Source of the DNA: Bdellovibrionales bacterium
Lineage (GTDB): Bacteria; Bdellovibrionota; Bdellovibrionia; Bdellovibrionales; JAUICD01
Length of the DNA: 64,000 nt
Assembly (NCBI GenBank): GCA_965262715.1
Contig: OZ253553.1
Coordinates: 320,001 to 384,000 of the forward strand
Direction of reading: 5' to 3'
Below the pieces are notes generated by a model, which did no database searches, had not been told where the DNA came from, and saw only the letters and a list, made by a program, of their open reading frames with translations. The stretch's first letter is position 1, and every line of letters begins with the position of its first letter. Shown one piece after another: positions 1 to 64,000 of this stretch. Position numbers and translations under genes: made by a program.

Positions 1-357
1 AGCATTAAGAGCTGTTGCTAAATCTTTTACTTCATCAAAGATAGATGCTGAATATTTTGCAGTCAATTGTTCAAGCTCAGATGCACTTTTAGCCAGTATA
101 ATTCTTTCTAGAAACAATCCTATCCATAATAAATTACTTGCCATCTGTATCTGGATTTCACATTGTCCTTCATTGCAATCGGCTTGATCTAAAGCCTCTT
201 CAAAAATAGAGAATTCTACTCTTTGAAGTTGAAAGTCTTCTACACCTAATCCTTCAGATGGCCTGTTAAAATTGTGTTTGGCAGAAGCAAAAAAAGGAGT
301 AAAAGCCATCGAGAAAGCTAAAACTACACACATAAAACATAAACTTAAATTTTTCAT
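1..357 (-). CDS. Secreted hypothetical protein, truncated by window edge
   Basis: ATG at 357 with GGAG RBS upstream; reads MKNLSLCFMCVVLAFSMAFTPFFASAK (signal-peptide-like) and stays open to position 1. Confidence 0.7.
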   Translation of the reverse strand, partial: MKNLSLCFMCVVLAFSMAFTPFFASAKHNFNRPSEGLGVEDFQLQRVEFSIFEEALDQADCNEGQCEIQIQMASNLLWIGLFLERIILAKSASELEQLTAKYSASIFDEVKDLATALNA

Positions 358-591
358 AATAATAATCTCCTATAATAATAATTTGTAAATTCAATATAAT
401 GGTTTAATTTAAAGCAAAAAGTATACCAACATGAAAGCAGGCTAAGATGGAAAGAAGGCTTGGAAAAAAGAGTTTGATATAGTGGAACAGGTGACTTTTT
501 TTGTCATAAAAGGCAAAACTCTGACAAAAATTGTAAAAAAATAGGTTTCTTTTTATCATCGATCTACTATTTTTAAGATGTCTTTTAGTTT

Positions 592-1134
592 GGTTCATGA
601 CAACTTAAGCTGATTTTTATAGGGGTTAACTCATTGTTATAATTATGAAAGGCAGGTGTTTTGTCTGTTTCCAGTTTTCTTAAGGCGAGTTTTAGAGAAA
701 TTAAGGGTTTAAGTGTTCTGGCATAACTTATAAAGATAAGTACCTAGCTTATCAGTTTCTTTTATGAAGTTATGATGACCAATGATATCTAATATAGCCT
801 GAACTGGTTTCACTCAAGATGAATCTGCCTCTGGGAGTTTTTTGGCAATGACCCTGGCGGCTAATGCCCTCAGCAAATAGCTTATTGCCTAGAAAACATG
901 TTTATTTTGAGTAAATAGATACTCTTCGTTTTTTATACCATGTTAGGGAAATCGGCTAAACTTATTTAAGTCTCATTGCCTTGAGGCCAGACTCGTGAGA
1001 CGAGTCTCTTCCCATTCTTATCATCAGTTTTTATCACTACTTATCTCTTTTGAATCTATATATAATGCTTGCAAATTGAACTTGAATGGTCATGCCGAAT
1101 CCCAGAATAAAGAAGGTTTAAGTTGTCATGAACC
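592..1134. mobile_element. Non-autonomous MITE-like element (IS1/IS6-like GGT ends) containing an X module
   Basis: Perfect 17-bp terminal inverted repeats GGTTCATGACAACTTAA / TTAAGTTGTCATGAACC; 8-bp target duplication TTTAGTTT at 584-591 and 1135-1142; no transposase ORF. Confidence 0.85.
807..951 (-). repeat. Structured repeat module X
   Basis: Same architecture as the 17311 copies, reverse orientation: CCTCTGG, GGCA...TGCC stem, ATGTTAGGGAAA end. Confidence 0.8.
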
Positions 1135-1135
1135 T

Positions 1136-1498
1136 TTAGTTTTTATTATCTATTAATTTTTCTATTTGTTGAACAGTATCAAAGATATCATCAAAGGGTT
1201 TAGTAAGACTCATATCAGCAAGCTTTGCTAAGGATTTAAAAGTGTGTTGATCTCCTGTATAGGCTGACATCACTGCAATTTTTGCTTTTGGCAGATCGTG
1301 TTTCATTCCTAATATCTGATTACCACTTAAATATGGCATGATAATATCTAACAACACAATATCAGGTTTTTCTTTCTTCCAAATATCTATTCCTTCTCTG
1401 CCGTCTTGGGCCATAAGAACTTTATGATTCTTTGATGTAAACACTCGGTTTAAGGCATGTCTTATGATTTTATCATCATCAATAATTAATATCTTCAA
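1136..1498 (-). CDS. Single-domain response regulator (receiver)
   Basis: KILIIDDD, PDIVLLDIIMP, SA, TKPF receiver motifs. Confidence 0.95.
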   Translation of the reverse strand: MKILIIDDDKIIRHALNRVFTSKNHKVLMAQDGREGIDIWKKEKPDIVLLDIIMPYLSGNQILGMKHDLPKAKIAVMSAYTGDQHTFKSLAKLADMSLTKPFDDIFDTVQQIEKLIDNKN

Positions 1499-1508
1499 AA
1501 TATGATCC

Positions 1509-3497
1509 TTATTCTTCTTGTGTGTTTTTATCAGGAGTTTTTACCGAGGGCAATCGGACGATAAATTGTGTCCCCTGTTGAAACTCTGTATTGTGAAAAA
1601 TCTCCCCATTGTATTTTTCTATAATATTTCTGCAAAGGTACAATCCTAAACCTGTTCCCTTACTTGCCATCTTTGTTGTTACAAATGGCAAAAATATTTG
1701 TTTTCTGATATCTTCTGGAATTCCTGGACCATTATCACTTACTCTTAATTCTACAAAATCAGATCCATTATGATTTATAACATTTGTTTCAATAGAAATT
1801 TCACCCTCTTCCTTGATGGCTTGACAGGAATTATTGATAAGATTAAAGACCACTTGTTGAATCAACTGCGATGAAACATTTACAAAAGATCCCTTTGAGT
1901 TAAGATGTATATCTAATTTGTGCAGCTGAGTGGCAGCTTTTAAAAAAGATAGGGTTTTTTGTACTAAATCATCAATCTCTACAGTATCTGGAGTTGTATG
2001 AGTCGCTGTGAACTCTAGTAGATTTTTAATAACATCCTGACACCTTTTTAAGGCTCTTTCAATTTCTATAATATCTTTATACAATTGTGAATGATTTTCA
2101 GCTTCTGCGGCAATGATCTGGGCCATTGCCCTCATCCCTGTTAAAGGATTATTGAGTTCATGAGTTATATTACCAGCTAAATGACCAAGAGCTGCCATTT
2201 TTTCATTTTGTATTACTTGTGAGTAAAGTTTTTTTGCATTTGTGATGTCCCTATAAATATAAACTTTATTTTCACTCATCTCTCCTAAGCCAGATTTTAA
2301 ATCCATAGGAAAACATCTTATCTCAAACAAGCGGTTGCCAATATTCATTTGATATGTAGATTTTTTTTGTATATGACTCATTTGCTTTTTAAAATCATTA
2401 AAATGCAGTTTTTGGAAACTTATATTGCATCTTAAAATACGATAGGAGTTATCAACTATGGCTATGGGATCAGAAATCACATCAAATGTTTTTTGCCATG
2501 TTTTAGCTATTGCCATCAATTCATTGTCATGAAAAATACGTTGAAAAGATATTTCTATACCTTGCATGTTTAATCTCATATATTGTTTGAAATCTTTAAG
2601 TTCATTTTCTTGAAAAACATGTTCAAAAAATAATGAGCCATGTTTTCCAAAAGGAATTTCAAGAAGTTGTCCTAAAGGTCTACCTAAAATATCAGCTAGG
2701 GTTTTGTGGATAAGCTGGTCCTTGTGTTTTTCTCTTGATAATCTTTGTTTTCTGATCATTCGACTTTGAAGATAATAAAAAGTAGGATCTTTTTTTAAAT
2801 GATTGACAATCAAAAGAGGGCCAATAATATGATGCCATCTTTTGTATTCATCTTTTAATGTGAGTAAATACTCTTCAAAGCCCGTTGCTATACTCAATTT
2901 TTGTACTAAATGTACTAATCTTTCTATTTTAAGTTTCTTTTTTTGAGCATCCAATTGAGCGGCTTTAATATGCTTCGTTCTGTCTTGGACTTTCTTTTCT
3001 AACTCTTGCATAGTTGTCTCTAAGTTTTTATTGATCAAAGTGATCTCTTCCACAATTTTGATTCTATTTATAGATAATGAGTACTTGTCTATGGATTTTT
3101 TGATCAAAGAAAGTATGTCTTTTATATCCCATTTGGAATTAAAGATACCTAAAACATTAACTTTATTCACACAGTTTATAATTTCTCGACATGTTAAGCT
3201 ATTAGCATATAAAAGGCACTTTGTGTCCGGATAGATGTTTTTCAAGTGAATTAAAAAATCTAAAAATGGGATATTTGACAAAGCGTTTCGGATGTTCTTT
3301 GAAGACTGCTGTACAATAACTGCTGCAAAATGTGATTGTGATATTTTGTGTTGAGCTGCTTTTAAATCTTCTGCATAGAAAACTTGTATTTGAGGGAACT
3401 GAGCCCCTATGGCAGGAATTAAATCTTTTTTTAAAAAAGATTGATCCTGCTTGTTATGAGTATTATTTAGACATATCAATAGATTAAGTTTTGTCAT
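1509..3497 (-). CDS. Sensor histidine kinase (degenerate N-terminal receiver-like region, PAS-like region, HisKA/HATPase)
   Basis: H-box THELNNPL, N-box NLINNS, G1 DNGPGI, F-box FLPFVTTK, G2 GTGLGL. Confidence 0.93.
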   Translation of the reverse strand: MTKLNLLICLNNTHNKQDQSFLKKDLIPAIGAQFPQIQVFYAEDLKAAQHKISQSHFAAVIVQQSSKNIRNALSNIPFLDFLIHLKNIYPDTKCLLYANSLTCREIINCVNKVNVLGIFNSKWDIKDILSLIKKSIDKYSLSINRIKIVEEITLINKNLETTMQELEKKVQDRTKHIKAAQLDAQKKKLKIERLVHLVQKLSIATGFEEYLLTLKDEYKRWHHIIGPLLIVNHLKKDPTFYYLQSRMIRKQRLSREKHKDQLIHKTLADILGRPLGQLLEIPFGKHGSLFFEHVFQENELKDFKQYMRLNMQGIEISFQRIFHDNELMAIAKTWQKTFDVISDPIAIVDNSYRILRCNISFQKLHFNDFKKQMSHIQKKSTYQMNIGNRLFEIRCFPMDLKSGLGEMSENKVYIYRDITNAKKLYSQVIQNEKMAALGHLAGNITHELNNPLTGMRAMAQIIAAEAENHSQLYKDIIEIERALKRCQDVIKNLLEFTATHTTPDTVEIDDLVQKTLSFLKAATQLHKLDIHLNSKGSFVNVSSQLIQQVVFNLINNSCQAIKEEGEISIETNVINHNGSDFVELRVSDNGPGIPEDIRKQIFLPFVTTKMASKGTGLGLYLCRNIIEKYNGEIFHNTEFQQGTQFIVRLPSVKTPDKNTQEE

Positions 3498-3503
3498 TTA
3501 CAA

Positions 3504-5603
3504 TTATAAAAGAACTTTACGTGATAACTTGATGCGCCCTGTACGATCAATGTCTAAAACCTTAACATTGATTTTTTCTCCTTCTTTTATATAGTCTGTT
3601 ACATTCATGACTCTTTCATTTGCGATTTCAGATATGTGTAATAACCCTGTGGTGTTAGCTAAAATCTCTACAAAAGCGCCAAAATCTGTAACTTTAACAA
3701 CCTTGCCTTCATAAACCTTACCTAATTCTGGATCTGCAACAATACTTTTAATAATTTCTAAAGCACGTTTTCTATCTTCTAAATTTGAAGATATGATATT
3801 CACTGCACCGTCATCTGTAATGTCAATCTTAACACCTGTTGTGGCAATGATTTCCTTGATCTTACGACCACTAGGTCCTATAATATCTTTTATTTTGTCT
3901 GTATTGATCTTTAATGTCTCTATTCTAGGCGCGAATTCAGATAATTCGCTGCGAGGACGAGAGACGACTTCCTCCATCTTATCTAAAATTGTACTCCTGC
4001 CTTCTTTAGCTTGCATAAGAGATTTTTCAATTGTATCAAAATCAATATTATCTATCTTGATATCCATTTGAAGTGCTGTAATTCCATCCTTTGTTCCTGC
4101 TACTTTAAAATCCATGTCACCTAAATGATCTTCATCACCTAAAATATCTGATAAAATAGCTACTTGATTGTCTTCCTTAATAAGCCCCATAGCAATTCCA
4201 GCCACATTAGCTTTAACAGGAACTCCAGCGTCTAGGAGGGCTAGCATAGCAGAACACACTGTTCCCATAGAACTAGAACCATTTGACTCTAAGACTTCAC
4301 CGACAACTCTTATAATATAAGGGAATTTCTCTTCATCAGGTAAAATGGCAACAAGAGACCTCTCTGCTAAAAATCCATGACCAACTTCCCTACGACTCTG
4401 TCCTCCTATTCGTCCCGTCTCCCCTACACAAAAAGGAGGAAAGTTATAATGTAAGAGAAATCTCTTGCTTAAATTACCATGTAATGTATCAATGTTTTGA
4501 GCGTCATCAGATGTTCCCAGTGTGACTGTGCCTAAAACTTGAGTTTCTCCTCTTGTGAAAAGTCCTGATCCATGTGCTCTTGGTAAAAGCCCGACTTCAC
4601 ATTCAATATGACGTATTTGAGTATTGCTCCTTCCATCAATACGAATGCCTTTATTTAAAATTGTTGAACGTACTGTTTCGTATTTAAGGTTATCATAAAT
4701 AGCTTGTACCATTTTAGTATGTTCTTCTCTTGCTTTCTCAGAAAAGTTTTCAGGAAGTTCCTCAATAAACTTCTTGATGACTTCTGTTTTGATTGCTGAA
4801 AGTCTTTCGTATCTTTCTTGCTTTGCTTTGATCTTTAACCCTGAAGTTATCTGGTCTTTTGCAGCGTCTTTGACTCTTGTTTGAAGTGCTTTATCTACTT
4901 TTGGAGGAGTAAAGATTCGTTTTTCTTTGGCCACCTTTGATCGAATGTCTTCTTGAGCTTCTATAACAGGTAAAAAAGATTTATGCGCAAGCTTCAAAGC
5001 TTCTAAAACTTCACTTTCTGTAAGTAAATTAGCTTCTCCTTCTACCATTAAAAGTCCTTTCCTTGTTCCTGCAACTATCATGTTTATATCAGATTCTTTA
5101 ACTTGTGAGGGGTTTGGATTTAAGATTACTTCTTTATTCACTCTAGAAAGTTGTACAAAGCAAACAGGTCCCGCAAAAGGAATGTCACTGATATGAAGAG
5201 CTGCTGAAGAGGCTATACCCGCTAGAATATTGACAGGAAAAAGACCATCAAAGCTCAATACAGTTGTAATGATCTGTGTTTCATGGGCGTAACCTGATGG
5301 GAAAAGAGGACGTAAAGGGCGGTCAATCAACCGACAATTTAATATGGTTAATTCCGTTGGTCGTCCTTCTCTCTTAAAATAACCACCAGGAATCTTTCCA
5401 GAAGCATAAAGCCTCTCTTGATATTCCACTGTTAAAGGGAAGAAATCTAGTTGAGAGGTTTGTTTAGAAGAAACAACTGTTGCCAAAACAATGTTGTTTC
5501 CACATCTGGCCACTACAGCCCCATCTGCTTGTTTAGCCATCACTCCTGTTTCAAGAGTGATTGTATTTTGATCTACTTTACATTGAACTGTTGTCTTTTT
5601 CAT
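3504..5603 (-). CDS. pnp: Polyribonucleotide nucleotidyltransferase
   Basis: FFPLTVEYQER, RREVGHG, ESNGSSSM, DHLGDMDFK, KH and S1 domains; follows rpsO. Confidence 0.99.
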   Translation of the reverse strand: MKKTTVQCKVDQNTITLETGVMAKQADGAVVARCGNNIVLATVVSSKQTSQLDFFPLTVEYQERLYASGKIPGGYFKREGRPTELTILNCRLIDRPLRPLFPSGYAHETQIITTVLSFDGLFPVNILAGIASSAALHISDIPFAGPVCFVQLSRVNKEVILNPNPSQVKESDINMIVAGTRKGLLMVEGEANLLTESEVLEALKLAHKSFLPVIEAQEDIRSKVAKEKRIFTPPKVDKALQTRVKDAAKDQITSGLKIKAKQERYERLSAIKTEVIKKFIEELPENFSEKAREEHTKMVQAIYDNLKYETVRSTILNKGIRIDGRSNTQIRHIECEVGLLPRAHGSGLFTRGETQVLGTVTLGTSDDAQNIDTLHGNLSKRFLLHYNFPPFCVGETGRIGGQSRREVGHGFLAERSLVAILPDEEKFPYIIRVVGEVLESNGSSSMGTVCSAMLALLDAGVPVKANVAGIAMGLIKEDNQVAILSDILGDEDHLGDMDFKVAGTKDGITALQMDIKIDNIDFDTIEKSLMQAKEGRSTILDKMEEVVSRPRSELSEFAPRIETLKINTDKIKDIIGPSGRKIKEIIATTGVKIDITDDGAVNIISSNLEDRKRALEIIKSIVADPELGKVYEGKVVKVTDFGAFVEILANTTGLLHISEIANERVMNVTDYIKEGEKINVKVLDIDRTGRIKLSRKVLL

Positions 5604-5647
5604 AAGTTACATCCTTTATTGTATTATTTTGTTAAAACACATTTATA

Positions 5648-5926
5648 TTATTTGCGAATATTAAGAGTAGTGATAAGTGACTTATATCTTTTAAAATCCT
5701 TTTGTTTTAAATAATCTAATGAACGTCGTCTCTTATTCACTAAATGGATTAAGCCTCTACGGCTGTGTCGATCTTTCTTATGAACTTTAAAGTGTTCAGT
5801 AAGGTGTTCGATCCAACGTGTTAATAAAGCAACCTGTACCTCCAAACGACCTGTGTCTAAAACACCAGAATCACTTGATTGAAACTTTTTAATAATTTCT
5901 AATTTTTCTTCTTTGTGTAATCCCAT
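5648..5926 (-). CDS. rpsO: 30S ribosomal protein S15
   Basis: DTG..EVQVALLT, HKKDRHSRRGL, LDYLK. Confidence 0.98.
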   Translation of the reverse strand: MGLHKEEKLEIIKKFQSSDSGVLDTGRLEVQVALLTRWIEHLTEHFKVHKKDRHSRRGLIHLVNKRRRSLDYLKQKDFKRYKSLITTLNIRK

Positions 5927-5961
5927 GAAATCTCCTATAAGTAAGATCTGAGTTAAAAAAA

Positions 5962-6963
5962 TTATCTATTAAAAACACAAGTTACTTTTATCTTATTTTT
6001 TATTGATTCATATTTAAGTAAGACAAGTAAGTTTCCTGTGTGAGCACTATACACCTTTACTCCTAGAGTATCTTGAGGCTGCTTATCCAGCAATTGCTTG
6101 ATTTCCCATTCCATTCCTTCAGGTACTCTGCCATGCATGATATATTTTTCCCAACGATCGCGAACTATGTATTTTGGCCAATGAGGTAAAACATCTTCTA
6201 ATGGAATAAAACCTGGCTTGTGCTTTTCAGACCAAGTGTTTAATGTCTCTAAATTAACAGCCTGTTGTAATTTATATGGGTCAGAAGCTGTCCTTTCTAA
6301 TTGACTGACAATACCTCCTACCTCTAAATACTCACCTATAGTATTTGCCCATGAACGAACAAAAGAACCTTTTGATGCGCGTAAGAAAGCTTTGAAATAA
6401 GGAAGACAGATCTCAGTGATTTGCAATTGATCAAAAGACATTGTTCTGTGTATCTCTGGAACTTTTGTTTTTTTGTCTTTAGCATTTTTTCTAGCATATT
6501 CATAAAGCTTTTTGCCTTTAAATTTAACTGCAGAGTAAGAGGGTACTTTAAAAGTAAGAGTGGTTGTGAATTTTTCAATAACTTGCTTAACTTTCTCACG
6601 AGATAAGTGGTTTATATTTCGCTCTTCTATAATCTGTCCATCACTATCCCACGTATCTGTTTTTATTCCTAATGTAACAGATACTTTGTAAGTTTTATGG
6701 ACATTAAGTAAGTAAGGAGAGAGCTTTGTACCTTGATTGATTAGAAGAACCATTAAACCAGATGATAAAGGATCAAGAGTGCCAGAGTGCCCTACCTTTT
6801 GAGTGCCCAATATATTACGTATTTTTTGAACAATATCATGACTAGTTAAGCCGCTTGGTTTGTTGATCAGGATAATGCCATTCTCTTTAAAAGCCAATCG
6901 CTTTTGATCGGCTATATAGCAGAAAGGTTGGTATGAATTATGAAAACTGTCTAGACTTTTCAT
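5962..6963 (-). CDS. truB: tRNA pseudouridine(55) synthase
   Basis: INKPSGLTSHD, KVGHSGTLDPLSSG, YSAVKFKGKKLYEYAR, SKGSFVRS. Confidence 0.96.
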   Translation of the reverse strand: MKSLDSFHNSYQPFCYIADQKRLAFKENGIILINKPSGLTSHDIVQKIRNILGTQKVGHSGTLDPLSSGLMVLLINQGTKLSPYLLNVHKTYKVSVTLGIKTDTWDSDGQIIEERNINHLSREKVKQVIEKFTTTLTFKVPSYSAVKFKGKKLYEYARKNAKDKKTKVPEIHRTMSFDQLQITEICLPYFKAFLRASKGSFVRSWANTIGEYLEVGGIVSQLERTASDPYKLQQAVNLETLNTWSEKHKPGFIPLEDVLPHWPKYIVRDRWEKYIMHGRVPEGMEWEIKQLLDKQPQDTLGVKVYSAHTGNLLVLLKYESIKNKIKVTCVFNR

Positions 6964-9584
6964 ATAGTTTTTGGCACTTCGACCACCTTAAATACTTCAA
7001 TTATATCTCCTACTTTGATGTCATTAAATCTTTCAATGCTTAATCCACATTCAAAACCACTTGCAACTTCTTTTGCATCCTCTTTAAACCTCTTTAAAGT
7101 ATTAATTTTTCCTTCATAGATGATAACTCCATCTCTCAAAAGCCTGATTTCAGAACCTCTTTGAATTTTTCCATTTAAAACAGAACAACCTGCAACAGTT
7201 CCTACCTTAGATACAGAAAATGTATTTCGTACTTCCAGATGACCGGTAACTTGCTGCTCAAATGTAGGTTTTAAAAGACCTTTGATGGCATTTTCTATAT
7301 CTTGAATAAGATCATAAATAATCTTATAAGTTTTGATTTGAACTTTTTCGCGTTTAGCAAGCTGTAGGGCACCATTATCTGGCCTGACATTAAATCCTAC
7401 CACCATTCCACTTGCCGCGCTGGCAAGTAAAATATCTGACTCGTTAATACCACCAACCGCTTGATGAATAATTTTTAAATTCACTTCTGTTGTGGCTGTG
7501 GGCATTTTATCTAAAATACTTTTGAGGGATTTCTCTATTGCTTCTCCTGTTCCACGCACATCCGTTTTTAAAATTAGAGATAGTGTGCTGAACTGCTCTG
7601 TTTTGACCTTAGAAAATAAATCCTCTAAAGACATTTGAGAGTGAGGTGTGACAGAGGTGGTACCCTGCATGGCTTCTCTTTTTTTGATAATTTCAGAAAT
7701 ATGAGATTCTTTTTCGCAAATATCAAATCGGTCTCCTGCATTTGGACATTCCTCTAAACCTAAGACTTCAATAGGAGTTCCAGGGCCTGCAATATTTATT
7801 TTTTGACCTCTGTCATTCATCATGGCCCTGACCCGCCCACCTATTTTACCTGCAACGATATGTTGCCCCACAGACACACTGCCATCTTGTACTAAAAGAG
7901 TGGATACAGGACCTCTTCCTTTTTTAACTTCTGCTTCAATCACAATGCCTGTGCCAGATTGCTTAGGATTTGCTTTTATATCTTGCATTTCTGATACAAG
8001 AAGAACGGTCTCTAAAAGATCAGATATGCCTTCACCTTTTGGAGATGATATAGGAATAAAAATAGTGCTACCTCCCCACTCTTCTGATACTAAATCAAAC
8101 TTAGTAGCTTCTTGCCTAATTTTTTCTATATCTGCTTCTGGTTTATCTATTTTACTGACAGCTACAATGATTGGAGTTTTTGCTGCTTTAGCATGATTAA
8201 TGGCCTCTATCGTTTGTGGCATAATGCCATCATCAGCAGCAATTACGATAATTGCAATATCTGTTACATTGGCTCCCCTAGCTCTCATGGCTGTGAAAGC
8301 CTCATGTCCAGGCGTGTCAATAAAAGTGATACTCTTTTTATCCTTAATGTTTTTACCACTTAAATGAACAGAGTAAGCCCCAATGTGTTGGGTAATACTG
8401 CCTGCTTCTCCTGAAACCACATTGGTTTTTCTGATTGTATCTAGTAAGGTGGTTTTACCATGATCAATATGTCCCATTACAGTGACAATAGGTGTGCGTG
8501 GCACTTTTTCAGCCTTTATATCTCCAAAATGAGCATCAACAATCAAGTCTTCTAGTGAACGTTCAATATTCTCTGTTTCGTATTGAAATTCAGATGCAAT
8601 TAAAGAGGCTGTTTCATGGTCTAATACAGAGTGGATATTTGCTTGAACACCATTTTTAATGAGGGAGGCGATTAATTGACTGGATTTGACTTGCATTTGT
8701 TGAGCAAAGTCCGTCACAGTGATATGTCCATGTAACTTCACAACTCTTTTATACGCAGCAGGAGTGGTGATTTTTGTTTTTTTAACTTCTCTGTCCAAAA
8801 TAAGATTCTTCTTTTTTGGTTGAAAAATCACTTCTCTTTTTCGAAACTCAGAACCTAAAAACAAAGAACTAGACTCTTCTTTTTGTATATTAATTTTTGT
8901 TGTTTTCAGTTCTTTTAAGGTAGGAAGTTGTTTTTTACTGATTTCTCGATTCTTATGAGAAGGTACATCAACTTGAGAGATCAATTTTTCAGGGCTATAA
9001 CCATGTGCCATTTGAGGTTTTGTAGTTTTACTTAAATCTATTTCTCCAACAATGGCTTTACCTGTGATTTTTGTATCATAAGATTTTTCTTCTTGAGCTG
9101 ATTTTAGTGGAGTTTTAGAGGCTTTTTGATCAAGGCTTTTTGCATCTGTCTTTTTGATATCCTTCTTTGTCTCGGGTTGATCTTCTTTATTAATTTGCGC
9201 TTTTTGTTGATCCTCTAGCTCTAAAGCCTCTTTTTCTAGTTGCTTTTGAGCTCTTGCATAAGTTTGTTTAGCTGAAGGTAGATCACTAGCCTTTCTTCTG
9301 ATCACTTTTTTCTTAGTTACTTTTTTTTGTGCGGTAGATTTATGAGTTGTCTTTACTTTTGTTTTTGAAGCTGTGGTTTTTTTACTCACCTTTTTTTTCT
9401 TTTTTTGAGTTTTCACTTTTTTCTTTTCTGATAAAAGATGAGAGCGTATGGACTTTAATGTTTCTTCATCCAGTTCTGTCATGTGATTTTTGACAGGAAT
9501 GTTCCACTGCCTCAGTTTATCCATCAAAGACAAAGTTTCTATGCCTATCTCTTTTGCAAATTCAAATACTTTTGGTTGTGTCAC
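6960..9584 (-). CDS. infB: Translation initiation factor IF-2
   Basis: GHIDHGKTT, DTPGHEAF, C-terminal LKRFKEDAKEVASGFECG. Confidence 0.99.
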   Translation of the reverse strand: MTQPKVFEFAKEIGIETLSLMDKLRQWNIPVKNHMTELDEETLKSIRSHLLSEKKKVKTQKKKKKVSKKTTASKTKVKTTHKSTAQKKVTKKKVIRRKASDLPSAKQTYARAQKQLEKEALELEDQQKAQINKEDQPETKKDIKKTDAKSLDQKASKTPLKSAQEEKSYDTKITGKAIVGEIDLSKTTKPQMAHGYSPEKLISQVDVPSHKNREISKKQLPTLKELKTTKINIQKEESSSLFLGSEFRKREVIFQPKKKNLILDREVKKTKITTPAAYKRVVKLHGHITVTDFAQQMQVKSSQLIASLIKNGVQANIHSVLDHETASLIASEFQYETENIERSLEDLIVDAHFGDIKAEKVPRTPIVTVMGHIDHGKTTLLDTIRKTNVVSGEAGSITQHIGAYSVHLSGKNIKDKKSITFIDTPGHEAFTAMRARGANVTDIAIIVIAADDGIMPQTIEAINHAKAAKTPIIVAVSKIDKPEADIEKIRQEATKFDLVSEEWGGSTIFIPISSPKGEGISDLLETVLLVSEMQDIKANPKQSGTGIVIEAEVKKGRGPVSTLLVQDGSVSVGQHIVAGKIGGRVRAMMNDRGQKINIAGPGTPIEVLGLEECPNAGDRFDICEKESHISEIIKKREAMQGTTSVTPHSQMSLEDLFSKVKTEQFSTLSLILKTDVRGTGEAIEKSLKSILDKMPTATTEVNLKIIHQAVGGINESDILLASAASGMVVGFNVRPDNGALQLAKREKVQIKTYKIIYDLIQDIENAIKGLLKPTFEQQVTGHLEVRNTFSVSKVGTVAGCSVLNGKIQRGSEIRLLRDGVIIYEGKINTLKRFKEDAKEVASGFECGLSIERFNDIKVGDIIEVFKVVEVPKTI

Positions 9585-9633
9585 AAAAGCCTCTTTACCA
9601 TAAATTCTTATTTTTTCTTTAACTTTATATTAT

Positions 9634-11595
9634 CTATCTCTTTTGCTTTATGTTCTGTTTATTTGATGTTGTTGGTGAATCTTTTTTTTTTGATTTTTTT
9701 TCTGTGTGAACTGAATCCATAATTGGATCATCAGATGAAGGATTAGAGAGAGTAGGCTCCTTTTCCTTACTTGAATCTTCTATTATCTTACCTTCTGTGG
9801 CAACTTGTTTTATCTCTGAGATATCACCTGGAGCAGGCAGGTCTTTATTTGCGCTTTTAGTAGAGTCGCTGAGATTTTGAGATGACTTTGTTTGTGTATC
9901 TGTATTGATCTTAATATCTTCACTTGAATCTTCTATTATCTTACCTTCTGTGGCAACTTGTTTTATCTCTGAGATATCACCTGGAGCAGGCAGGTCTTTA
10001 TTTGCGCTTTTAGTAGAGTCGCTGAGATTTTGAGATGACTTTGTTTGTGTATCTGTATTGATCTTAATATCTTCACTTGAATCTTCTATTATTTTATCTT
10101 CTGTGGCAACTTGTTTTATCTCTGAGATACCTGGAGCAGGTAGGTTTTTATTTGCGCTTTTAGTAGAGTCGCTGGGATCTTGAGATGACTTTGTTTGTGT
10201 ATCTGTATTGATCTTAATATCTTCTTCTTTTTTCTCTTCTGTTTGTTGATCATTGACTTGCTTTTTAGTTTGTGATGTTGGAGCGGTACTTTCGCTTGCA
10301 TCTTGCGTTTTTGTAGCAAGTGATGGGATCTGCTTATCCTTATATTCTTCAATAAATGCCTTAGATTCACCAATGAGCTTGAGGGCTTTGTTTTTATCCT
10401 CATAACCAGGAATGGCCATAACTTCCTCTGCTGTGGCTTCTGCTAAGGATTTAATAGAGCTAAAATTGCTTTGATAAATATTTTGAGCCATTGTATCTGA
10501 GATATTTTCAAGGAGAGAAAGGTTGAAGATAGCCTCTGCTTGCCTTTTTGCGACATCAGATTCAGAAACAATTTTCATCTGCCATCCTGTGAGCTTTGTG
10601 GCTAAGCGAACATTTTGACCTTTTTTACCTATAGCTAAGCTAAGTTGTGCATCTGGTACGACAATCTCCATTTCTTTATTTTCTTCATTGATAAAAACTC
10701 TTGCCACTTCAGAAGGTTGAATGGCGTTGCAGACAAAGTTAATAATGTCCTCTTTGAAAGGAACAATGTCTATTTTTTCTCCTTGTAATTCCTGTACTAC
10801 GTTTTGTACACGACTTCCTTTCATGCCCACACAGGCACCTACAGGGTCAACAGCATTATCTTTAGAAACAACAGCTATTTTAGCGCGAGAACCTGGTTCT
10901 CTAGCTGCTGCCACAATCTTTACAATTCCATCATGAACTTCTGGAACTTCAATCTCAAACAGCTTGATCATATATTTCTCGTCTGTTCGTGACATAATGA
11001 TTTGTGGGCCTCTCCCTGTCTGCTTGACATCTAAAATATAACCTTGAACACGATCTCCAGGTTTATAGATTTCTCCAGGGATCTGCTCACTTTGAGGTAA
11101 ATAGGCTTCTGTTCGTCCTAGATCAACCACAATAGTTCTGTATTCCACTCTTCTTACAATCCCAGAAGCAATTTCTCCTCTTCGTTTTTCAAATTCTTGA
11201 AAGATGATTTCATGTTCTGCATCACGTACTTTTTGCATAATGATTTGCTTAGCTGTCTGAACAGCTACTCTTCCTAAATCTGATGAGTCCATTTTAATCC
11301 CAATATAGTCACCAATTTTGCATTCAGGGTCTAATTCTTTAGCTTCTGCAAGCTTGATTTCTACCTCTTCATCCACAAAGGTTTCGGGGTCTACGACTTC
11401 CTTGAATTGATGCAATTCAATTTCACTGGAATCTTCATTATAACTAGATTCAATCTCCTTATAAGTTCCATATTTTTTTCGAGCAGCCAGCAACATCCCT
11501 TGAACAATAGCATCAATAACAATTTGTTTTTGGATGCCTTTATCCCTTACTATGGTCTCAATCAATTTGTCTAAGCTAGAAAATTCGGCACCCAT
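9634..11595 (-). CDS. nusA: Transcription termination factor NusA with repetitive C-terminal extension
   Basis: AREPGSRAKIAV, GACVGMKGSRV, LSLAIGKKGQNVRLA. Confidence 0.98.
   Translation of the reverse strand: MGAEFSSLDKLIETIVRDKGIQKQIVIDAIVQGMLLAARKKYGTYKEIESSYNEDSSEIELHQFKEVVDPETFVDEEVEIKLAEAKELDPECKIGDYIGIKMDSSDLGRVAVQTAKQIIMQKVRDAEHEIIFQEFEKRRGEIASGIVRRVEYRTIVVDLGRTEAYLPQSEQIPGEIYKPGDRVQGYILDVKQTGRGPQIIMSRTDEKYMIKLFEIEVPEVHDGIVKIVAAAREPGSRAKIAVVSKDNAVDPVGACVGMKGSRVQNVVQELQGEKIDIVPFKEDIINFVCNAIQPSEVARVFINEENKEMEIVVPDAQLSLAIGKKGQNVRLATKLTGWQMKIVSESDVAKRQAEAIFNLSLLENISDTMAQNIYQSNFSSIKSLAEATAEEVMAIPGYEDKNKALKLIGESKAFIEEYKDKQIPSLATKTQDASESTAPTSQTKKQVNDQQTEEKKEEDIKINTDTQTKSSQDPSDSTKSANKNLPAPGISEIKQVATEDKIIEDSSEDIKINTDTQTKSSQNLSDSTKSANKDLPAPGDISEIKQVATEGKIIEDSSEDIKINTDTQTKSSQNLSDSTKSANKDLPAPGDISEIKQVATEGKIIEDSSKEKEPTLSNPSSDDPIMDSVHTEKKSKKKDSPTTSNKQNIKQKR
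9768..10224 (-). repeat. Three near-identical in-frame tandem repeats (150-153 bp) within nusA
   Basis: TGTATTGATCTTAATATC recurs at 9901, 10054 and 10204; unit EDIKINTDTQTKSSQ...KIIEDSS. Confidence 0.95.
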
Positions 11596-11644
11596 TTTTC
11601 ATACTCCTTAAAAGCATTTATCTTATCTTTTAAAATCTTATTAT

Positions 11645-11670
11645 AAAAAAAGTGGGTTGTAACCCACTTT
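11645..11670 (-). promoter_or_regulatory. rimP-leader-like hairpin/attenuator upstream of nusA
   Basis: Minus strand AAAGTGGG-TTACAA-CCCACTTTTTTT, matching the AGUGGG...CCCACU + U-tract leader normally found 5' of rimP-nusA-infB. Confidence 0.7.
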
Positions 11671-11946
11671 GAACACCTATTAATGACTTATAGTAAGTAG
11701 TATAATCCATTAATTTAAAATTGAAACTCTTATGGTATAGAAACACCAGAAAAATAAACACTAACTCTTAATATCAGTTCATTAAAGTCCTGGCAAGCAC
11801 TATTTGCCATAAATATATCAAGTGAATTACCTCAAAATACAAAATATATGCTATCGAAGCAAGGCCATTTTGTTATAGAAAATATGTTCTTATTGGTATT
11901 AACAAACTCGGAGTATTTCAATTTATACTGCTGATTTCAAAATAAC

Positions 11947-13386
11947 TCACCCGATGCTCCTTTCAAGCTTCATCTCTATCAATTTGACGGCTTCTACAGA
12001 AAATTCTAATGGTAACTTTTGAAAGACTTCTTTGCAAAAACCATTAACTAAGACAGAGACAGCATCCTCAGTGCTTAAACCCCTCGATTGCAGGTAAAAG
12101 AGTTGGTCTTCACTCATGCGAGTGGTGCTAGCTTCATGCTCTAATGTGACAGATTTGTTTTTGACTTCCATGTAGGGGTAGGTGTGAACACTGCTTTGAT
12201 CTTCAATAAGCATAGAGTCACATTGAGAGTAATTTCTAGCTCCTTTTGCTGAAGGGAGTATTTTAACAAGCCCTCTGTAAGTATTTGATGATTGATCTGC
12301 AGAAATGCTTTTAGAAATGATAGTGCTTTTTGTATTTTTGCCTATATGAATCATTTTGCTCCCTGTATCTGCTTGCATGTGACCATTTGTTAAGGCAACA
12401 GAATAGAAGGCACCAGAGGAATGATCTCCTTGTAAAATACAACTAGGGTATTTCCATGTGATGGCAGATCCAGCTTCAACCTGTGTCCATGTGATGCGTG
12501 AGTTTTCTCCAATACATTTACCTCTTTTTGTGACAAAATTGTAAACACCCCCTTTGCCATTTTCATCTCCAGAATACCAATTTTGTACTGTAGAATAATT
12601 GATTTGAGCGTTTTTTAAAGCTACAAGCTCTACAACAGCGGCGTGAAGTTGGTTGTTGTCATACATAGGAGCTGTGCATCCTTCGAGATAATTCACAAAA
12701 CTTCCTTCTTCTGCAATCAAGAGGGTCCTTTCAAATTGGCCTGTATCTTGAGCGTTGATACGAAAATAAGTGGACAAGTCCAGAGGGCAGCGAACGTTTT
12801 TTGGAATATAGCAAAAAGAACCATCACTAAAAACAGCAGCATTTAAGGTAGAAAAAAAGTTATCTCCTATAGGCACGACTGTTCCTAAATGTTTTTCAAC
12901 AAGCTCTGTATGTTCATTAACAGCGTCACTAAATGAGCAAAAAACCACCCCCGCTTTTGAAAGTTCTTCTTTATGGGTTGTGCCAATAGAGACACTATCA
13001 AATACCGCATCAACAGCAACCCCTGTTAGTCTTTTTTGCTCTATAAGAGGAATGCCTAGCCTTTCAAATGTTTTAAGAAGTTCTGGATCAATATCTTCTA
13101 ATGAGTGAGATGTGGGCTTTGCCTTTTTGGGAGCAGAATAATAACTCATATTTTGATAATCAATTTGAGGGTGTCTTAGATTTGCCCAAAGAGGTTCTTT
13201 CATCTTCTTCCATGTTTTAAAAGCTTTTAATCTGTATTTTAGTAGAAAATCTGGCTCATTTTTTTTATGAGAGATGAGGCGAATAGTATCTTCATTAAGT
13301 CCTTTGCTAATAGCTTCAGAAGCAATAGGAGTGATGAAACCATACTTGTAATCTTGCTTTTTTAAAGAAACACTCGGCACGGTCAC
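11947..13386 (-). CDS. sufB: Fe-S cluster assembly protein SufB
   Basis: [46 protein letters not shown]. Confidence 0.99.
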
Positions 13387-13628
13387 AACCCTTTATTTAT
13401 TGACTGATTTATTATCCATCTTAATCTTAAAAATCTTAAAACTGTATTTTGATAACAGGTTACATGTTTTTGATGTGGCTCTTAAGAGTAATGAACTTTT
13501 TTAACATCATTTGTCTTAAAAAGCTATAAAAAGTCTCCTGCTAAATACAAATAATAAAATAAGGTTAAGTTATATAAGAATTATACCATTAAATTTGTAC
13601 ATTTTAGACTTATTTCTCTTAAGGTCTC

Positions 13629-13765
13629 TAAGGTTGTGGCCATTTCGAGATAAGATATTGGAATTACAAACTATATCTTATTAAGTTTTTATTTTGCTCA
13701 GGCAGTTGGGCAAGCGGTTGCCGGGGACAGTTTGCTGGATTGCCCGACTGCCGGAATGCCAGAAG
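13629..13765 (+). mobile_element. Degenerate repeat/MITE family V, followed by a GC-rich hairpin related to MITE family W
   Basis: TTTCGAGATAAGATATTG...CTATATCTTATTAA shared with about 25090-25142 and 53140-53200. Confidence 0.55.
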
Positions 13766-13770
13766 TCCCT

Positions 13771-13826
13771 TATAGGTCCTACCAAGGGACATAGGTAACA
13801 TATATTGCAAGGCAATAGGTAACATT
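13771..13826 (-). mobile_element. IS481-like terminal remnant
   Basis: Two copies of TGTTACCTAT (minus strand) spaced 24 bp apart, typical of repeated transposase-binding motifs at IS481 ends. Confidence 0.45.
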
Positions 13827-13835
13827 TTTTTAAAG

Positions 13836-14819
13836 TCAGGAATTAGGTTTTGTAATCATTTTGTTTTGTAGAGCCCAATTGATACTGTTTGTAATAGCTT
13901 GTTTTGCATTTTGGGGCTTTAAGTTCAATTCTGATTTGGCTTTACTAGAATCGAACCAATGAAATAGGGTGGATATTTGTACTGTTTCAGAAGTGATAAG
14001 AAAACTTTTATTTCTGTTTTCAAATTGATCTCCTATGACTCCTAACATTTTCAGACATGTTTTTGGAACGGGAATAAAAAAAGACCTTCTTCCAACTGCT
14101 TGTGTAATGATTTGAAAGAGCTCTTTGATGAGAATGTTTTCACCAGATAGAATATATCTCTCTCCTTTACGTCCTTTTGTGGTGGCGTTGTAAGTTGCTT
14201 CCACCACACTTTCGATATCAATGATATTTACTCCTCCTGGGGGGTAAAAAGGAAAATATCCTTTGGCAACTTGGAGATGTATTTTTCGGCTTGATTTTAA
14301 CATATCCCCAGGCCCATAAATAGTAGCAGGGTTTAAGATAACAGCATCTAAATGACCTGATCTTACAGATTTCTTAACTAAATCTTCAGCTTGCTTTTTT
14401 GTTTGAAAATAGCCTAAATTCAGCTTTTCTATAAGAAATGGAGATTCTTCATTGAGACAATTTGGAGTGAATGATGCGCCAATAGCTGCAACAGAGCTCA
14501 TATGAACAAGCCTTTGTGTGCGAGCATTGATGCAGGCATCAATGACATTTTGTGTGCCTTGAATATTCACTCTTTGCATGTCTTTAAGATGTTTTTTGCC
14601 AGAACTCACAAGGCCAGCTAAATGATAAACAACATCTATACCAAGAACGGCTTTTTTTAAGGCATCAATTTGGCAAATATCTCCAGAAAAAACTTCTGTT
14701 TTATCAGGTGCTCTTAAGGGATCTCTGCAAAAAACTCGGACGCTATGACCTTTATTAACTAAAAACTTTGTGAGCCAACTTCCAACAAATCCCGTTGCGC
14801 CTGTCACTAAACATTTCAC
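13836..14819 (-). CDS. NAD-dependent epimerase/dehydratase (extended SDR, dihydroflavonol-reductase/HpnA-like)
   Basis: VTGATGFVG Rossmann motif, HMSS, YFQTK (YxxxK), NPATIYGPGD. Confidence 0.92.
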   Translation of the reverse strand: MKCLVTGATGFVGSWLTKFLVNKGHSVRVFCRDPLRAPDKTEVFSGDICQIDALKKAVLGIDVVYHLAGLVSSGKKHLKDMQRVNIQGTQNVIDACINARTQRLVHMSSVAAIGASFTPNCLNEESPFLIEKLNLGYFQTKKQAEDLVKKSVRSGHLDAVILNPATIYGPGDMLKSSRKIHLQVAKGYFPFYPPGGVNIIDIESVVEATYNATTKGRKGERYILSGENILIKELFQIITQAVGRRSFFIPVPKTCLKMLGVIGDQFENRNKSFLITSETVQISTLFHWFDSSKAKSELNLKPQNAKQAITNSINWALQNKMITKPNS

Positions 14820-14857
14820 AAAAGTTCCTTTTAAAGACGAAATACTTTAAGTGATGA

Positions 14858-15076
14858 TCACTTTTTTGCAGGGTGTCGCTTTGTGTTTTTCCTAGATTTA
14901 AAGAGACTATTGATCACTAAAAATGCCTCTTGTCGAAGATCATTTTCATAAATAAATTTGTAGAAGCTCTTTAACTCGGGTGACTTGCGGAACTTTTTGA
15001 CAGCTACTGGAACAGGAGATTCTTCTTTATTAAATTCAATAGCGCATTTCTCTTCTGAAAATTTGATAAGTTCCAT
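14858..15076 (-). CDS. Small hypothetical protein
   Basis: 72-aa ORF with AAGG RBS, co-oriented with the downstream SDR gene. Confidence 0.7.
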   Translation of the reverse strand: MELIKFSEEKCAIEFNKEESPVPVAVKKFRKSPELKSFYKFIYENDLRQEAFLVINSLFKSRKNTKRHPAKK

Positions 15077-15209
15077 AGATAACCTTAATAACTTAAGTTG
15101 AAAGGAATAGCAACACTTAGACTTTAATAAGATAAGATTGAAAGGTCAAACAAAGTGATGTATTTTTGCATAAAAAATCAAAACATGAGTGAAATAAGGA
15201 TAAAAAGAA

Positions 15210-16061
15210 GTGAAAGTATTAAGTGGTGAAGTTGTATCTAAGATTCATAGGCTTCGTATCCGTTCGGATGTTGAAGACTTTATTGAAAAGTACGGGCATG
15301 CTCCGGAGTTGGCTGTGGTGCTTGTAGGTGATTGTGTAGCAAGTCAAATTTATGTAGGGAAAAAAGAAGCTGCTTGTAAAAAAGCAGGTATTATTTCTCA
15401 CAGGCATCATATAGGCGCGCAAGAACCCCCCATGCTTTTAGAAAAGCTCTTAGAGGATTTAAATAACGATCAAAAAATTCATGGCATTTTATTGCAACTG
15501 CCTCTACCTGAGGGCTTTGATCATATAAAGATTCTACAAAAAATTTCACACTTAAAAGATGTTGATGGATTGACTTTTAATTCTGTAGCACGGCTTTGTT
15601 TGCAGCAGGCAAATATAGAGCCTTGCACACCTAAAGGCATAATGGCTATTTTAGAACATTATGGGATTGAAGTTGCTGGACGAAAGGCTGTTGTAGTAGG
15701 TCGTAGTCAAATTGTCGGAAAACCCATGTTTCATTTACTCACAAATGCCAATGCCACTGTTACATTGTGCCATTCTCACACTCAGGATCTCTCAAAATAT
15801 ACCAAAGAGGCGGATATAGTGGTGGTTGCTGCAGGTAAGCCTTGTTTTTTAGGAAAGGACGACTTTAGAGAAAACTCTATAGTGATAGATGTAGGTATTC
15901 ATCGAAAATCAGATGGTGGTTTATGTGGCGATGTGAGATTTGAAGAATTAGATGTGTTTGCAGCAACTCCTGTTCCTGGTGGAGTAGGACCTATGACTGT
16001 GACCATGTTGCTTCAAAATACATTAGACCTTGCTATCCTTCAAAAGAAATATGAGAGGTGA
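15210..16061 (+). CDS. folD: Bifunctional methylenetetrahydrofolate dehydrogenase/cyclohydrolase
   Basis: GILLQLPLP, KDVDG, PCTPKG, GRSQIVGKP, TPVPGGVGPMT. Confidence 0.98.
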   Translation: MKVLSGEVVSKIHRLRIRSDVEDFIEKYGHAPELAVVLVGDCVASQIYVGKKEAACKKAGIISHRHHIGAQEPPMLLEKLLEDLNNDQKIHGILLQLPLPEGFDHIKILQKISHLKDVDGLTFNSVARLCLQQANIEPCTPKGIMAILEHYGIEVAGRKAVVVGRSQIVGKPMFHLLTNANATVTLCHSHTQDLSKYTKEADIVVVAAGKPCFLGKDDFRENSIVIDVGIHRKSDGGLCGDVRFEELDVFAATPVPGGVGPMTVTMLLQNTLDLAILQKKYER

Positions 16062-16064
16062 GTT

Positions 16065-17153
16065 ATTGATTTAAAAAAAACAATATTGCATGAAAGTCAT
16101 CTTCAGTTAAATGCGAAGATGATAGCTTTTGCAGGGTTTTCAATGCCACTCCAGTACACTGAAGGTATTTCTAAAGAGCATCATTGTGTCAGAAATCATG
16201 TAGGGCTCTTTGATGTATCTCATATGGGTCAAGTGCGCGTTAAAGGGAGAGAGGCTGTGACTTCTCTTCAATGGATGACATCCAATAATGTAGACCGATT
16301 AAATGCAGGGGAAGCCCAATACTCTCTTCTTATCAATTTTCAAGGAGGTATTATTGATGATGTTTTGATTTATTGTGTTGAAAAAAATGCGGATTATTTG
16401 GTTTGTGTCAATGCAATCAATAGAGAAAAGGACTTAAAGTGGCTGATTCAAAACAAAAAGGAAGGTACGCAAATCATTGATGAAAGTTCTTATTGGGCAT
16501 TGATAGCTATACAAGGTCCAAAGGCTTTGAGCTTAGCGGCTTCAGTTTTTGGTCAAGAAGTTTCAACACTTCAATCTTTTCGTTTTATTTTTCAAGAGGG
16601 TTCTTACATAGCTCGTACAGGATATACAGGTGAAGAAGGGCTGGAAATTTTTGTTCCAGAACATTTAGCAAAAAATTTGTGGCAGAGGCTTTTAGAGGAA
16701 GGAAAAAATTTTCAGGTAGGAGTTATTGGTTTAGGAGCTAGAGATTCTTTGCGTATAGAGATGAAATACTCTCTTTATGGTCATGAGATTGATGAGGAAA
16801 CAAATCCTATAGAGGCAGGTTTAGGCTGGGCTGTGAAGTTTAAAAAGGGAGATTTTATAGGACGAGAGAAAATATTAAAGATGAAAGAGGAAGGACCTGC
16901 TTGCAAGCTTATTGGATTTAAGATGTTAGAGAGAGGAGGTATTCCCAGGCAAGGGTATAAGATTTATTCTGATGATAAAAGCTCTTATCAGATAGGTCAT
17001 GTAACAAGTGGAATACTATCTCCTACTTTAGGAGTAGGTATTGGCATAGGTTATGTACAAAAGAGTTTTGAACAAATCGGTTGTAAAATTCATGTGGCTA
17101 TACGCCAGCGTTTTATTGGAGCTGAGGTGGTCAAAACTCCTTTTATAAGTTAG
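16065..17153 (+). CDS. gcvT: Glycine cleavage system aminomethyltransferase T (start uncertain: ATT 16065 or TTG 16086)
   Basis: FAGFSMPLQY, GLFDVSHMG, RTGYTGEEGLE, GLGARDSLRIE. Confidence 0.97.
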   Translation: MDLKKTILHESHLQLNAKMIAFAGFSMPLQYTEGISKEHHCVRNHVGLFDVSHMGQVRVKGREAVTSLQWMTSNNVDRLNAGEAQYSLLINFQGGIIDDVLIYCVEKNADYLVCVNAINREKDLKWLIQNKKEGTQIIDESSYWALIAIQGPKALSLAASVFGQEVSTLQSFRFIFQEGSYIARTGYTGEEGLEIFVPEHLAKNLWQRLLEEGKNFQVGVIGLGARDSLRIEMKYSLYGHEIDEETNPIEAGLGWAVKFKKGDFIGREKILKMKEEGPACKLIGFKMLERGGIPRQGYKIYSDDKSSYQIGHVTSGILSPTLGVGIGIGYVQKSFEQIGCKIHVAIRQRFIGAEVVKTPFIS

Positions 17154-17206
17154 AAGCTTGTAAATGATAAATCCATTATGTTATTATATTCTTATCGATA
17201 TTTTGT

Positions 17207-17282
17207 TCAGAGATAGCTCAGTTGGTAGAGCAGTTGACTGTTAATCAATTGGTCGGGGGTTCGAGTCCCTCTCTCTGAGCCA
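17207..17282 (+). tRNA. tRNA-Asn (GTT)
   Basis: 76-nt cloverleaf; acceptor TCAGAGA/TCTCTGA, anticodon arm GTTGA-CTGTTAA-TCAAT, GGTTCGA, encoded CCA. Confidence 0.97.
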
Positions 17283-17310
17283 TATCATCATTATACTTTA
17301 TTAAAATACG

Positions 17311-18128
17311 TTTTCCTTAACATTGTGTTAAAGAATGAGGGTAGTCTCCTCCTAAAAATAGACAGATTTTTTAGGCAATGATCATTTTACGAGGACGTTA
17401 GTCGTCGTGATCATTGCCAAAAAACAGCCAGAGGTGTGGAAGTATATTGTTTTTTAGAAAAACAAGGAAAAATCTTGAAGGAGCTGAAAATTGATATTTT
17501 AAGCTAAGTCTCGAAGTCCTCGATGAGATCGCCAAAAAGCGATCTCATCTGCGGAAGATCTCGTCTTTAGCTTAAAACATCAAATCTTAATTCCTATGAT
17601 AAAGATTATAGGTGATTTGTAAGGAGAAGAGACGGTAAGAGGAAGTTTTCCTTAACATTGTGTTAAAGAATGAGGGTAGTCTCCTTACTAAAAATAGACA
17701 GATTTTTTAGGCAATGATCATTTTACGAGGACGTTAGTCGTCGTGATCATTGCCAAAAAGCAGCCAGAGGTGTGGAAGTATATTGTTTTTTAGAAAAACA
17801 AGGAAAAATCTTGAAGGAGCTGAAAATTGATATTTTAAGCTAAGTCTCGAAGTCCTCGATGAGATCGCCAAAAAGCGATCTCATCTGCGGAAGATCTCGT
17901 CTTTAGCTTAAAACATCAAATCTTAATTCCTATGATAAAGATTATAGGTGATTTGTAAGGAGAAGAGACGGTAAGAGGAAGTTTTCCTTAACATTGTGTT
18001 AAAGAATGAGGGTAGTCTCCTTACTAAAAATGAACAGGTTTTTGAGGCAGTTAGCATTTTCTTGAAGGCGTGAGCCTTCAGGCTAACTGCCCAAAAGTGG
18101 CCAGAGGCCAGTTCATTTTTAGGGAAAC
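17311..18128 (+). repeat. Head-to-tail array X-Y-X-Y-X of structured non-coding modules
   Basis: Unit starts TTTTCCTTAACATTGTGTTAAAGAA at 17311, 17646 and 17982 (period 335/336 bp); the first two units are almost identical, the third X has a different but compensated hairpin. Confidence 0.95.
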
Positions 18129-18204
18129 AGCATTTGACAAATTTATAAAGCTATCGTGAAATAAATATATAAATATATAAATATATAAATATAGGGGGAA
18201 ATAA

Positions 18205-18910
18205 ATGAAAAAATCACTTCTTATCTTACTGTTACTCAATCTTGCACATTTCAATTTAAATGCTCAAGAAACAAATAATAATTCAAAAAATCAAGAACGA
18301 CAAAAGATTTACTTTAAAGGAATTTTTAGCCCTACACTTGATATGCAACCAGTGGGTTTTAATGAGAGTGGGGACTTGGACTTTCTTTTAGATGAGGTTC
18401 AATATACAGCTACAGGTGAAGTGCCTTTAACTTCTGGTTTTTTTGACAACATTGAAACTGGTATAGGGTATAAAGTAAGTAATAATTGAGGGTGTTTTTA
18501 AATTGACAAAGTTTCATGTTGGTCTTCCTGATGCTCACTCGGTAGAGTTCTCCTCTGGTTCTGATAGTGAGTTACTTGAATTTGAACCACATTATTTAGG
18601 TCTTTTTAATTTTGTAGATAATTCAAGTATCTTAGGTTCTTTAGATACTTTAGGTATTATGGGTAAGTTGTTGTATCAAAAGAGTTTATTTGATGACTCT
18701 CATGTTTATTTTGGCTCTGGTTATGGACTTTTTGCAGCTAATGTACCTATAAATGACTGGTCACATATTTGGAGTGGAGAGGTTGGGCTTTTGATAGAAT
18801 TTAGTGACTTCACTGATATAAAGATAGGGTATGAATATACCCGCTTTGCTGAGACCGAAAATGGTATTGTTACATTAGACGGCTTTGACAGACATGGTTT
18901 GGTCATTTGA
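18205..18910 (+). pseudogene. Outer-membrane beta-barrel protein, frameshifted
   Basis: Signal peptide; ORF1 ends GIGYKVSNN and the next frame continues RVFLKL; alternating aromatic/Gly strands (YFGSGYG, IGYEY). Confidence 0.7.
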
Positions 18911-19372
18911 TTTCATGTTTATAAAACAAGATAAAAAAACAGAATAACTAATGTAAATCAATAGACAAAGCTTAAGTTATTTACAAACTCCATTTATACG
19001 AGAAACCGTTTCGTTTATATCAAGACAGTTACTTGAACTGTTAAAAAAATCAATGACTCGTTTATAGGAATTCAATTTAAAATAATTGAGATCATCATCC
19101 CTAACATAGGGATAATATTCCTGTTTATTAGATAAAGGATAATATCACTTCGGACCAACTTAATGCGTTAACCAGTGCGCGGATATGAGGTTGTAGTTTC
19201 AGTGGCAATCATAAAAAAATAATGACTCTCAGAACTTATTCTTCTCTTGCTTTGTGGTCATTCATATGAGTGGAACAATGAAACGATTCTCTTGCATTAT
19301 AGCTTTGATTATGTTAAATAGTTTTGAAAACATGATGAAAGATGAAATGGCCTGCTTTTTCTGAAAAAGGCA

Positions 19373-20389
19373 GTGTTGTTAAGGCAATATACTTTAAGGA
19401 TAAGGAGTTTCAAATTGCGATTATATTATAATGTTAATAAATTGGTTATTTGTTTGATATTTACTAGCTTAGCAGCTTGTTCAAAGGATACATCATCTAC
19501 AAGCTATGATCCTTATGAAGATTTAAATGCTCAACATACAAAAGAAATTATGGATATTATAACTTCTTTAAACATAGAGCATTCAGATTTAATAGAAAGC
19601 TTGCGAGCACAAGAAACTAATGATTTATTTTTGCCTTATATTGCAAGCTATGAAGCTCATAAGTCTTCACCTATTCATCCAGATATTAAAATCTTTTTTT
19701 TTGATCGATCAAAATTACCAGAAAATCATGTGGTAAATTTTTTTATTGGGATGTGTTTTCTACGAGAATTTATATTCATAGATAGGGATTTTTGGTTTAC
19801 TTTAAATCCTTCTGAAGATCTTATATTGAGATATTCTATACTTAAAGGCTTTTCTGAGGATGGGACATATCAACAAAGTTCTAAGAATATAGATGGCAGT
19901 ATATCAAGAGAGGTAGAAAGATATGAGGAGTTATCTGAGGAGGAGAGGCAAGAGAGAATAGAGATAATACAAAGATTAGAGGAAAAACTTTCTGAGGATG
20001 AAAAGATAGCAGCAAGGCAATTAAGAAGAGAGCTTATTTTGTTCCATGAATTGGGTCATTGTGATTTAGGCCGAGATCATGAAATAATAAGTCATTCAAT
20101 TATGAGTTATGAAACTGTAAGCCTCATAGGGAATAATCAAGCTATAAAAAAAGAGGAATGTCCAGAGGACCTTTCATTTGAGAAAGCTATGGAAGAATGT
20201 CGAATGTTTGACATTGAAGTCTCATATTATAATCTTATTCAAAAACTTTTTTCTACGCAGCCGCAGAAGGGTATGAGTCCATTAAAACTAAATCCTGAGG
20301 CAGCTCGGTTACTATATCAAGAAACATTTCAATATATGCAAATGTATACCAATGCCATTGATCATGAAGTACAAAATAATTTGGACTGA
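19373..20389 (+). CDS. Lipoprotein, zinc metalloprotease (metzincin/matrixin-like)
   Basis: Lipobox LAAC; HELGHCDLGRDH zinc motif followed by Met-turn SIMSY; start uncertain. Confidence 0.8.
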   Translation: MLLRQYTLRIRSFKLRLYYNVNKLVICLIFTSLAACSKDTSSTSYDPYEDLNAQHTKEIMDIITSLNIEHSDLIESLRAQETNDLFLPYIASYEAHKSSPIHPDIKIFFFDRSKLPENHVVNFFIGMCFLREFIFIDRDFWFTLNPSEDLILRYSILKGFSEDGTYQQSSKNIDGSISREVERYEELSEEERQERIEIIQRLEEKLSEDEKIAARQLRRELILFHELGHCDLGRDHEIISHSIMSYETVSLIGNNQAIKKEECPEDLSFEKAMEECRMFDIEVSYYNLIQKLFSTQPQKGMSPLKLNPEAARLLYQETFQYMQMYTNAIDHEVQNNLD

Positions 20390-20615
20390 TTGAAAATTAA
20401 TTTATACATTTTGCTGTTTAACCTCTATAATTATGACTGTTAGGGAAATACCTAAGTATTGAAGTTCTCGACAAATACATAGCTATAAAATAGAATGGTA
20501 TATTCATTACATGAATTTATAGTTTATTGATCTATAATAAATGAATCACTGAAAATATTTAGAAATGGAATGATTGAAATATTTTCAAAAGAGATTGAAA
20601 TCTTGGGAGATAGTT

Positions 20616-22739
20616 ATGAAATGTGTAAACTTATGGGTTATAGCTTACTGTACATTAGTAGTTGGTTGTTCTTCTTCAACAACGGAAGACAGACCTAATG
20701 CTCTTGCAGAAACCCTTCAGAGCAACACTGTAAGTAATTGCCATATCTCTCGGGTTGTTTCTGAAGAGACTCAAGCTATTATATGGAAGGCTATATGGAA
20801 TGAGGATAGAAAAGAAGTTATTGCTTTAGATAATGATAGAGATAGAGATAGGTATACTTTTTCAGAAGCTATGTCTGTTAATGATAAAGATATAAAGGTT
20901 TTGCTTTCTGATCGCTCACTACTTTCATTACGTCGTTCTTATAGAGTAGTAGGTAATGATATTAGTTTTAAGGTTCTTTATATTAAGCCTTCAAATTCAG
21001 ATGAAGAGAATATGATACAGGCTGAACTTCATGTAGTTAAAATAGAAGATTTGAAAAAGGTCCATAATGAGGGTGAAGAAATACTCAGTGATCTTCCTGT
21101 CAGTGAAGCAGAAGCTTGCTATACATTACTTGCTCAAAAAGTAGAAAACACTGTAGTGTCTGTAGAATCTATAGGTGAAGAAGGTTGGAAAGACCCTGAT
21201 AAGATAAAAAGCTTATTTGATAATAGAGAAATTTATCAAACAGTTTCTTCTAGCGCTTGGAAGTCATCTGATCAATCTGAAACATTGAATGCGCAGACAG
21301 CCATGAATGTGGAGCTTATAGATATCATAACTGATGGTCGTGATCCAATAAGTATTGCTTTTACGCAATCTAATTCAGAATTTAACGACCCTACATCTTC
21401 AGTTAGACCTTCCATTATAGGATTGGAAATCCCTATTACAGGAAGTGGAATTCCTATTATAGGTAATCTTATGAGAGATAATCTAGATGATGAAATTTTC
21501 AATCTAGATATCAAGAAGAAAACTCTCAATCCTTTTGAACTTATCTTTGATTTTTCAGGTGGAAGAGCTAATAACCAGGTAGATTTTACTGTTTCTGTTC
21601 AGACAACCGAATTTTTATCTCAACCTGAAGATTCAAATCAAGCTACTTCTCAAGAAATAGAGACTCAATCTATACCTCAATCTAATGTTCAGGCAGAAAC
21701 TCCCCAAGTTCAAACTGCATTGCAAGCTGCCGACCATGAGACAAAAAATCAAGAACAACCTATAACTGAAGCAGAAACCGAATCAGTACCTCAGGTTGCA
21801 GTTGAAACACAGCTTCAATATCAACCTACAACTGAGTTTGAAATACTGTCTCCACCTGAAATGAGTGAAAATTGTAAAAGCTCTGATAGTTTTATTTCTG
21901 CTTCTGAGGAGACTCAATCTATTATATGGCAAGCCAGATGGAATGCTTCTCAAAATCAAATTGCCTCTTTAAGGCATATTAGAGATACTTATACCCTTTT
22001 AAATGCTGTATCTGCAAATGGTTCAGATATAAGTATTGTCATTTCTGATGAAGATTTACTTATTCGTGAGAGTCGATTTAGCAGACTCAATACAGAGACT
22101 TTTCAGGTGCTTTATATTCCAAATGCAAGCATAAATGATACAATACAGTTTAATTTGCATAAGCTGACACAAGAGGAACTTGAGCCTATTTATCTGGCAG
22201 CTAAAAATCATGAAGTGTTACTCGACCATCCAGCAACTCAAATGGAAGCTTGTTATACAATCAAATTAGAAAGAATGGATGACACTTCAATTTTTGCAGA
22301 ATATGACCCAGATACTTCTTCAAGGAAAGAGAATAAAATTAAAGACCTCTTTCAAAACAGGGTAGTGTTTAGAACAACCTCTTATAGTACTTGGGTGTTA
22401 GGGAATTCCTCTGATATAAATATAATGCGAGAGGCAGCTACGCATTTAGAACTTGAGGATATTTCAGAAGATGAGCGTACTCCATTGAATATTGCCTTTA
22501 AACACTCCTTACCATTTAATGATTCTATATCTTCAATTAGACTTTTTATCGTGGATGTGAAGATATCATCTTGGGGGTTTCTGACAAACAATCTTGATAA
22601 TGAAATATTCAACAGACATTTGAAAGGACAATCCTTAGATCCTTTTGAGCTTGTTTTTGGTTTTTCAATAGGAGAGTCTGAAGACAAAAAAGATTTCACT
22701 ATAGGAATTACTTCAGTACCACTTGCTCAATCAGAATAA
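20616..22739 (+). CDS. Lipoprotein with two homologous ~290-aa domains
   Basis: Lipobox VVGC; SEETQ.IIW.A.WN, EACYT, NLD.EIFN, PFEL.F.FS each occur twice. Confidence 0.8.
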   Translation: MKCVNLWVIAYCTLVVGCSSSTTEDRPNALAETLQSNTVSNCHISRVVSEETQAIIWKAIWNEDRKEVIALDNDRDRDRYTFSEAMSVNDKDIKVLLSDRSLLSLRRSYRVVGNDISFKVLYIKPSNSDEENMIQAELHVVKIEDLKKVHNEGEEILSDLPVSEAEACYTLLAQKVENTVVSVESIGEEGWKDPDKIKSLFDNREIYQTVSSSAWKSSDQSETLNAQTAMNVELIDIITDGRDPISIAFTQSNSEFNDPTSSVRPSIIGLEIPITGSGIPIIGNLMRDNLDDEIFNLDIKKKTLNPFELIFDFSGGRANNQVDFTVSVQTTEFLSQPEDSNQATSQEIETQSIPQSNVQAETPQVQTALQAADHETKNQEQPITEAETESVPQVAVETQLQYQPTTEFEILSPPEMSENCKSSDSFISASEETQSIIWQARWNASQNQIASLRHIRDTYTLLNAVSANGSDISIVISDEDLLIRESRFSRLNTETFQVLYIPNASINDTIQFNLHKLTQEELEPIYLAAKNHEVLLDHPATQMEACYTIKLERMDDTSIFAEYDPDTSSRKENKIKDLFQNRVVFRTTSYSTWVLGNSSDINIMREAATHLELEDISEDERTPLNIAFKHSLPFNDSISSIRLFIVDVKISSWGFLTNNLDNEIFNRHLKGQSLDPFELVFGFSIGESEDKKDFTIGITSVPLAQSE

Positions 22740-23186
22740 ACTAGAACCGGTCTCAAAAATACATGATAGTAGTAAATAATACAAAATTGCAAAATACAAA
22801 ACATAATATAACCATTACCAGATCACGAATCATAAGAAATGATCTCAATGAATATTAAGAGCTTTCTTATATAAATTGTGTAAAAACACTTGAAACTTAA
22901 ACTCAACCCTTTTTATTGAGGTGTTTTTACGTAAGATCAGTAATAAGTAAGAAATTTCAGGCTTATAAACTTGTTGTATGTAGCTTCTTATTCAAACGTG
23001 TTGGCTCATATAAATAGAGAATTATTGACATATATAGATTCATCTAGATATACTGCGTTATTTGTGTTATGTTAGAGTTTAGATGGTATTTTTACAATTT
23101 TTTAATTGTACTTTAAGTAAATATAGTGTACAAGGGTTTATTTATGATATTCGTTATTTTTTGAATTAAGAAATTGGATTTAATTT

Positions 23187-23840
23187 ATGAAAAAAATAAT
23201 ATTAACAAATAGTGCAATAACTCTGGTTACACAAAATCAACCGCAATCTGTAAATCATGAATTCTTGGTTCAAAAAGATATTATTCCCAAGGACTTTCAA
23301 GTTAATGATAAAGAAGTTTTTTATACGCCTTTTGCAAGTAAAATAGGGTATACAAATGGATTTGGTATAATAACTGAGCCAGATAGAATATTGTTTCAAG
23401 TATCAAGGATACCTAATTTTGAAGAAAAAAAGAAGAATTATTTAGATTTACTAGAGAATATTTCATTAAATTATGTAACTTTTTTTAAAGAGATGATAAA
23501 ATGGGAGGCTGTGGGGATCAATTTTCAGTTTATAAAGGATGACTTACAATTTGACACTTTTGTTGACCAATCTATAAAACTAAATAGTTCATGGTTTAAT
23601 TTTGAAGGTAAAAAAGGTGACATTCAAAAGATTGATATATCTTATGATTTGAAGGGTAAGCAGTTCAATATAATTATTCATAAAGGTTTAAAAAGAAATA
23701 TTCAAAGTAACAATGAAGATTCTTGTACATTTTTTACAATAAATGTACATTATCGCGATAAATATGACGATATAGTTAATATTATTAGTGAATTAAAAGA
23801 AAATTATGAAAAATCACAAGAATTTATAGGTAGAAGCTAA
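23187..23840 (+). CDS. Hypothetical protein, TIGR04255-like
   Basis: TP..S.I...NG..I...PDRI.F and AVGINF motifs recalled from this sporadic family; stop overlaps the next start (TAATG). Confidence 0.6.
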   Translation: MKKIILTNSAITLVTQNQPQSVNHEFLVQKDIIPKDFQVNDKEVFYTPFASKIGYTNGFGIITEPDRILFQVSRIPNFEEKKKNYLDLLENISLNYVTFFKEMIKWEAVGINFQFIKDDLQFDTFVDQSIKLNSSWFNFEGKKGDIQKIDISYDLKGKQFNIIIHKGLKRNIQSNNEDSCTFFTINVHYRDKYDDIVNIISELKENYEKSQEFIGRS

Positions 23841-24502
23841 TGAATTCAGGAAAATCTGAAGGTATAAAATTTGAACTGCTTTTGCCAAGAATAACATCAC
23901 TTTTGCAGAAACCCACACAACGAAAAGAGACCTATTATTGTGGAAATACATTTGATACAGGTATAAACTTCTCTCATAACTTACTAGATAATAATAACAC
24001 AAATTTATTTTTAGTTGAGGATGTTGTTTCTCTGCAACATGTTCTTAACTTTTTATATGATCATAATTACAAAATAAAAAATGAGTTAGATAAAATTTTA
24101 AAAGATTTACATGAATTCTGTAAAAAAGAAGGCTTTGAACTTTTTTCTGATAAAGCAAAAGAAAATGCTATACAAATTATAAAATTTATAAAAAATCATT
24201 ATCCTGATTATGATTGGGATATTTATGCTACAGAAGATCAAGAAATTGCAGTAGACTGTACACTTGAAAAAGGAGGCTTATTGATACTTTGTGACTCAAG
24301 TGGGGAATTAGCTTATTTCAAAACACTTAATGGAAAAAACAGTAGATATAGATGTCAAGATATTAATGACTTTCCTTTCGATCAACTAAAAAGAGAACTT
24401 AATTCTTTAGAGGATTATTCATTAAAACCTTCATTAGTTGATGTTGATACGAAGATATATGATTTTATAAAACCAGTGGGTCTTTTTGTAGAATCAAAAT
24501 GA
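23840..24502 (+). CDS. Hypothetical protein (candidate antitoxin)
   Basis: 220-aa ORF translationally coupled to both neighbours. Confidence 0.65.
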   Translation: MNSGKSEGIKFELLLPRITSLLQKPTQRKETYYCGNTFDTGINFSHNLLDNNNTNLFLVEDVVSLQHVLNFLYDHNYKIKNELDKILKDLHEFCKKEGFELFSDKAKENAIQIIKFIKNHYPDYDWDIYATEDQEIAVDCTLEKGGLLILCDSSGELAYFKTLNGKNSRYRCQDINDFPFDQLKRELNSLEDYSLKPSLVDVDTKIYDFIKPVGLFVESK

Positions 24503-24903
24503 ATATAAGGTTGTCTAAAGATGTAAATGATGATGATAAGCTTGGAAGAGGTAGTTTTTCAACAAAAGATGTAAATAAAGCTGGCAAAGTAAGATACTGT
24601 TTATTCTTTTATAAAAGAAAAGACACTATTTCTGTAGACCGTCTTTTTAATTTTTGTTTAGAAAAACTAACAGCTATTCAAGATAAACATGCTCAAAAAA
24701 GAAATCAATTTTATGGATGGGCTGGTATAAAAACCTTAGATGCTAAAAAAAATGGTAGAAAAACTCAATCAAATCCAGTTAAAGACAACCCCTATCATGC
24801 TAATATTATTCTACCTAAAAACATAGAAGATGATGATCGAAGAAGCCATGCTAAGGAGCTTGCGTTTTACTCTAAATGGGTTGAAAGATATAAATCAGGA
24901 TAA
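24499..24903 (+). CDS. Small basic protein, ADP-ribosyltransferase/RES-like fold candidate
   Basis: Early Arg (LGR), ISVDR strand and C-terminal DNPYHANI, resembling the R-S-H pattern of small ART-like toxins. Confidence 0.5.
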   Translation: MNIRLSKDVNDDDKLGRGSFSTKDVNKAGKVRYCLFFYKRKDTISVDRLFNFCLEKLTAIQDKHAQKRNQFYGWAGIKTLDAKKNGRKTQSNPVKDNPYHANIILPKNIEDDDRRSHAKELAFYSKWVERYKSG

Positions 24904-25142
24904 ATTTTAGTCTTTAGATAATTTTGTTTTTATGTTTTTGAGAATGAGTGAATGACTTCAGGGTATATGTTACCGGGAGTTGATAATGTTATTTTGATTT
25001 TAGACTGGCTTTCCTCACAATCCTTCTCTTGTTTATCATTATCAACCCTTATAGATTCTAGAAGACTTCAAGATGAACTTAGTGATTTAGGACTATTGTC
25101 AATTCGAGATAAGATATTGAAGTTATAAGCTATATCTTATTA

Positions 25143-25797
25143 GAACCGGTCTCAAAAATAAAAATTTAATAAACATTTCCAGTGATTCATAACTTTATCT
25201 AACTATAATGTATATCAGTGTTCACCTTCGTCTATAAACGTTTGTACCTATTACCTCTAATTTCTTGTATAAAAGGGTTATCTTCCTCAAAATGAATCAG
25301 CTTTTTTTTCACTAAAATGCATCTGACCTCTCGAGGCGAGCCTCTGGTCACTTTCTGGCAGTAAGCCCGACGGCTCTTATGGCCGTCGGCAAATAGCTTA
25401 CTGCCTGGAAAGGCTAATGCATTTTAGTAGGGAGGATCTTCTTGTTTCTTAGCACAATGTTAGGGAAATTTTATTCTTGCCATCGGATCAGTACCTAGAT
25501 TTATTTCATGGACAATCCTCAAAAAGGCTAGCCTCGAGAGGCTTGTCTTCTATTCATTTTGAGTAAAAGCAGGATGAAGGAAGTTTTCCTTAACATGATG
25601 TAAAAGAACGAAGAGATCCTCTCTACTCAAAATAAACGGATTTTTAAGGCAATCAGCATTTTGTTGACGGTGTTAACCGTCACGCTGATTGCCCAAAAAC
25701 AACCAGAGGTTGGTTTATTTTGAGTGAGTTTGTATAATGCAAAACTGGTATTTTTTTCTAAAATTGTTATCTCTAATAGCATTTTTGAGATGGCTTC
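25143..25797. mobile_element. Composite MITE with family-W ends enclosing an inverted pair of X modules
   Basis: TA|GAACCGGTCTCAAAAATA ... ATTTTTGAGATGGCTTC|TA; X reversed at 25307-25468 and X forward at 25584-25729. Confidence 0.6.
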
Positions 25798-25877
25798 TAA
25801 CTGATCTTACTTGTATAAACTATGCCAAAATACTTGATTTCTTTACCTTCTATGAAATGGCAACAGCCTCTAGTAGA

Positions 25878-26531
25878 TTAGTCATTATTTTTATTATTTG
25901 GGGAAGGAATAGATGTATTTTGAGAAAAGTATAGAGGTTTATCAAGTTTTACTTTTATCTCTTCTGAATCTGACTCTTCTGATATAAAAGAAACTTCTGA
26001 GATAAACCATAATTCTGGCCAGAAATCTGTCATAGAGGATGAAGAAATCAACGTTTGGTTGTATTCTACTGGACGGGTCGTCATTTGAGAAGGTGTTATT
26101 TCTGAAAACATTGTTATTGGAATTTGTAATGACTGGATATAATTGTTTTCACCTATTATACAAGGGCTTTTTAGAGTCAATGAAGGCTTTTCCCCTGATA
26201 CAGCCACTCCATCTGCTAAAACTTTTACTTCAATAGTCTGAAAGTATTCGCAAGCACTTCTGCCTTTTTTGCCATCAACTTGCATTTGGAAATGTGGTAA
26301 ATGAATGTTAATATCCTCTGTTTGATAAGTGATATGCAACTCTTTCAAGAGTCTATTGATAGTGGCTTTTTCAAGAGAACCACCTGACAGTTCAGAATAA
26401 TCAGTATGTATATCCTTTGGAATAGAAGCTAACTGACGCTCAGTCATTTTATGGGGTTTGGAATAAAAAAAGCCAAGCGAAAACATTAAGATAAACAGTA
26501 AAATAGAGCAAAATAATTTGAAAAAGTTCAT
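25878..26531 (-). CDS. Hypothetical exported/membrane-anchored protein
   Basis: N-terminal hydrophobic segment followed by RQLAS; 217-aa ORF. Confidence 0.75.
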   Translation of the reverse strand: MNFFKLFCSILLFILMFSLGFFYSKPHKMTERQLASIPKDIHTDYSELSGGSLEKATINRLLKELHITYQTEDINIHLPHFQMQVDGKKGRSACEYFQTIEVKVLADGVAVSGEKPSLTLKSPCIIGENNYIQSLQIPITMFSEITPSQMTTRPVEYNQTLISSSSMTDFWPELWFISEVSFISEESDSEEIKVKLDKPLYFSQNTSIPSPNNKNND

Positions 26532-26705
26532 ATCTATATTACTATCGGCAAATCAGACTGTTGGTTTTGAATTTTTTTCTACAAATTTGATTTTAATGAC
26601 ATTTGCTGATTTATTTCGACTATTTTATTGAATTGGTGTGAGAAAGAGGCTTATCTTGTAGAGATTTCTAATATATATTGTACAATAGATAATAAGGAAA
26701 ATACT

Positions 26706-27152
26706 ATGAAAACACTGTCAAAAAAGGCTAGACCAGAAGATTGGATTGCTCAATTTCAATCTTTAGACAGCTGGGAAGAAAGATATCGTCACATCATCCA
26801 AATGGGTAAATCTATAGAGCCATTAGAAACCCGATATCAAACTGAAGAGTATTTGGTAAAAGGCTGTCAATCTAAAGTCTGGCTTGTAGCCTCCTTTGAT
26901 CCTCCTAAGGTTCATTTTAAGGCCAATAGTGATGCCCTTATTGTTAATGGGTTGATTGCTATTTTACTAGAAGTGTATTCAGGAAAAGCTCCTCAAGACA
27001 TTCTCAAGTTATCTCCTACATTTATAGAACAATTAGGGCTTAATACTCATCTTTCTCAAACCAGATCTAATGGATTGATTGCAATGATCAAGCAAATTAA
27101 ATACTATGCTCTTGCTTTTTCATCCTTATCAGAATCTGGTAAAAAGGTCTAA
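26706..27152 (+). CDS. sufE: Cysteine desulfuration protein SufE
   Basis: WEERYRHII, VKGCQSKVW, SDALIVNGL, LSQTRSNGL; ATG 26706 with AAGGA RBS. Confidence 0.95.
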   Translation: MKTLSKKARPEDWIAQFQSLDSWEERYRHIIQMGKSIEPLETRYQTEEYLVKGCQSKVWLVASFDPPKVHFKANSDALIVNGLIAILLEVYSGKAPQDILKLSPTFIEQLGLNTHLSQTRSNGLIAMIKQIKYYALAFSSLSESGKKV

Positions 27153-27155
27153 AAA

Positions 27156-27932
27156 ATGTTTCATGTACCTGTAAGATATATATCCAGTTTTGATAATCCT
27201 CGATTTAAGCTTTGGACATCTCTTAAAAAAGCAAAAGGGATCAAAAAAGCAAACAAATGTCTAGTTTCAGGCCGAAAAATTTTAGAAGAATTATCACAAC
27301 AAAAGCCTCATCTTTTTGATGAAATTTTATATCCACAGCAATTAGAAGTTCATCACACACAACAGAATGATGGGCTTTTAGAGTTTGCCAGTAAGCTATC
27401 TCTACCTGTGTTTAGATTAAAGCAAGATTTGTTTAAGTGTTTAGATCTTTTTGAAATAAATGCCCCTATAGGTGTTTTAAAAGTACCTCAGATAGATTCA
27501 TGGGATGAAAATCAACCTTGTAAAAATAAAGAGATACTTTTACCTTTGGGAAATTCTTTAAACTTAGGAGTTGTTATTCGCTCAGCCAGAGCCTTTGATA
27601 TTTCAAGTGTAGTCCTTTTAGAAGAAGCTGCTCATCCATTTCTACCACAAGCCATTCGATCTTCTAGTGGTGCTGTATTTCACACTTTTTTTCTTTTAGG
27701 TCCTTCTATTCGAGAGCTTCAAAAGCCTCTTTTAGCTTTAGCATTAAATGGAGTTCCTTTAACAAAATTTGTTTGGCCTAAGGAGGCTAGGCTTCTCATC
27801 GGAGAGGAAGGTTTAGGACTTCCATCAAACTTGTCTATGACCCCTATTTCTATAAAGATAGCAAAAGAAGTGGATTCATTAAATGTAGCTGTAGCTACGG
27901 GGATTGCTTTACATCATTGGCAATCCAGTTAA
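27156..27932 (+). CDS. TrmH/SpoU family RNA methyltransferase
   Basis: NLGVVIRSA, RSSSGA, IGEEGLGL, DSLNVAVA SPOUT motifs. Confidence 0.92.
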   Translation: MFHVPVRYISSFDNPRFKLWTSLKKAKGIKKANKCLVSGRKILEELSQQKPHLFDEILYPQQLEVHHTQQNDGLLEFASKLSLPVFRLKQDLFKCLDLFEINAPIGVLKVPQIDSWDENQPCKNKEILLPLGNSLNLGVVIRSARAFDISSVVLLEEAAHPFLPQAIRSSSGAVFHTFFLLGPSIRELQKPLLALALNGVPLTKFVWPKEARLLIGEEGLGLPSNLSMTPISIKIAKEVDSLNVAVATGIALHHWQSS

Positions 27933-27940
27933 AGAGATTG

Positions 27941-28276
27941 TGTTTTTTTAGAAAAAACAAGGAAAAAATCTTTAGAAGCTTTGGTTTGATGCATAAGTTA
28001 AGTCCTCGAGCTATCGCTTGGATAGCGATAGCTCTGCGGAAGACCTCGTCCTTTAACTTATACATCAAACTTTATTTGCCATGAAAAGATTTAGTGTGAT
28101 TTGTAAGAAGAAGAGATAGTAGTAGGAGGATTTCCTTAACATCATGTTAAAAACCGAAGAGAGTCTCCCTACTAAAATGCCTCCTACTTTCTAGGCAGTT
28201 AGCTACCTGCTGAAGGCGTGAGCCTTCAGGCTAACTGCCAGAAAGTCGCCAGAGGCGAGAGGCATTTTAGTGAAAC
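27941..28276 (+). repeat. Structured repeat modules Y-X
   Basis: TTTTAGAAAAAACAAGGAAAAAATCTT...AGTCCTCGA...TCTGCGGAAGA...GTGATTTGTAAGAAGAAGAGA, then TTCCTTAACATCATGTTAA...CCAGAGG...TTTTAGTGAAAC. Confidence 0.9.
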
Positions 28277-28338
28277 ATTTTTAGTGAAATAATTTTAGTA
28301 TTTGTGTCATAACACTTTTATTTGCTAGAAGTAGATAT

Positions 28339-29280
28339 ATGGGAACTATATTGTTAAAAACTTTCTTTGCTGGAGGGTTGATTTATTGGCTTATGCAGAG
28401 AGGTAGCTTGGATCTGTCTATTATTTGGCATCTAGCACACCCTCTTCAATTGGCATTACTTTTGGGACTCTACTTTTGTCTTTTACTTAATAATAATTTG
28501 AGATGGTGTCTGTTTTTAAGAGCTTTTGAGATAAATACAACTTTTAAGGAAACTCTTAAACTGACTTTCATGGGACTCTTTTTTAATTTTGCAATAGTTG
28601 GAGGAGTTGGAGGTGATTTAGTGAAGGGGTATTACCTCATTAAGGATAATAAGGATAAAAAACTACAGGCTGCCATGAGTATTTTTTTCGATAGATTTGC
28701 AGGACTTTATACAATGCTTATTATAAGTTTGGCCACTCTTCTTTTAAATTTCAATAGCATTTCAGGCCATGCTCATTTAGTGGGGTTATTGCTTTTTGTG
28801 ACTGTCTTATTTTTAGGCACTTCAGTATTTTTAATGATGTTATTTACTCCTTGGTTTTATAGGATGTATCGTCGGTTTTTACATAAATTGCCATGGGATA
28901 TTTGGAATACAAATAAAAAGTGGAAGTCTTTCAAATTCTCTTATTTTATAAAAGCTATAGGATTCAGTTTTCTTTCTTTAGCTATTTGTATTGTTTTTTT
29001 TATAGTATCAGGAATTTTAATGGGTTTTGAAGTGCCTTTTTGGATTTATGTGTATGCTGTTCCTTTGGGGTTTGTGTTTATGGCCATTCCTATCTCTCCT
29101 GGTGGAATTGGTGTAGGACAAGTAGCTACTCTTGCCCTTTTTTCATGGGGATTAGGTCAGGAAACACAAGTAGGTCCAGCTACGGTATCAGCTTTTCAAA
29201 TCATAGGGATTTTGTGGGGGCTTTTAGGTGCTTTCTTTTATATCCGAATAAGAGATAAGATGAAAAGGGGTAATATATGA
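28339..29280 (+). CDS. UPF0104 / lysylphosphatidylglycerol-synthase TM-domain (flippase-like) membrane protein
   Basis: Multi-TM; RW, GLFFN...GGVGGDLVK, DR, PISPGGIGV motifs. Confidence 0.88.
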   Translation: MGTILLKTFFAGGLIYWLMQRGSLDLSIIWHLAHPLQLALLLGLYFCLLLNNNLRWCLFLRAFEINTTFKETLKLTFMGLFFNFAIVGGVGGDLVKGYYLIKDNKDKKLQAAMSIFFDRFAGLYTMLIISLATLLLNFNSISGHAHLVGLLLFVTVLFLGTSVFLMMLFTPWFYRMYRRFLHKLPWDIWNTNKKWKSFKFSYFIKAIGFSFLSLAICIVFFIVSGILMGFEVPFWIYVYAVPLGFVFMAIPISPGGIGVGQVATLALFSWGLGQETQVGPATVSAFQIIGILWGLLGAFFYIRIRDKMKRGNI

Positions 29281-30776
29281 TTATTGATAAAAAAAATAAA
29301 ATTTTAGTGAGTAGTTTAAGGAAATTCATTAGTATTAAAGCCACTCGCAATATCAAAAATGTTCTTCAAAAGACTCATTCTGCAGATATTGCAGAAATGC
29401 TCAATGATTTAGATAGAGAAGAGCAAAATATCATTTTTAATTTATTAGCATCAGATCAAATCAAGTCAGAAGTCTTAAGTCGATTAGATGAATCTCTACA
29501 AAAAGTTTTTGTCGATGAAATCCCTAAAAAATCATTAATTAAGATCATCTCTTGTATGGATGTAGATGATCGTACAGATCTTTTGGGTCATTTGGATACA
29601 GAGGTATCTACAGTGATTTTGTCATCTATGGAGCAGAAAGAAAAAGAAGAAGCAGAAGACCTCTTACAATATCCAAAGGATAGTGCAGGTGGTTTGATGA
29701 CCACAGAAATTTTAAAACTCAGTGAAAGCCTGACGGTCAAAGAGGCTATTGAGTCTCTTCAAAAGGACGTAGAGGATGCAGAGGCTACTTTTTATGTCTA
29801 TATAGTGGATGAAAATAATCGGTTAGTGGGTGTTTTGAGTTTAAAGCAGCTACTTTTATCAAAACAAACAGATAAGCTTAAAGATCTTATGACAAAAGAA
29901 ATCATTGAAGTTTCAGTCACTACAGATGGTCAGGATGTGGCTAGGTTAGTAGAGAGATATGACTTTTTATCTTTACCTGTTGTTGATGAGAATTTTGTCT
30001 TATTAGGTGCTATTACAGTGGATGACGTTATTGATGTCATTAGGGAAGAAGCTAAGGAAGAATTGCTAGCTATGGGACAAACAGATATCTTAGGCGGTAA
30101 AGGGTACTTATGGCTGGCTATAGCCTTTGTTGTAGGCATTTCTTTTTCTTTTTGGATATTAAATATCACAGATCAATCTTTTGCTAATATTTTTGGTGGT
30201 ACATCATTTGAATCTTTTGTTTCTGATGTGGTGCCTGCACCTGGTTCTGCAGGATCTTTGGAGACCTCATTTGTTCAAAGCTCTGGGTATTTCAATAGTT
30301 TATTGAAGGAGTTGACTGAAAAAATACCTGTTTATGTGAAGGAGAAGATAGCTCAGTTAGAAATGCTGATTTTTGCTATACCTCTTTTGCTCATTATGGG
30401 GATGACTTTAAGCAATCAAATTGTTACTTTAACTGTGCATGATTTAAGAGAAGGACGATTTGATTCAAAAGGACTCTTCTTTTACCTTTTGAATAAAATG
30501 AGGATTGGAATGGTGGTATCCATTGTAGCTTCTGTATTGATTGTTATTCTTTTTTATATTTTACAAATGGCCAGTGTTCGTCATATTGCTATTGTGGCAG
30601 GAAGTTTATCTATACAGCTTTTATTATCTTCTACGCTAGGAGTTTTAATCCCTTGGTTAATTCGCCGGCTTCAGCTGGATCCTGCTGTTGGAAGTTTATC
30701 AATTACAACATCAGTAAGTCAGATACTTACTCTTGTATTTGTTTCACTTATATTTTTAAAGTGGGCAATAGTATGA
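29277..30776 (+). CDS. mgtE: Magnesium transporter MgtE (divergent membrane domain)
   Basis: MgtE_N, YPKDSAGGLMT, two CBS domains, ITVDDVIDVI, C-terminal LDPA. Confidence 0.9.
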   Translation: MIIDKKNKILVSSLRKFISIKATRNIKNVLQKTHSADIAEMLNDLDREEQNIIFNLLASDQIKSEVLSRLDESLQKVFVDEIPKKSLIKIISCMDVDDRTDLLGHLDTEVSTVILSSMEQKEKEEAEDLLQYPKDSAGGLMTTEILKLSESLTVKEAIESLQKDVEDAEATFYVYIVDENNRLVGVLSLKQLLLSKQTDKLKDLMTKEIIEVSVTTDGQDVARLVERYDFLSLPVVDENFVLLGAITVDDVIDVIREEAKEELLAMGQTDILGGKGYLWLAIAFVVGISFSFWILNITDQSFANIFGGTSFESFVSDVVPAPGSAGSLETSFVQSSGYFNSLLKELTEKIPVYVKEKIAQLEMLIFAIPLLLIMGMTLSNQIVTLTVHDLREGRFDSKGLFFYLLNKMRIGMVVSIVASVLIVILFYILQMASVRHIAIVAGSLSIQLLLSSTLGVLIPWLIRRLQLDPAVGSLSITTSVSQILTLVFVSLIFLKWAIV

Positions 30777-31417
30777 GAACAGAACGTCTCTTTATTTTAA
30801 AAGTGATCAAGTATGGTGAAGCTGATTTAATTGTTTTTGGATTAAACTCTATGGGAGCTAAGATTCCTCTTTTTGCAAAATCAGCTTTAAAAAGTCGAAA
30901 ACGTTTTGGCGGTGGCGTATTAGAGTCCACACACTATATTGAGGCCACTTATAATGATACATCTAGAAGTTTTCGTGGGCCATTAGAAACGGAATATGGC
31001 AGAAACCATTTTGTAAATCACAATCATAGCTTTTGTTTTTTAAGGGAAGCAACACTTGTGTATGATTTTCATAAGATTCGCTCAGATTATGATCGATTGC
31101 AGTTAGGGTTTTATATGTTGAAATTGGTTAATCACTTTTGTCAAGAAGGCTTGCCAGATAATGGACAGGTTTTTCACTTATTAGGCAACTCTTTGAGGGC
31201 TTTAGAGACCTCAAAAAAATTACATGAACTTCAAATGGCTTTTGAGCTGCGCCTACTAAAAATGCAAGGTATTTTAGACGAGGATCATTCGATGAAAAGA
31301 GTTTTAGGTGGTTCCATTTCAGAGCATGAACAATTAAATATAAATCCTTTAATCGCATCTTCTTTAAAAGAATCTATAAAAAACCACTTTGGAGATATAT
31401 CCTTTAAGATATTGTAG
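30773..31417 (+). CDS. recO: DNA repair protein RecO
   Basis: KYGEADLIV...GAKI..AKSALKSRKRFGG; ATG overlaps the mgtE stop. Confidence 0.88.
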   Translation: MRTERLFILKVIKYGEADLIVFGLNSMGAKIPLFAKSALKSRKRFGGGVLESTHYIEATYNDTSRSFRGPLETEYGRNHFVNHNHSFCFLREATLVYDFHKIRSDYDRLQLGFYMLKLVNHFCQEGLPDNGQVFHLLGNSLRALETSKKLHELQMAFELRLLKMQGILDEDHSMKRVLGGSISEHEQLNINPLIASSLKESIKNHFGDISFKIL

Positions 31418-31496
31418 TTAGATAAAGTTATGAATCACTGGCAATGCTTATCAAAATTACATGGTACAGCTATAATAGAATAAGGGGTTTATAATT

Positions 31497-32297
31497 ATGA
31501 AAATTCATCACTTAAGAAATGCTACACTTATTATGGAAATTAAAGATAAGTTTGTTTTAGTTGATCCTATGCTAGGAGCAAAAGGATCTTTGCCACCTTT
31601 TTCTTACTTTCGTTTCAAAAAACAAGACAACCCAACTGTTGAACTTCCGCCAAATAGCCTAGAACTTTTAAACAAAGTCACAGACTGTCTGATAACTCAT
31701 ACTCACTCATTTGACTTCAAATTATTTCAACATACTGATCATTTAGATACTTCTGGAGAAAACTTTCTTAAAAGTAGAAATATTCCTGTTGTTTGTGGCA
31801 GACATGATGAAAAATACCTTAAAAAATTAGGCATTCCTATCAATAAAGTCTTAAACAACTGGAAGTTTTCAGAAATCTTTGGAGGCAAGGGCTGTAGCAT
31901 CCCTACTCAACATGGTCATGGTTGGATCCATAAATTTATGGGATGTGGATCTGGATTTTATTTAGAATTACCAAACGAACCTTCACTCTATATATTAGGA
32001 GATACTGTTTTCACTGATGATGTGAAAAAAGTATTAATAGATTTTAAACCAGATATATCTGTAGTTCCAGCAGGTAGTGCTCAGATGGACATTGGACAAC
32101 CTATATTGATGAAAATGGATGAACTGATTGAATTTGCTAAACTCACCTCAGGAAAAGTTATCTTCAATCACCTTGAGGCACTAAATATGTGCCCCACATC
32201 AAGAGAAGACTTGAAAAATTGCCTTATAAATAAGAGACTTTATTCTAAATGCTTCATTCCTAATGATGGAGAATCCATGGATATTCTGCCATGTTAA
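31497..32297 (+). CDS. MBL-fold metallo-hydrolase
   Basis: LRNAT, LVDPML, THTH...DHLD, GDT, HLEA. Confidence 0.9.
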   Translation: MKIHHLRNATLIMEIKDKFVLVDPMLGAKGSLPPFSYFRFKKQDNPTVELPPNSLELLNKVTDCLITHTHSFDFKLFQHTDHLDTSGENFLKSRNIPVVCGRHDEKYLKKLGIPINKVLNNWKFSEIFGGKGCSIPTQHGHGWIHKFMGCGSGFYLELPNEPSLYILGDTVFTDDVKKVLIDFKPDISVVPAGSAQMDIGQPILMKMDELIEFAKLTSGKVIFNHLEALNMCPTSREDLKNCLINKRLYSKCFIPNDGESMDILPC

Positions 32298-32351
32298 AGA
32301 TGAGATTCAAATTGCTTAGCTTTTAAAGTGTCATGAACTTTAGATGAAATG

Positions 32352-33437
32352 CTAGAAAAGTTGAGAGAAGGGTGAACATAAAAGTCCATGAAGAGCAAGG
32401 TTGTCAACATGTCCTGGAACAACATAATCTTTAGGAAAATAAGGTGCTGGACTCCTATTATGTCCATCATACATTAAACTATTGGGATCATCATTGTGGC
32501 CTACTCCTAAAGCATGTCCAAATTCATGAAGTATACTCTTGCTTAATATAATAGGACTATCTTTGGATGTACTTGTAATATCTAAAGAGTATTTTTCAAT
32601 CGCTAAATTTCTAAGGTCTTCAAGGGATTCCAGAGTTTGAGCATCCTTCATTTTTTTATTTGTTTCTTCAAGGATCCATCTTTGAATATCTTCAGGTTTG
32701 TCACTTGGGAGTGCAATCTCTTTCCTCTCTATAGACTTAATCATCATATTGTAAAAATCATCACTGCTCATTTCCGATAGCCGTTCCACAAATAGGCGTT
32801 GAAGGCCTATAGCGTCCATATCCTCAGGAGGTTCAATACCTATATTTTCTAAATGTGAAGTAAGCATCCATTCAACTAAATTCATAAAGTTACTTGATTC
32901 TGCGTATATAACAATATGGGTGTTTATAATAAATACATAAGGTATTGGCAGAGGCTCCCTTACTTGAAAAAGTGTTTTTCCTCTTGATCTTAAGGTGCCA
33001 TTTTTTGAAGTAATATCATCTACATTATATTGATCTTCAGTTAACCAATAGATGACGTTTCTAGGGTTTTGTTTTGCTGTATCCCAATGGCTATCATCAA
33101 TCTCATCACTTATGGTGACTAAGCTAATTTCAGATCCAGGTTCAGGTTCCACCTTCCATTCCTTGGCGGCTTCACGGATAATGTCTCTATGTTGTTCTGG
33201 GATACTATGGTTTAGGTGAAATTCAACTGGTATGTCTGTGCGAGATAGAGGAAAATCAGATACCTCAGGATATCTATCTGGATATGCATCTCTACCATGC
33301 ATCATCAAATCGCATGGATCAATTCTTTCGAGGTTGATTTGGTTTCCTAAAACATAATTGAAATGAAAAGCAAATATTAAAAAAGTTACGAATAATTGAC
33401 AATATCTACACATGATAGACTTCTTGAACTCTAACAC
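32352..33437 (-). CDS. Secreted matrixin-like metalloprotease
   Basis: HEFGHALGVGH plus Met-turn SLMY; signal peptide. Confidence 0.88.
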   Translation of the reverse strand: MLEFKKSIMCRYCQLFVTFLIFAFHFNYVLGNQINLERIDPCDLMMHGRDAYPDRYPEVSDFPLSRTDIPVEFHLNHSIPEQHRDIIREAAKEWKVEPEPGSEISLVTISDEIDDSHWDTAKQNPRNVIYWLTEDQYNVDDITSKNGTLRSRGKTLFQVREPLPIPYVFIINTHIVIYAESSNFMNLVEWMLTSHLENIGIEPPEDMDAIGLQRLFVERLSEMSSDDFYNMMIKSIERKEIALPSDKPEDIQRWILEETNKKMKDAQTLESLEDLRNLAIEKYSLDITSTSKDSPIILSKSILHEFGHALGVGHNDDPNSLMYDGHNRSPAPYFPKDYVVPGHVDNLALHGLLCSPFSQLF

Positions 33438-33616
33438 TGTATTCAGTAAAGCTTTTAGTATATGAGCAAACTTTTTAGCAGTTTATGACAAGGCATATTA
33501 GAATATACTTTATTTAAGAAAATTTGTTTATTTTTTTCATGTTCTTACATAAAAATCACCATTTCTTTAAAAGTTAAGTTCATCTCCAATACATTAAAAA
33601 AGATGTCTTTATCTAT

Positions 33617-34945
33617 CTATGAGATACTACTCTCGTTATTTTCATCATTTTCAGACATAAGCATTCTAGCATCTTCTATAGGGAGCTCTTCTACTTTTAT
33701 GAGTCTTTTTTCAATGGTTTTGGATTTTTTAGATGCTTTTTCCATGACATCGGAGGCATCATTTAATTTCTTTTGAACATTATCTAACAAACCTGAAAAT
33801 GTCCCAAATTGGGTTTTAATAGCTCCTAAAAGTTTCCAAACATCGGATGACCTCTTTTGAATGGCTAAGGTTCTAAATCCAACAGAAAGACTATTAAGTA
33901 ATGCTGCAAGATTCGTAGGACCTGCAACCATCACACGGTATTCTCTTTGCAAGTCATCAGCTAATCCTGGTTGTCTTAATATCTCAGCATAAAGTCCTTC
34001 TGTTGGGAGGAACATAATTGCAAAATCAGTTGTTTTTGGTGGTGATATATATTTATCTCTTATTGTACGTGCTTCTTTTTTGACAGTAGCCTTTAAAGAA
34101 GAGGTCAGCTTTGATATCTCTGATTCTGAAATATTTTGAGTTGTTATTAATTTCTGATAATCTTCTTGTGGAAATTTGGAATCTACTGGAAGGTATACAA
34201 ATTCATCTTTGTTTTGACCAGGAAGTTTTATGGCAAATTCAACTATTTCTTTACTTCCTTTTTTAATCGAAACATTTTTTTCATATTGTTGTGGGCTCAA
34301 AAACTGCTCGAGAATGTTGCCTAGTTGGAACTCTCCCCATGTCCCTCTTGCTTTGACATTTGTAAGCATTTTTTTAAGATCTCCTACTCCATGGGCTAAG
34401 TTCTTCATCTCTCCTAATCCTTCATAAACCTGTTTAAGTTTGTCACTAACTTGACCAAATGACTCTGACAACCTTCTTTCTAAAGTTCCTTGTAGTTTTT
34501 CATCAACAGTAGCTCTCATTTTCTCCAGTTGGCTTTTATTGTCTTCTTGAACGTTTTTTAATCCTAATTCAACAACTTGTCTTAACTCTTTCTGTGATTT
34601 CAAATGATCATTGGACATTCTAACAAATCGTTCTTCAAAAGATCTGAAATTTTCTTGTTGAATTCTCGAAAGATCTTGAAATGAAGTGGTTATTGAAGAG
34701 CTATATCTTTCTACATTATTTGCTATTTCTTGTCTTAATAATTGAGCTTGATTTAATTGTTCTTTTCGATTAAGAGAGAACTCTGATTTTATTAAACTCT
34801 CATTTCTATTTTGATTTTCCTTTAATAATTTTAAGATGTTTTTAATATCTTCTTTTGATATTTCACTTTCTCTTACATATCTCAATATGATAATATTAAA
34901 AACAATTAAAATGATGTAACAAGTTGCAAATAGAATATAAATCAT
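33617..34945 (-). CDS. rmuC: DNA recombination protein RmuC
   Basis: TVDEKLQGTLERRL, KARGTWGE, PVDSKFP, FAIMFLPTEGLYAE; N-terminal TM segment. Confidence 0.95.
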   Translation of the reverse strand: MIYILFATCYIILIVFNIIILRYVRESEISKEDIKNILKLLKENQNRNESLIKSEFSLNRKEQLNQAQLLRQEIANNVERYSSSITTSFQDLSRIQQENFRSFEERFVRMSNDHLKSQKELRQVVELGLKNVQEDNKSQLEKMRATVDEKLQGTLERRLSESFGQVSDKLKQVYEGLGEMKNLAHGVGDLKKMLTNVKARGTWGEFQLGNILEQFLSPQQYEKNVSIKKGSKEIVEFAIKLPGQNKDEFVYLPVDSKFPQEDYQKLITTQNISESEISKLTSSLKATVKKEARTIRDKYISPPKTTDFAIMFLPTEGLYAEILRQPGLADDLQREYRVMVAGPTNLAALLNSLSVGFRTLAIQKRSSDVWKLLGAIKTQFGTFSGLLDNVQKKLNDASDVMEKASKKSKTIEKRLIKVEELPIEDARMLMSENDENNESSIS

Positions 34946-35332
34946 GAAATAACCCTGTGTTTTTATTTCGATATGTTTCAACAAAATAATTGTTTTTATA
35001 ATAAATTTTGTCAGAAAATTTTTAATAACTCTTATAACTTTTCTCTTAAAAAAACACAAGTCTTCATTTAATCTTAACTTTTTATTTGGTTTAAAGGTGA
35101 TTTGTTTGTTCTTAAGTCAAGAGAAGTTATTTTAGAAACTCTTTATGGCTATGCTACAAAGTAGCAATTGACAAGTGTTTCCATTTTTTTAGGGCTTCTG
35201 GACTTGATCTTCTGATCTGATAGGAAGTAACTATATAAGTGATTTTCAATAGCTGAATGGGTTTTTCTGTTTTTTTTAAGGTCTGTAATTGCTTAATTGA
35301 TGTAAATTTATAGCCCTTTAACTGGTTATAAA

Positions 35333-36457
35333 TCATCTTGCATAAGTTGGGTAGGATATGTTGTTTTCTCGACGTTCTAAGTCATAAGAACATGAAAGTC
35401 CGTGGGTAGCCAGATCGTCAATATCCCATGAAGTAATAAGGTCTCTAGGGAATTGAAGTATTGGAGGCGTATAAATTTCACTGTACATTAAACTGCCTGG
35501 TTCATTATTGTCGAGTAATCCTAAAGCACGACCAAATTCATGAAGAAGAGTGTTTTTGAACAAAACAGATTTATCGAGAATACTTATATTTGTAAGATCC
35601 ATGGAGTATTCTTTCAACATTAAATCTCTAAGGTCTTCAAAAGATTCAAGAGGTTGAGTGATTTCTTCGCTTATTCTTTCGATGATTTCTCTTTGAATAT
35701 CTTCAGGCTGACCAGTTGGTAGTGTTATCTGTCTATCTCTCATTAAATCAATGATCATGTTATAGAAATCATCATTGTTCATGTTTAATAACCTTTCCAA
35801 AAATAAAATCTGTAGTTCTATTGTGTCCATATCTTCGAGATACTCAACATTTATCCTGTTCAAGTGTTGGATCAATATTTGGCGAGTGGCTTCCATAAAA
35901 GTATTTTTTTCTGCATGTACAAAAATATCAGTGTCATCAATGAGTACAAGAGGTATTGCAACATTGAGGTCATGAGCAAACTCTGTTATTGCTCTTTTTG
36001 ACATTATTCTTTCTTCACGTCTTGAAGTGAAACTTTCATACTCCTCATTATTAAGCCAATAAATTACGTTTTTAAAAGCTTGACTTTGTTCTTCTGCACT
36101 TCGGTCATTATAGTCACTATCATCAATTTCGTCGCGGATAGTGATCAAATCAAAATCATTAGCTTTGCGATTCCATTCCCGAGCAACTGCATAAGCGGCA
36201 AACCGATACATTCCAGGGATGCTACGATTTAAATAAAACCTAACTGGTAGTCGTTTATGGTAAAAAGGAAATTCTAGAAGAGCTAAAAGAGGATACCTAT
36301 CTCTAGGCACATCTCTACCATGTATCATTAAATCGCATGGGTCGATTTCAACACTTGGTTGACCTGCTAAATTATAATGGAAATAGAAAATCACCATTAA
36401 AAATATAAGAAGTGGTTGGCAAGCCTTACACATCATGGGATCCTTAAAGTTGATCAA
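35333..36457 (-). CDS. Paralog of the matrixin-like protein with degenerate zinc motif
   Basis: Shares IDPCDLM.HGRD...DRYP and LES.EDLR with 32352-33437; motif reads HEFGRALGLLD. Confidence 0.85.
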   Translation of the reverse strand: MINFKDPMMCKACQPLLIFLMVIFYFHYNLAGQPSVEIDPCDLMIHGRDVPRDRYPLLALLEFPFYHKRLPVRFYLNRSIPGMYRFAAYAVAREWNRKANDFDLITIRDEIDDSDYNDRSAEEQSQAFKNVIYWLNNEEYESFTSRREERIMSKRAITEFAHDLNVAIPLVLIDDTDIFVHAEKNTFMEATRQILIQHLNRINVEYLEDMDTIELQILFLERLLNMNNDDFYNMIIDLMRDRQITLPTGQPEDIQREIIERISEEITQPLESFEDLRDLMLKEYSMDLTNISILDKSVLFKNTLLHEFGRALGLLDNNEPGSLMYSEIYTPPILQFPRDLITSWDIDDLATHGLSCSYDLERRENNISYPTYAR

Positions 36458-36653
36458 GCTTAACGCTATATATCATTAAAACTTCCGTTGTGTAAGATGG
36501 CAAACTTTTTGAGAAAAAACTGTAAAAACCACCATTAAAACAGTACAGTTACTAAATCTGTACATACTAACTGCTTGCTTGTTGTAAGCCTTCTGTCGTG
36601 AATAAATTAAAGGTGAGCTAACAAACTGCCAGTGACAATTCTTAGTCTAATGC

Positions 36654-38001
36654 GGCCTTGTTGCACAAAGATTTAAATAGTTTTTATTTTATTTATTTTT
36701 TAAGTAAGATTGTCATTTAATATTTTTTTATCAAGCTGAAAGAGAAGAAGGCACAATCATCTGATTAAGGATTTTACATTTAATAAACACTTCATTTGCT
36801 TGACGATGAAATTCTCTAGAAGATAATTTATCACCTAATAAAGTTTTAAATCTATACATAGCTGTTTCTGATATAGACCTCCTGTGATATTTATGTTTTT
36901 TTTTCCACTTCTTTCTACCCATCTTCTTGATTTCTCTAATATAAGTATCTCTAAGAAGCGGCGATCCCCGACAATTTCCATGCCTCTTAATCACAGCATT
37001 CTTTCTAGGTGGAGCAACCAATTTTATACTTCTATCACTTGTAAACTGATAACAATTCTTACAGTCATAAGCCCCATCAACTGAAACTTGGCCTATCTCA
37101 TCTTCATATCCTGTCAATAACTCTTCAAAAACCTCATTATCCTTTACAGAATTATCACTTAAAACAGATGCCTTAATCTGGGAATTTGACTCATCTACCG
37201 CTAAATGTAGCTTCTTCCAGGTCCTTCTCTTAGAATACCCATGCTGACGGACTTTCCACTCTCCCTCCCCATAAACTTTAAGACCTGTGGAATCAATGAC
37301 AATATGAGGATTCTTGTGAGAAGATAGCTTTCTTTCTAGTTTTACTGATAACTTCTGTAATCTTCTGCAAAGAGTTGTATAATTAGGTATTTCTATATCA
37401 AGACACATAAGTTCAACTAGGGATTTAGCAAAACCTTCTGTAGATCGCAATTTTAAACCAAATATGAATCTTAATATATTAAGAGTTTCAATAGCTTTAT
37501 CAGAGTAAACTTGTTGACCCCCTTGCTTTGAAGAACATTTTGCATACCAAGATTTGACGATATCTGCTGAAAACCAAAAAGTGATTTGACCTCTATTGAC
37601 TAGAGACTTATTATAAAGACTCCAGTTTATTTTTTTATTTTTACCCATCTCTAGCTCCTTCTGATTTAGTGATTGTGAAAGTTGGGGATGGGTAAATTTT
37701 ATAATCACTAAAAACAAAAAATCAAAGTAATAGATATCAAACTCAGAAAAAATAGAGCTTAGGCAAAAAACTTCATATATGGTGCATAATAAACATCTGT
37801 AGGAGAATTATGGCAGGCTTCTGAAATAGGACTAGGCCAGTGCCTTAGGAGAAAAATATCTATAAAGCATTCGATACTATAATAAAATCTTAAAATAATA
37901 GCAATAAAAGGTACAGAGGCCCTCTAAGGCCTATGGAAGATGCCTGACTTAATTCTCTAACTTGTATACACATATTCCATAAATCTTTGTGCAACAAGAC
38001 C
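36654..38001 (-). mobile_element. IS5-family (IS903-like) insertion sequence, 1348 bp
   Basis: 22-bp TIR GG(C/T)CTTGTTGCACAAAGATTTA; 9-bp TSD GTCTAATGC at 36645-36653 and 38002-38010. Confidence 0.95.
36731..37648 (-). CDS. IS5-family DDE transposase
   Basis: NWSLYNKSLVNRG, IDSTGLKVYGEGEW, RRTWKKLHLAVD, DGAYD, YHRRSISETAMYRFK. Confidence 0.97.
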   Translation of the reverse strand: MGKNKKINWSLYNKSLVNRGQITFWFSADIVKSWYAKCSSKQGGQQVYSDKAIETLNILRFIFGLKLRSTEGFAKSLVELMCLDIEIPNYTTLCRRLQKLSVKLERKLSSHKNPHIVIDSTGLKVYGEGEWKVRQHGYSKRRTWKKLHLAVDESNSQIKASVLSDNSVKDNEVFEELLTGYEDEIGQVSVDGAYDCKNCYQFTSDRSIKLVAPPRKNAVIKRHGNCRGSPLLRDTYIREIKKMGRKKWKKKHKYHRRSISETAMYRFKTLLGDKLSSREFHRQANEVFIKCKILNQMIVPSSLSA

Positions 38002-38258
38002 GTCTAATGCTAAAAATAGTCAGATACAAGTTTTATTCTGAATGAAATAAATGATATCATTGAACGTTATTAAGCCATGAAAGATAAGTGTTAGAATAAA
38101 TAAAACCTTAGAGGTAGAAGGCTTATAGAAGATTGAGGAAGATTGTAAAATGACAGTTGAGAGACTTATTCAAATAAAGTATAAGTAAAAAACATCTTCA
38201 ATTAATAAAAATTAACTACTTAAGATATTATGAACTTAGATTATTGCTAACTGAATAA

Positions 38259-38543
38259 ATGAAGAGTTTAAAAATGATTTTTCAAGGTAAAAAATATTTT
38301 ATTAAGAAGTTATTTTTTATTTTAACATTTTTGTTATTTTTGAGCAGTTTTGTTTATGCTCAAAATTTTGAAATATTTACTGCGATCTATAAAGGTGATC
38401 TTAATTATGTGAAAGAATTTTTAGCTAATGGAGGAGATGTTGATACATCAGCTTTTGGAGGAATAACCCTTCTTCGTGATGCGATTAGCTTTAAGCAAAC
38501 TCGAACCAAGTCTTTTGCCTTTAACCTTGAAATTATTACATGA
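38259..38543 (+). pseudogene. Truncated secreted ankyrin-repeat protein
   Basis: Signal peptide, one ankyrin repeat (AIYKGDLNYVKEFLANGGDVD...GITLL), then similarity ends abruptly. Confidence 0.6.
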
Positions 38544-38636
38544 TGTAAAACTAAATTTTCAGAAATTAAGAAATATTTTTGCAAAAGTTATATTGTGGTG
38601 ATATAAGTTACGATATCTTAAACAAGGAGATTTATT

Positions 38637-39099
38637 ATGGATATATTAAAGTTACGTATTTTGATGTGCTTTCTTTGTACTTCTATGCTTTGTTTGATAG
38701 GGTGTGCCACTGAAGTTATTGATAAAAATAATAAATCAGCTCAAAAAAATAATGAGTCAACCCAGATCGATAGTGCTAAATCAGAAAGGAACAAGGAATT
38801 CTTAGATGCTGTAGCAAATGGGAGTGTAGAGCATGTAAAAAGCATTATCAATGCAGGAAAAGTAAATATTAATAGCACTGATACTCAGAGTGGTATGACA
38901 GCTTTGATGATAGCTGTTAGTGATGGTTATACATCTATTGTAGAAGCATTAATAAAAGCAGGAGCTAAGCCTGATGTCAAAGAAGGTAGAGGTTATACAG
39001 CTTTAGATTTAGCAAAAGACAAAGCTTAAAAAAGATCATCCCATCATTAAAATATTAGAAAAAGCAATGGCAAATTCTGCTCAAGGACTTAAACCTTAA
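38637..39099 (+). pseudogene. Ankyrin-repeat lipoprotein with frameshift near C-terminus
   Basis: Lipobox LIGC; GMTALMIAV, GYTALDLA; after the stop at 39029 another frame reads KKDHPIIKILEKA, completing the last repeat. Confidence 0.65.
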
Positions 39100-39346
39100 A
39101 TCCTTTATAAAAGATGAGCTTTTTTGATAAAACTGCAACTTATTGTGTTCTCATTGCTTTATACCAAAACTGAAAACTTTACACATTGTATTATGATATT
39201 GAAAATCTGAAAAATTTGCATGATTTTGTATTATTGACAAGGCTTCTTTTTTGTAATATCTACTTACCTTTTAGATATGATCAATGACAGATTTTTTTTA
39301 AGAGACATTTAGGAGAAATATTAATATTGTGTTTATTTAACACCTA

Positions 39347-39452
39347 GAAGCAGTCTGCCAACTGTTTCCGGGAGTTGTTGCCTGTTTGTCAGATTGTGCT
39401 GGTTACCTAAGAAGTACTTATTTATAACTTTAAGATTTTGTCAGATGGTTTC
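39347..39452. mobile_element. MITE family W, short variant
   Basis: TA|GAAGCAGTCTG...TTTTGTCAGATGGTTTC|TA; 3' part closely matches 46130-46233. Confidence 0.7.
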
Positions 39453-40181
39453 TAATAATAAAGAATGTGTATAATGAAGCAATTATTTTATTTATCTTTA
39501 TTGACAATTTTATTTTTGGCTTATGATGTATCTGCATTTCAAAGCTTGGATGAACAATCTAAAAATTGTACTTTTAGTCATTATTCAGATATTACTGGTA
39601 TCGAAGTAGTGGATCTTGGTGATAGACAAATATATACTTTATCTACAGAGCATCTTGTTAATGAAAGGGAGATCATTTTTGCAGCTTTCTCAAATCCTAC
39701 TTCCTCAATGCATTTTTCAATGATGCTCGATGAGATCATTAAAAATAATCAGGCAGTGATTGAATCTGAACAATCCGATGTTCAAAAAATAGTAGAATTG
39801 TTTAGATCAGAGCAAATAGATTGGATAGGTTTAGAGACTTCTCCAGAGCAGTTAGAGGTTAATCCTATCGATGTTCGGATTAGAGGTTATTTTGAAAACA
39901 AAGATTTTTTAAACACAAACTTGAATCGCACAGATGGGTGGAACTCAAATAAAACAGAAAAAATACTTTCCCTTATTTATAACCCTTATATTATAGCCCT
40001 TGCAGGTAATCTTAATCTTTTTAATGGAGTTGAAATAATTCCTTTGGATAGTTATGACTTAAGAGGAGCTGAAGCGCAATATTATAATGATATAGATCAT
40101 GATATGAACCTTCTAAGAACTTATCATGTCCGTGTAGGCATCAATCAATCGGTGGTCACAAGTTTTTCACATTTCATAAAA

Positions 40182-41508
40182 GGTGGATTCAAGTCGTAAG
40201 TGCAACACTCCTTGCCTAGTTGTTTAAAGGTGGTTAGAGGAATACTCTAATCAATACCTTTACATAACGAGAGGAGTATTCCATGAGTAAATACACTCAT
40301 CTAACCCAAAGTGACAGATACCAGATTTTAGCACTTTTGCAAAGTGGAAAATCAATAAGTTCAATTGCTACGCAGCTAGGTCGAGATAAAAGCACGATAT
40401 ATAGGGAGCTGAGTCGTAACAAAGGTTTGCGAGGTTATCGTGCTCAACAAGCCCATGAAAAAGCAGTCGATCGTCTTCAAGACTCTCATAGACATATAAA
40501 GATAACACAAAAAGTCATTAATAAGCTTGAGAGGTTTCTTTGTGAACGTTGGAGTCCGGAACAAATATCCGGTTTTCTTAAAACAAAAGGTTTTTCTATA
40601 AGTCATGAGAGTATTTATCAACATATTCTGCGAGATAAGAAATCAGGAGGTGATCTCTACAAATTTTTAAGATGTCAGAAGAAACGCAAGAAGCGATATG
40701 GTACAAGTAGGTTTGATAAAAGGGGTCAGATACAGAATAGAGTGAGTATTGATAAAAGACCTAAGATAGTAGATAAGAGGATTCGCATAGGAGACTGGGA
40801 AGGTGATTTAATGATAGGTAGACATCATAAAGGAGCTTTAGTCACACTGGTAGATAGATGTTCTAAGAAGACGAGGATTGTCAAAATAGAATCTAAGAGT
40901 TCTGAGGCAGTATTTCATGCTATTTCTAAAACTCTTAAAAGAGAGGTTGTTCATACAATGACTTTGGATAATGGTAAAGAGTTTTCGTGTCATGAGAAGA
41001 TCAGTGAATATACCGGATGTAAAGTTTATTTTGCACATCCTTACAGTTCATATCAGAGGGGTTTAAATGAGAACACGAATGGTTTAATCCGTCAGTATTT
41101 TCCAAAGAAGACAGACTTTAGAGAAATCACCTCTAAGGATGTAAAAAAGGTTGAGTTTCTTTTAAATCACCGCCCTCGAAAGAGTTTAGGTTTTCTAACT
41201 CCCAATGAGTTTCATAGACAGAAGATGATTTGTTGAAATCATTATCAATTCAAAATTACTTATCCTATATAACAGCTTTTTGTAAGTAAAAATTGATGTT
41301 TATAGTAAAGGCAAGTTTTTCCGCAGAGCTTTAGCTCGAGGACTACTTGCCTTTACTATAAACATCAAAGTATATCTCTTCAAATAAAATAATTTACTGT
41401 AATCTTTCACTATAATTAAAACTTTGTTGGAATATTAATCTTAAAATGATATAACTTTTAAAAATATCTATAACCGCAAAAGTGTTGCACTTGCGATTTG
41501 AAGTTACA
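40182..41508 (+). mobile_element. IS30-family insertion sequence, 1327 bp
   Basis: Imperfect 27-bp TIR (GGTGGATTCAAGTCGTAAGTGCAACAC / GTGTTGCACTTGCGATTTGAAGTTACA); 3-bp TSD AAA. Confidence 0.95.
40283..41236 (+). CDS. IS30-family transposase
   Basis: HTH RDKSTIYREL, WSPEQI, GDWEGD, DNGKEF, RGLNENTNGLIRQYFPK. Confidence 0.98.
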   Translation: MSKYTHLTQSDRYQILALLQSGKSISSIATQLGRDKSTIYRELSRNKGLRGYRAQQAHEKAVDRLQDSHRHIKITQKVINKLERFLCERWSPEQISGFLKTKGFSISHESIYQHILRDKKSGGDLYKFLRCQKKRKKRYGTSRFDKRGQIQNRVSIDKRPKIVDKRIRIGDWEGDLMIGRHHKGALVTLVDRCSKKTRIVKIESKSSEAVFHAISKTLKREVVHTMTLDNGKEFSCHEKISEYTGCKVYFAHPYSSYQRGLNENTNGLIRQYFPKKTDFREITSKDVKKVEFLLNHRPRKSLGFLTPNEFHRQKMIC

Positions 41509-42011
41509 AAATCTAAAACGAATAGATTTGAATTTCTCACAATTTCATCTAACGAACTTGAAGAGTTTTTAGATAAGCTTAGAGTTGAAGATAATACTCG
41601 AATTTATATGAGAATGATCGTAGAGAAAACCAATGAGGCAACAAATATATCTCGAGAGCGAGATCAAAATGTTGTTGCATCTATTCTAAATCAACATGGA
41701 AATGGCTTAGTGCTCTTTGGAGCAGCTCATGGACCAGGTATTAAGCAAGGCTTAACAGCAGCTTGTCAGAATAATTTATGAAAAGTTAAGAGTTCATGCT
41801 GTCAAATTTTTAGACGGTTAATTGTCAACTTTATAACCATTATCTTTTTTAAAGGACCTTTAAACTGTTTATCTTTAAGAGCTACTGTCATAATTTGAGG
41901 TGTTTTTTTAATTTATTTGTATAAGTATGAGCCATTTACAACTCTTTTTTTGATAAAATGTTTTAGTTCTAGGCAAACTCTACCGAAGTTTTATAAGGGA
42001 GAGGCGTCTAT

Positions 42012-42980
42012 ATGACTAAAGAACCAAATAACCATAAAGAACCTCATTTAAAAAAACAAGCTTCCCCTAGGAATCAAAGGCTTAGTTACATAGTATTTCC
42101 TAAGTTGATTATCGTATTTTTTGGATTAGTCTTAGTTTTTCAAAACTGTAGTAAAAGTATCAATGGGCCTTTTCCATCACAAAAAGTTATAAGTGACTAT
42201 AATGAAGATTCTATTACTTCTAAAATGCCCTCTTCAACAATGATGTCTTCTACTCAAGCAAGTAAAGCTATTTTCAATATTAGTGAGGAACAGGGAAATA
42301 CAATTTCCAATATTTTATGGCAGGTAAGAAATCAACCCTGTCATGGAGAAAGTGAAGTCATTGCTACAGGCACAGATGTGAGTTTAGAGATAGATAGAAA
42401 GTCTGCTATAAATATTTCTGTAGAGGCCCTTATTCAATTTGAAGGACAGGAATGTATCACTTATGAACAACGTGAATTCCAAGATACAGATATTATATGC
42501 ACTGCAGTCTATACATTTGAAGATTTTAAAAGAGATCATAACCCTTGGGAGATTTTAGCTGCACCTTCTGATGATGAAATGAATGTAGGTCATGATTTCT
42601 CTGTCGGGTCTGTTGTGGGCTTAGAATTTGTAGGAGAAGAGCATGAGTGGGAAGGAGAATTAAACCCTCTTAACTTTTTAGATTTTGCTTCTTTTAAATG
42701 GAGTATTAAAGACGCTAGAGATCAAATAGAACTAGCTGATCAAACAAATACAACAAAAAATCTTACTTATGCTTTTTCACAAATAGGTGTTTACAATGTT
42801 TCTGTAAAAGCGAACTTGGCAGATGATGATATGGAAGATGAACAATTTTCAGAGGACCCCCATGAACAAGAACTCTACAATGAGATCGTAGCAGATGGTG
42901 AAATGACTAGAGACAGCAGGCTGGTTATTGGTAAATGTGAGGAAGAAGATGTTGTTGATATAGAAGTTTCTTTTGAATGA
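42012..42980 (+). CDS. FQNC-type lipoprotein, Ig/PKD-like domains; shorter paralog of the next gene
   Basis: LVFQNC; SVEALIQFEG.ECITY; TYAFSQIGVYNVSV. Confidence 0.8.
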   Translation: MTKEPNNHKEPHLKKQASPRNQRLSYIVFPKLIIVFFGLVLVFQNCSKSINGPFPSQKVISDYNEDSITSKMPSSTMMSSTQASKAIFNISEEQGNTISNILWQVRNQPCHGESEVIATGTDVSLEIDRKSAINISVEALIQFEGQECITYEQREFQDTDIICTAVYTFEDFKRDHNPWEILAAPSDDEMNVGHDFSVGSVVGLEFVGEEHEWEGELNPLNFLDFASFKWSIKDARDQIELADQTNTTKNLTYAFSQIGVYNVSVKANLADDDMEDEQFSEDPHEQELYNEIVADGEMTRDSRLVIGKCEEEDVVDIEVSFE

Positions 42981-43119
42981 ATAAGGTTTTTAAGTATTCT
43001 ATATCTAAATTTTACTCATAAGTATAAGTATGAAGCTATTTAAAATATGACTCTTTAAAGAGATACTCTAACTCCAAATGTTTCTATTGGAATCTTTATA
43101 GTAAAGAAGAGGATTTATA

Positions 43120-44709
43120 ATGTTTGGAAAAATTCAAGGAAGTAGCAATACTCAATTCAACAAAACTCATCCGCTATGGTTAATCTTTTCTAAAAACAAA
43201 AGATTGAATTATATAATGTTTCCTGCATTGATCATCATGTTTGTTTTTATTTTTGCCTTTCAAAACTGTCAAAAAAGAAAGAATCCATCAGAGGGAGTAG
43301 TGATTAAAGAGTCTAATACGTCTAATCCATCTCCCTCAACAACCACATCTACTCTTGTTTCTCATATAGGAGATAAAGCTATTTTTGAGATTAGTGAAAA
43401 ATATACAGGAGAAAAGGCAATCCCTAATATTCGATGGCAAGTTATGGAAACAGGCTTATGTGATGGAAATAATATAATAATTGCTGAAGGAACAGAATCA
43501 AATATAGAAGTGGACTGGAATAGCTTCTTAGATAAATCTGTTTCTGTAGAAGCTTTTATTCAATTTGAAGGGGATGATTGTATCACTTATAGACAGCAAA
43601 ACATTAGAGTGAACCAATTAAGTGGTAGTATATGTGATACTGATAGGTACACATTTGATATTCTATCTACACTTTCTTCTGATGATTTAACAAGGTTTAG
43701 GAGGTATTTTTCTGTTGGGTCTTCTGTAGATTTAGAATTTAGGGCTTTTGGGCCAGATGAGCTAGATTTTGACTCTTTTACATGGAGTCTTCAAAAAATC
43801 TTTGTAAAAGATGAGGAAGAACGAGCTGATCAAACCAATAACACTGTGAATCTCACATATCACTTTTCAGAAATAGGGCTTTACAATGTCGTTGTAGAAG
43901 CATCTAGGACTGACTTATCTGCGACAACAACTACTACAAGCTCAAATACAAATACTGAGCCAGCCTCAGTAAGTAGACAACTGCTTATTGGTAAGTGTGA
44001 AGGGGAGAATCTTGATGATATAGAAATTGTTCTTAGTGATGATAGCTTTGGATATGAGACACCAAAAAATGTTTTATATCCTATTTGGAATTATGTCAGA
44101 CCTGTTGATACAGACTATGAAGCAGCGAATGTCGTGACAGTCAATGATACAGAGGGTTATCCATCTGGCCGACATATCTATCGGTACCCAAGAGGAAGTA
44201 AAGCTAAATTTATTGATATTGATATTCAAAATGCAGATGAATGTTTCTTGGATCAAGATCCTGTACCTATTGGGGAAACATGTTCAGGGTGTTCTGAAAA
44301 TAGTGAAGGTTGTACTAGTTCTTGTCATACTGAATATGGAATACGAGAGGGTTTATCTCCATTACCTTCTTGTAGAGGTAATGCGCTGGATATGTCAACA
44401 CTGGATTTAGATATCACTATATGTACAGATGATATTTTTGTAGTAGCAGCTTCTAAAAAAATAGATATTAGCTTGCTCCCAACAGCAGAACTACCAGTTA
44501 TGATTCCTAGTTCAGAAGGAAGTGGTTCTTCTACTCAAACGCTAGGGACTCAAGCTGTTGTTAATTCAATTACAGATAATGAAAACAAAAACAAAAAAAC
44601 TTTGCAAACAGAACATGTTTTCTACAAACATTGTCCAGCAGATAGTGACTATTGTTATTTTGGACCAGAAACCTATCGGCCAGAAGAACATCATTGCTCT
44701 GATGAATAA
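43120..44709 (+). CDS. FQNC-type lipoprotein, Ig/PKD-like domains plus Cys-rich C-terminus
   Basis: FAFQNC; SVEAFIQFEG.DCITY; TYHFSEIGLYNVVV. Confidence 0.82.
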   Translation: MFGKIQGSSNTQFNKTHPLWLIFSKNKRLNYIMFPALIIMFVFIFAFQNCQKRKNPSEGVVIKESNTSNPSPSTTTSTLVSHIGDKAIFEISEKYTGEKAIPNIRWQVMETGLCDGNNIIIAEGTESNIEVDWNSFLDKSVSVEAFIQFEGDDCITYRQQNIRVNQLSGSICDTDRYTFDILSTLSSDDLTRFRRYFSVGSSVDLEFRAFGPDELDFDSFTWSLQKIFVKDEEERADQTNNTVNLTYHFSEIGLYNVVVEASRTDLSATTTTTSSNTNTEPASVSRQLLIGKCEGENLDDIEIVLSDDSFGYETPKNVLYPIWNYVRPVDTDYEAANVVTVNDTEGYPSGRHIYRYPRGSKAKFIDIDIQNADECFLDQDPVPIGETCSGCSENSEGCTSSCHTEYGIREGLSPLPSCRGNALDMSTLDLDITICTDDIFVVAASKKIDISLLPTAELPVMIPSSEGSGSSTQTLGTQAVVNSITDNENKNKKTLQTEHVFYKHCPADSDYCYFGPETYRPEEHHCSDE

Positions 44710-44748
44710 ATCATTCTGTGAAATTCAAGTTGTTTTTGAAAAATATTA

Positions 44749-44943
44749 GAAGCCATCTTATAAATATAGTTTTGTATTTTGCACAATTCGAGTTAAAAGT
44801 TAAAATAGAAAATCATCGCCGGAATATAGCAGCCTGAGATTCCGGGAGTTTATTCTCAGTTTGTCAGCTTATCTGATTGCCTGAAGAAATACTTGGTAAT
44901 ACAGTGATTTTTATAACAAACTCAGGGTTTTTAAGATGAATTT
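44749..44943. mobile_element. MITE family W
   Basis: TA|GAAGCCATCTTA...GTTTTGTATTTTGC...GAGTTAAAA...GATTGCCTGAA...TAAGATGAATTT|TA. Confidence 0.65.
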
Positions 44944-45021
44944 TAGATAATCTTTATAAAAACTCTATAATAAATAAAAGATGTTTTTTTGGTGATGAGA
45001 TATGTTTATTCATCTATAAAG

Positions 45022-45456
45022 TTAATTTGATAGACAAGAGTCCCATTGAGCTTCTAAGTCTTCCAGTTCTTCTCTCATATTGTTAATGTCTTCTAGTGTT
45101 GTGTTCTGTTTTTTCTCTTCCATCCATGCTGAGAATTCTGTTAAGTTTTGGTTTGATGTTATCGATTTATTTTGTATATATTCTCCTGGATAAAGGTTCA
45201 TTAAAAATCTTTCTAGGTCCATCTCTAAAAGAACATCGAAAAACTCAGACATAAGTTGTCCTAGTGGTGTGTCTTGGAGTAAGTTATATGTAGCTTCTTG
45301 ACAATCAAGATTGTCATTTATAATGACCCTAGAGGATACGAAATGAGTTATATCTCGAAGAAGTTCACTTAAGGGGTCTTCTCTTTGAAAAGAAGCATTT
45401 GTAGTAGCTGCTATTATAGATAGCAATAAAAAGATTGATAGGTATAATGAGTTCAT
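45022..45456 (-). CDS. Secreted hypothetical protein (tandem paralog 1)
   Basis: Signal peptide; ATYNLL.DT.LGQ.MSEFF and MREELEDLEAQWDSCL shared with its neighbour. Confidence 0.8.
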   Translation of the reverse strand: MNSLYLSIFLLLSIIAATTNASFQREDPLSELLRDITHFVSSRVIINDNLDCQEATYNLLQDTPLGQLMSEFFDVLLEMDLERFLMNLYPGEYIQNKSITSNQNLTEFSAWMEEKKQNTTLEDINNMREELEDLEAQWDSCLSN

Positions 45457-45475
45457 GTTTTTTTCTCTTTCTGGG

Positions 45476-45925
45476 TTAAGGGAATGTGGTTTGTAGGCAA
45501 GAGTCCCATTGAGCTTCTAAGTCTTCCAGTTCTTCTCTCATAGTGTTAATATCTTCTGGTGTTGTGCTTTGTCTTTTCTGTTCCATCCATAGAAGAGTAC
45601 CTAATAAGTTTTGTCTTGACTGTCTTGTTTTATCTATTTCATGTTCTTCTGAATACTGATTTAGTAGGTAAGCTCTGAGATTCATTTCTAAATGAATCTC
45701 AAAAAATTCAGACATGATCTGGCCTAGTTGTGTATCTTCAAGTAGGTTATATGTAGCTCTTTGGCAATTAGGATTGTTATTTATTATAACTTCAAAGTAT
45801 ATAAAACGGGTGATATCTTGGAAAAGCTGGTTTAGTGGGTCTCCTTCTTGAGAGAAGCTAGTTGTAGGACTTGTTATTATGCATAATAATAACAAAATTG
45901 ATAGGTAATAGCTTAATAGTTTCAT
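45476..45925 (-). CDS. Secreted hypothetical protein (tandem paralog 2)
   Basis: Same shared motifs as 45022-45456. Confidence 0.8.
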   Translation of the reverse strand: MKLLSYYLSILLLLCIITSPTTSFSQEGDPLNQLFQDITRFIYFEVIINNNPNCQRATYNLLEDTQLGQIMSEFFEIHLEMNLRAYLLNQYSEEHEIDKTRQSRQNLLGTLLWMEQKRQSTTPEDINTMREELEDLEAQWDSCLQTTFP

Positions 45926-46041
45926 GCTTTTCTTCTCACTAAACTAACTGTTCTTTAAATTAAACATGTGCATTTATACCAAAAAATAAAAACATGTCAA
46001 GTAGAAAACCTATATTTGTAAATTTTACAAACAATAAAGTA

Positions 46042-46233
46042 GAACTGGTCTCAAAAATAAGTTTTTGTATCATACAATACAAATTAAGAGTTAAAAGAGT
46101 AAACATTCGTTGTTTCAGTATCCGGCAATCCAGCAGTCTGGCAACTGTTTCAGGAACTGTTGCCTGTTTACCGGATTGCCAGATTGCCTGAAAAGTGCTT
46201 ATTTATAATTTTAAGATTTTGTCAGATGGCTTC
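46042..46233. mobile_element. MITE family W (IS5/IS1182-like ends, TA flanks)
   Basis: TA|GAACTGGTCTCAAAAATA ... ATTTTGTCAGATGGCTTC|TA with internal GGCAATCC...GGATTGCC hairpin. Confidence 0.75.
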
Positions 46234-46241
46234 TAAAGAAT

Positions 46242-47567
46242 CTATTGCGAGAGCATGTCATTAAAATAGGTAAAAACTTCTTTTTCAATAACTTGCTTTA
46301 AACTTTGATCACTAATTTTCATGAGCAAGGCTTGTAAAAAGCTGGTTGATAGAGATTGTATTGCCTCCTTATAAGATAATCCTCGGCTTTGTAAATAAAA
46401 AATATCATCTTCATCTAGTTGCCCTACAGTTGCCCCATGAGTTGCCTTTACATCATCTGCAAAAACATCTAGCTCTGGTTTGACATCAGCCTCGGCTAAA
46501 GGATTTAAAATAAGGCTCTTACTGATTTGGTTTGAATCAGATTTTTGGGCTTCTTTGTTGATACAGATCCATCCGTTGAACACATATCTTGAAATATCTG
46601 ATAAAATACTTCTTACATTTAAACGGCTCAAGGTCTCTGGTTTTAAATGTTGAATGTAAAAGTGGGAATCAAAATGACTTTGGTTTTTAAGAAGAGATAA
46701 TGCATGAATATATGACTGTGAGTTAATCCCCTTTAAATCAATAACTTTGTTATTGCGCAAATGACCTTTCCCTAATTGAATATCAAAAGATTGTAGATGA
46801 GAGTCTTTACCTACTAGATCAAAATAACTTTCCATTAAAAATGTAGATTTTGAGTGAATATATTGCTTGCAATAAATGTCTAGATGAGACTTTTCTTCTA
46901 ACTTTGCTCTTAATGATAACATTGATAGGTCTTCTGTGATTTTTTGCCTTTCTAAATTCTCAAACTCTCCTATATGAATAAAAACTTTTAATTGACTGCC
47001 TTTTTGTAAGTGAAAAAATAAACGAGATGCTATCATATTACAAGCTTGTTGTTGAAAGTGACAATATAAAAGTAAATTCGCAGATGTATCAGCATCTACT
47101 GTGATCACATAAATATCTTTACAGAGGAGTATGTTTAAGTGCTCTAAAACATCTTCTTGTTTTGCAAATGGTTGAAAAAGCTCATTTTGCATAATTTGGG
47201 AAATATGACTTGAGGATGAGCTTGAGTGAGGGTTTTGAGAGAAACACCAATCTGTAAAACTTTTTATAGAAATTCCTTTTGGCAGTATACTTTCAGCAGT
47301 TTTTATATTACAAACTCCATCTTTAAAAAGAATATTATTTCCTTTTTTTTCTTTAAAAGAAGGAGATAAACTTTGATTTACAGAAAGTTTTTGAGAATAT
47401 AATAAGTCGTTAAGATGACGAAATGAAGTATATTTCCATTCTTCACTTCGAGGTGGAAATTTCTTTAAAGCTTTTAGCGCATTAGCACTTTGCACTTTTT
47501 TCTCTTTAAGAATATCTGGAATTTTGTGAGATATTGTATCTTCTAAGGCGGTATCAATAAACTTCAT
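46242..47567 (-). CDS. sufD: Fe-S cluster assembly protein SufD
   Basis: EEWKYT, FNG.I, KPELDVFADDVKATHGATVGQLD, FYLQSRG. Confidence 0.95.
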   Translation of the reverse strand: MKFIDTALEDTISHKIPDILKEKKVQSANALKALKKFPPRSEEWKYTSFRHLNDLLYSQKLSVNQSLSPSFKEKKGNNILFKDGVCNIKTAESILPKGISIKSFTDWCFSQNPHSSSSSSHISQIMQNELFQPFAKQEDVLEHLNILLCKDIYVITVDADTSANLLLYCHFQQQACNMIASRLFFHLQKGSQLKVFIHIGEFENLERQKITEDLSMLSLRAKLEEKSHLDIYCKQYIHSKSTFLMESYFDLVGKDSHLQSFDIQLGKGHLRNNKVIDLKGINSQSYIHALSLLKNQSHFDSHFYIQHLKPETLSRLNVRSILSDISRYVFNGWICINKEAQKSDSNQISKSLILNPLAEADVKPELDVFADDVKATHGATVGQLDEDDIFYLQSRGLSYKEAIQSLSTSFLQALLMKISDQSLKQVIEKEVFTYFNDMLSQ

Positions 47568-47579
47568 TATTTGACCTTA

Positions 47580-48359
47580 TCAATTAGGGTTATGATAAAT
47601 TGTAGAGTTTTTAGCAATATCATCATAACCTTTATCTTCTATTTGATGAATAAGTTGCCAGTCACCTGTTTTGATAATTTGTCCTTGATAAAGAATATGT
47701 ATATAATCAGGTTTAATGTGTTCTAGCATCCTTTGATAGTGAGTGATCAATATGAGAGCTTTTTGAGGAGAATGAAATTTTTTTATAGCACTTGCGACCA
47801 TTTTTAAAGCATCCATATCTAATCCTGAGTCAATTTCATCTAAGATGGTTAATTTAGGATCAAAAATCATCATTTGTAAGATTTCATTTTTTTTCTTTTC
47901 TCCACCAGAAAATCCTTCATTTAAAAATCGGTCTAAAAATTTTGAGTCAAACTCAAGTATCTTTGATTTTTCTAATGCCCATGTGCGGAACTCATCTTTT
48001 GGAAAGTAACTGACTCCCTTATGTACACATAAGGATTTAAAGCAAGCATATAAAAAATCAAAATTACTTAATCCTGGGATTTCTAAAGGATTTTGAAAAG
48101 AGAAAAAAATTCCTTCCTTAGATCGGATGTCAGGATCCATATCTTGAAGAGGTTGCATTTTACCATTAATTTCAAAATGCATACTTCCACTAACTGTTTT
48201 TAGATGAGGGTATCCTGCAATGATCTTAGCTAAAGTGCTTTTGCCTGAACCATTAGGTCCCATAATGGCGTGTATTTCACCTTTTTGAACATGGAGATTT
48301 AGCTTTTTTAAGAGCTGCTTTTGATGAACTTGTACATCTAAGTTTTGTATATTTAGCAT
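47580..48359 (-). CDS. sufC: Fe-S cluster assembly ATPase SufC
   Basis: HAIMGPNGSGKST, NEGFSGGEKKKNEILQ, LDEIDSGLD, ITHYQR. Confidence 0.97.
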   Translation of the reverse strand: MLNIQNLDVQVHQKQLLKKLNLHVQKGEIHAIMGPNGSGKSTLAKIIAGYPHLKTVSGSMHFEINGKMQPLQDMDPDIRSKEGIFFSFQNPLEIPGLSNFDFLYACFKSLCVHKGVSYFPKDEFRTWALEKSKILEFDSKFLDRFLNEGFSGGEKKKNEILQMMIFDPKLTILDEIDSGLDMDALKMVASAIKKFHSPQKALILITHYQRMLEHIKPDYIHILYQGQIIKTGDWQLIHQIEDKGYDDIAKNSTIYHNPN

Positions 48360-48379
48360 AGTTTGTTCCTGTTTTTATT

Positions 48380-48456
48380 TGGTGACCATGGCAGGATTTG
48401 AACCTACGACACCAAGTTTAGGAAACTTGTGCTCTATCCAACTGAGCTACATGGCC
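48380..48456 (-). tRNA. tRNA-Arg (CCT)
   Basis: 77-nt cloverleaf; GGCCATG/CATGGTC acceptor, anticodon arm CAAGT-TTCCTAA-ACTTG, GGTTCAA, encoded CCA. Confidence 0.96.
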
Positions 48457-48506
48457 ACTTGCCTCAACCAAACAACAATAAAGGAACTTCCATAAAAGTC
48501 AATCCC

Positions 48507-49400
48507 TTTCACTAAAGAGGCTTCTGTTTCCCTAAAAATAGACCTGCCTCTGGCAGTTTTTGGGCAGTCAGCCTGAAGACTTACGTCTTCAAGAAAATGC
48601 TAACTGCCTCAAAAATTTGTCTATTTTTAGGAGGGAGACTACCCTCGTTCTTTAACACGATGTTAAGGAAAACTTTTTATTCACTAAAAATAAACCAGCG
48701 TCTGTTTCACTAAAAATGAACCAGCCTCTCGAGGCGAGCCTCTGGCAGTTTTTGGGCAGTTAGCCTGAAGACTTACGTCTTCAAGAAAATGCTAACTGCC
48801 TCAAAAATTTGTCTATTTTTAGGAGGGAGACTACCCTCGTTCTTTAACACGATGTTAAGGAAATCGCTGACTACTTTATCCCTAGTTCCTCTTACTATCT
48901 CTTCCTCTCCTTACAAATCACACCAAATCTTTAGCAAGATAAGAGTGGATATTTATGGCAAAAAGACAAGTTCTTCCGCAGATGGGATCGCTAAAAAGAG
49001 ATCCCATCGAGGACTACTTGGCTTTGCCATAAATATCCAGTCATTGCCCCAAAGATTTTTTCCTTGTTTTTCTAAAAAACAATCCATCTCCTAACTCTGG
49101 CGACTTTCTGGCATTGCCCTCAAACTGGCTCACGCCGTTTGGCAAATAGGGCAATGCCTAGAAAGCATGAGGCATTGTAGTAAACCAGATATCTCTCGTT
49201 ATTTAACATAATGTTAAGGAAATCATTCTCTTGCTATCTTCTCTTCTTACAAAGCCTAGAGAGGATAATACATTTTAGTAGGGAGATACTTTTTATCTAT
49301 TAACATAATGTTAAGGAAACTGTCTTACTTACTTCTTTCATTAAAATGCATCTGACCTCTAGAGGCTCGCCTCGAGAGGCTAGTTTATTTTTAAGAGAGA
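48507..49400 (-). repeat. Cluster of structured modules (read on minus strand: partial X, X, Y, X, X)
   Basis: X at 48526-48672 and 48704-48863 (near-identical), Y at about 48870-49085, X at 49094-49222, fragments to 49400. Confidence 0.92.
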
Positions 49401-49497
49401 AAATAAACATTTATTTGTAAGGCATCTGTAAGTATATTTTTAGTATAGGGGATAAGAGTTGTTATTTGTTGAGTATGGTTGGTTAACTTTGTAGGGG

Positions 49498-50538
49498 ATG
49501 TTGATGATAAGAGGTTTTGTAAGATTGTGCATGTTGCTTTGTTGTTGGATTCCTCAAGTTGTTTTAGCCAATCGAGCTCTTGTTGATGCTGTTTTAAGAG
49601 AGGATATATTAGAGGTGCAGGTATTACTTGAGAGTGGTATAGATACTAATTCTTTAAGTGATGATGGTCACCTTGCATTAGTAGTAGCAGCCGGCCTTGG
49701 TGATATAAAAGGAGTGAGATTATTATTAGATTATGATGCTGACCCTGATAAGACAAATCGTTATGGGGATTCGGCCTTAATGGTAGCAACAGATGGTGCT
49801 CACACAGAAGTCATGAGATTGTTATTGAGTATGAATGTCGATATCGATTACAAGAAAGAAAATGGGCATACAGCTTTAATATCAGCGGTTATCCATAATC
49901 AAATAGAGGCTGTAGACGTTTTGTTAGATGCAGGCGCAGATCATAGTGAGAGAGATCTTCTTGGCATTACCTCTTTGATGTTGGCGGCTTCTTCTAGATT
50001 TGTACCAATGATGGAGTTATTGTTAAAATATGGAAGTGATCCTAATTCTCAAAGTAAGTTTGGCCATACAGGTCTTCTGTTTGCTGTTTATAGAGGCGAT
50101 GTAAAAGCTATGTTTTTATTATTAGCACATGGAGCTAATCCTTCTATTGCAAATGCCCATGGTGAAACACCTCTATTTTTAGCTGTTAGAGGAGGTCGGA
50201 TAGAAGCAGTCAAATTATTGTTGAGTTTTGGAACTGAGGTTAAATCTGTAAATAAGGATGATCAAACACCTTTGATATTGGCTGCTGAAAGAGGTTATTT
50301 TGATATAGCAGAAGATCTATTAGAAGCAGGAGCCGATCTTGAGGCTATAGATCGGTATGAATACAATGCCTTAATGTCGGCAGCCATTAATGGTGATATA
50401 AAAATGGTCAGATTGTTATTAGATCATGGTGCTAATCCCAGTTATGCTAACTCACGTGGTTATACAGCTTGGAGAGTTGCCAACTCCAACGGTCATAAGA
50501 AGGTAGCTGATTTAATTCAAGAGAGGATAGATCAATAA
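49498..50538 (+). CDS. Secreted ankyrin-repeat protein (~9-10 repeats)
   Basis: Signal peptide; repeated G.TAL..A...G....V.LLL..GA. Confidence 0.95.
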   Translation: MLMIRGFVRLCMLLCCWIPQVVLANRALVDAVLREDILEVQVLLESGIDTNSLSDDGHLALVVAAGLGDIKGVRLLLDYDADPDKTNRYGDSALMVATDGAHTEVMRLLLSMNVDIDYKKENGHTALISAVIHNQIEAVDVLLDAGADHSERDLLGITSLMLAASSRFVPMMELLLKYGSDPNSQSKFGHTGLLFAVYRGDVKAMFLLLAHGANPSIANAHGETPLFLAVRGGRIEAVKLLLSFGTEVKSVNKDDQTPLILAAERGYFDIAEDLLEAGADLEAIDRYEYNALMSAAINGDIKMVRLLLDHGANPSYANSRGYTAWRVANSNGHKKVADLIQERIDQ

Positions 50539-50584
50539 GATTCTTTATTGACTTTGAGTGTGTGGAGATGATTTATGATTGTAG

Positions 50585-51250
50585 GTGAATAGAACAACTC
50601 ATAAATCATTTAATTCTATGCTGCAAAAACAAATCATTGATTGCTTAAAAGCGAAAGATACAGATAGGGATCAGGCTTGGCAAGAACAATTTTTAAAGCT
50701 TTTTCCATCTAGTCATGTTACAATTTTATCTTCTGAACCTCAGCAAGGGCCTGATGGTATGCCTTATTTTTTAGTACAAGTAGAGGAAAGCTCCAAAGAA
50801 CCTCTTAATAAGTTGCTGCATTGGCTTTCTCAAAAAGGTATTGGATTGGTGGTACATCCTGAAAAGGAATATCCTGATTACATATTTACCTATGGCATGA
50901 TTTGGTATTTTAAAGAAACTCGTTTCTTTTTAAATCCTCATAAAAAGAATCTTCAAACTTCTCAAAGCGCAAAAGTTGTTGTTGGTCAGCCCAACAAGGA
51001 GTTTTTGCCTTTATATGTCCGATTGATATTAAAGCAATTTTTTTTGGATCAAGGTATTTACAAGCCTCAATTGGCTATGATTGGTATTGATAAGTACAAC
51101 ATGGACATTTGTTTTTGTCTGGAATCATTAGGCAGTCCTCCTGTTTCTGAGCATGAGGATCTATTAAAAGCTATTTCTTGGTTTTTACCTCAACATTATT
51201 CTATTGCTATCTCTCAAAAAGATATAAAACTGCCATTTCAACCACTTTAA
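50585..51250 (+). CDS. Hypothetical protein
   Basis: 221-aa ORF with GPDGMPY, PDYIFTYG and WFLP motifs; function unknown. Confidence 0.75.
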   Translation: MNRTTHKSFNSMLQKQIIDCLKAKDTDRDQAWQEQFLKLFPSSHVTILSSEPQQGPDGMPYFLVQVEESSKEPLNKLLHWLSQKGIGLVVHPEKEYPDYIFTYGMIWYFKETRFFLNPHKKNLQTSQSAKVVVGQPNKEFLPLYVRLILKQFFLDQGIYKPQLAMIGIDKYNMDICFCLESLGSPPVSEHEDLLKAISWFLPQHYSIAISQKDIKLPFQPL

Positions 51251-51504
51251 GTCTTTTTTTATTTATTGGTTCATTATAAGTGGCTTTCTTTATAAGCATT
51301 TAAAAATACTATGGATTTATCTGATTTCTTTTCTTGTTGCATTTATAAAGATATATTTTTTTAAATTTATGGATATCTTTTCTTGTTCTTTTGGAGTTTT
51401 TATAGCAAAAGGGTATGCAAACTTAAAAAATATGGGATTAAAACTCAAAGAAATTATATTTACTTATTTTGTTATTGAGACATAAAGTAAATGGGAAGTC
51501 ATCA

Positions 51505-52359
51505 ATGACTTTTATGACAAGAGAGCAAAAGCAATACTTATTTAAGCTACTCTGCATATTTTCAACTGTGATGGTGATATTCATCTTATTTGTATTGCTT
51601 TTTAATATTTTTTTAGATGGTAAAGATTGGCTTAGCTTAAAGTTTTTAACAAGTTTCCCTTCGAGAAAGGTACATCTTGCAGGAATCAAGTCTGCACTTT
51701 ATGGCAGTTTTTGGATTATCGGTCTTACAAGCATTATTTCTGTTGTTCTCGGAGTATCTACGGCCTTGTTTTTAGAGGAGTATGCGCCTAAGAACTCGAA
51801 GCTTGTATATCTTTTACAAGTCAATATTGCTAATTTATCAGGCATGCCTTCTATTATCTATGGTCTTTTAGGTTTGGCCATTTTTGTAAGATTTTTAGGA
51901 TTAGGTCAAAGTGTTTTATCTGGGGCTCTCACTTTAAGTTTACTGGTGATGCCTATTATTATTATTTCTTCTCAGGGGGCTATTCGTTCTGTTCCTCAAT
52001 CTATTAGAGATGCAGCTTTTGCTTTAGGGACTCATAAGTGGCAAGTCGTGTGTTTTCAAGTCTTGCCTGCGGCTCTTCCTGGCATTCTTACGGGTATTAT
52101 TTTATCAACCTCTCGTGGGATAGGGGAATCAGCTCCTCTTATTATGATAGGAGCTCTTAGTTTTGTGGCTTTTACTCCTGAAGGTATTATGGATTCCTTT
52201 ACTGTGCTGCCTGTACAAATTTTTAATTGGGCATCTAGACCTCAGGAGGATTTTCATTCTCTTGCAGCAGCAGGGATTATTGTGTTATTAAGCTTGCTAT
52301 TGTCTTTAAACTTGTTAGCTATTTTGATTAGAAACTATAGTCGTAGAAGGTATAAATGA
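51505..52359 (+). CDS. pstA: Phosphate ABC transporter permease PstA
   Basis: [32 protein letters not shown]. Confidence 0.96.
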
Positions 52360-53141
52360 TGGATCAATTAAAGATGAATGGGCTTAATGGACAAGATGTT
52401 GTTATTAAGACAACAGATCTGACTATTTCTTATGGAGAAAATACTGCTATAAAGAATGTCTCTTTGGATATTATTAAATCGAAGGTATCTGCTATTATTG
52501 GGCCTTCTGGTTGTGGCAAGAGTACAATTTTAAGGTCATTTAATAAAATGAATGATTTTATTGAAACCCTTATTCAATCAGGATCTATTTTTATTGGATC
52601 AAAAAATATCTTAAGTGAAAAAGTGAATGTGGTAGAATTGAGAAGAAAAGTGGGTATGGTTTTTCAAAGCCCTAATCCTTTTCCTAAATCTATTATGAAA
52701 AACGTACTTTGGGCTCCAAAAGTCAATGGGTTAGAATTTGATGGAGATGAATTACTTGAAAGTTCATTAAGAAAAGCTGCTTTGTGGGATGAGGTGAAGG
52801 ACCGTCTTAACAGCTCTGCTCTCACACTATCTGGAGGTCAACAGCAAAGGCTGTGTATTGCTAGAACTATTGCTATGAACCCTGAAATTATCTTGATGGA
52901 TGAACCTTGTTCTAGTTTAGATCCTAGGTCCACTTCTAAGATTGAGGAACTTATTTTAGAGCTTTCAAAAGTTTATACGATTGTGATTGTTACACATAAT
53001 ATGCAGCAAGCTTCTCGCATTTCTGATTTCACACATTTTTTCTATGAAGGTCGTTTGATTGAATCCGGAAAGACAGCCCGAATTTTTACAAACCCTAAAG
53101 AGAAGAGAACAGAAGATTACATTACTGGTAAATTTGGCTAG
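52356..53141 (+). CDS. pstB: Phosphate ABC transporter ATPase PstB
   Basis: [40 protein letters not shown]. Confidence 0.98.
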
Positions 53142-53523
53142 AGGTTGTTGCTATTTCGAGGCAAGGTATTGCAATTCCAAGCTATATCTTATTAACTTTA
53201 TTTTAATCTGGTAGTCAGGCAATTAAAAAAACAGGCAAGTTGTATCTGTTATCAGTAACTTTAAACTTTCGCACCTATAAGATTTTCTTTAAATGGAATA
53301 AATGGATGCTTATTGTATGATTCAATAAGGTTCTTCTTTTAGTGCTTTTTATTACTTTTTGACAGCTAAAGCTTGTTTTTAGCACTTGCATAATAAGATC
53401 ATCTTCTATTTATTGGCACTTCACATAATAATGTCGTTTTTAACTTTATTTTATGATATATGAGGGTTGGTTTTGCAAAGGATATCTTGTTTTCAGTTGA
53501 TATGACATGGGTTTGATAAAGAT

Positions 53524-54042
53524 ATGAAATATCAAAAGAGCTTAAATCAGATTTTAGAAATTATATTTGTTCTTTTAATGGTCATTATAACTTTTATGGC
53601 TGAAGTTTCTATTGCAAAGTATAATCTAGTAGAAGCAATGTTAGATGGTGACTTAGAAGCTGTTCGTGCTTTTATCGGAAATGAAGAAACAGATGTTAAT
53701 ATGCCAATAAGTTCTTATGGTATAACTATACTTATGGAAACTGCTTATCGTGAGCATACAGAAGCTGTTAAGTTTCTTATAAGGAGAGCTGATATAGGTA
53801 TAGATTTGCAAGATGAGATGGGTATAACAGCCTTAATGAGAGCCGTTTTTAAAGATAATAAAGAGATAGTAAGAATTCTTGTCGATGCAGGAGCAGATGT
53901 GCACATACCAGATCGAAATAATTTTTCAGCTTTAGATTATGCAGCTGTGAGAGGCAACACAGAAATTATGGAAATTCTTTTAAGTAAAACAAAAGGCAAG
54001 GGTTACTGTTTAGATGCGCTTTTATCAAAAAAAATACATTAA
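53524..54042 (+). CDS. Secreted ankyrin-repeat protein
   Basis: Signal peptide; GITALMRA, SALDYAA repeats. Confidence 0.9.
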   Translation: MKYQKSLNQILEIIFVLLMVIITFMAEVSIAKYNLVEAMLDGDLEAVRAFIGNEETDVNMPISSYGITILMETAYREHTEAVKFLIRRADIGIDLQDEMGITALMRAVFKDNKEIVRILVDAGADVHIPDRNNFSALDYAAVRGNTEIMEILLSKTKGKGYCLDALLSKKIH

Positions 54043-54084
54043 AGCTGGCTATACAATCTTTTATTTTGCTTTCTTCAAATCACT

Positions 54085-54720
54085 TTATAAAATAGAAACA
54101 AAACTATTATTTTTAATATAAAACCTAAGAGGCCAAAAAGCTGCCTCTCCAGAGTTTTGAATGCCTATACGATTCGTCTTGCAAACTTGCTGAGGTGAAA
54201 TAGGCTTGGCATCTAAAACATAAATAGAAGGGTAAGGTCTTTTTTGTGTGAGGTCCCATTTATTATGATTTAAATTAAAACCAAAAGCTTGACAAAGTTT
54301 TCCTGGTCCTGAAGTTAGATAAGAGATGTCTTGATTTTTAAAAACTCTTTTGGAAGGACGATTTTTCTTCATATAGGATAATCCTTCTAAAGGTTCAACA
54401 GCTCTTATCAAAACAGCCTCAGGTGTTTTGATACCCTCTGTTATAAAGTTCATACAGTGATACATACCATAAATAAAATAAACATAAGTGTGGCCAGCAT
54501 CTTGATAGAGATTTAAATTTCTAGGAGTTTTTTTGCCTCCAAAAGAATGACATGCTGGATCATTTAAGCCTAAATAGGCCTCTGTCTCTACAATAATGCC
54601 AGACAAATAATGTCCTGACTCATTTTGGTAAACTAAGGTCTTACCTAAAAGTTTAAGAGCTACAACCTTAGCAGATCTTTGATAAAAGCTTTTTGTTAAG
54701 ATTTTATTTGATGAACTCAT
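54085..54720 (-). CDS. mpg: DNA-3-methyladenine glycosylase (MPG/AAG family)
   Basis: IVETEAYLG..DPACHS, YVYFIYGMY, AVLIRAVEP, GPGKLCQA, RIGI. Confidence 0.93.
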   Translation of the reverse strand: MSSSNKILTKSFYQRSAKVVALKLLGKTLVYQNESGHYLSGIIVETEAYLGLNDPACHSFGGKKTPRNLNLYQDAGHTYVYFIYGMYHCMNFITEGIKTPEAVLIRAVEPLEGLSYMKKNRPSKRVFKNQDISYLTSGPGKLCQAFGFNLNHNKWDLTQKRPYPSIYVLDAKPISPQQVCKTNRIGIQNSGEAAFWPLRFYIKNNSFVSIL

Positions 54721-54876
54721 AAAATATATAAATATTTCAAAACAGGGGCCTTGACAATATAAAATATGCACACACCTTTAAAATAGAAGTAATGATTTAA
54801 TAAGATAGCTGGTTTTAAGGCTCATATTTGCAAGATAAATGATTAACAAGACAGGTAAAATTAAGGAGGTGTTATT

Positions 54877-55320
54877 ATGTTATCCAAAGATCTTTCAAAA
54901 CGTAATTATTTTTTAAAGGAAGGGGTTTCACCTTTATCATTGATTGACTCTTTTTTTAAGGAGGCTAGTAAAGATTATTTTTCACCTTTAAATAATGAAG
55001 GATTTTTTCCAAAAGTTAATGTTGTAGAAGTAGACAAGGATTATCAGATACAAGCTGAGCTACCTGGTATGACTGAAAAAGATTTTGAAGTTTCTATAGA
55101 AGATGGTATTTTAGAGCTTTCAGGAGAAAAAAAGGAAGCTCATCAAGATGAGGGTTCTTGTTATAGTATTCAAGAGGTATATACTGGAAAGTTCCAAAGA
55201 CAATTTCATCTTCCAAAAGGTGTTAATAGCAAAGGCATTAAGGCTCAATTTGAAAATGGTCTGCTCTCACTTAGAATTCCAAAAGCTTTAAGTGCTAAAA
55301 CAAAAGTTCAGATCAATTAA
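54877..55320 (+). CDS. Small heat-shock protein (Hsp20)
   Basis: AELPG, GILELSGEK, GKFQRQFHLP, AQFENGLL. Confidence 0.95.
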   Translation: MLSKDLSKRNYFLKEGVSPLSLIDSFFKEASKDYFSPLNNEGFFPKVNVVEVDKDYQIQAELPGMTEKDFEVSIEDGILELSGEKKEAHQDEGSCYSIQEVYTGKFQRQFHLPKGVNSKGIKAQFENGLLSLRIPKALSAKTKVQIN

Positions 55321-55335
55321 AGTTTATTCCCTCTT

Positions 55336-55373
55336 AACACCTATACTCTTTAAAATGTATAGGTGTTTATTTT
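55336..55373 (+). terminator. Hairpin between hsp20 and clpB (terminator or mRNA stabiliser)
   Basis: AACACCTATAC...GTATAGGTGTT followed by a T-rich tract. Confidence 0.55.
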
Positions 55374-55474
55374 TAGAGATTGTTGTTTGGATTAGAATAT
55401 CTTATTTTAGATTGTCAAAGTGTCTAACTTTCTGATTTCTAAGATTTTAAAAATTGTGTTTAGAGGTGACAGGA

Positions 55475-57673
55475 ATGAATTACAATAATGTACAAGATCA
55501 AAATATATCTCAGCCAAATATCACAAAATATGGAAGGGATTTAGTTGAGATTGCAAAAAGTGGTCACCTTGACCCTGTGATTGGAAGGAACTTTGAAATA
55601 AGAAGAGTGATTCGTATTTTATCTCGTAAGACAAAAAACAATCCTGTTCTTATAGGGGAAGCCGGAGTTGGCAAGACAGCTATTGCAGAGGGACTTGCTC
55701 AAAGAATAGTTAAAGGAGATGTTCCAGATGCCCTTAAAAACAAAACCATTTTTGCATTAGATATAGCCTCTTTAGTGGCAGGCGCTAAATTTTTAGGTGA
55801 GTTTGAAGAGCGTTTAAAGTCAGTGTTATCTGAGGTTAAAAAATCTGACGGGCGCATTTTACTTTTTATTGATGAACTTCACACCATTGTAGGGGCAGGT
55901 AAAACAGAAGGGGCTATGGATGCAGGGCAAATTTTAAAGCCACTGCTTGCAAGGGGTGAGCTTCACTGTATTGGAGCAACCACTTTAGATGAATACAGGC
56001 AATATATAGAGAAAGACATGGCTTTAGAAAGACGTTTTCAACCTGTTTTTGTAAATCCCCCTTCTGTGGATGATACTATTTCTATTTTAAGAGGTTTAAG
56101 GGAACGTTTCGAGGTTTATCATGGGGTGCGTATACATGATGCTGCTTTAGTGTCAGCAGCTGTTTTATCAGACAGATATATCAATGATCGTTTCTTGCCA
56201 GATAAGGCTATTGATCTTGTGGATGAGGCTTGTGCTACAATTCGTACAGAATTAGATTCTATGCCTGCAGAATTAGATCAAGTCACTCGCAGGGTTTTGC
56301 AATTAGAGATTGAAGAGACTGCATTAAAAAAGGAGACCGATGCTTCAAGTCAAGAGAGGTTAAAATTAGTTAAACAGGAGCTTGAAAAATTAAAAAAATC
56401 TTCAAATGAGATGAAAAAACAATGGGAAAAAGAGAAAGCTTCTGTTCAGAGTGTCAGAAAGCTGAGAAAAGAGATTGAATCTGTAAGACGTGATATTGAA
56501 AGATATGAAAGGCAGTACAATCTTGAAAAAGTTGCAGAATTAAAACTTGGAAAATTACCAGAGTTAGAAAAAACATTAAAAAAAGAAGAAGCGCAAATAG
56601 AAAAAAATGCAGAATCAAATAAGCTTTTGTCTGAAGCTGTCACTGAAAAAGAAATACACGATATTATTTCTAATTGGACAGGCATTCCACTTTCTAAGCT
56701 TTTAAAAGGAGAAAAGGAAAAACTATTGCATCTTACTGATGAACTTCACAAGCGTGTGATTGGGCAGAATGAAGCTGTTAAGTATGTCTGTGATAGTATA
56801 ATGCGAGCAAGAGCGGGTATTAAAGATCCTCAGAGGCCTATTGGCTCTTTTTTGTTTTTGGGACCAACAGGAGTTGGCAAAACAGAACTAGCCAAGGCTT
56901 TAGCAGAAGCTCTTTTTGATACAGAAAATAATATCATTAGAATAGATATGAGTGAATATATGGAAAAGCATGCTGTCAGTCGTTTGATAGGAGCCCCTCC
57001 TGGATATGTTGGGTTTGAAGATGGTGGTTACCTTACAGAAGCTGTAAGGCGTAGGCCCTACTCTGTGATTCTATTAGATGAAGTAGAAAAGGCACATCCT
57101 GAAGTCTCTCATATTTTACTGCAAATTTTAGATGATGGTCGTTTGACAGACTCAAAAGGACGTACAGTTGATTTTAAAAATACAGTTTTGATTATGACAT
57201 CTAATGCAGGTGCTTCACATATTCTGGAATCTTTAGAGGATAAAAAATTATCAAAAAATAAAAATTCTCCTTTTGTTACTCTTGAAGTAAAAAAGCTTGT
57301 ATTGAAAGAATTGCATCTTTTATTTCGTCCGGAGTTTTTAAATAGGGTTGATGAAATTGTGATGTTCTCTCCTCTTGATTCATCACAGCTTCTGCAAATA
57401 GTGGATATACAAGTTAAAAGGATCTGTGACCGCCTTAAATCGCGTAAGATTTCTATTACACTGACAGATAAGGCTAAAAAGTTCATTGTGGAGCAATCGT
57501 ATGATCCTATGTATGGGGCAAGGCCTGTTAAGAGGTTCTTACAAAGAAATCTTGAGACTTATTTAGCTCAAGCTGTCTTAGAAGGTCAGATTGTAGATGA
57601 GCAAGATGTTACTATTGATGTCAATTCAAAAGGTCAAATGTATCTAAAAATGGTCTCAAAAATACTAGATTGA
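55475..57673 (+). CDS. clpB: ATP-dependent disaggregase ClpB lacking the N-terminal domain
   Basis: [15 protein letters not shown], coiled-coil M domain, [33 protein letters not shown]. Confidence 0.93.
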
Positions 57674-57933
57674 ACTTACCTTAATGTAATGATCTAGAGT
57701 TATGGCAGGCTTCTTTCATAAGCAAGTAGGCAACCCCCATGCCTTGTATTGCTGTTACTTTGTGATTTTCTTATGGAATAAAACATTTTATAAAAGTTTT
57801 GTCTCCTAAGGCATTGGCCTAGTCCTATTCCAGAAGCCTGCCATAAATCTCTAGCACACAAACTAAAGTTGATCTTTATGCAACAAGCCCTCTCAATATT
57901 GCAAAATGCAAAGCTTATTTTTGAGACCACTTC
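57647..57933. mobile_element. MITE family W containing an IS903-like end and module Z
   Basis: TGGTCTCAAAAATA ... TATTTTTGAGACCACTTC|TA; IS903-like TIR GATCTTTATGCAACAAGCCC at 57871-57890. Confidence 0.7.
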
Positions 57934-58049
57934 TAAGTAAAATGACCTGTTTCTGTCTTTGATATGAAATGGCATGCTATATTTAAGTTTGATGATATAT
58001 CAGGGGTTATGATTTTTTGAAAATAAAATATTAAAAAGCCCTAGGTTTG

Positions 58050-58502
58050 TTATTTCCTTCTCTCAAAAGCTTGTTTTGCTTCTTCACTGGCTTTTACAAG
58101 AGAAAGATCAGAGAATATTATTACTAATTCTTTTCCATCGAGAAATTCTATATAAAATTCTACTATGCCATCAGGTTGAAGATTAGTGGTTATAATTTTG
58201 GCATAAATTATATCACCTTCTCTTGATGGAAAAGAAATGTACTCTGCAAAATAAGGGGTATCAGGATGTGCGTCTACAGCTTGTTCAGTATTAGTAGATG
58301 GTGTTGAGGAGTCATCTCTAGGGAAACTTAAAATGGACCCAAATACATCAACTATAACTCCGTTCGTAAGGTTTTCCTCTAAAGTCATAAGTTCAACTAC
58401 ACAATTAATCGCAGGATCTATTGACCAGCTATAAGATGAGGAAGATAGGGTCAGGAACATAAAGAGACTTAAAGTCATGGTATTTTTTATTCTTTTTTTC
58501 AT
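58050..58502 (-). CDS. Secreted hypothetical protein
   Basis: AGGAG RBS, signal peptide, 150 aa. Confidence 0.75.
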   Translation of the reverse strand: MKKRIKNTMTLSLFMFLTLSSSSYSWSIDPAINCVVELMTLEENLTNGVIVDVFGSILSFPRDDSSTPSTNTEQAVDAHPDTPYFAEYISFPSREGDIIYAKIITTNLQPDGIVEFYIEFLDGKELVIIFSDLSLVKASEEAKQAFERRK

Positions 58503-58599
58503 ATATCACTCCTAGTTTCAAATCAAAATAAGTATTTACCTACTTTTTTCAACTTTACTTCTTTAATTTTAAATAGACAAAGGGCCTTCTTTATTATTG

Positions 58600-58913
58600 G
58601 GTGGATTCAAGTTGCAAGTGCAACTCCTTGCATAGTTATTTAAAGCGGGTTAGAGGAATACTCTAATCAATCTCTTTAAATAATGAAAGGAGTATTCCAT
58701 GAGCAATTACACTCATCTAACCCAACATGAGAGATACCAGATTTTAGCTTTTTTGCAAAGTGGAAAATCAATAAGTTCAATTGCTACTCAGGTAGGTCGA
58801 GATAAAAGCACCATATATAGGGAATTGAATCGTAACAAAGGCTTGCGAGGTTATCGTCCTCAACAAGCCCATGAAAAAGCGGTTTATCGTCTTCAAAACT
58901 CTCATAGACATAT
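58600..58913 (+). mobile_element. IS30 5' fragment (left end plus truncated transposase)
   Basis: Left TIR at 58600; ORF from 58699 matches the transposase until cut at 58913 by a second IS30. Confidence 0.92.
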
Positions 58914-60248
58914 GGTGGATTCAAGTCGTAAGTGCAACTCCTTGCATAGTTGTTTAAAGCGGGTTAGAGGAATACTCTAGTCCATACGCTTTAAACACAG
59001 AAAGGAGTATTCCATGAGCTACACTCATCTAACCCAACATGAGAGATACCAGATTTTAGCTTTTTGCAAAGTGGAAAATCAATAAGTTCAATTGCTACTC
59101 AGGTAGGTCGAGATAAAAGCACCATATATAGGGAATTGAATCGCAACAAAGGTTTGCGAGGTTATCGTCCTCAACAAGCCCATGAAAAAGCAGTCGATCG
59201 TCTTCAAAACTCTCATAGACATATAAAGATAACACAAAAAGTCATTAATAAGCTTGAGAGGTTTCTTCGTGATCGTTTGAGTCCGGAACAGATATCCGGT
59301 TTTCTTAAACGAAAAGGTTTGTCTATAAGTCATGAGAGTATTTATCAGCATATTCTTGGAGATAAGCAATCAGGAGGAGATCTCTACAAATTTTTAAGAT
59401 GTCAGAGGCAACGGAAGAAGCGATATGGTACAAGTAGATTTGATAAAAGGGGTCAGATAAAGAATAGAGTGAGCATTGATAAAAGGCCTAAGATAGTAGA
59501 TAAGAAGAGTCGGATAGGAGACTGGGAAGGTGATCTAATGATAGGTAGACATCATAAAGGAGCTTTAGTCACGCTGGTAGATAGATGTTCTAAGAAGACG
59601 AGGATTGTCAAAATAGAATCTAAGAGATATGAGGCAGTTTTTCATGCTATTTCTAAAGCTCTTAAAGGAGAGGTTGTTCATACAATGACTTTGGATAATG
59701 GTAAAGAGTTTTCGTGTCATGAGAAGATCAGTGAATATACTGGATGTAAAGTTTATTTTGCACATCCTTACAGTTCATATCAGAGAGGTTTAAATGAGAA
59801 CACGAATGGTTTAATCCGTCAGTATTTTCCAAAGAAGACAGATTTTAGAGAAATCGCCTCTAAGGATGTAAAAAAGGTTGAGTTTTTTTTAAACCATCGC
59901 CCTCGAAAGAGTTTAGGTTTTCTAACTCCTAATGAGTTTCATAGACAAAAGATGGTTTGCTGAAGTTATTCATAGTTTATCCATTTAATTTTACTTATAT
60001 ATAATAACTTCTGAAAATGCTTATTTGACAGCTTGATGTTTATGGCAAAGGATCGTTCTTCCGCAGAGCTTTAGCTCGAAGACTACGAGACTTTGCCATA
60101 AACATCAAAATACATTCATTCAAATTAAATAATTTACAATAATCTTTCATGATAATTAAAACTTTGTTGAAATATTAATCTTAAAATGATACAACTTTTA
60201 AAAATATCTATAAACATAAAAGAGTTGCACTTGTGATTTGAAGTTACG
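58914..60248 (+). mobile_element. IS30 full-length copy with frameshifted transposase
   Basis: Both TIRs present; ATG at 59014 runs out of frame at a T5 run (T6 in the 58699 copy); main frame 59064-59963. Confidence 0.92.
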
Positions 60249-60348
60249 AAATAATAAATAGAAGTTATCTCAAAAATAAGTTTTGTATTTTGCTTTTGCG
60301 AGTTAAAATAGTGATCTGGAAATCCGGCAAGTAAGTTGTCATGAACCA

Positions 60349-60593
60349 TCCTATATAACAGTTTTTAGTAAGTAAATCTTGATACTTATGGCAAAGGATC
60401 GTTCTTCCGCAGAGCTTTAGCTCGAGGACTACGAGACTTTGCCATAAATATCAAAATACACCATTCAAATAAAATAATTTACAATAATCTTTCATGATAA
60501 TTAAAACTTTGTTGGAATATTAATTCTAAAATGATACAACTTGTAAAAATATCTATAAACACAAAAGTGTTGCACTTGCGATTTGAAGTTACG
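60349..60593 (+). mobile_element. IS30 right-end fragment
   Basis: Matches 41262-41508 including the Y hairpin and right TIR; preceded by a W-MITE end (60260) and TAAGTTGTCATGAACC, the end of the 592-1134 MITE family. Confidence 0.88.
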
Positions 60594-60603
60594 CAATAAT
60601 AGT

Positions 60604-61215
60604 TTAAGGGGTTTTGTTTAATTGTTGCAGGCGTGTACGGGCTTTTCGAGCCTCTAGTGTTTTTGGCTGTTTATTAACAAGCTCTGTGTAAAAAGATTTA
60701 GCCTCTTGCTGAAGGTTGAGCTTCTCAAAAGAAAGCCCAATTTTAAAAGTAGCATCAGGCCAATGTTGACCATCTGGGTTTTTTGAACGGTACTTTTCAT
60801 AAGTTAAAATAGCATTTTGCCATTGCTCTTTACGAAAAAGATTTTCTGCTTCTAAATAATGTAAAGCTTTTGGAGATGTTTTTGTAGTGATAAAGATATT
60901 GTTTTCTAAAGTCTTGACTTTTTCAGACAATTTATTGATTTGAGTTTTTAATGAACGCACCTCTGTCAAAACCTCATCAGATGGAGATGTAGGCTCTTTT
61001 TGTTGTAACTGCTGCATTTGATGTTCAAGAGATTCCAGTCGCCCGTTAAAGTGTCTCATGCTGGTTTCTAGCTCAGTGATTTGCTCCTGAGCACTGCGTT
61101 TTTGAGATGGATTGGAGACTTCGTCACCAATTTGCTTTCTTGTTTTTAAGCCTGTACAACCAGACAAGACCAATGCAACAAAACTCAAAAAAATAAAATA
61201 AATAAAAGCCTTCAT
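60604..61215 (-). CDS. cpoB: Tol-Pal associated TPR lipoprotein (CpoB/YbgF-like)
   Basis: Lipobox LSGC, coiled coil, TPR (DATFKIGLSF...EAKSFYTELV); downstream of pal. Confidence 0.8.
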   Translation of the reverse strand: MKAFIYFIFLSFVALVLSGCTGLKTRKQIGDEVSNPSQKRSAQEQITELETSMRHFNGRLESLEHQMQQLQQKEPTSPSDEVLTEVRSLKTQINKLSEKVKTLENNIFITTKTSPKALHYLEAENLFRKEQWQNAILTYEKYRSKNPDGQHWPDATFKIGLSFEKLNLQQEAKSFYTELVNKQPKTLEARKARTRLQQLNKTP

Positions 61216-61295
61216 ATTCTCTCCATGGTTGTCTCTTCCAATTGCATCTTTATTTATTTACTTATGTATATACCACAGTCATATCAAAAAGAATA

Positions 61296-61610
61296 TCAAA
61301 AAGGAGGATCACCTGACTGTGCTTTCTTGCTCCTTGCCATATTTTCTGCTTTTTCTGCATATAATCTGGTTTGTTTGAAAGCTTCAGATGAAAGACGATA
61401 CTGCTTTTCTTTATAGTACATTTGTCCCTTTTGATAAAACTGTTGTGCCCTGTTCCAATACCCAGGAGCCAAGTGCACTGCATTGGCATTTTCTGCTGCC
61501 TTAATTGCTGTAAGTGCTATTGTATATTCTAAAACAGGCGTGCTATCTGTTTGACACCCTGTGATAAAGAACAAAAAAATAAGTAAGCTTTTTTTCATTT
61601 GTTTCCTCAT
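61296..61610 (-). CDS. DUF4398-like lipoprotein
   Basis: Lipobox ITGC; A..AI.AA....A...AP..W..A helical pattern, AEKAE. Confidence 0.75.
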   Translation of the reverse strand: MRKQMKKSLLIFLFFITGCQTDSTPVLEYTIALTAIKAAENANAVHLAPGYWNRAQQFYQKGQMYYKEKQYRLSSEAFKQTRLYAEKAENMARSKKAQSGDPPF

Positions 61611-61736
61611 AGAAATGACGATCTTTTCAAAGCGATTTCCTTGCAGAACTTATTTAATGAGCATTTACAAGGAGTTAAGGCACTTTGAGGAGGAATAAGC
61701 ATCGTATAACTTTATTATGTGCCCTATTCTTGATTT

Positions 61737-62300
61737 TCATCTAAGAGGCATAAAATTCACCCTTCTGTTTTTTAGATGATCTGCTCTTAAGTCACCTTCA
61801 GAAAGTAGCTTTTCCTCACCAAAACTGATGACATTCAACCTTTGAGGAGAAGCTCCAAGCTCTATTAAATAGGATTTAACAGTTTGCGCTCTTCTCTCTC
61901 CAAGAGCTAAATTGTACTCTAAAGACCCCCTTTTATCACAATGTCCTTCAAGTTGTAGAGAGACATCATTGTGCTTACGTATCCATTCCATATTTTGGTT
62001 CAACTTTTGTTTTGCGTCATCTGTTAATGTGAACTTATCATAATCAAAATGAATTGTATAAAGTCCTTCAATTTCCCCGCTGTCACTACCTGATGGATTA
62101 AAATCAATTGGAGCTGACTGAGGTAACCCTTCTTCTATATCTGACTCTGTAGGCTCCTCTACAGAAGGTGTTGAAGAGCAAGCTGCAATAAACAAACACA
62201 TCACTAAAAAAAGCAGTATTCGTTTTGCTTGGAAACTTTTTTTATAGAATATGCAGTTTTGTATTAACTGTTGTGTATGAAGAAATAGCTTTTGTATCAT
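61737..62300 (-). CDS. pal: Peptidoglycan-associated lipoprotein (OmpA family)
   Basis: Lipobox IAAC; IHFDYDK, EGHCDKRGSLEYNLALGERRA, NRRV. Confidence 0.93.
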   Translation of the reverse strand: MIQKLFLHTQQLIQNCIFYKKSFQAKRILLFLVMCLFIAACSSTPSVEEPTESDIEEGLPQSAPIDFNPSGSDSGEIEGLYTIHFDYDKFTLTDDAKQKLNQNMEWIRKHNDVSLQLEGHCDKRGSLEYNLALGERRAQTVKSYLIELGASPQRLNVISFGEEKLLSEGDLRADHLKNRRVNFMPLR

Positions 62301-62516
62301 TGTTTCTTACCCTCCTTAACGTTTTAGGATAGGTTTCATTCTTACTAACTACTACAAGGCTCAATATGACTAGTATAAAACATTTATAACTACTCTACAA
62401 TAGTTCAAATGATTGTCAATAATTAAGTGATTCATAATTTGACAAAAACTGTAAGGAACATTAAAAGTTTTCTTACCTATATAAATTGTTAGAGATTAAA
62501 ACTTATAAGGATAACT

Positions 62517-64000
62517 GTGACTATTTTATCTTCATCCTTTCGCTCTTTAGGATGGATTTTTTTCTTTTTTCTTTTTTTAAGTATGTTCCTAAATGTAACA
62601 GTTTTTGCTAAGCTATCTCATTTGCAATGGCAAAAATTAACAACCCCACATTTTGAAATTTTATTTGATAAAGAGCAAAAAGGCATTGCTTTAGAATATG
62701 CTATAGAAGCTGAAGTTGTTCATGAAATACTATCTTCTTATTTTTCAGAATTCCCTCTGTCTAAAACCCTTCTCCATATTGACAGTGAGACAGATGTAGA
62801 AAATGCATGGGCAACAATGGTTCCAGATTACTTTATGTCAGTAACCCCTAGGTGGCCTTCATCTTTGACTTTTCATTATGACTCTTGGAAATATTCTATA
62901 TTGATGCATGAATATACCCATGTTTTGCAAATGAGTCCTAAAGGCTCCTGGCTTTGGAGATCTCTTAGGTTATTGCTTGGTAATATGTCTTATCCAAATA
63001 TCTATTTGCCAGGTTGGTATCATGAAGGCATGGCTGTTGAAATTGAATCTTACTTTTCTAAGCTTGGCAGACTCAACTCTCCGTTTTTTTATGGTAATAT
63101 CCGCGCCATGGTTGATGAAGGGGCTTGGGGTAAAGAAAATATTTCAAGTATCAATGAAAAATCTATACCAACTTGGCCTTTTGGGAATCGTCGCTATTTT
63201 TATGGTTCTATCCTTATGAATGAGATTGCCAATGAAGAAATAGGCAGTATAGATAAATTAAATATAGAACAAGCTTCTCATGGTTCTCGCTTAGCTCTTA
63301 ATAAAGCTCCTAAGAGGCTTTTTGGAAAAACCTATGAAACAATGCTTCAGACAGCTTATGACCGCTGGCAACTCCAATCAGAAAAAGATTTAAAGATCTT
63401 AGAAAACTCTCCCATCAAAGAAAGTCAAACCCTCCCCCTTTTCAACACTTCAGAAAACATCATAGAACGTCATAGCCCTCAGATAAGCCCTGATGGTTAT
63501 CGCCTGATTTTTATTCAGGTATCTCTAGAACAAGGACCTCAAATTATCTTACTGACTAGACAAAATCTTAATGAGTCCTTTTTACCTTCTAAAGGGAAAA
63601 TTGTTGCTTTTGGAGAGAGGATACAATCACTTAATTGGGTAAATGATGAGGAATTTGTTTTTGATAGACTAAAAAATACAAAAAGAGGTAGTGTAAATCG
63701 CAGTTATAATGACTTATATAGAGGGCATATTTCGGGACGTAGGCCTCAAAGGATAACAACTGCAGAAAGGCTGCAATTTCCATCACTTAGTTGGGATCAA
63801 ACACATATTTTAGCTATACAAAGCAGAGGTGATCAAAACTTTTTAGTTCAGGTTCACCCTAAAACAAAAAACATTACTGTTCTATACACACCGGCTGATC
63901 CATCTCGCCTTTCCTATCCTTTAGCTTTTACAGAAGATGAAATTGCTTTTATAAAACAAGATGCTTATGGTAAGAGGAGGTTAACTCTTTGGAATAAGAA
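62517..64000 (+). CDS. Exported protein with gluzincin-like peptidase domain and PD40/TolB-like repeats, truncated by window edge
   Basis: Manual translation: WQKLTTPHFEILF, LMHEYTHVL, PGWYHEGMA, PQISPDG; absent from the ORF track, presumably because it has no stop in the window. Confidence 0.8.
   Translation, partial: MTILSSSFRSLGWIFFFFLFLSMFLNVTVFAKLSHLQWQKLTTPHFEILFDKEQKGIALEYAIEAEVVHEILSSYFSEFPLSKTLLHIDSETDVENAWATMVPDYFMSVTPRWPSSLTFHYDSWKYSILMHEYTHVLQMSPKGSWLWRSLRLLLGNMSYPNIYLPGWYHEGMAVEIESYFSKLGRLNSPFFYGNIRAMVDEGAWGKENISSINEKSIPTWPFGNRRYFYGSILMNEIANEEIGSIDKLNIEQASHGSRLALNKAPKRLFGKTYETMLQTAYDRWQLQSEKDLKILENSPIKESQTLPLFNTSENIIERHSPQISPDGYRLIFIQVSLEQGPQIILLTRQNLNESFLPSKGKIVAFGERIQSLNWVNDEEFVFDRLKNTKRGSVNRSYNDLYRGHISGRRPQRITTAERLQFPSLSWDQTHILAIQSRGDQNFLVQVHPKTKNITVLYTPADPSRLSYPLAFTEDEIAFIKQDAYGKRRLTLWNK

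Follow-up and report, generated by a model that had tools for sequence, protein, structure and literature searches.

Module X, a non-coding repeat with a covarying three-way-junction fold, is a probable selfish element in a Bdellovibrionales genome

Just downstream of a tRNA gene in a Bdellovibrionales genome lies a short array of non-coding repeats whose stems differ in sequence from copy to copy and yet stay paired, which raises the question of whether such a module is a structured RNA that serves the cell or a piece of DNA that spreads in a folded form. The window that we analysed is a stretch of 64,000 nucleotides (positions 320001-384000 of contig C1) of this genome, here called G000, which is assembled as a single contig of 2.94 Mb with 33.6% G+C. 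To locate the repeat, Module X (hereafter X), we built a covariance model, R1, from 43 copies and searched the window with it. The 14 matches at E<=1 comprised ten full copies, one fragment and three others (E 0.03-0.22) that are weak, overlapping or on the opposite strand. An initial reading of the window made from its sequence alone had listed at least ten copies, and the model recovered all ten coordinates together with the fragment; the palindrome of about 23 bp that this sequence-only reading saw recurring was found in 16 matches (both strands) at 9 places, against 0.01 expected. The features on which the text draws are as follows, in window coordinates, with R1 scores in bits:

808..953, minus strand: X copy (112.3)
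17207..17279, plus strand: tRNA gene (aragorn: Asn), lying 28 nt ahead of the array's first X
17310..17462, plus strand: X copy 1 of the 336-bp array (103.6); head, P1-P4 and CCAGAGG intact, 3' part departing from the family
17463..17644, plus strand: non-X part of the 336-bp unit, recurring at 17799-17980; repeat family D12
17645..17798, plus strand: X copy 2 of the 336-bp array (107.1), near-identical to copy 1; repeat family D4, 100% over 300 nt
17981..18127, plus strand: X copy 3 of the array, complete and canonical (159.9), with a different P3/P4 stem sequence
25307..25470, minus strand: X copy (127.2), in which a P5-like insert of 14-16 nt follows CCAGAGG
25583..25729, plus strand: X copy (156.9), head-to-head with the copy at 25307-25470
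28129..28275, plus strand: X copy (151.4)
48527..48673, minus strand: X copy (158.7), downstream of the tRNA gene at 48383-48456 (minus strand)
48705..48865, minus strand: X copy with a P5-like insert (134.5), head-to-tail with the copy at 48527-48673
49067..49224, minus strand: degenerate X copy (75.8)
49245..49321, minus strand: X 5' fragment, from the head to about position 68 (34.7)

The array itself is a tandem repeat at 17310-18060 with a unit of 336 bp, 2.2 units long and 97% matching, in which an X opens each unit. The rest of the unit (17463-17644) contains another long hairpin module, imperfectly paired, and a tail rich in purines; this tail often precedes X elsewhere in the genome. 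The canonical third copy (17981-18127) has a fold-energy z of -8.7 as DNA and -6.6 as RNA. Elsewhere in the window, P5 and the T-run of the copy at 25583-25729 scored as terminator-like on both strands, by a consensus match only, and the copies at 48527-48673 and 48705-48865 are separated by a duplicated 26-nt 3'-end unit (period 26, 48680-48729).

To define the anatomy of the fold, we scored 249 distinct full-length copies from G000 together with a three-genome alignment. X is a non-coding element of 147 nt, in which a 5' part of 44 nt is followed by a three-way junction. Its first 12-14 letters form the head, TTTCCTTAACAT, which is at least 90% conserved and corresponds to one half, the left, of an imperfect palindrome. 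P2, the outer stem, is 11-14 pairs long. Within the P3-P4 arm, a bulged A is invariant in 247 of the 249 copies, and a 10-bp stem carries all four Watson-Crick types at some positions (at one pair, CG in 94 copies, GC in 72, AT in 42 and TA in 16). A bulge of 5-6 nt, present on the 5' side only, reads TATTTG in 77 copies, ATTTT- in 37, ATTTTC in 35 and ATTTTA in 27. The P4 loops are of GNRA type in 146/249 copies, and the loop sequences counted include GTGA (66), GTAA (45), GTTA (29) and ATTA (15). The outer stem, the unpaired A, the 10-bp stem, the one-sided bulge and the inner-hairpin loops had all been proposed from the window sequence, and the 249 copies bear them out, including the observation that the 10-bp stem varies and yet stays paired.

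The 3' side required a revision. CCAGAGG, which had been described as unpaired, is the tip of P5, a third, short hairpin found on the 3' side only, with an invariant AGA loop and a context of A-run, GC hairpin and T-run; both-side changes are seen in four of its five pairs, and variants such as TCAGAGA (18 copies) and CTAGAAG (11) still pair. The proposed 5' palindrome with its small hairpin holds as conserved sequence but not as conserved pairing, as C-A and A-A oppositions are common there and covariation is slight. Likewise, the suggestion that wobbles favour one strand proved real but modest: the four helices hold 307 G-T against 186 A-C oppositions, an excess that points, mildly, to the forward strand as the one that folds. 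Fold energies separate neither the strands nor the chemistries (z of -5.8 to -9.0 for both strands, RNA and DNA alike). In some copies X is expanded from within, with the 14-nt P5-like unit and the 26-nt 3'-end unit multiplied.

Covariation was assessed on a MAFFT alignment, not fitted to the structure, of 43 sequences drawn from the window, from the sister species of the same genus (G001) and from contigs of a third genome, G004. Standard pairs filled 97.1% of 1,797 cells against 82.0% in 500 shuffles, none of which (0/500) reached the observed value, and both-side changes occurred in 30 of 42 pairs (307 cells); because the copies are related and not independent, these shuffle and binomial figures overstate significance. 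Sliding the partners by 1-3 columns lowered pairing to 33-47%. In this sense the structure is conserved over the sequence, as first supposed. The consensus sequences of the two species differ at 27 of 147 positions, and by our own uncounted reading of the two consensus lines these differences fall mostly at paired stem positions, with pairing kept.

We then compared each distinct copy with its closest relative located more than 5 kb away, which gave 123 pairs of copies at 88% to <100% identity. These pairs contained 77 compensated double changes, 17 other both-side changes, 116 single changes that still pair via G-T and 166 single changes that break a pair. At 0.05 differences per site and about 4,700 pair positions, we estimate that roughly a dozen coincident doubles of any kind would arise by chance, so the 77 compensated doubles represent a large excess. 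Divergence per site in the same pairs was 0.051 in stems and 0.0975 in unpaired columns, and the 72 copies whose nearest-neighbour identity is only 80-88% have kept 92.4% of their pairing. The pairing of these relative-poor copies and the slower change of stems can be explained equally by a function at each locus and by selection acting on master copies.

The load of X on its host is considerable. A profile search of G000 (nhmmer) returned 444 matches, 304 of them full length and 249 distinct. Taken together, the matches occupy 59,376 bases (2.02% of the genome); 236 lie on the plus strand and 208 on the minus strand. Its taxonomic range is narrow: X was found by BLAST in 3 of 41 relatives, and the covariance model, run on 151 genomes of the order, likewise found it in 3. 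The sister species, available as one contig and 90% complete, carries hundreds of copies. In G004, X is confined to contigs C1, C4 and C11, which match G000 at 82-95% identity over kilobases (e.g., 8,388 nt at 90.5%), against just 66-71% between its other contigs and the window genes. From these identities we infer that the X-bearing contigs are either part of a mixed bin, derived from a close relative of G000, or the outcome of a recent transfer, so that the family is known, as far as searched, from one genus only. Genes of G000 and of the sister species are 70-76% identical and their synteny is broken, hence a comparison of orthologous empty sites between the two was not feasible.

In an Rfam search of the window only two tRNAs reached the gathering threshold and X had no match, while at E<=10 the matches within 17280-18160 scored 10-18 bits against thresholds of 33-85; this agrees with the sequence-only reading, which did not recognise the repeat as a described family. 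None of the papers listed in a general survey of the literature links Bdellovibrio with such repeats.

Next, we looked at how the copies are placed. Among the 304 full copies, 25 overlap ORFs (by crude ORF calls) and the remaining 279 lie between ORFs: 84 in convergent gaps, 83 in co-directional gaps in sense orientation, 59 in co-directional gaps in antisense orientation and 53 in divergent gaps. Across all gaps of G000 the shares are 17% convergent, 65% co-directional and 17% divergent. The copies fall into 221 clusters: 126 consist of one copy each, and the largest holds 16 hits. Adjacent full copies are arranged head-to-tail in 104 cases, head-to-head in 11 and tail-to-tail in none, and the preference persists when recent tandem duplicates are excluded by taking only neighbours less than 90% identical (42 head-to-tail vs 11 head-to-head, p 2e-5). 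Recent tandem amplification is evident from arrays built of identical units, whose periods range over 230-431 bp. In about 30 compound forms a host copy contains a whole X, lodged between its P3 and its P5; a conserved linker common to these nested forms makes it probable that they belong to a single subfamily and are not independent insertions, and they were left out in defining insertion boundaries. In 106 of 181 clusters the strand that is locally richer in G is the forward strand of X (OR 2.0, p 0.025, 10-kb half-windows), a weak replication-strand bias for which wider windows gave p 0.05 and 0.10.

Presence of the element also differs between close relatives. At two sites, A and B, X is found in contigs about 90% identical to G000, which has none there, a difference that may be a gain or a loss; one of these sites holds a single X beside another small element, and the other holds two copies. 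At site C, both G000 and the relative have X, and the relative's copy is internally replaced. Lying in both gene orientations, differing in presence, and gathered in clusters, nested forms and arrays, X behaves as selfish DNA.

The explanation that we prefer, and to which we give about an even chance, is that X is a non-autonomous selfish element copied through a folded single strand by a putative trans-acting enzyme. Our searches, described below, found no such enzyme, so the case for mobility is drawn from the distribution of copies only. In the mechanism that we propose, a trans-acting protein would recognise the head together with the folded forward strand, with TTTCCTTAACAT as the candidate protein-binding or joining site. 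The folded form would somewhat more likely be DNA at the replication fork than RNA, and the element would be copied or joined without a staggered cut. New copies would land preferentially beside hairpins or existing X, in the same orientation; the X boundaries close to the 3' ends of 5 of 38 tRNA genes and the nested compound forms would fit such targeting, and the junctions of the head with other modules, given below, would suit the role proposed for it. Selection would act on how well the folded forward strand is recognised. If only copies with an intact fold acted as sources, the covariation would follow from that.

The sequence-only reading had left a choice between a structured ncRNA family and a folded ssDNA substrate. 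The structured family stands; a cellular ncRNA gene, as the main reading, is made unlikely by the occurrence of X in both gene orientations, by the arrays of up to 16 hits and by the varying presence. We nonetheless weighed in full the view that X is a structured RNA with a cellular role, be it a small RNA, a 3' structure that stabilises transcripts, or a terminator or insulator working in both directions, whose spread is secondary. We hold this explanation to be unlikely. In its favour, the GNRA-type P4 loops and the excess of G-T over A-C would suit a folded RNA, and the A-run, GC hairpin and T-run of P5 are flagged as terminator-like on both strands. The share of intergenic copies in convergent gaps (30%) exceeds that of such gaps in the genome, and X comes close to tRNA 3' ends, with a boundary within 10 nt of the 3' end in 5 of 38 tRNA genes (simulated mean 0.24, maximum 3 in 2000 runs). 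Stems diverge half as fast as unpaired columns and old copies still pair, and in the sister species most of the intact genes of a small family resembling Avd are followed by a sense X. Set against this, a dedicated RNA would hardly be placed in sense and antisense to the upstream gene at 83 and 59 copies, with 53 more in divergent promoter gaps, nor be piled up in arrays and amount to 2% of the genome. Its presence varies between relatives about 90% identical, it has no Rfam match, and it was not found in 148 of the 151 genomes of the order. A terminator scan gave 9 sites in the region where 5.7 were expected, which carries little weight.

The Avd-like genes also bear on the head of the element as a module of its own. 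In the sister species, the opening ~20 letters of X run directly into an octamer array (repeat unit GGGATCYG) in 77 instances, where the reversed control gave 0; the same head-octamer junction had 2 matches in G000, with 1 in the control. Octamer arrays also frame small genes of PF05635, annotated in Pfam as the 23S rRNA intervening-sequence protein, a family that is said in PMC10053308 to resemble the accessory protein Avd of diversity-generating retroelements (DGR). All 14 PF05635 matches of the sister species have X within 235 nt. Eight of its nine intact copies are followed by X in the same (sense) orientation, and in the five truncated copies the gene is interrupted by X, each time past the same codons, an interruption that recurs in G000. 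There, 10 of 19 PF05635 matches have X within 150 nt, compared with 25.7% of random intergenic segments. At a further orthologous site, D, G000 has an Avd-like cassette joined to a bare motif made of an X 3' end plus an X head, where the close relative has nothing. The head is also entered from outside: an IS30 copy is inserted in an X head, and Avd-like cassettes join X inside the head.

The head palindrome, which X has in common with octamer-repeat modules and Avd-like gene cassettes, offers a new lead. A likeness to chromosome dimer-resolution (dif) sites was considered as a conjecture and not adopted. Taken further, the palindrome could be the joining site of a mobilisation system that works without DDE, HUH, IS110 or RT enzymes and carries interchangeable bodies (the X fold, the octamer modules and the Avd-like PF05635 cassettes), and a four-helix-bundle Avd-like protein could be its nucleic-acid-binding partner; this is a speculative proposal that we consider rather improbable as a whole. 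PF05635 itself is to be taken as a lead and not as the partner, because the copies in the sister species are near-identical paralogues, hence not independent, and because genomes free of X carry the family too. Its phylogenetic profile was tried as well. Within the bacterial family, G000, G001 and G004 have many copies and G002 and G003 have none, but the profile was rejected because X in G004 lies on the G000-like contigs and the PF05635 genes on others, and because X-free genomes also carry many copies (18 in G021, 11 in G025).

To return to the covariation, stems could stay paired with no selection on the fold at all, if intrastrand template switching or hairpin-templated repair corrected one arm against the other. 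The compensated doubles among close pairs, 77 where roughly a dozen were estimated, are what such correction would leave, and both strands fold equally well. Correction of this kind should erase asymmetry, however, and the bulged A, the one-sided bulge of 5-6 nt and the one-sided P5 persist in both species; G-T exceeds A-C on one strand, and the very same close pairs hold 166 pair-breaking single changes that were left uncorrected. We regard this explanation as improbable.

The ends of the element bear on the possibility that X is a conventional MITE, with short terminal inverted repeats that a DDE transposase would use for cut-and-paste movement. The termini are partly complementary, at 9 of 11 positions between 5'-terminal TTTCCYTAACA and 3'-terminal TNTTAGKGAAA, with ragged boundaries, and at head-to-tail junctions the abutted ends form a palindrome. 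The 3' end varies by site (GTGA, GTGGAA or GTGAAAC), and the 5' flank is A-rich with a sole conserved letter, an A (83%) that lies four letters upstream of TTTCC. Usable comparisons of empty sites numbered only about ten, several of them between diverged paralogues, and no regular target duplication emerged from them. In the clearest, X lies within another repeat family that has nine uninterrupted copies, and the join adds X plus 0-1 bp (one duplicated A at most). Other empty sites within the genome show irregular joins, and one copy outside the window, at 818256-818402, can be read as flanked by a duplication of 7-8 bp. Since the usable sites are few and several involve diverged paralogues, the reading of ragged ends with no duplication is a tentative one. 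The empty-site comparison suggested at the outset thus delivered a difference in presence between relatives about 90% identical, and no regular duplication in about ten sites. Contigs from sequencing runs X1, X5, X6 and X7 were also considered as evidence of excision and set aside, as they contain only repeat-induced joints with short sides (20-63 letters).

The genome is rich in insertion sequences. Typing of ORFs, limited to the 20 largest multi-copy families of G000, identified IS30 (27 ORF copies), IS4-like (23, 11 and 4), IS5 (15), IS256 (14) and IS3 (10) families, along with IS1595, PD-(D/E)XK/YhgA-like 'transposases' and the PF05635 family. We compared the ends of the IS30, IS4-like, IS5, IS256 and IS3 families with those of X, and none was alike. 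The free covariation in 30 of 42 pairs is likewise unexpected if the arms are double-stranded binding sites for one protein, and the clusters are strongly co-oriented. Partly complementary termini, palindromic junctions and an IS-rich genome face a lack of typed families with X-like ends and of regular target duplication at the usable empty sites, and we judge a DDE-driven MITE highly improbable, which upholds the early verdict that X is unlike a simple MITE.

Other enzymes known to act on folded or structured nucleic acids were searched by family. G000 has a single Y1_Tnp gene, which belongs to an ordinary IS200-type unit whose hairpin ends are unrelated to X and whose nearest full X is about 3.5 kb off; G001 gave no Y1_Tnp match. 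Consequently, the HUH or RAYT partner that had been supposed to be encoded elsewhere did not materialise. Reverse transcriptases (RVT_1) had 3 matches in G000 and 0 in G001, which speaks against an RNA borne by a retroelement (retron, DGR or SINE-like), and IS110 transposases (PF01548, DEDD) had 0 matches in both genomes, which speaks against an IS110 bridge RNA. The search for IS91-type Y2 enzymes had 0 matches, as did its control, and is uninformative. Phage_integrase-family tyrosine recombinases numbered two per carrier genome, none linked to X; of the enzymes that the initial reading had suggested looking for beside the modules, then, the recombinases are not X-linked and reverse transcriptase had no match in the sister species. 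Because G001 is one contig, 90% complete and carries hundreds of X, the lack of Y1, RT and IS110 matches there weighs against those mechanisms. A match to PF07282, the TnpB zinc ribbon, sits within a 1343-aa ORF.

The least probable of the explanations is that X is a REPIN- or PATE-type element moved on ssDNA hairpins by a Y1 HUH transposase (RAYT or IS200/IS605 TnpA): hairpins with extrahelical bases, the lack of target duplication, the weak lagging-template bias, the tandem clusters of identical units (which REPINs form too, according to PMC3116915) and the one Y1_Tnp gene of G000 would agree with it, against which X is an asymmetric three-way junction with ragged ends and not an inverted REP doublet, the end hairpins of that one gene are unrelated to it, and the sister species has hundreds of X and no Y1_Tnp match. 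As to PATEs derived from IS200/IS605 in particular, we found no fixed target of 4-5 nt, only the A-rich left flank.

The preferred reading, a selfish element copied through a folded strand, finds partial parallels in several known systems. Integron attC sites and the attP hairpin of CTX phage are folded single-strand sites in which structure matters more than sequence, with extrahelical bases and one-sided bulges, and each works at a single locus, served by a tyrosine recombinase that is either dedicated or of the Xer type. X is like them in placing structure over sequence, in its conserved extrahelical bases and one-sided bulges and in its head-to-tail arrays; it differs in being dispersed in 221 clusters with no X-linked Phage_integrase gene, and its arrays consist of identical non-coding units rather than different cassettes beside IntI. 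BOX elements of Streptococcus pneumoniae are built of modules, the internal one present in varying numbers, and to our knowledge their modules do not share a head with gene cassettes. The multiplied 14-nt P5-like and 26-nt 3' units of X recall them, while sequence and fold are unrelated. Correia/NEMIS and ERIC are among the classical bacterial MITEs. REP, BIME, ERIC, BOX and bcr1 have been recognised for decades, and as far as we know the way in which most of them are copied is still unsolved.

Two well-described families come closest. As characterised by Bertels and Rainey (2011, PMC3116915), REPINs are short extragenic sequences present in hundreds of copies, predicted to form hairpins in ssDNA or mRNA; they are symmetric inverted doublets of REPs of about 20 bp, some form tandem arrays of near-identical units including the flanks, and they are regarded as non-autonomous selfish DNA that needs a single-copy RAYT flanked by them. 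X resembles these REPINs in being non-coding, extragenic and highly repeated, with tandem clusters of near-identical units, and differs from the same description (PMC3116915) as an asymmetric three-way junction of 147 nt with a sequence-conserved head, one of whose hosts, G001, has no Y1. The bcr1 element of the Bacillus cereus group, in the account that PMC3184786 gives of it, is about 155 bp long and occurs dispersed, at places that differ from one relative to another; compensatory base-pair changes keep its fold stable, it is flanked by 5-bp direct repeats, and it is reported to be transcribed. X shares with bcr1 as so described (PMC3184786) its size, its dispersal and a fold kept by compensatory changes, in contrast to which its readable sites show duplications of 0-1 bp. 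Measured against the general definition of classical bacterial MITEs in that source (PMC3184786), X fits in size, in a genome load of ~2%, in its intergenic position, in its long stem-loop and in its short, partly complementary termini; it departs from the definition (PMC3184786) in that it has no regular target duplication at the usable sites and no parental IS with the same ends among the families typed, its stems vary freely and its clusters are co-oriented. X is therefore REPIN- and MITE-like in behaviour and a member of neither group.

With hundreds of copies, a covarying multi-helix fold and invariant extrahelical bases, all in one genus as searched, X is an unusually clean case among such repeats. 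A carrier that is assembled as a single contig and lacks the usual enzymes searched for narrows the hunt for a new DNA-copying route or a hijacked host enzyme, and the modular head provides a concrete, testable handle. On the practical side, X breaks short-read assemblies, and it exposes what is probably a chimeric bin among reference genomes.

PF05635 genes (Avd-like, '23S rRNA intervening sequence protein'), which often lie next to the 147-nt non-coding repeat X, are a family of small, multi-copy genes with 19 matches in the source genome, 14 in its same-genus sister species and 19 in the different-genus reference genome. Arrays of the 8-base repeat GGGATCYG frame these genes, and X interrupts several of the copies behind the same codons, in the source genome and the sister species alike.

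PF05635 loci
304034-304480 of contig OZ253553.1: PF05635 IVP cassette of the source genome
L176-L189: PF05635 genes of the sister species

By eye, the flank at the 3' end of the X copy at window 808-953 (minus strand), namely its right flank at window 770-807, appears to resemble the 3' portion of a gene of the PF05635 type, and the junction between this flank and the X copy looks the same as that in the interrupted copy at 818337-818699 of the source genome.

Between the source genome and the sister species, single X copies reach up to 85% identity and the two consensus sequences share 82%, whereas DNA-level matches of the window's protein-coding genes lie at 70-76%. Either the X family is more tightly held than the genes are, or it has moved between the two species. 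All X matches in the reference genome fall on three of its contigs, which are syntenic with the source genome at 82-95% identity over kilobases, whereas other contigs show 66-71% in their matches. The probable origin of these three contigs is a mixed bin, or else recent transfer.

Source-like contigs of the reference genome (loci L166-L172)
C1: 12,026 bp
C4: 15,070 bp
C11: 52,545 bp

In the second module of the 336-bp unit, a purine-rich stretch (GTGATTTGTAAGGAGAAGAGA...) comes after a long imperfect hairpin (about 17497-17577) and is found ahead of many X copies across the genome; this module is a repeat family of its own, mosaic with X. In some X copies, a 14-nt unit (CTCGCCTCGAGAGG and variants) resembling P5, the third, short hairpin of X, has grown into long tandem runs after CCAGAGG.

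Second module and expanded copies
window 17463-17644, 17799-17980 and also 28033-28087: second module
contig OZ253553.1, 2566563 onward, 934497, 2464609 and 603246: X copies with the expanded P5-like unit

Among mobile elements, the IS30 family counts 27 ORF copies in the source genome, and one genomic IS30 copy sits within an X head (399667). There is one Y1 transposase gene, of the IS200 type, and its end hairpins are GC-rich, as is typical. About 0.6 kb downstream of it, on the opposite strand, lies a putative serine recombinase whose sequence looks resolvase-like.

Insertion sequences and recombinases
window 40184-41512: IS30-family copy
window 58600-60597: IS30-family copy, left end duplicated in tandem (311 bp, 58600-59224)
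contig OZ253553.1, 1839424-1839918: Y1 transposase gene
contig OZ253553.1, 1840509-1841276, other strand from the Y1 gene: putative serine recombinase

Elsewhere in the window, a 153-bp tandem repeat (9769-10224; 3 units, 97% matching) lies within a long ORF (9634-11595, minus strand) that looks like a repeat-containing protein. Cumulative GC skew of the source genome bottoms out near 2.60 Mb and peaks near 1.01 Mb, with opposite-sign blocks at 1.6-1.8 and 2.2-2.4 Mb that point to inversions or to joins made at repeats during assembly.

Follow-up and report, generated by a model that had tools for sequence, protein, structure and literature searches.

An IS30-borne hairpin in a Bdellovibrionales genome belongs to a dispersed chromosomal repeat with likeness to plasmid and phage priming signals

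The hairpin Y, found in the 3' non-coding tail of an IS30-family element, is a dispersed chromosomal hairpin repeat with an invariant centre and with arms that vary among copies yet remain paired. As judged from sequence comparison, Y may be built on a priming signal of the primosome-assembly type (ssi/n'-pas) and carried by IS30 as a passenger; we give this chain as a whole a probability of roughly 45%. A motif matching the invariant centre is found next to plasmid origins and, in single-stranded DNA phages, on the packaged strand; the centre is therefore likely to be a signal in folded DNA for the start of synthesis rather than an RNA. In the proposed mechanism, the core strand, when single-stranded or extruded, would be bound by host restart proteins (PriA, with DciA as helicase loader), and synthesis would be primed there. 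Y would then have been captured into the 3' end of IS30 and carried along.

The window, the whole stretch of 64,000 nucleotides that was analysed, belongs to a genome of 2.94 Mb and 33.6% GC (G000). It contains the following parts of the carrier element:

40182..41508, plus strand: IS30-family element, copy A, 1327 bp, one of 24 full-length copies in the genome
40182..40209, plus strand: left inverted repeat of copy A, from sequence
40283..41236, plus strand: IS30 transposase of copy A, 317 aa (HTH_38 and rve), from the ORF and a domain match
41237..41480, plus strand: 3' non-coding tail of copy A, likely acquired, found by blastn only in IS30 copies and fragments
41293..41368, plus strand: Y hairpin of copy A, with 24-bp arms around the core and without the flanks of the free 200-bp Y unit
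41319..41344, plus strand: invariant core TTCCGCAG...CGAGGACT of copy A, a CC-GCA-G / C-GA-GG internal loop with a short apical stem
41481..41508, plus strand: right inverted repeat of copy A, ending about 270 nt past the stop codon
58600..58913, plus strand: IS30 left-end fragment, directly 5' of copy B
58914..60248, plus strand: IS30 copy B, with a frameshift near the 5' end (ORF 59064-59963)
60033..60108, plus strand: Y hairpin of copy B, with one core change, CGAAGACT
60348..60593, plus strand: IS30 right-end fragment of 246 bp, not a whole IS
60379..60454, plus strand: Y hairpin of the right-end fragment

The carrier, which we take to be a member of the IS30 family, as did the first-pass annotation, has 28-bp imperfect inverted repeats and a transposase that is 41-58% identical to those of 80 IS30-family loci. 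Its 24 full-length copies are dispersed in G000, all start GGT/TGT-GGATTC and finish GAAGTTAC-R, and all contain the tail and the hairpin. The pieces at 58600-60593 are nested (left fragment, full copy B, right fragment), and the right fragment begins at a 16-bp sequence (60332-60347) that recurs inverted at 592-607 and is possibly the end of another IS. Solo right ends of 25-130 bp are numerous in contig C1 of G000 (36 sites), where they outnumber solo left ends and show no orientation bias to the next gene (18:18). A degenerate copy at G000:C1:1052262-1053217 has the whole tail deleted, with 3-4 nt of microhomology, and a scan of the G000 tail for an outward promoter found none. Elsewhere in the window, an IS5-type (DDE_Tnp_1) transposase lies at 36731-37717 with terminal repeats near 36633 and 38022, and 54 bp of its leader are found again, in inverted orientation, at 57798-57851. 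Three tandem repeats of 150-153 bp occupy 9764-10219 in the 3' part of nusA (653 aa), and two tandem paralogous ORFs of 144 and 149 aa, with no Pfam match, lie at 45022-45925.

The first-pass annotation placed a Y hairpin at each of the three IS30 right ends, and all three are present. Folded as DNA, they score z = -10.6 (41293-41368), -10.0 (60033-60108) and -6.9 (60379-60454), with 0/200 shuffles as stable. The same annotation described the core in free modules with other stems, and these were found as well, together with a neighbouring repeat, X:

17488..17585, minus strand: free Y hairpin in a tandem X-Y array behind a tRNA gene
17824..17921, minus strand: free Y hairpin, second unit of the array, with a 336-bp period
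27982..28070, minus strand: free Y hairpin
48944..49043, plus strand: free Y hairpin in an X-Y array
17979..18130, minus strand: neighbouring 150-bp X repeat in the same orientation as Y, with 445 profile hits in the genome
48524..48675, plus strand: neighbouring X repeat

The core of these free modules lies at 17515-17556, 17851-17892 and 28001-28041 on the minus strand and at 48974-49015 on the plus strand, and both the inner and the outer stems are unlike those of the IS30 hairpins. Against shuffles, the IS-borne and free hairpins of the window range from z = -6.9 to -11.7, and an alignment of eight Y sequences has two-sided changes at 11 of 26 consensus pairs. The stem covariation reported between IS30 copies, TATAGTAAAG/CTTTACTATA versus TATGGCAAAG/CTTTGCCATA, was likewise confirmed.

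Y hairpins number 92 in a profile search of G000: IS30 tails or remnants hold 31, and 61 are free; the profile itself places 30 inside IS spans and 62 outside, and one of the 62 is an IS remnant. The free copies are nearly all intergenic, dispersed between genes and often located just past a gene end. Of the 62, 46 have a gene on the opposite strand as their closest 3' neighbour, and IS-borne Y lies opposite to the majority orientation of free copies. The free unit measures about 200 bp, as set by the flanks of 55 full-length free copies, of which 35 upstream and 31 downstream are distinct, and none of the IS-borne copies scores on these flanks. An X repeat (150 bp) is found within 150 nt of 41 of the 62 free copies, in the same orientation in all but one. 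The exact pair CCGCAG...CGAGGA is present in 38/61 free and 18/31 IS-linked copies. The apical loops of G000 are longer than those of other genomes, and both orientations occur. Among the Rfam 15 covariance models run across the window, only tRNAs reach a meaningful score, and Y yields miRNA-like matches far below threshold. Identity of the Y loop with a K-turn or a hairpin-ribozyme loop was rejected by eye because the registers do not pair.

Y extends well beyond this genome. Of 251 genomes of the order, 46 contain the exact core TTCCGCAG/CGAGGACT (5 control matches); most of them are without this IS30, and the arms around the core differ at every site across the order. The core is also present in about eight metagenome contigs of very different GC, and a loose core pattern run on metagenome and viral collections returned about 8 real hairpins among the 241 matches listed, the rest being mostly chance. 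A circularly permuted form of the core, of the kind seen in proteobacterial repeats, was found in 0/251 genomes. Among 201 proteobacterial genomes, the core of the relatives was found in none and their minimal tip (the core closed by GC-GAA-GC) in one. In the class of G255, 26 of 121 genomes matched the core, which equals the control level, and these matches lack stems. Literature searches on Bdellovibrio and REP, on the core motifs, and on IS30 and REP or terminators found no description of the Y repeat.

The arms of Y change faster than the transposase ORF and stay paired, also at sites without an IS, which points to arm-to-arm copying. IS30 copies A and B differ at 10 of 45 arm positions and at 56 of 954 ORF positions. 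At an orthologous non-IS site with flanks 90-92% identical, the arms and the inner stem have been replaced yet are paired, and in two genomes of genus g31 the core is inverted in place there (L424 / L425 versus L355). Divergence is not universal, since three of 15 orthologous pairs have arms that are 95-97% identical. Arm length has a median of 34 bp and a range of 4-73 among 82 distinct instances. Arms overlap gene ends by up to 30 nt and also reach into tRNA 3' ends (L362, L372). No empty Y site was found at the two loci compared, one being filled in all 5 genomes and the other having rearranged neighbours. Paired replacement of the arms appears to reflect arm-to-arm copying, and fold-back or template-switch synthesis at the hairpin would copy one arm from the other, sometimes from a neighbouring gene end. 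Such copying would explain the covariation of Y without selection on RNA, and covarying stems in repeats of this kind need not signify RNA. Pairing selection on the tail, as proposed in the first-pass annotation, is an interpretation and not an observation. The mean pairwise difference among IS30 copies is 0.069 for Y, 0.049 for the 3' tail behind Y and 0.051 for the ORF. Of the 24 full copies, 15 have an intact core and 9 a changed one, and the mid-stem is broken in 7.

The centre of Y probably works as folded single-stranded DNA. Loops and mismatches were counted in 82 distinct instances, which represent 80 loci of other genomes after three hairpin-less loci were dropped, with metagenome hits restricted to those bearing stems. 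In this sample, where kin and orthologous loci inflate the counts, 53 of 82 apical loops are C(GAA/GCA/GGA/AAA/AAC)G triloops versus 2 of their complements, and mismatches read on the core strand are GT 68, AG 35, GG 10 and AA 4 versus AC 21, TT 8, CT 6 and CC 0. The G000 copies have the same mismatch bias. One account (PMC3201870) describes DNA triloops of the d(GNA) type with a C:G closing pair as very stable and cites loops with sheared A:A and A:C pairs. The bias holds whether the flanking genes are on the core strand, on the other strand or divergent (73 instances). Because it follows the core strand and ignores the direction of transcription, it argues for DNA rather than RNA as the form that is read. 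The core strand is the leading-strand template in 40/62 copies of G000, where the skew is noisy and gene orientation may account for the bias, and in 20/31 copies of genus g31 by local skew, the opposite of what routine exposure of the lagging strand would give. The RNA contigs of four runs on the locus of a relative (L412) carry no information on transcript ends or strand.

One IS30 lineage very probably picked up Y as a passenger, as suggested by comparison with its relatives. Y is present in 0 of the 80 related IS30-family loci, and among 8 further IS30 loci from relatives it was found only in a remnant of the same element in G004, a genome of another genus whose remnant has the same tail as the G000 IS30. 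Among 49 distinct relatives, the right inverted repeat was detected in 41 and lies at most 33 nt from the stop codon in 38. The remaining three calls comprise one that is spurious and two with tails of 274 and 287 nt, the hairpins of which are unrelated to Y. In a tree based on 73 columns, a small number that gives rough support, IS-borne Y falls in two places among free Y, with 2 label changes. Four IS30 copies with damaged cores are near-identical (3-10 columns apart), occupy different sites and have intact 317-aa ORFs. Since damaged-core copies kept transposing, IS30 appears to need no intact Y core in cis. For IS30 biology the outcome is modest, namely a captured passenger.

Long tails also occur in two other IS30 lineages (L039:1100-1390; L049:1960-2250; L053:905-1190). 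These tails of 270-290 nt contain a long hairpin with bulges, the stem of which has matches to the DnaA box (8/9 in L039, exact in the other two), and an outward sigma70-like promoter between the hairpin and the right inverted repeat. Their hairpins were not found free in their own genomes, and a second sample of 30 IS30 loci contained no convincing long tail.

The link to priming signals comes from plasmid replicons. The pattern CCGCAG-N2..40-CGAGGA has 5 matches in 108,115 bases of ColE1, F, ColE9-J, R100 and phiX174, all beside replicons, ColE1 having been chosen for its resemblance to Y. The reversed pattern has 0 matches, and simulation gives a mean of 0.37 and a maximum of 2 in 60 runs. 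The sites lie just past the ColE1 origin region (1316), on both sides of F repE and upstream of F repB (48036, 49610 and 38122), and 118 nt after the ColE9-J rep gene (6641), and they share a GCTCG (before) / AGC (after) context. All five are presumably tested n'-pas. Y and the plasmids share 12 nt, divided over two blocks. The plasmid sites are missed by profiles made from Y, and the Y hairpin of the window has no plasmid match above chance. For all five sites the predicted best fold is another pairing, 0.6-5.6 kcal/mol below the Y-like loop in an energy model without sheared-pair terms. The two-block motif is absent from the phiX174 pas region, M13, the Bdellovibrio microvirus phiMH2K and 44 kb of R100. 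The ssiA/n'-pas signal is described as lying downstream of the ColE1 origin and as a single-stranded, PriA-recruiting motif (PMC3167613), and pas is described as a hairpin (PMC5778457). PriA is encoded in G000 and DciA in 5/5 genomes; DnaT was found in 0/5.

The minimal tip of the relatives extends the likeness to phages. It matches 992 plasmid records over 18-23 nt (E 0.6-7, with much redundancy among the records) as well as 85 Ralstonia phage records, in non-coding contexts that include an IncFII replicon, about 790 nt beyond its repA, a repeat of 300 bp in an IncN plasmid and an intergenic region of the inovirus RSM3. The exact 18-nt tip occurs in 58 IMG/VR stretches (49 distinct contexts) versus 3 for the reversed control. 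Scanning 65 of 120 flanking ORFs gave 28 loci with inovirus, microvirus or circular-virus Rep markers, and the tip is on the marker-gene strand in 28/28 of these ssDNA-virus loci (25 distinct contexts), a count that concerns the GC-GAA-GC-capped tip of the relatives and not the Y form of G000. In phages of the inovirus and microvirus type, the gene strand is the packaged strand. A viral scan with a variable tip gave 1 hairpin in 120, which is at chance level.

Several related structures were seen during these searches. In two actinomycete plasmids (L476:1470-1550; L477:1470-1550), the tip sits inside long variable arms, an architecture like that of Y. A near match to the core in phiX174 (L474:890-906) lies inside gene J on the viral strand, away from the known pas. 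A three-hairpin element with the same tip is common to IncFII and IncN plasmids and enterobacterial inoviruses (L469, L471, L475, L487, L488, L503, L507, L509, L518, L520, L526, L532) and is a candidate unannotated ssi; F has a truncated relative of it at 40779-40837 (E 6e-9). Large, probably tailed phage contigs (L479, L490, L498, L501, L502, L515, L529, L530) contain several tips per intergenic multi-hairpin module. Two candidates for the motif were set aside. F ssiE resembles the plasmid and inovirus element by eye (PMC11541004) but is without the tip, and the family profile matched another F site; in Frpo sequences, CCGCAG is perfectly paired.

Other readings of Y can be weighed against these data. 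Y could be a REP-like substrate of some single-strand transposase or nuclease, with a GCA/GA loop and a GNA cap that are simply stable DNA motifs on which many ssDNA signals draw; the matches in plasmids and phages would then be convergent, and IS30 would again carry a passenger. This reading, which we regard as somewhat unlikely, draws on the resemblance of the mosaic, one-orientation X-Y arrays to BIMEs, on an ssDNA signature that suits any ssDNA-binding enzyme, and on the failure of profiles to join Y to the plasmid sites. However, G000 has just one clear Y1 gene, an IS200-type tnpA that has ends of its own and no Y, and G004 has Y and no Y1 hit. The RAYT-like genes of four Y-rich genomes have other flanking repeats, with no Y within 1.5 kb in 20/20 loci, and Y copies persist at orthologous sites across species. 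The search identified no mobilising enzyme for Y. Bdellovibrio-like genomes (L441-L460) have 4-16 RAYT-like Y1 matches each, and several of these genes are framed by inverted repeats of 17-50 bp that start AAAAGGTACC or AAGGTGCC and are unrelated to Y. It is improbable that Y is a host RNA terminator or 3'-end stabiliser at gene ends, retained by IS30 to insulate the transposase transcript. The position of free copies past gene ends and their opposite 3'-side genes would suit this role, and two other IS30 lineages also have a long hairpin past the stop codon; but a pattern scan of 40150-41560 found no T run of the intrinsic-terminator type, the core flips at one site, the loop and mismatch bias is indifferent to transcription, and IS-borne Y runs against the majority orientation. 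Moreover, termination does not need an invariant internal loop, and the loop remains invariant in the wider alignment, contrary to the generic terminator considered in the first-pass annotation.

Two further readings assign Y a role in IS30 itself. An IS30-specific RNA (regulator or guide) encoded by the tail under pairing selection, the first suggestion of the first-pass annotation, is very improbable, even though the tail and hairpin are kept in 24/24 full copies, the same tail recurs in another genus, and ISPpu9 of the IS110 family has a small RNA downstream of its transposase (PMC8450116). Against it stand the lack of Y in IS30 relatives with a right inverted repeat close to the stop codon, the 61 free copies, the presence of Y in genomes without this IS, arms that are paired outside the IS, the placement of IS-borne Y among free Y in the tree, the bias that follows the core strand, and the absence of any Rfam family besides tRNA with a meaningful score in the window. 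Furthermore, Y is not better conserved than the tail, and damaged copies spread. The other suggestion of that annotation, a captured and functional protein-binding hairpin, fits: the hairpin was probably captured, and its loop is conserved and probably read by a protein. It is also quite improbable that IS30 keeps Y because, on the sense strand displaced in copy-out, Y would prime the second strand of the circle. The Y core strand is indeed the IS30 sense strand, and a DnaA-dependent class of ssi exists, which the DnaA-box hairpins in the tails of the two other long-tailed lineages recall. Yet damaged cores did not stop recent spread, and tails occur in just three lineages.

The preferred reading, a chromosomal repeat on a primosome-assembly-type signal with IS30 as carrier, also has a more far-reaching form, which we consider unlikely. 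Y would be a selfish or domesticated repeat on a phage or plasmid primosome hairpin, the self-copied arms of which extrude and recruit PriA, and origin-independent priming would rewrite the arms and spread Y without a transposase. IS30 elements would more than once have gained ssi hairpins (Y, and the DnaA-box hairpins in two lineages) that prime the second strand of copy-out circles. If the preferred reading is true, PriA sites defined by sequence, familiar from plasmids and phages, would occur in chromosomes as dispersed repeats, and about 140 distinct natural Y variants would show what the protein reads in a host with DciA in which DnaT was not found. The match to plasmid and ssDNA-phage priming hairpins gives the function of Y a concrete and cheap test.

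Comparison with known systems places Y between several families. Like REP, BIME and REPIN sequences with their RAYT enzymes, Y is an intergenic imperfect palindrome with a conserved mismatch, mosaic arrays and an ssDNA signature. Unlike REP, Y has no constant GTAG/GGAG at its foot, the opposite strand reading GTAG, GAAG or ACAG by copy; it has no adjacent RAYT, and its arms are locus-specific. In contrast to the targets of REP-targeting IS, Y lies inside IS30, a family absent from those listed as REP-targeting in one account (PMC1525189). MITE-like repeats (Correia, ERIC, RUP, RPE and YPAL) are described as similar in being multicopy, 100-200 bp long and folded into a long stem-loop (PMC2229807), whereas in Y the centre is conserved rather than the termini, and no terminal repeats are common with an IS. 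The carrier is like other IS30 elements in its DDE transposase with an N-terminal HTH and in its 28-bp imperfect inverted repeats, and unlike them in the distance of about 270 nt from stop codon to right end.

Closer parallels are found among priming hairpins. The complementary-strand origin hairpins of inoviruses and microviruses (ssi/sso; PMC5714925, as far as described there) compare with Y through the minimal tip, which is identical over 17 nt to the form of the relatives, lies on the gene strand, is mostly intergenic and is often placed just 5' of a nick-site-like hairpin. Their stems are shorter than those of Y, and the fetched phage records annotate no function at the tip. ColE1-class n'-pas/ssiA are described as short one-strand ssDNA hairpins (PMC3167613; PMC5778457), and at the sites next to the ColE1, F (RepFIA and RepFIB) and ColE9-J replicons, as in Y, the blocks CCGCAG and CGAGGA enclose an inner stem that varies. 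The plasmid sites have GCTCG/AGC flanks, whereas Y has AGTT or ATCTT/TTCTT before the core and CT after it, and full-length homology including the flanks fails. Y also differs in its long perfect arms and in being chromosomal and multicopy in hosts where DnaT was not found. Rather than lying beside a replication origin on the displaced strand, it is dispersed, with a strand bias that runs the other way. By analogy, Y would work most like a ColE1-class ssi/n'-pas but is not classed as a member, and what is new here is the link between the Y loop and the priming hairpins of plasmid replicons and ssDNA phages.
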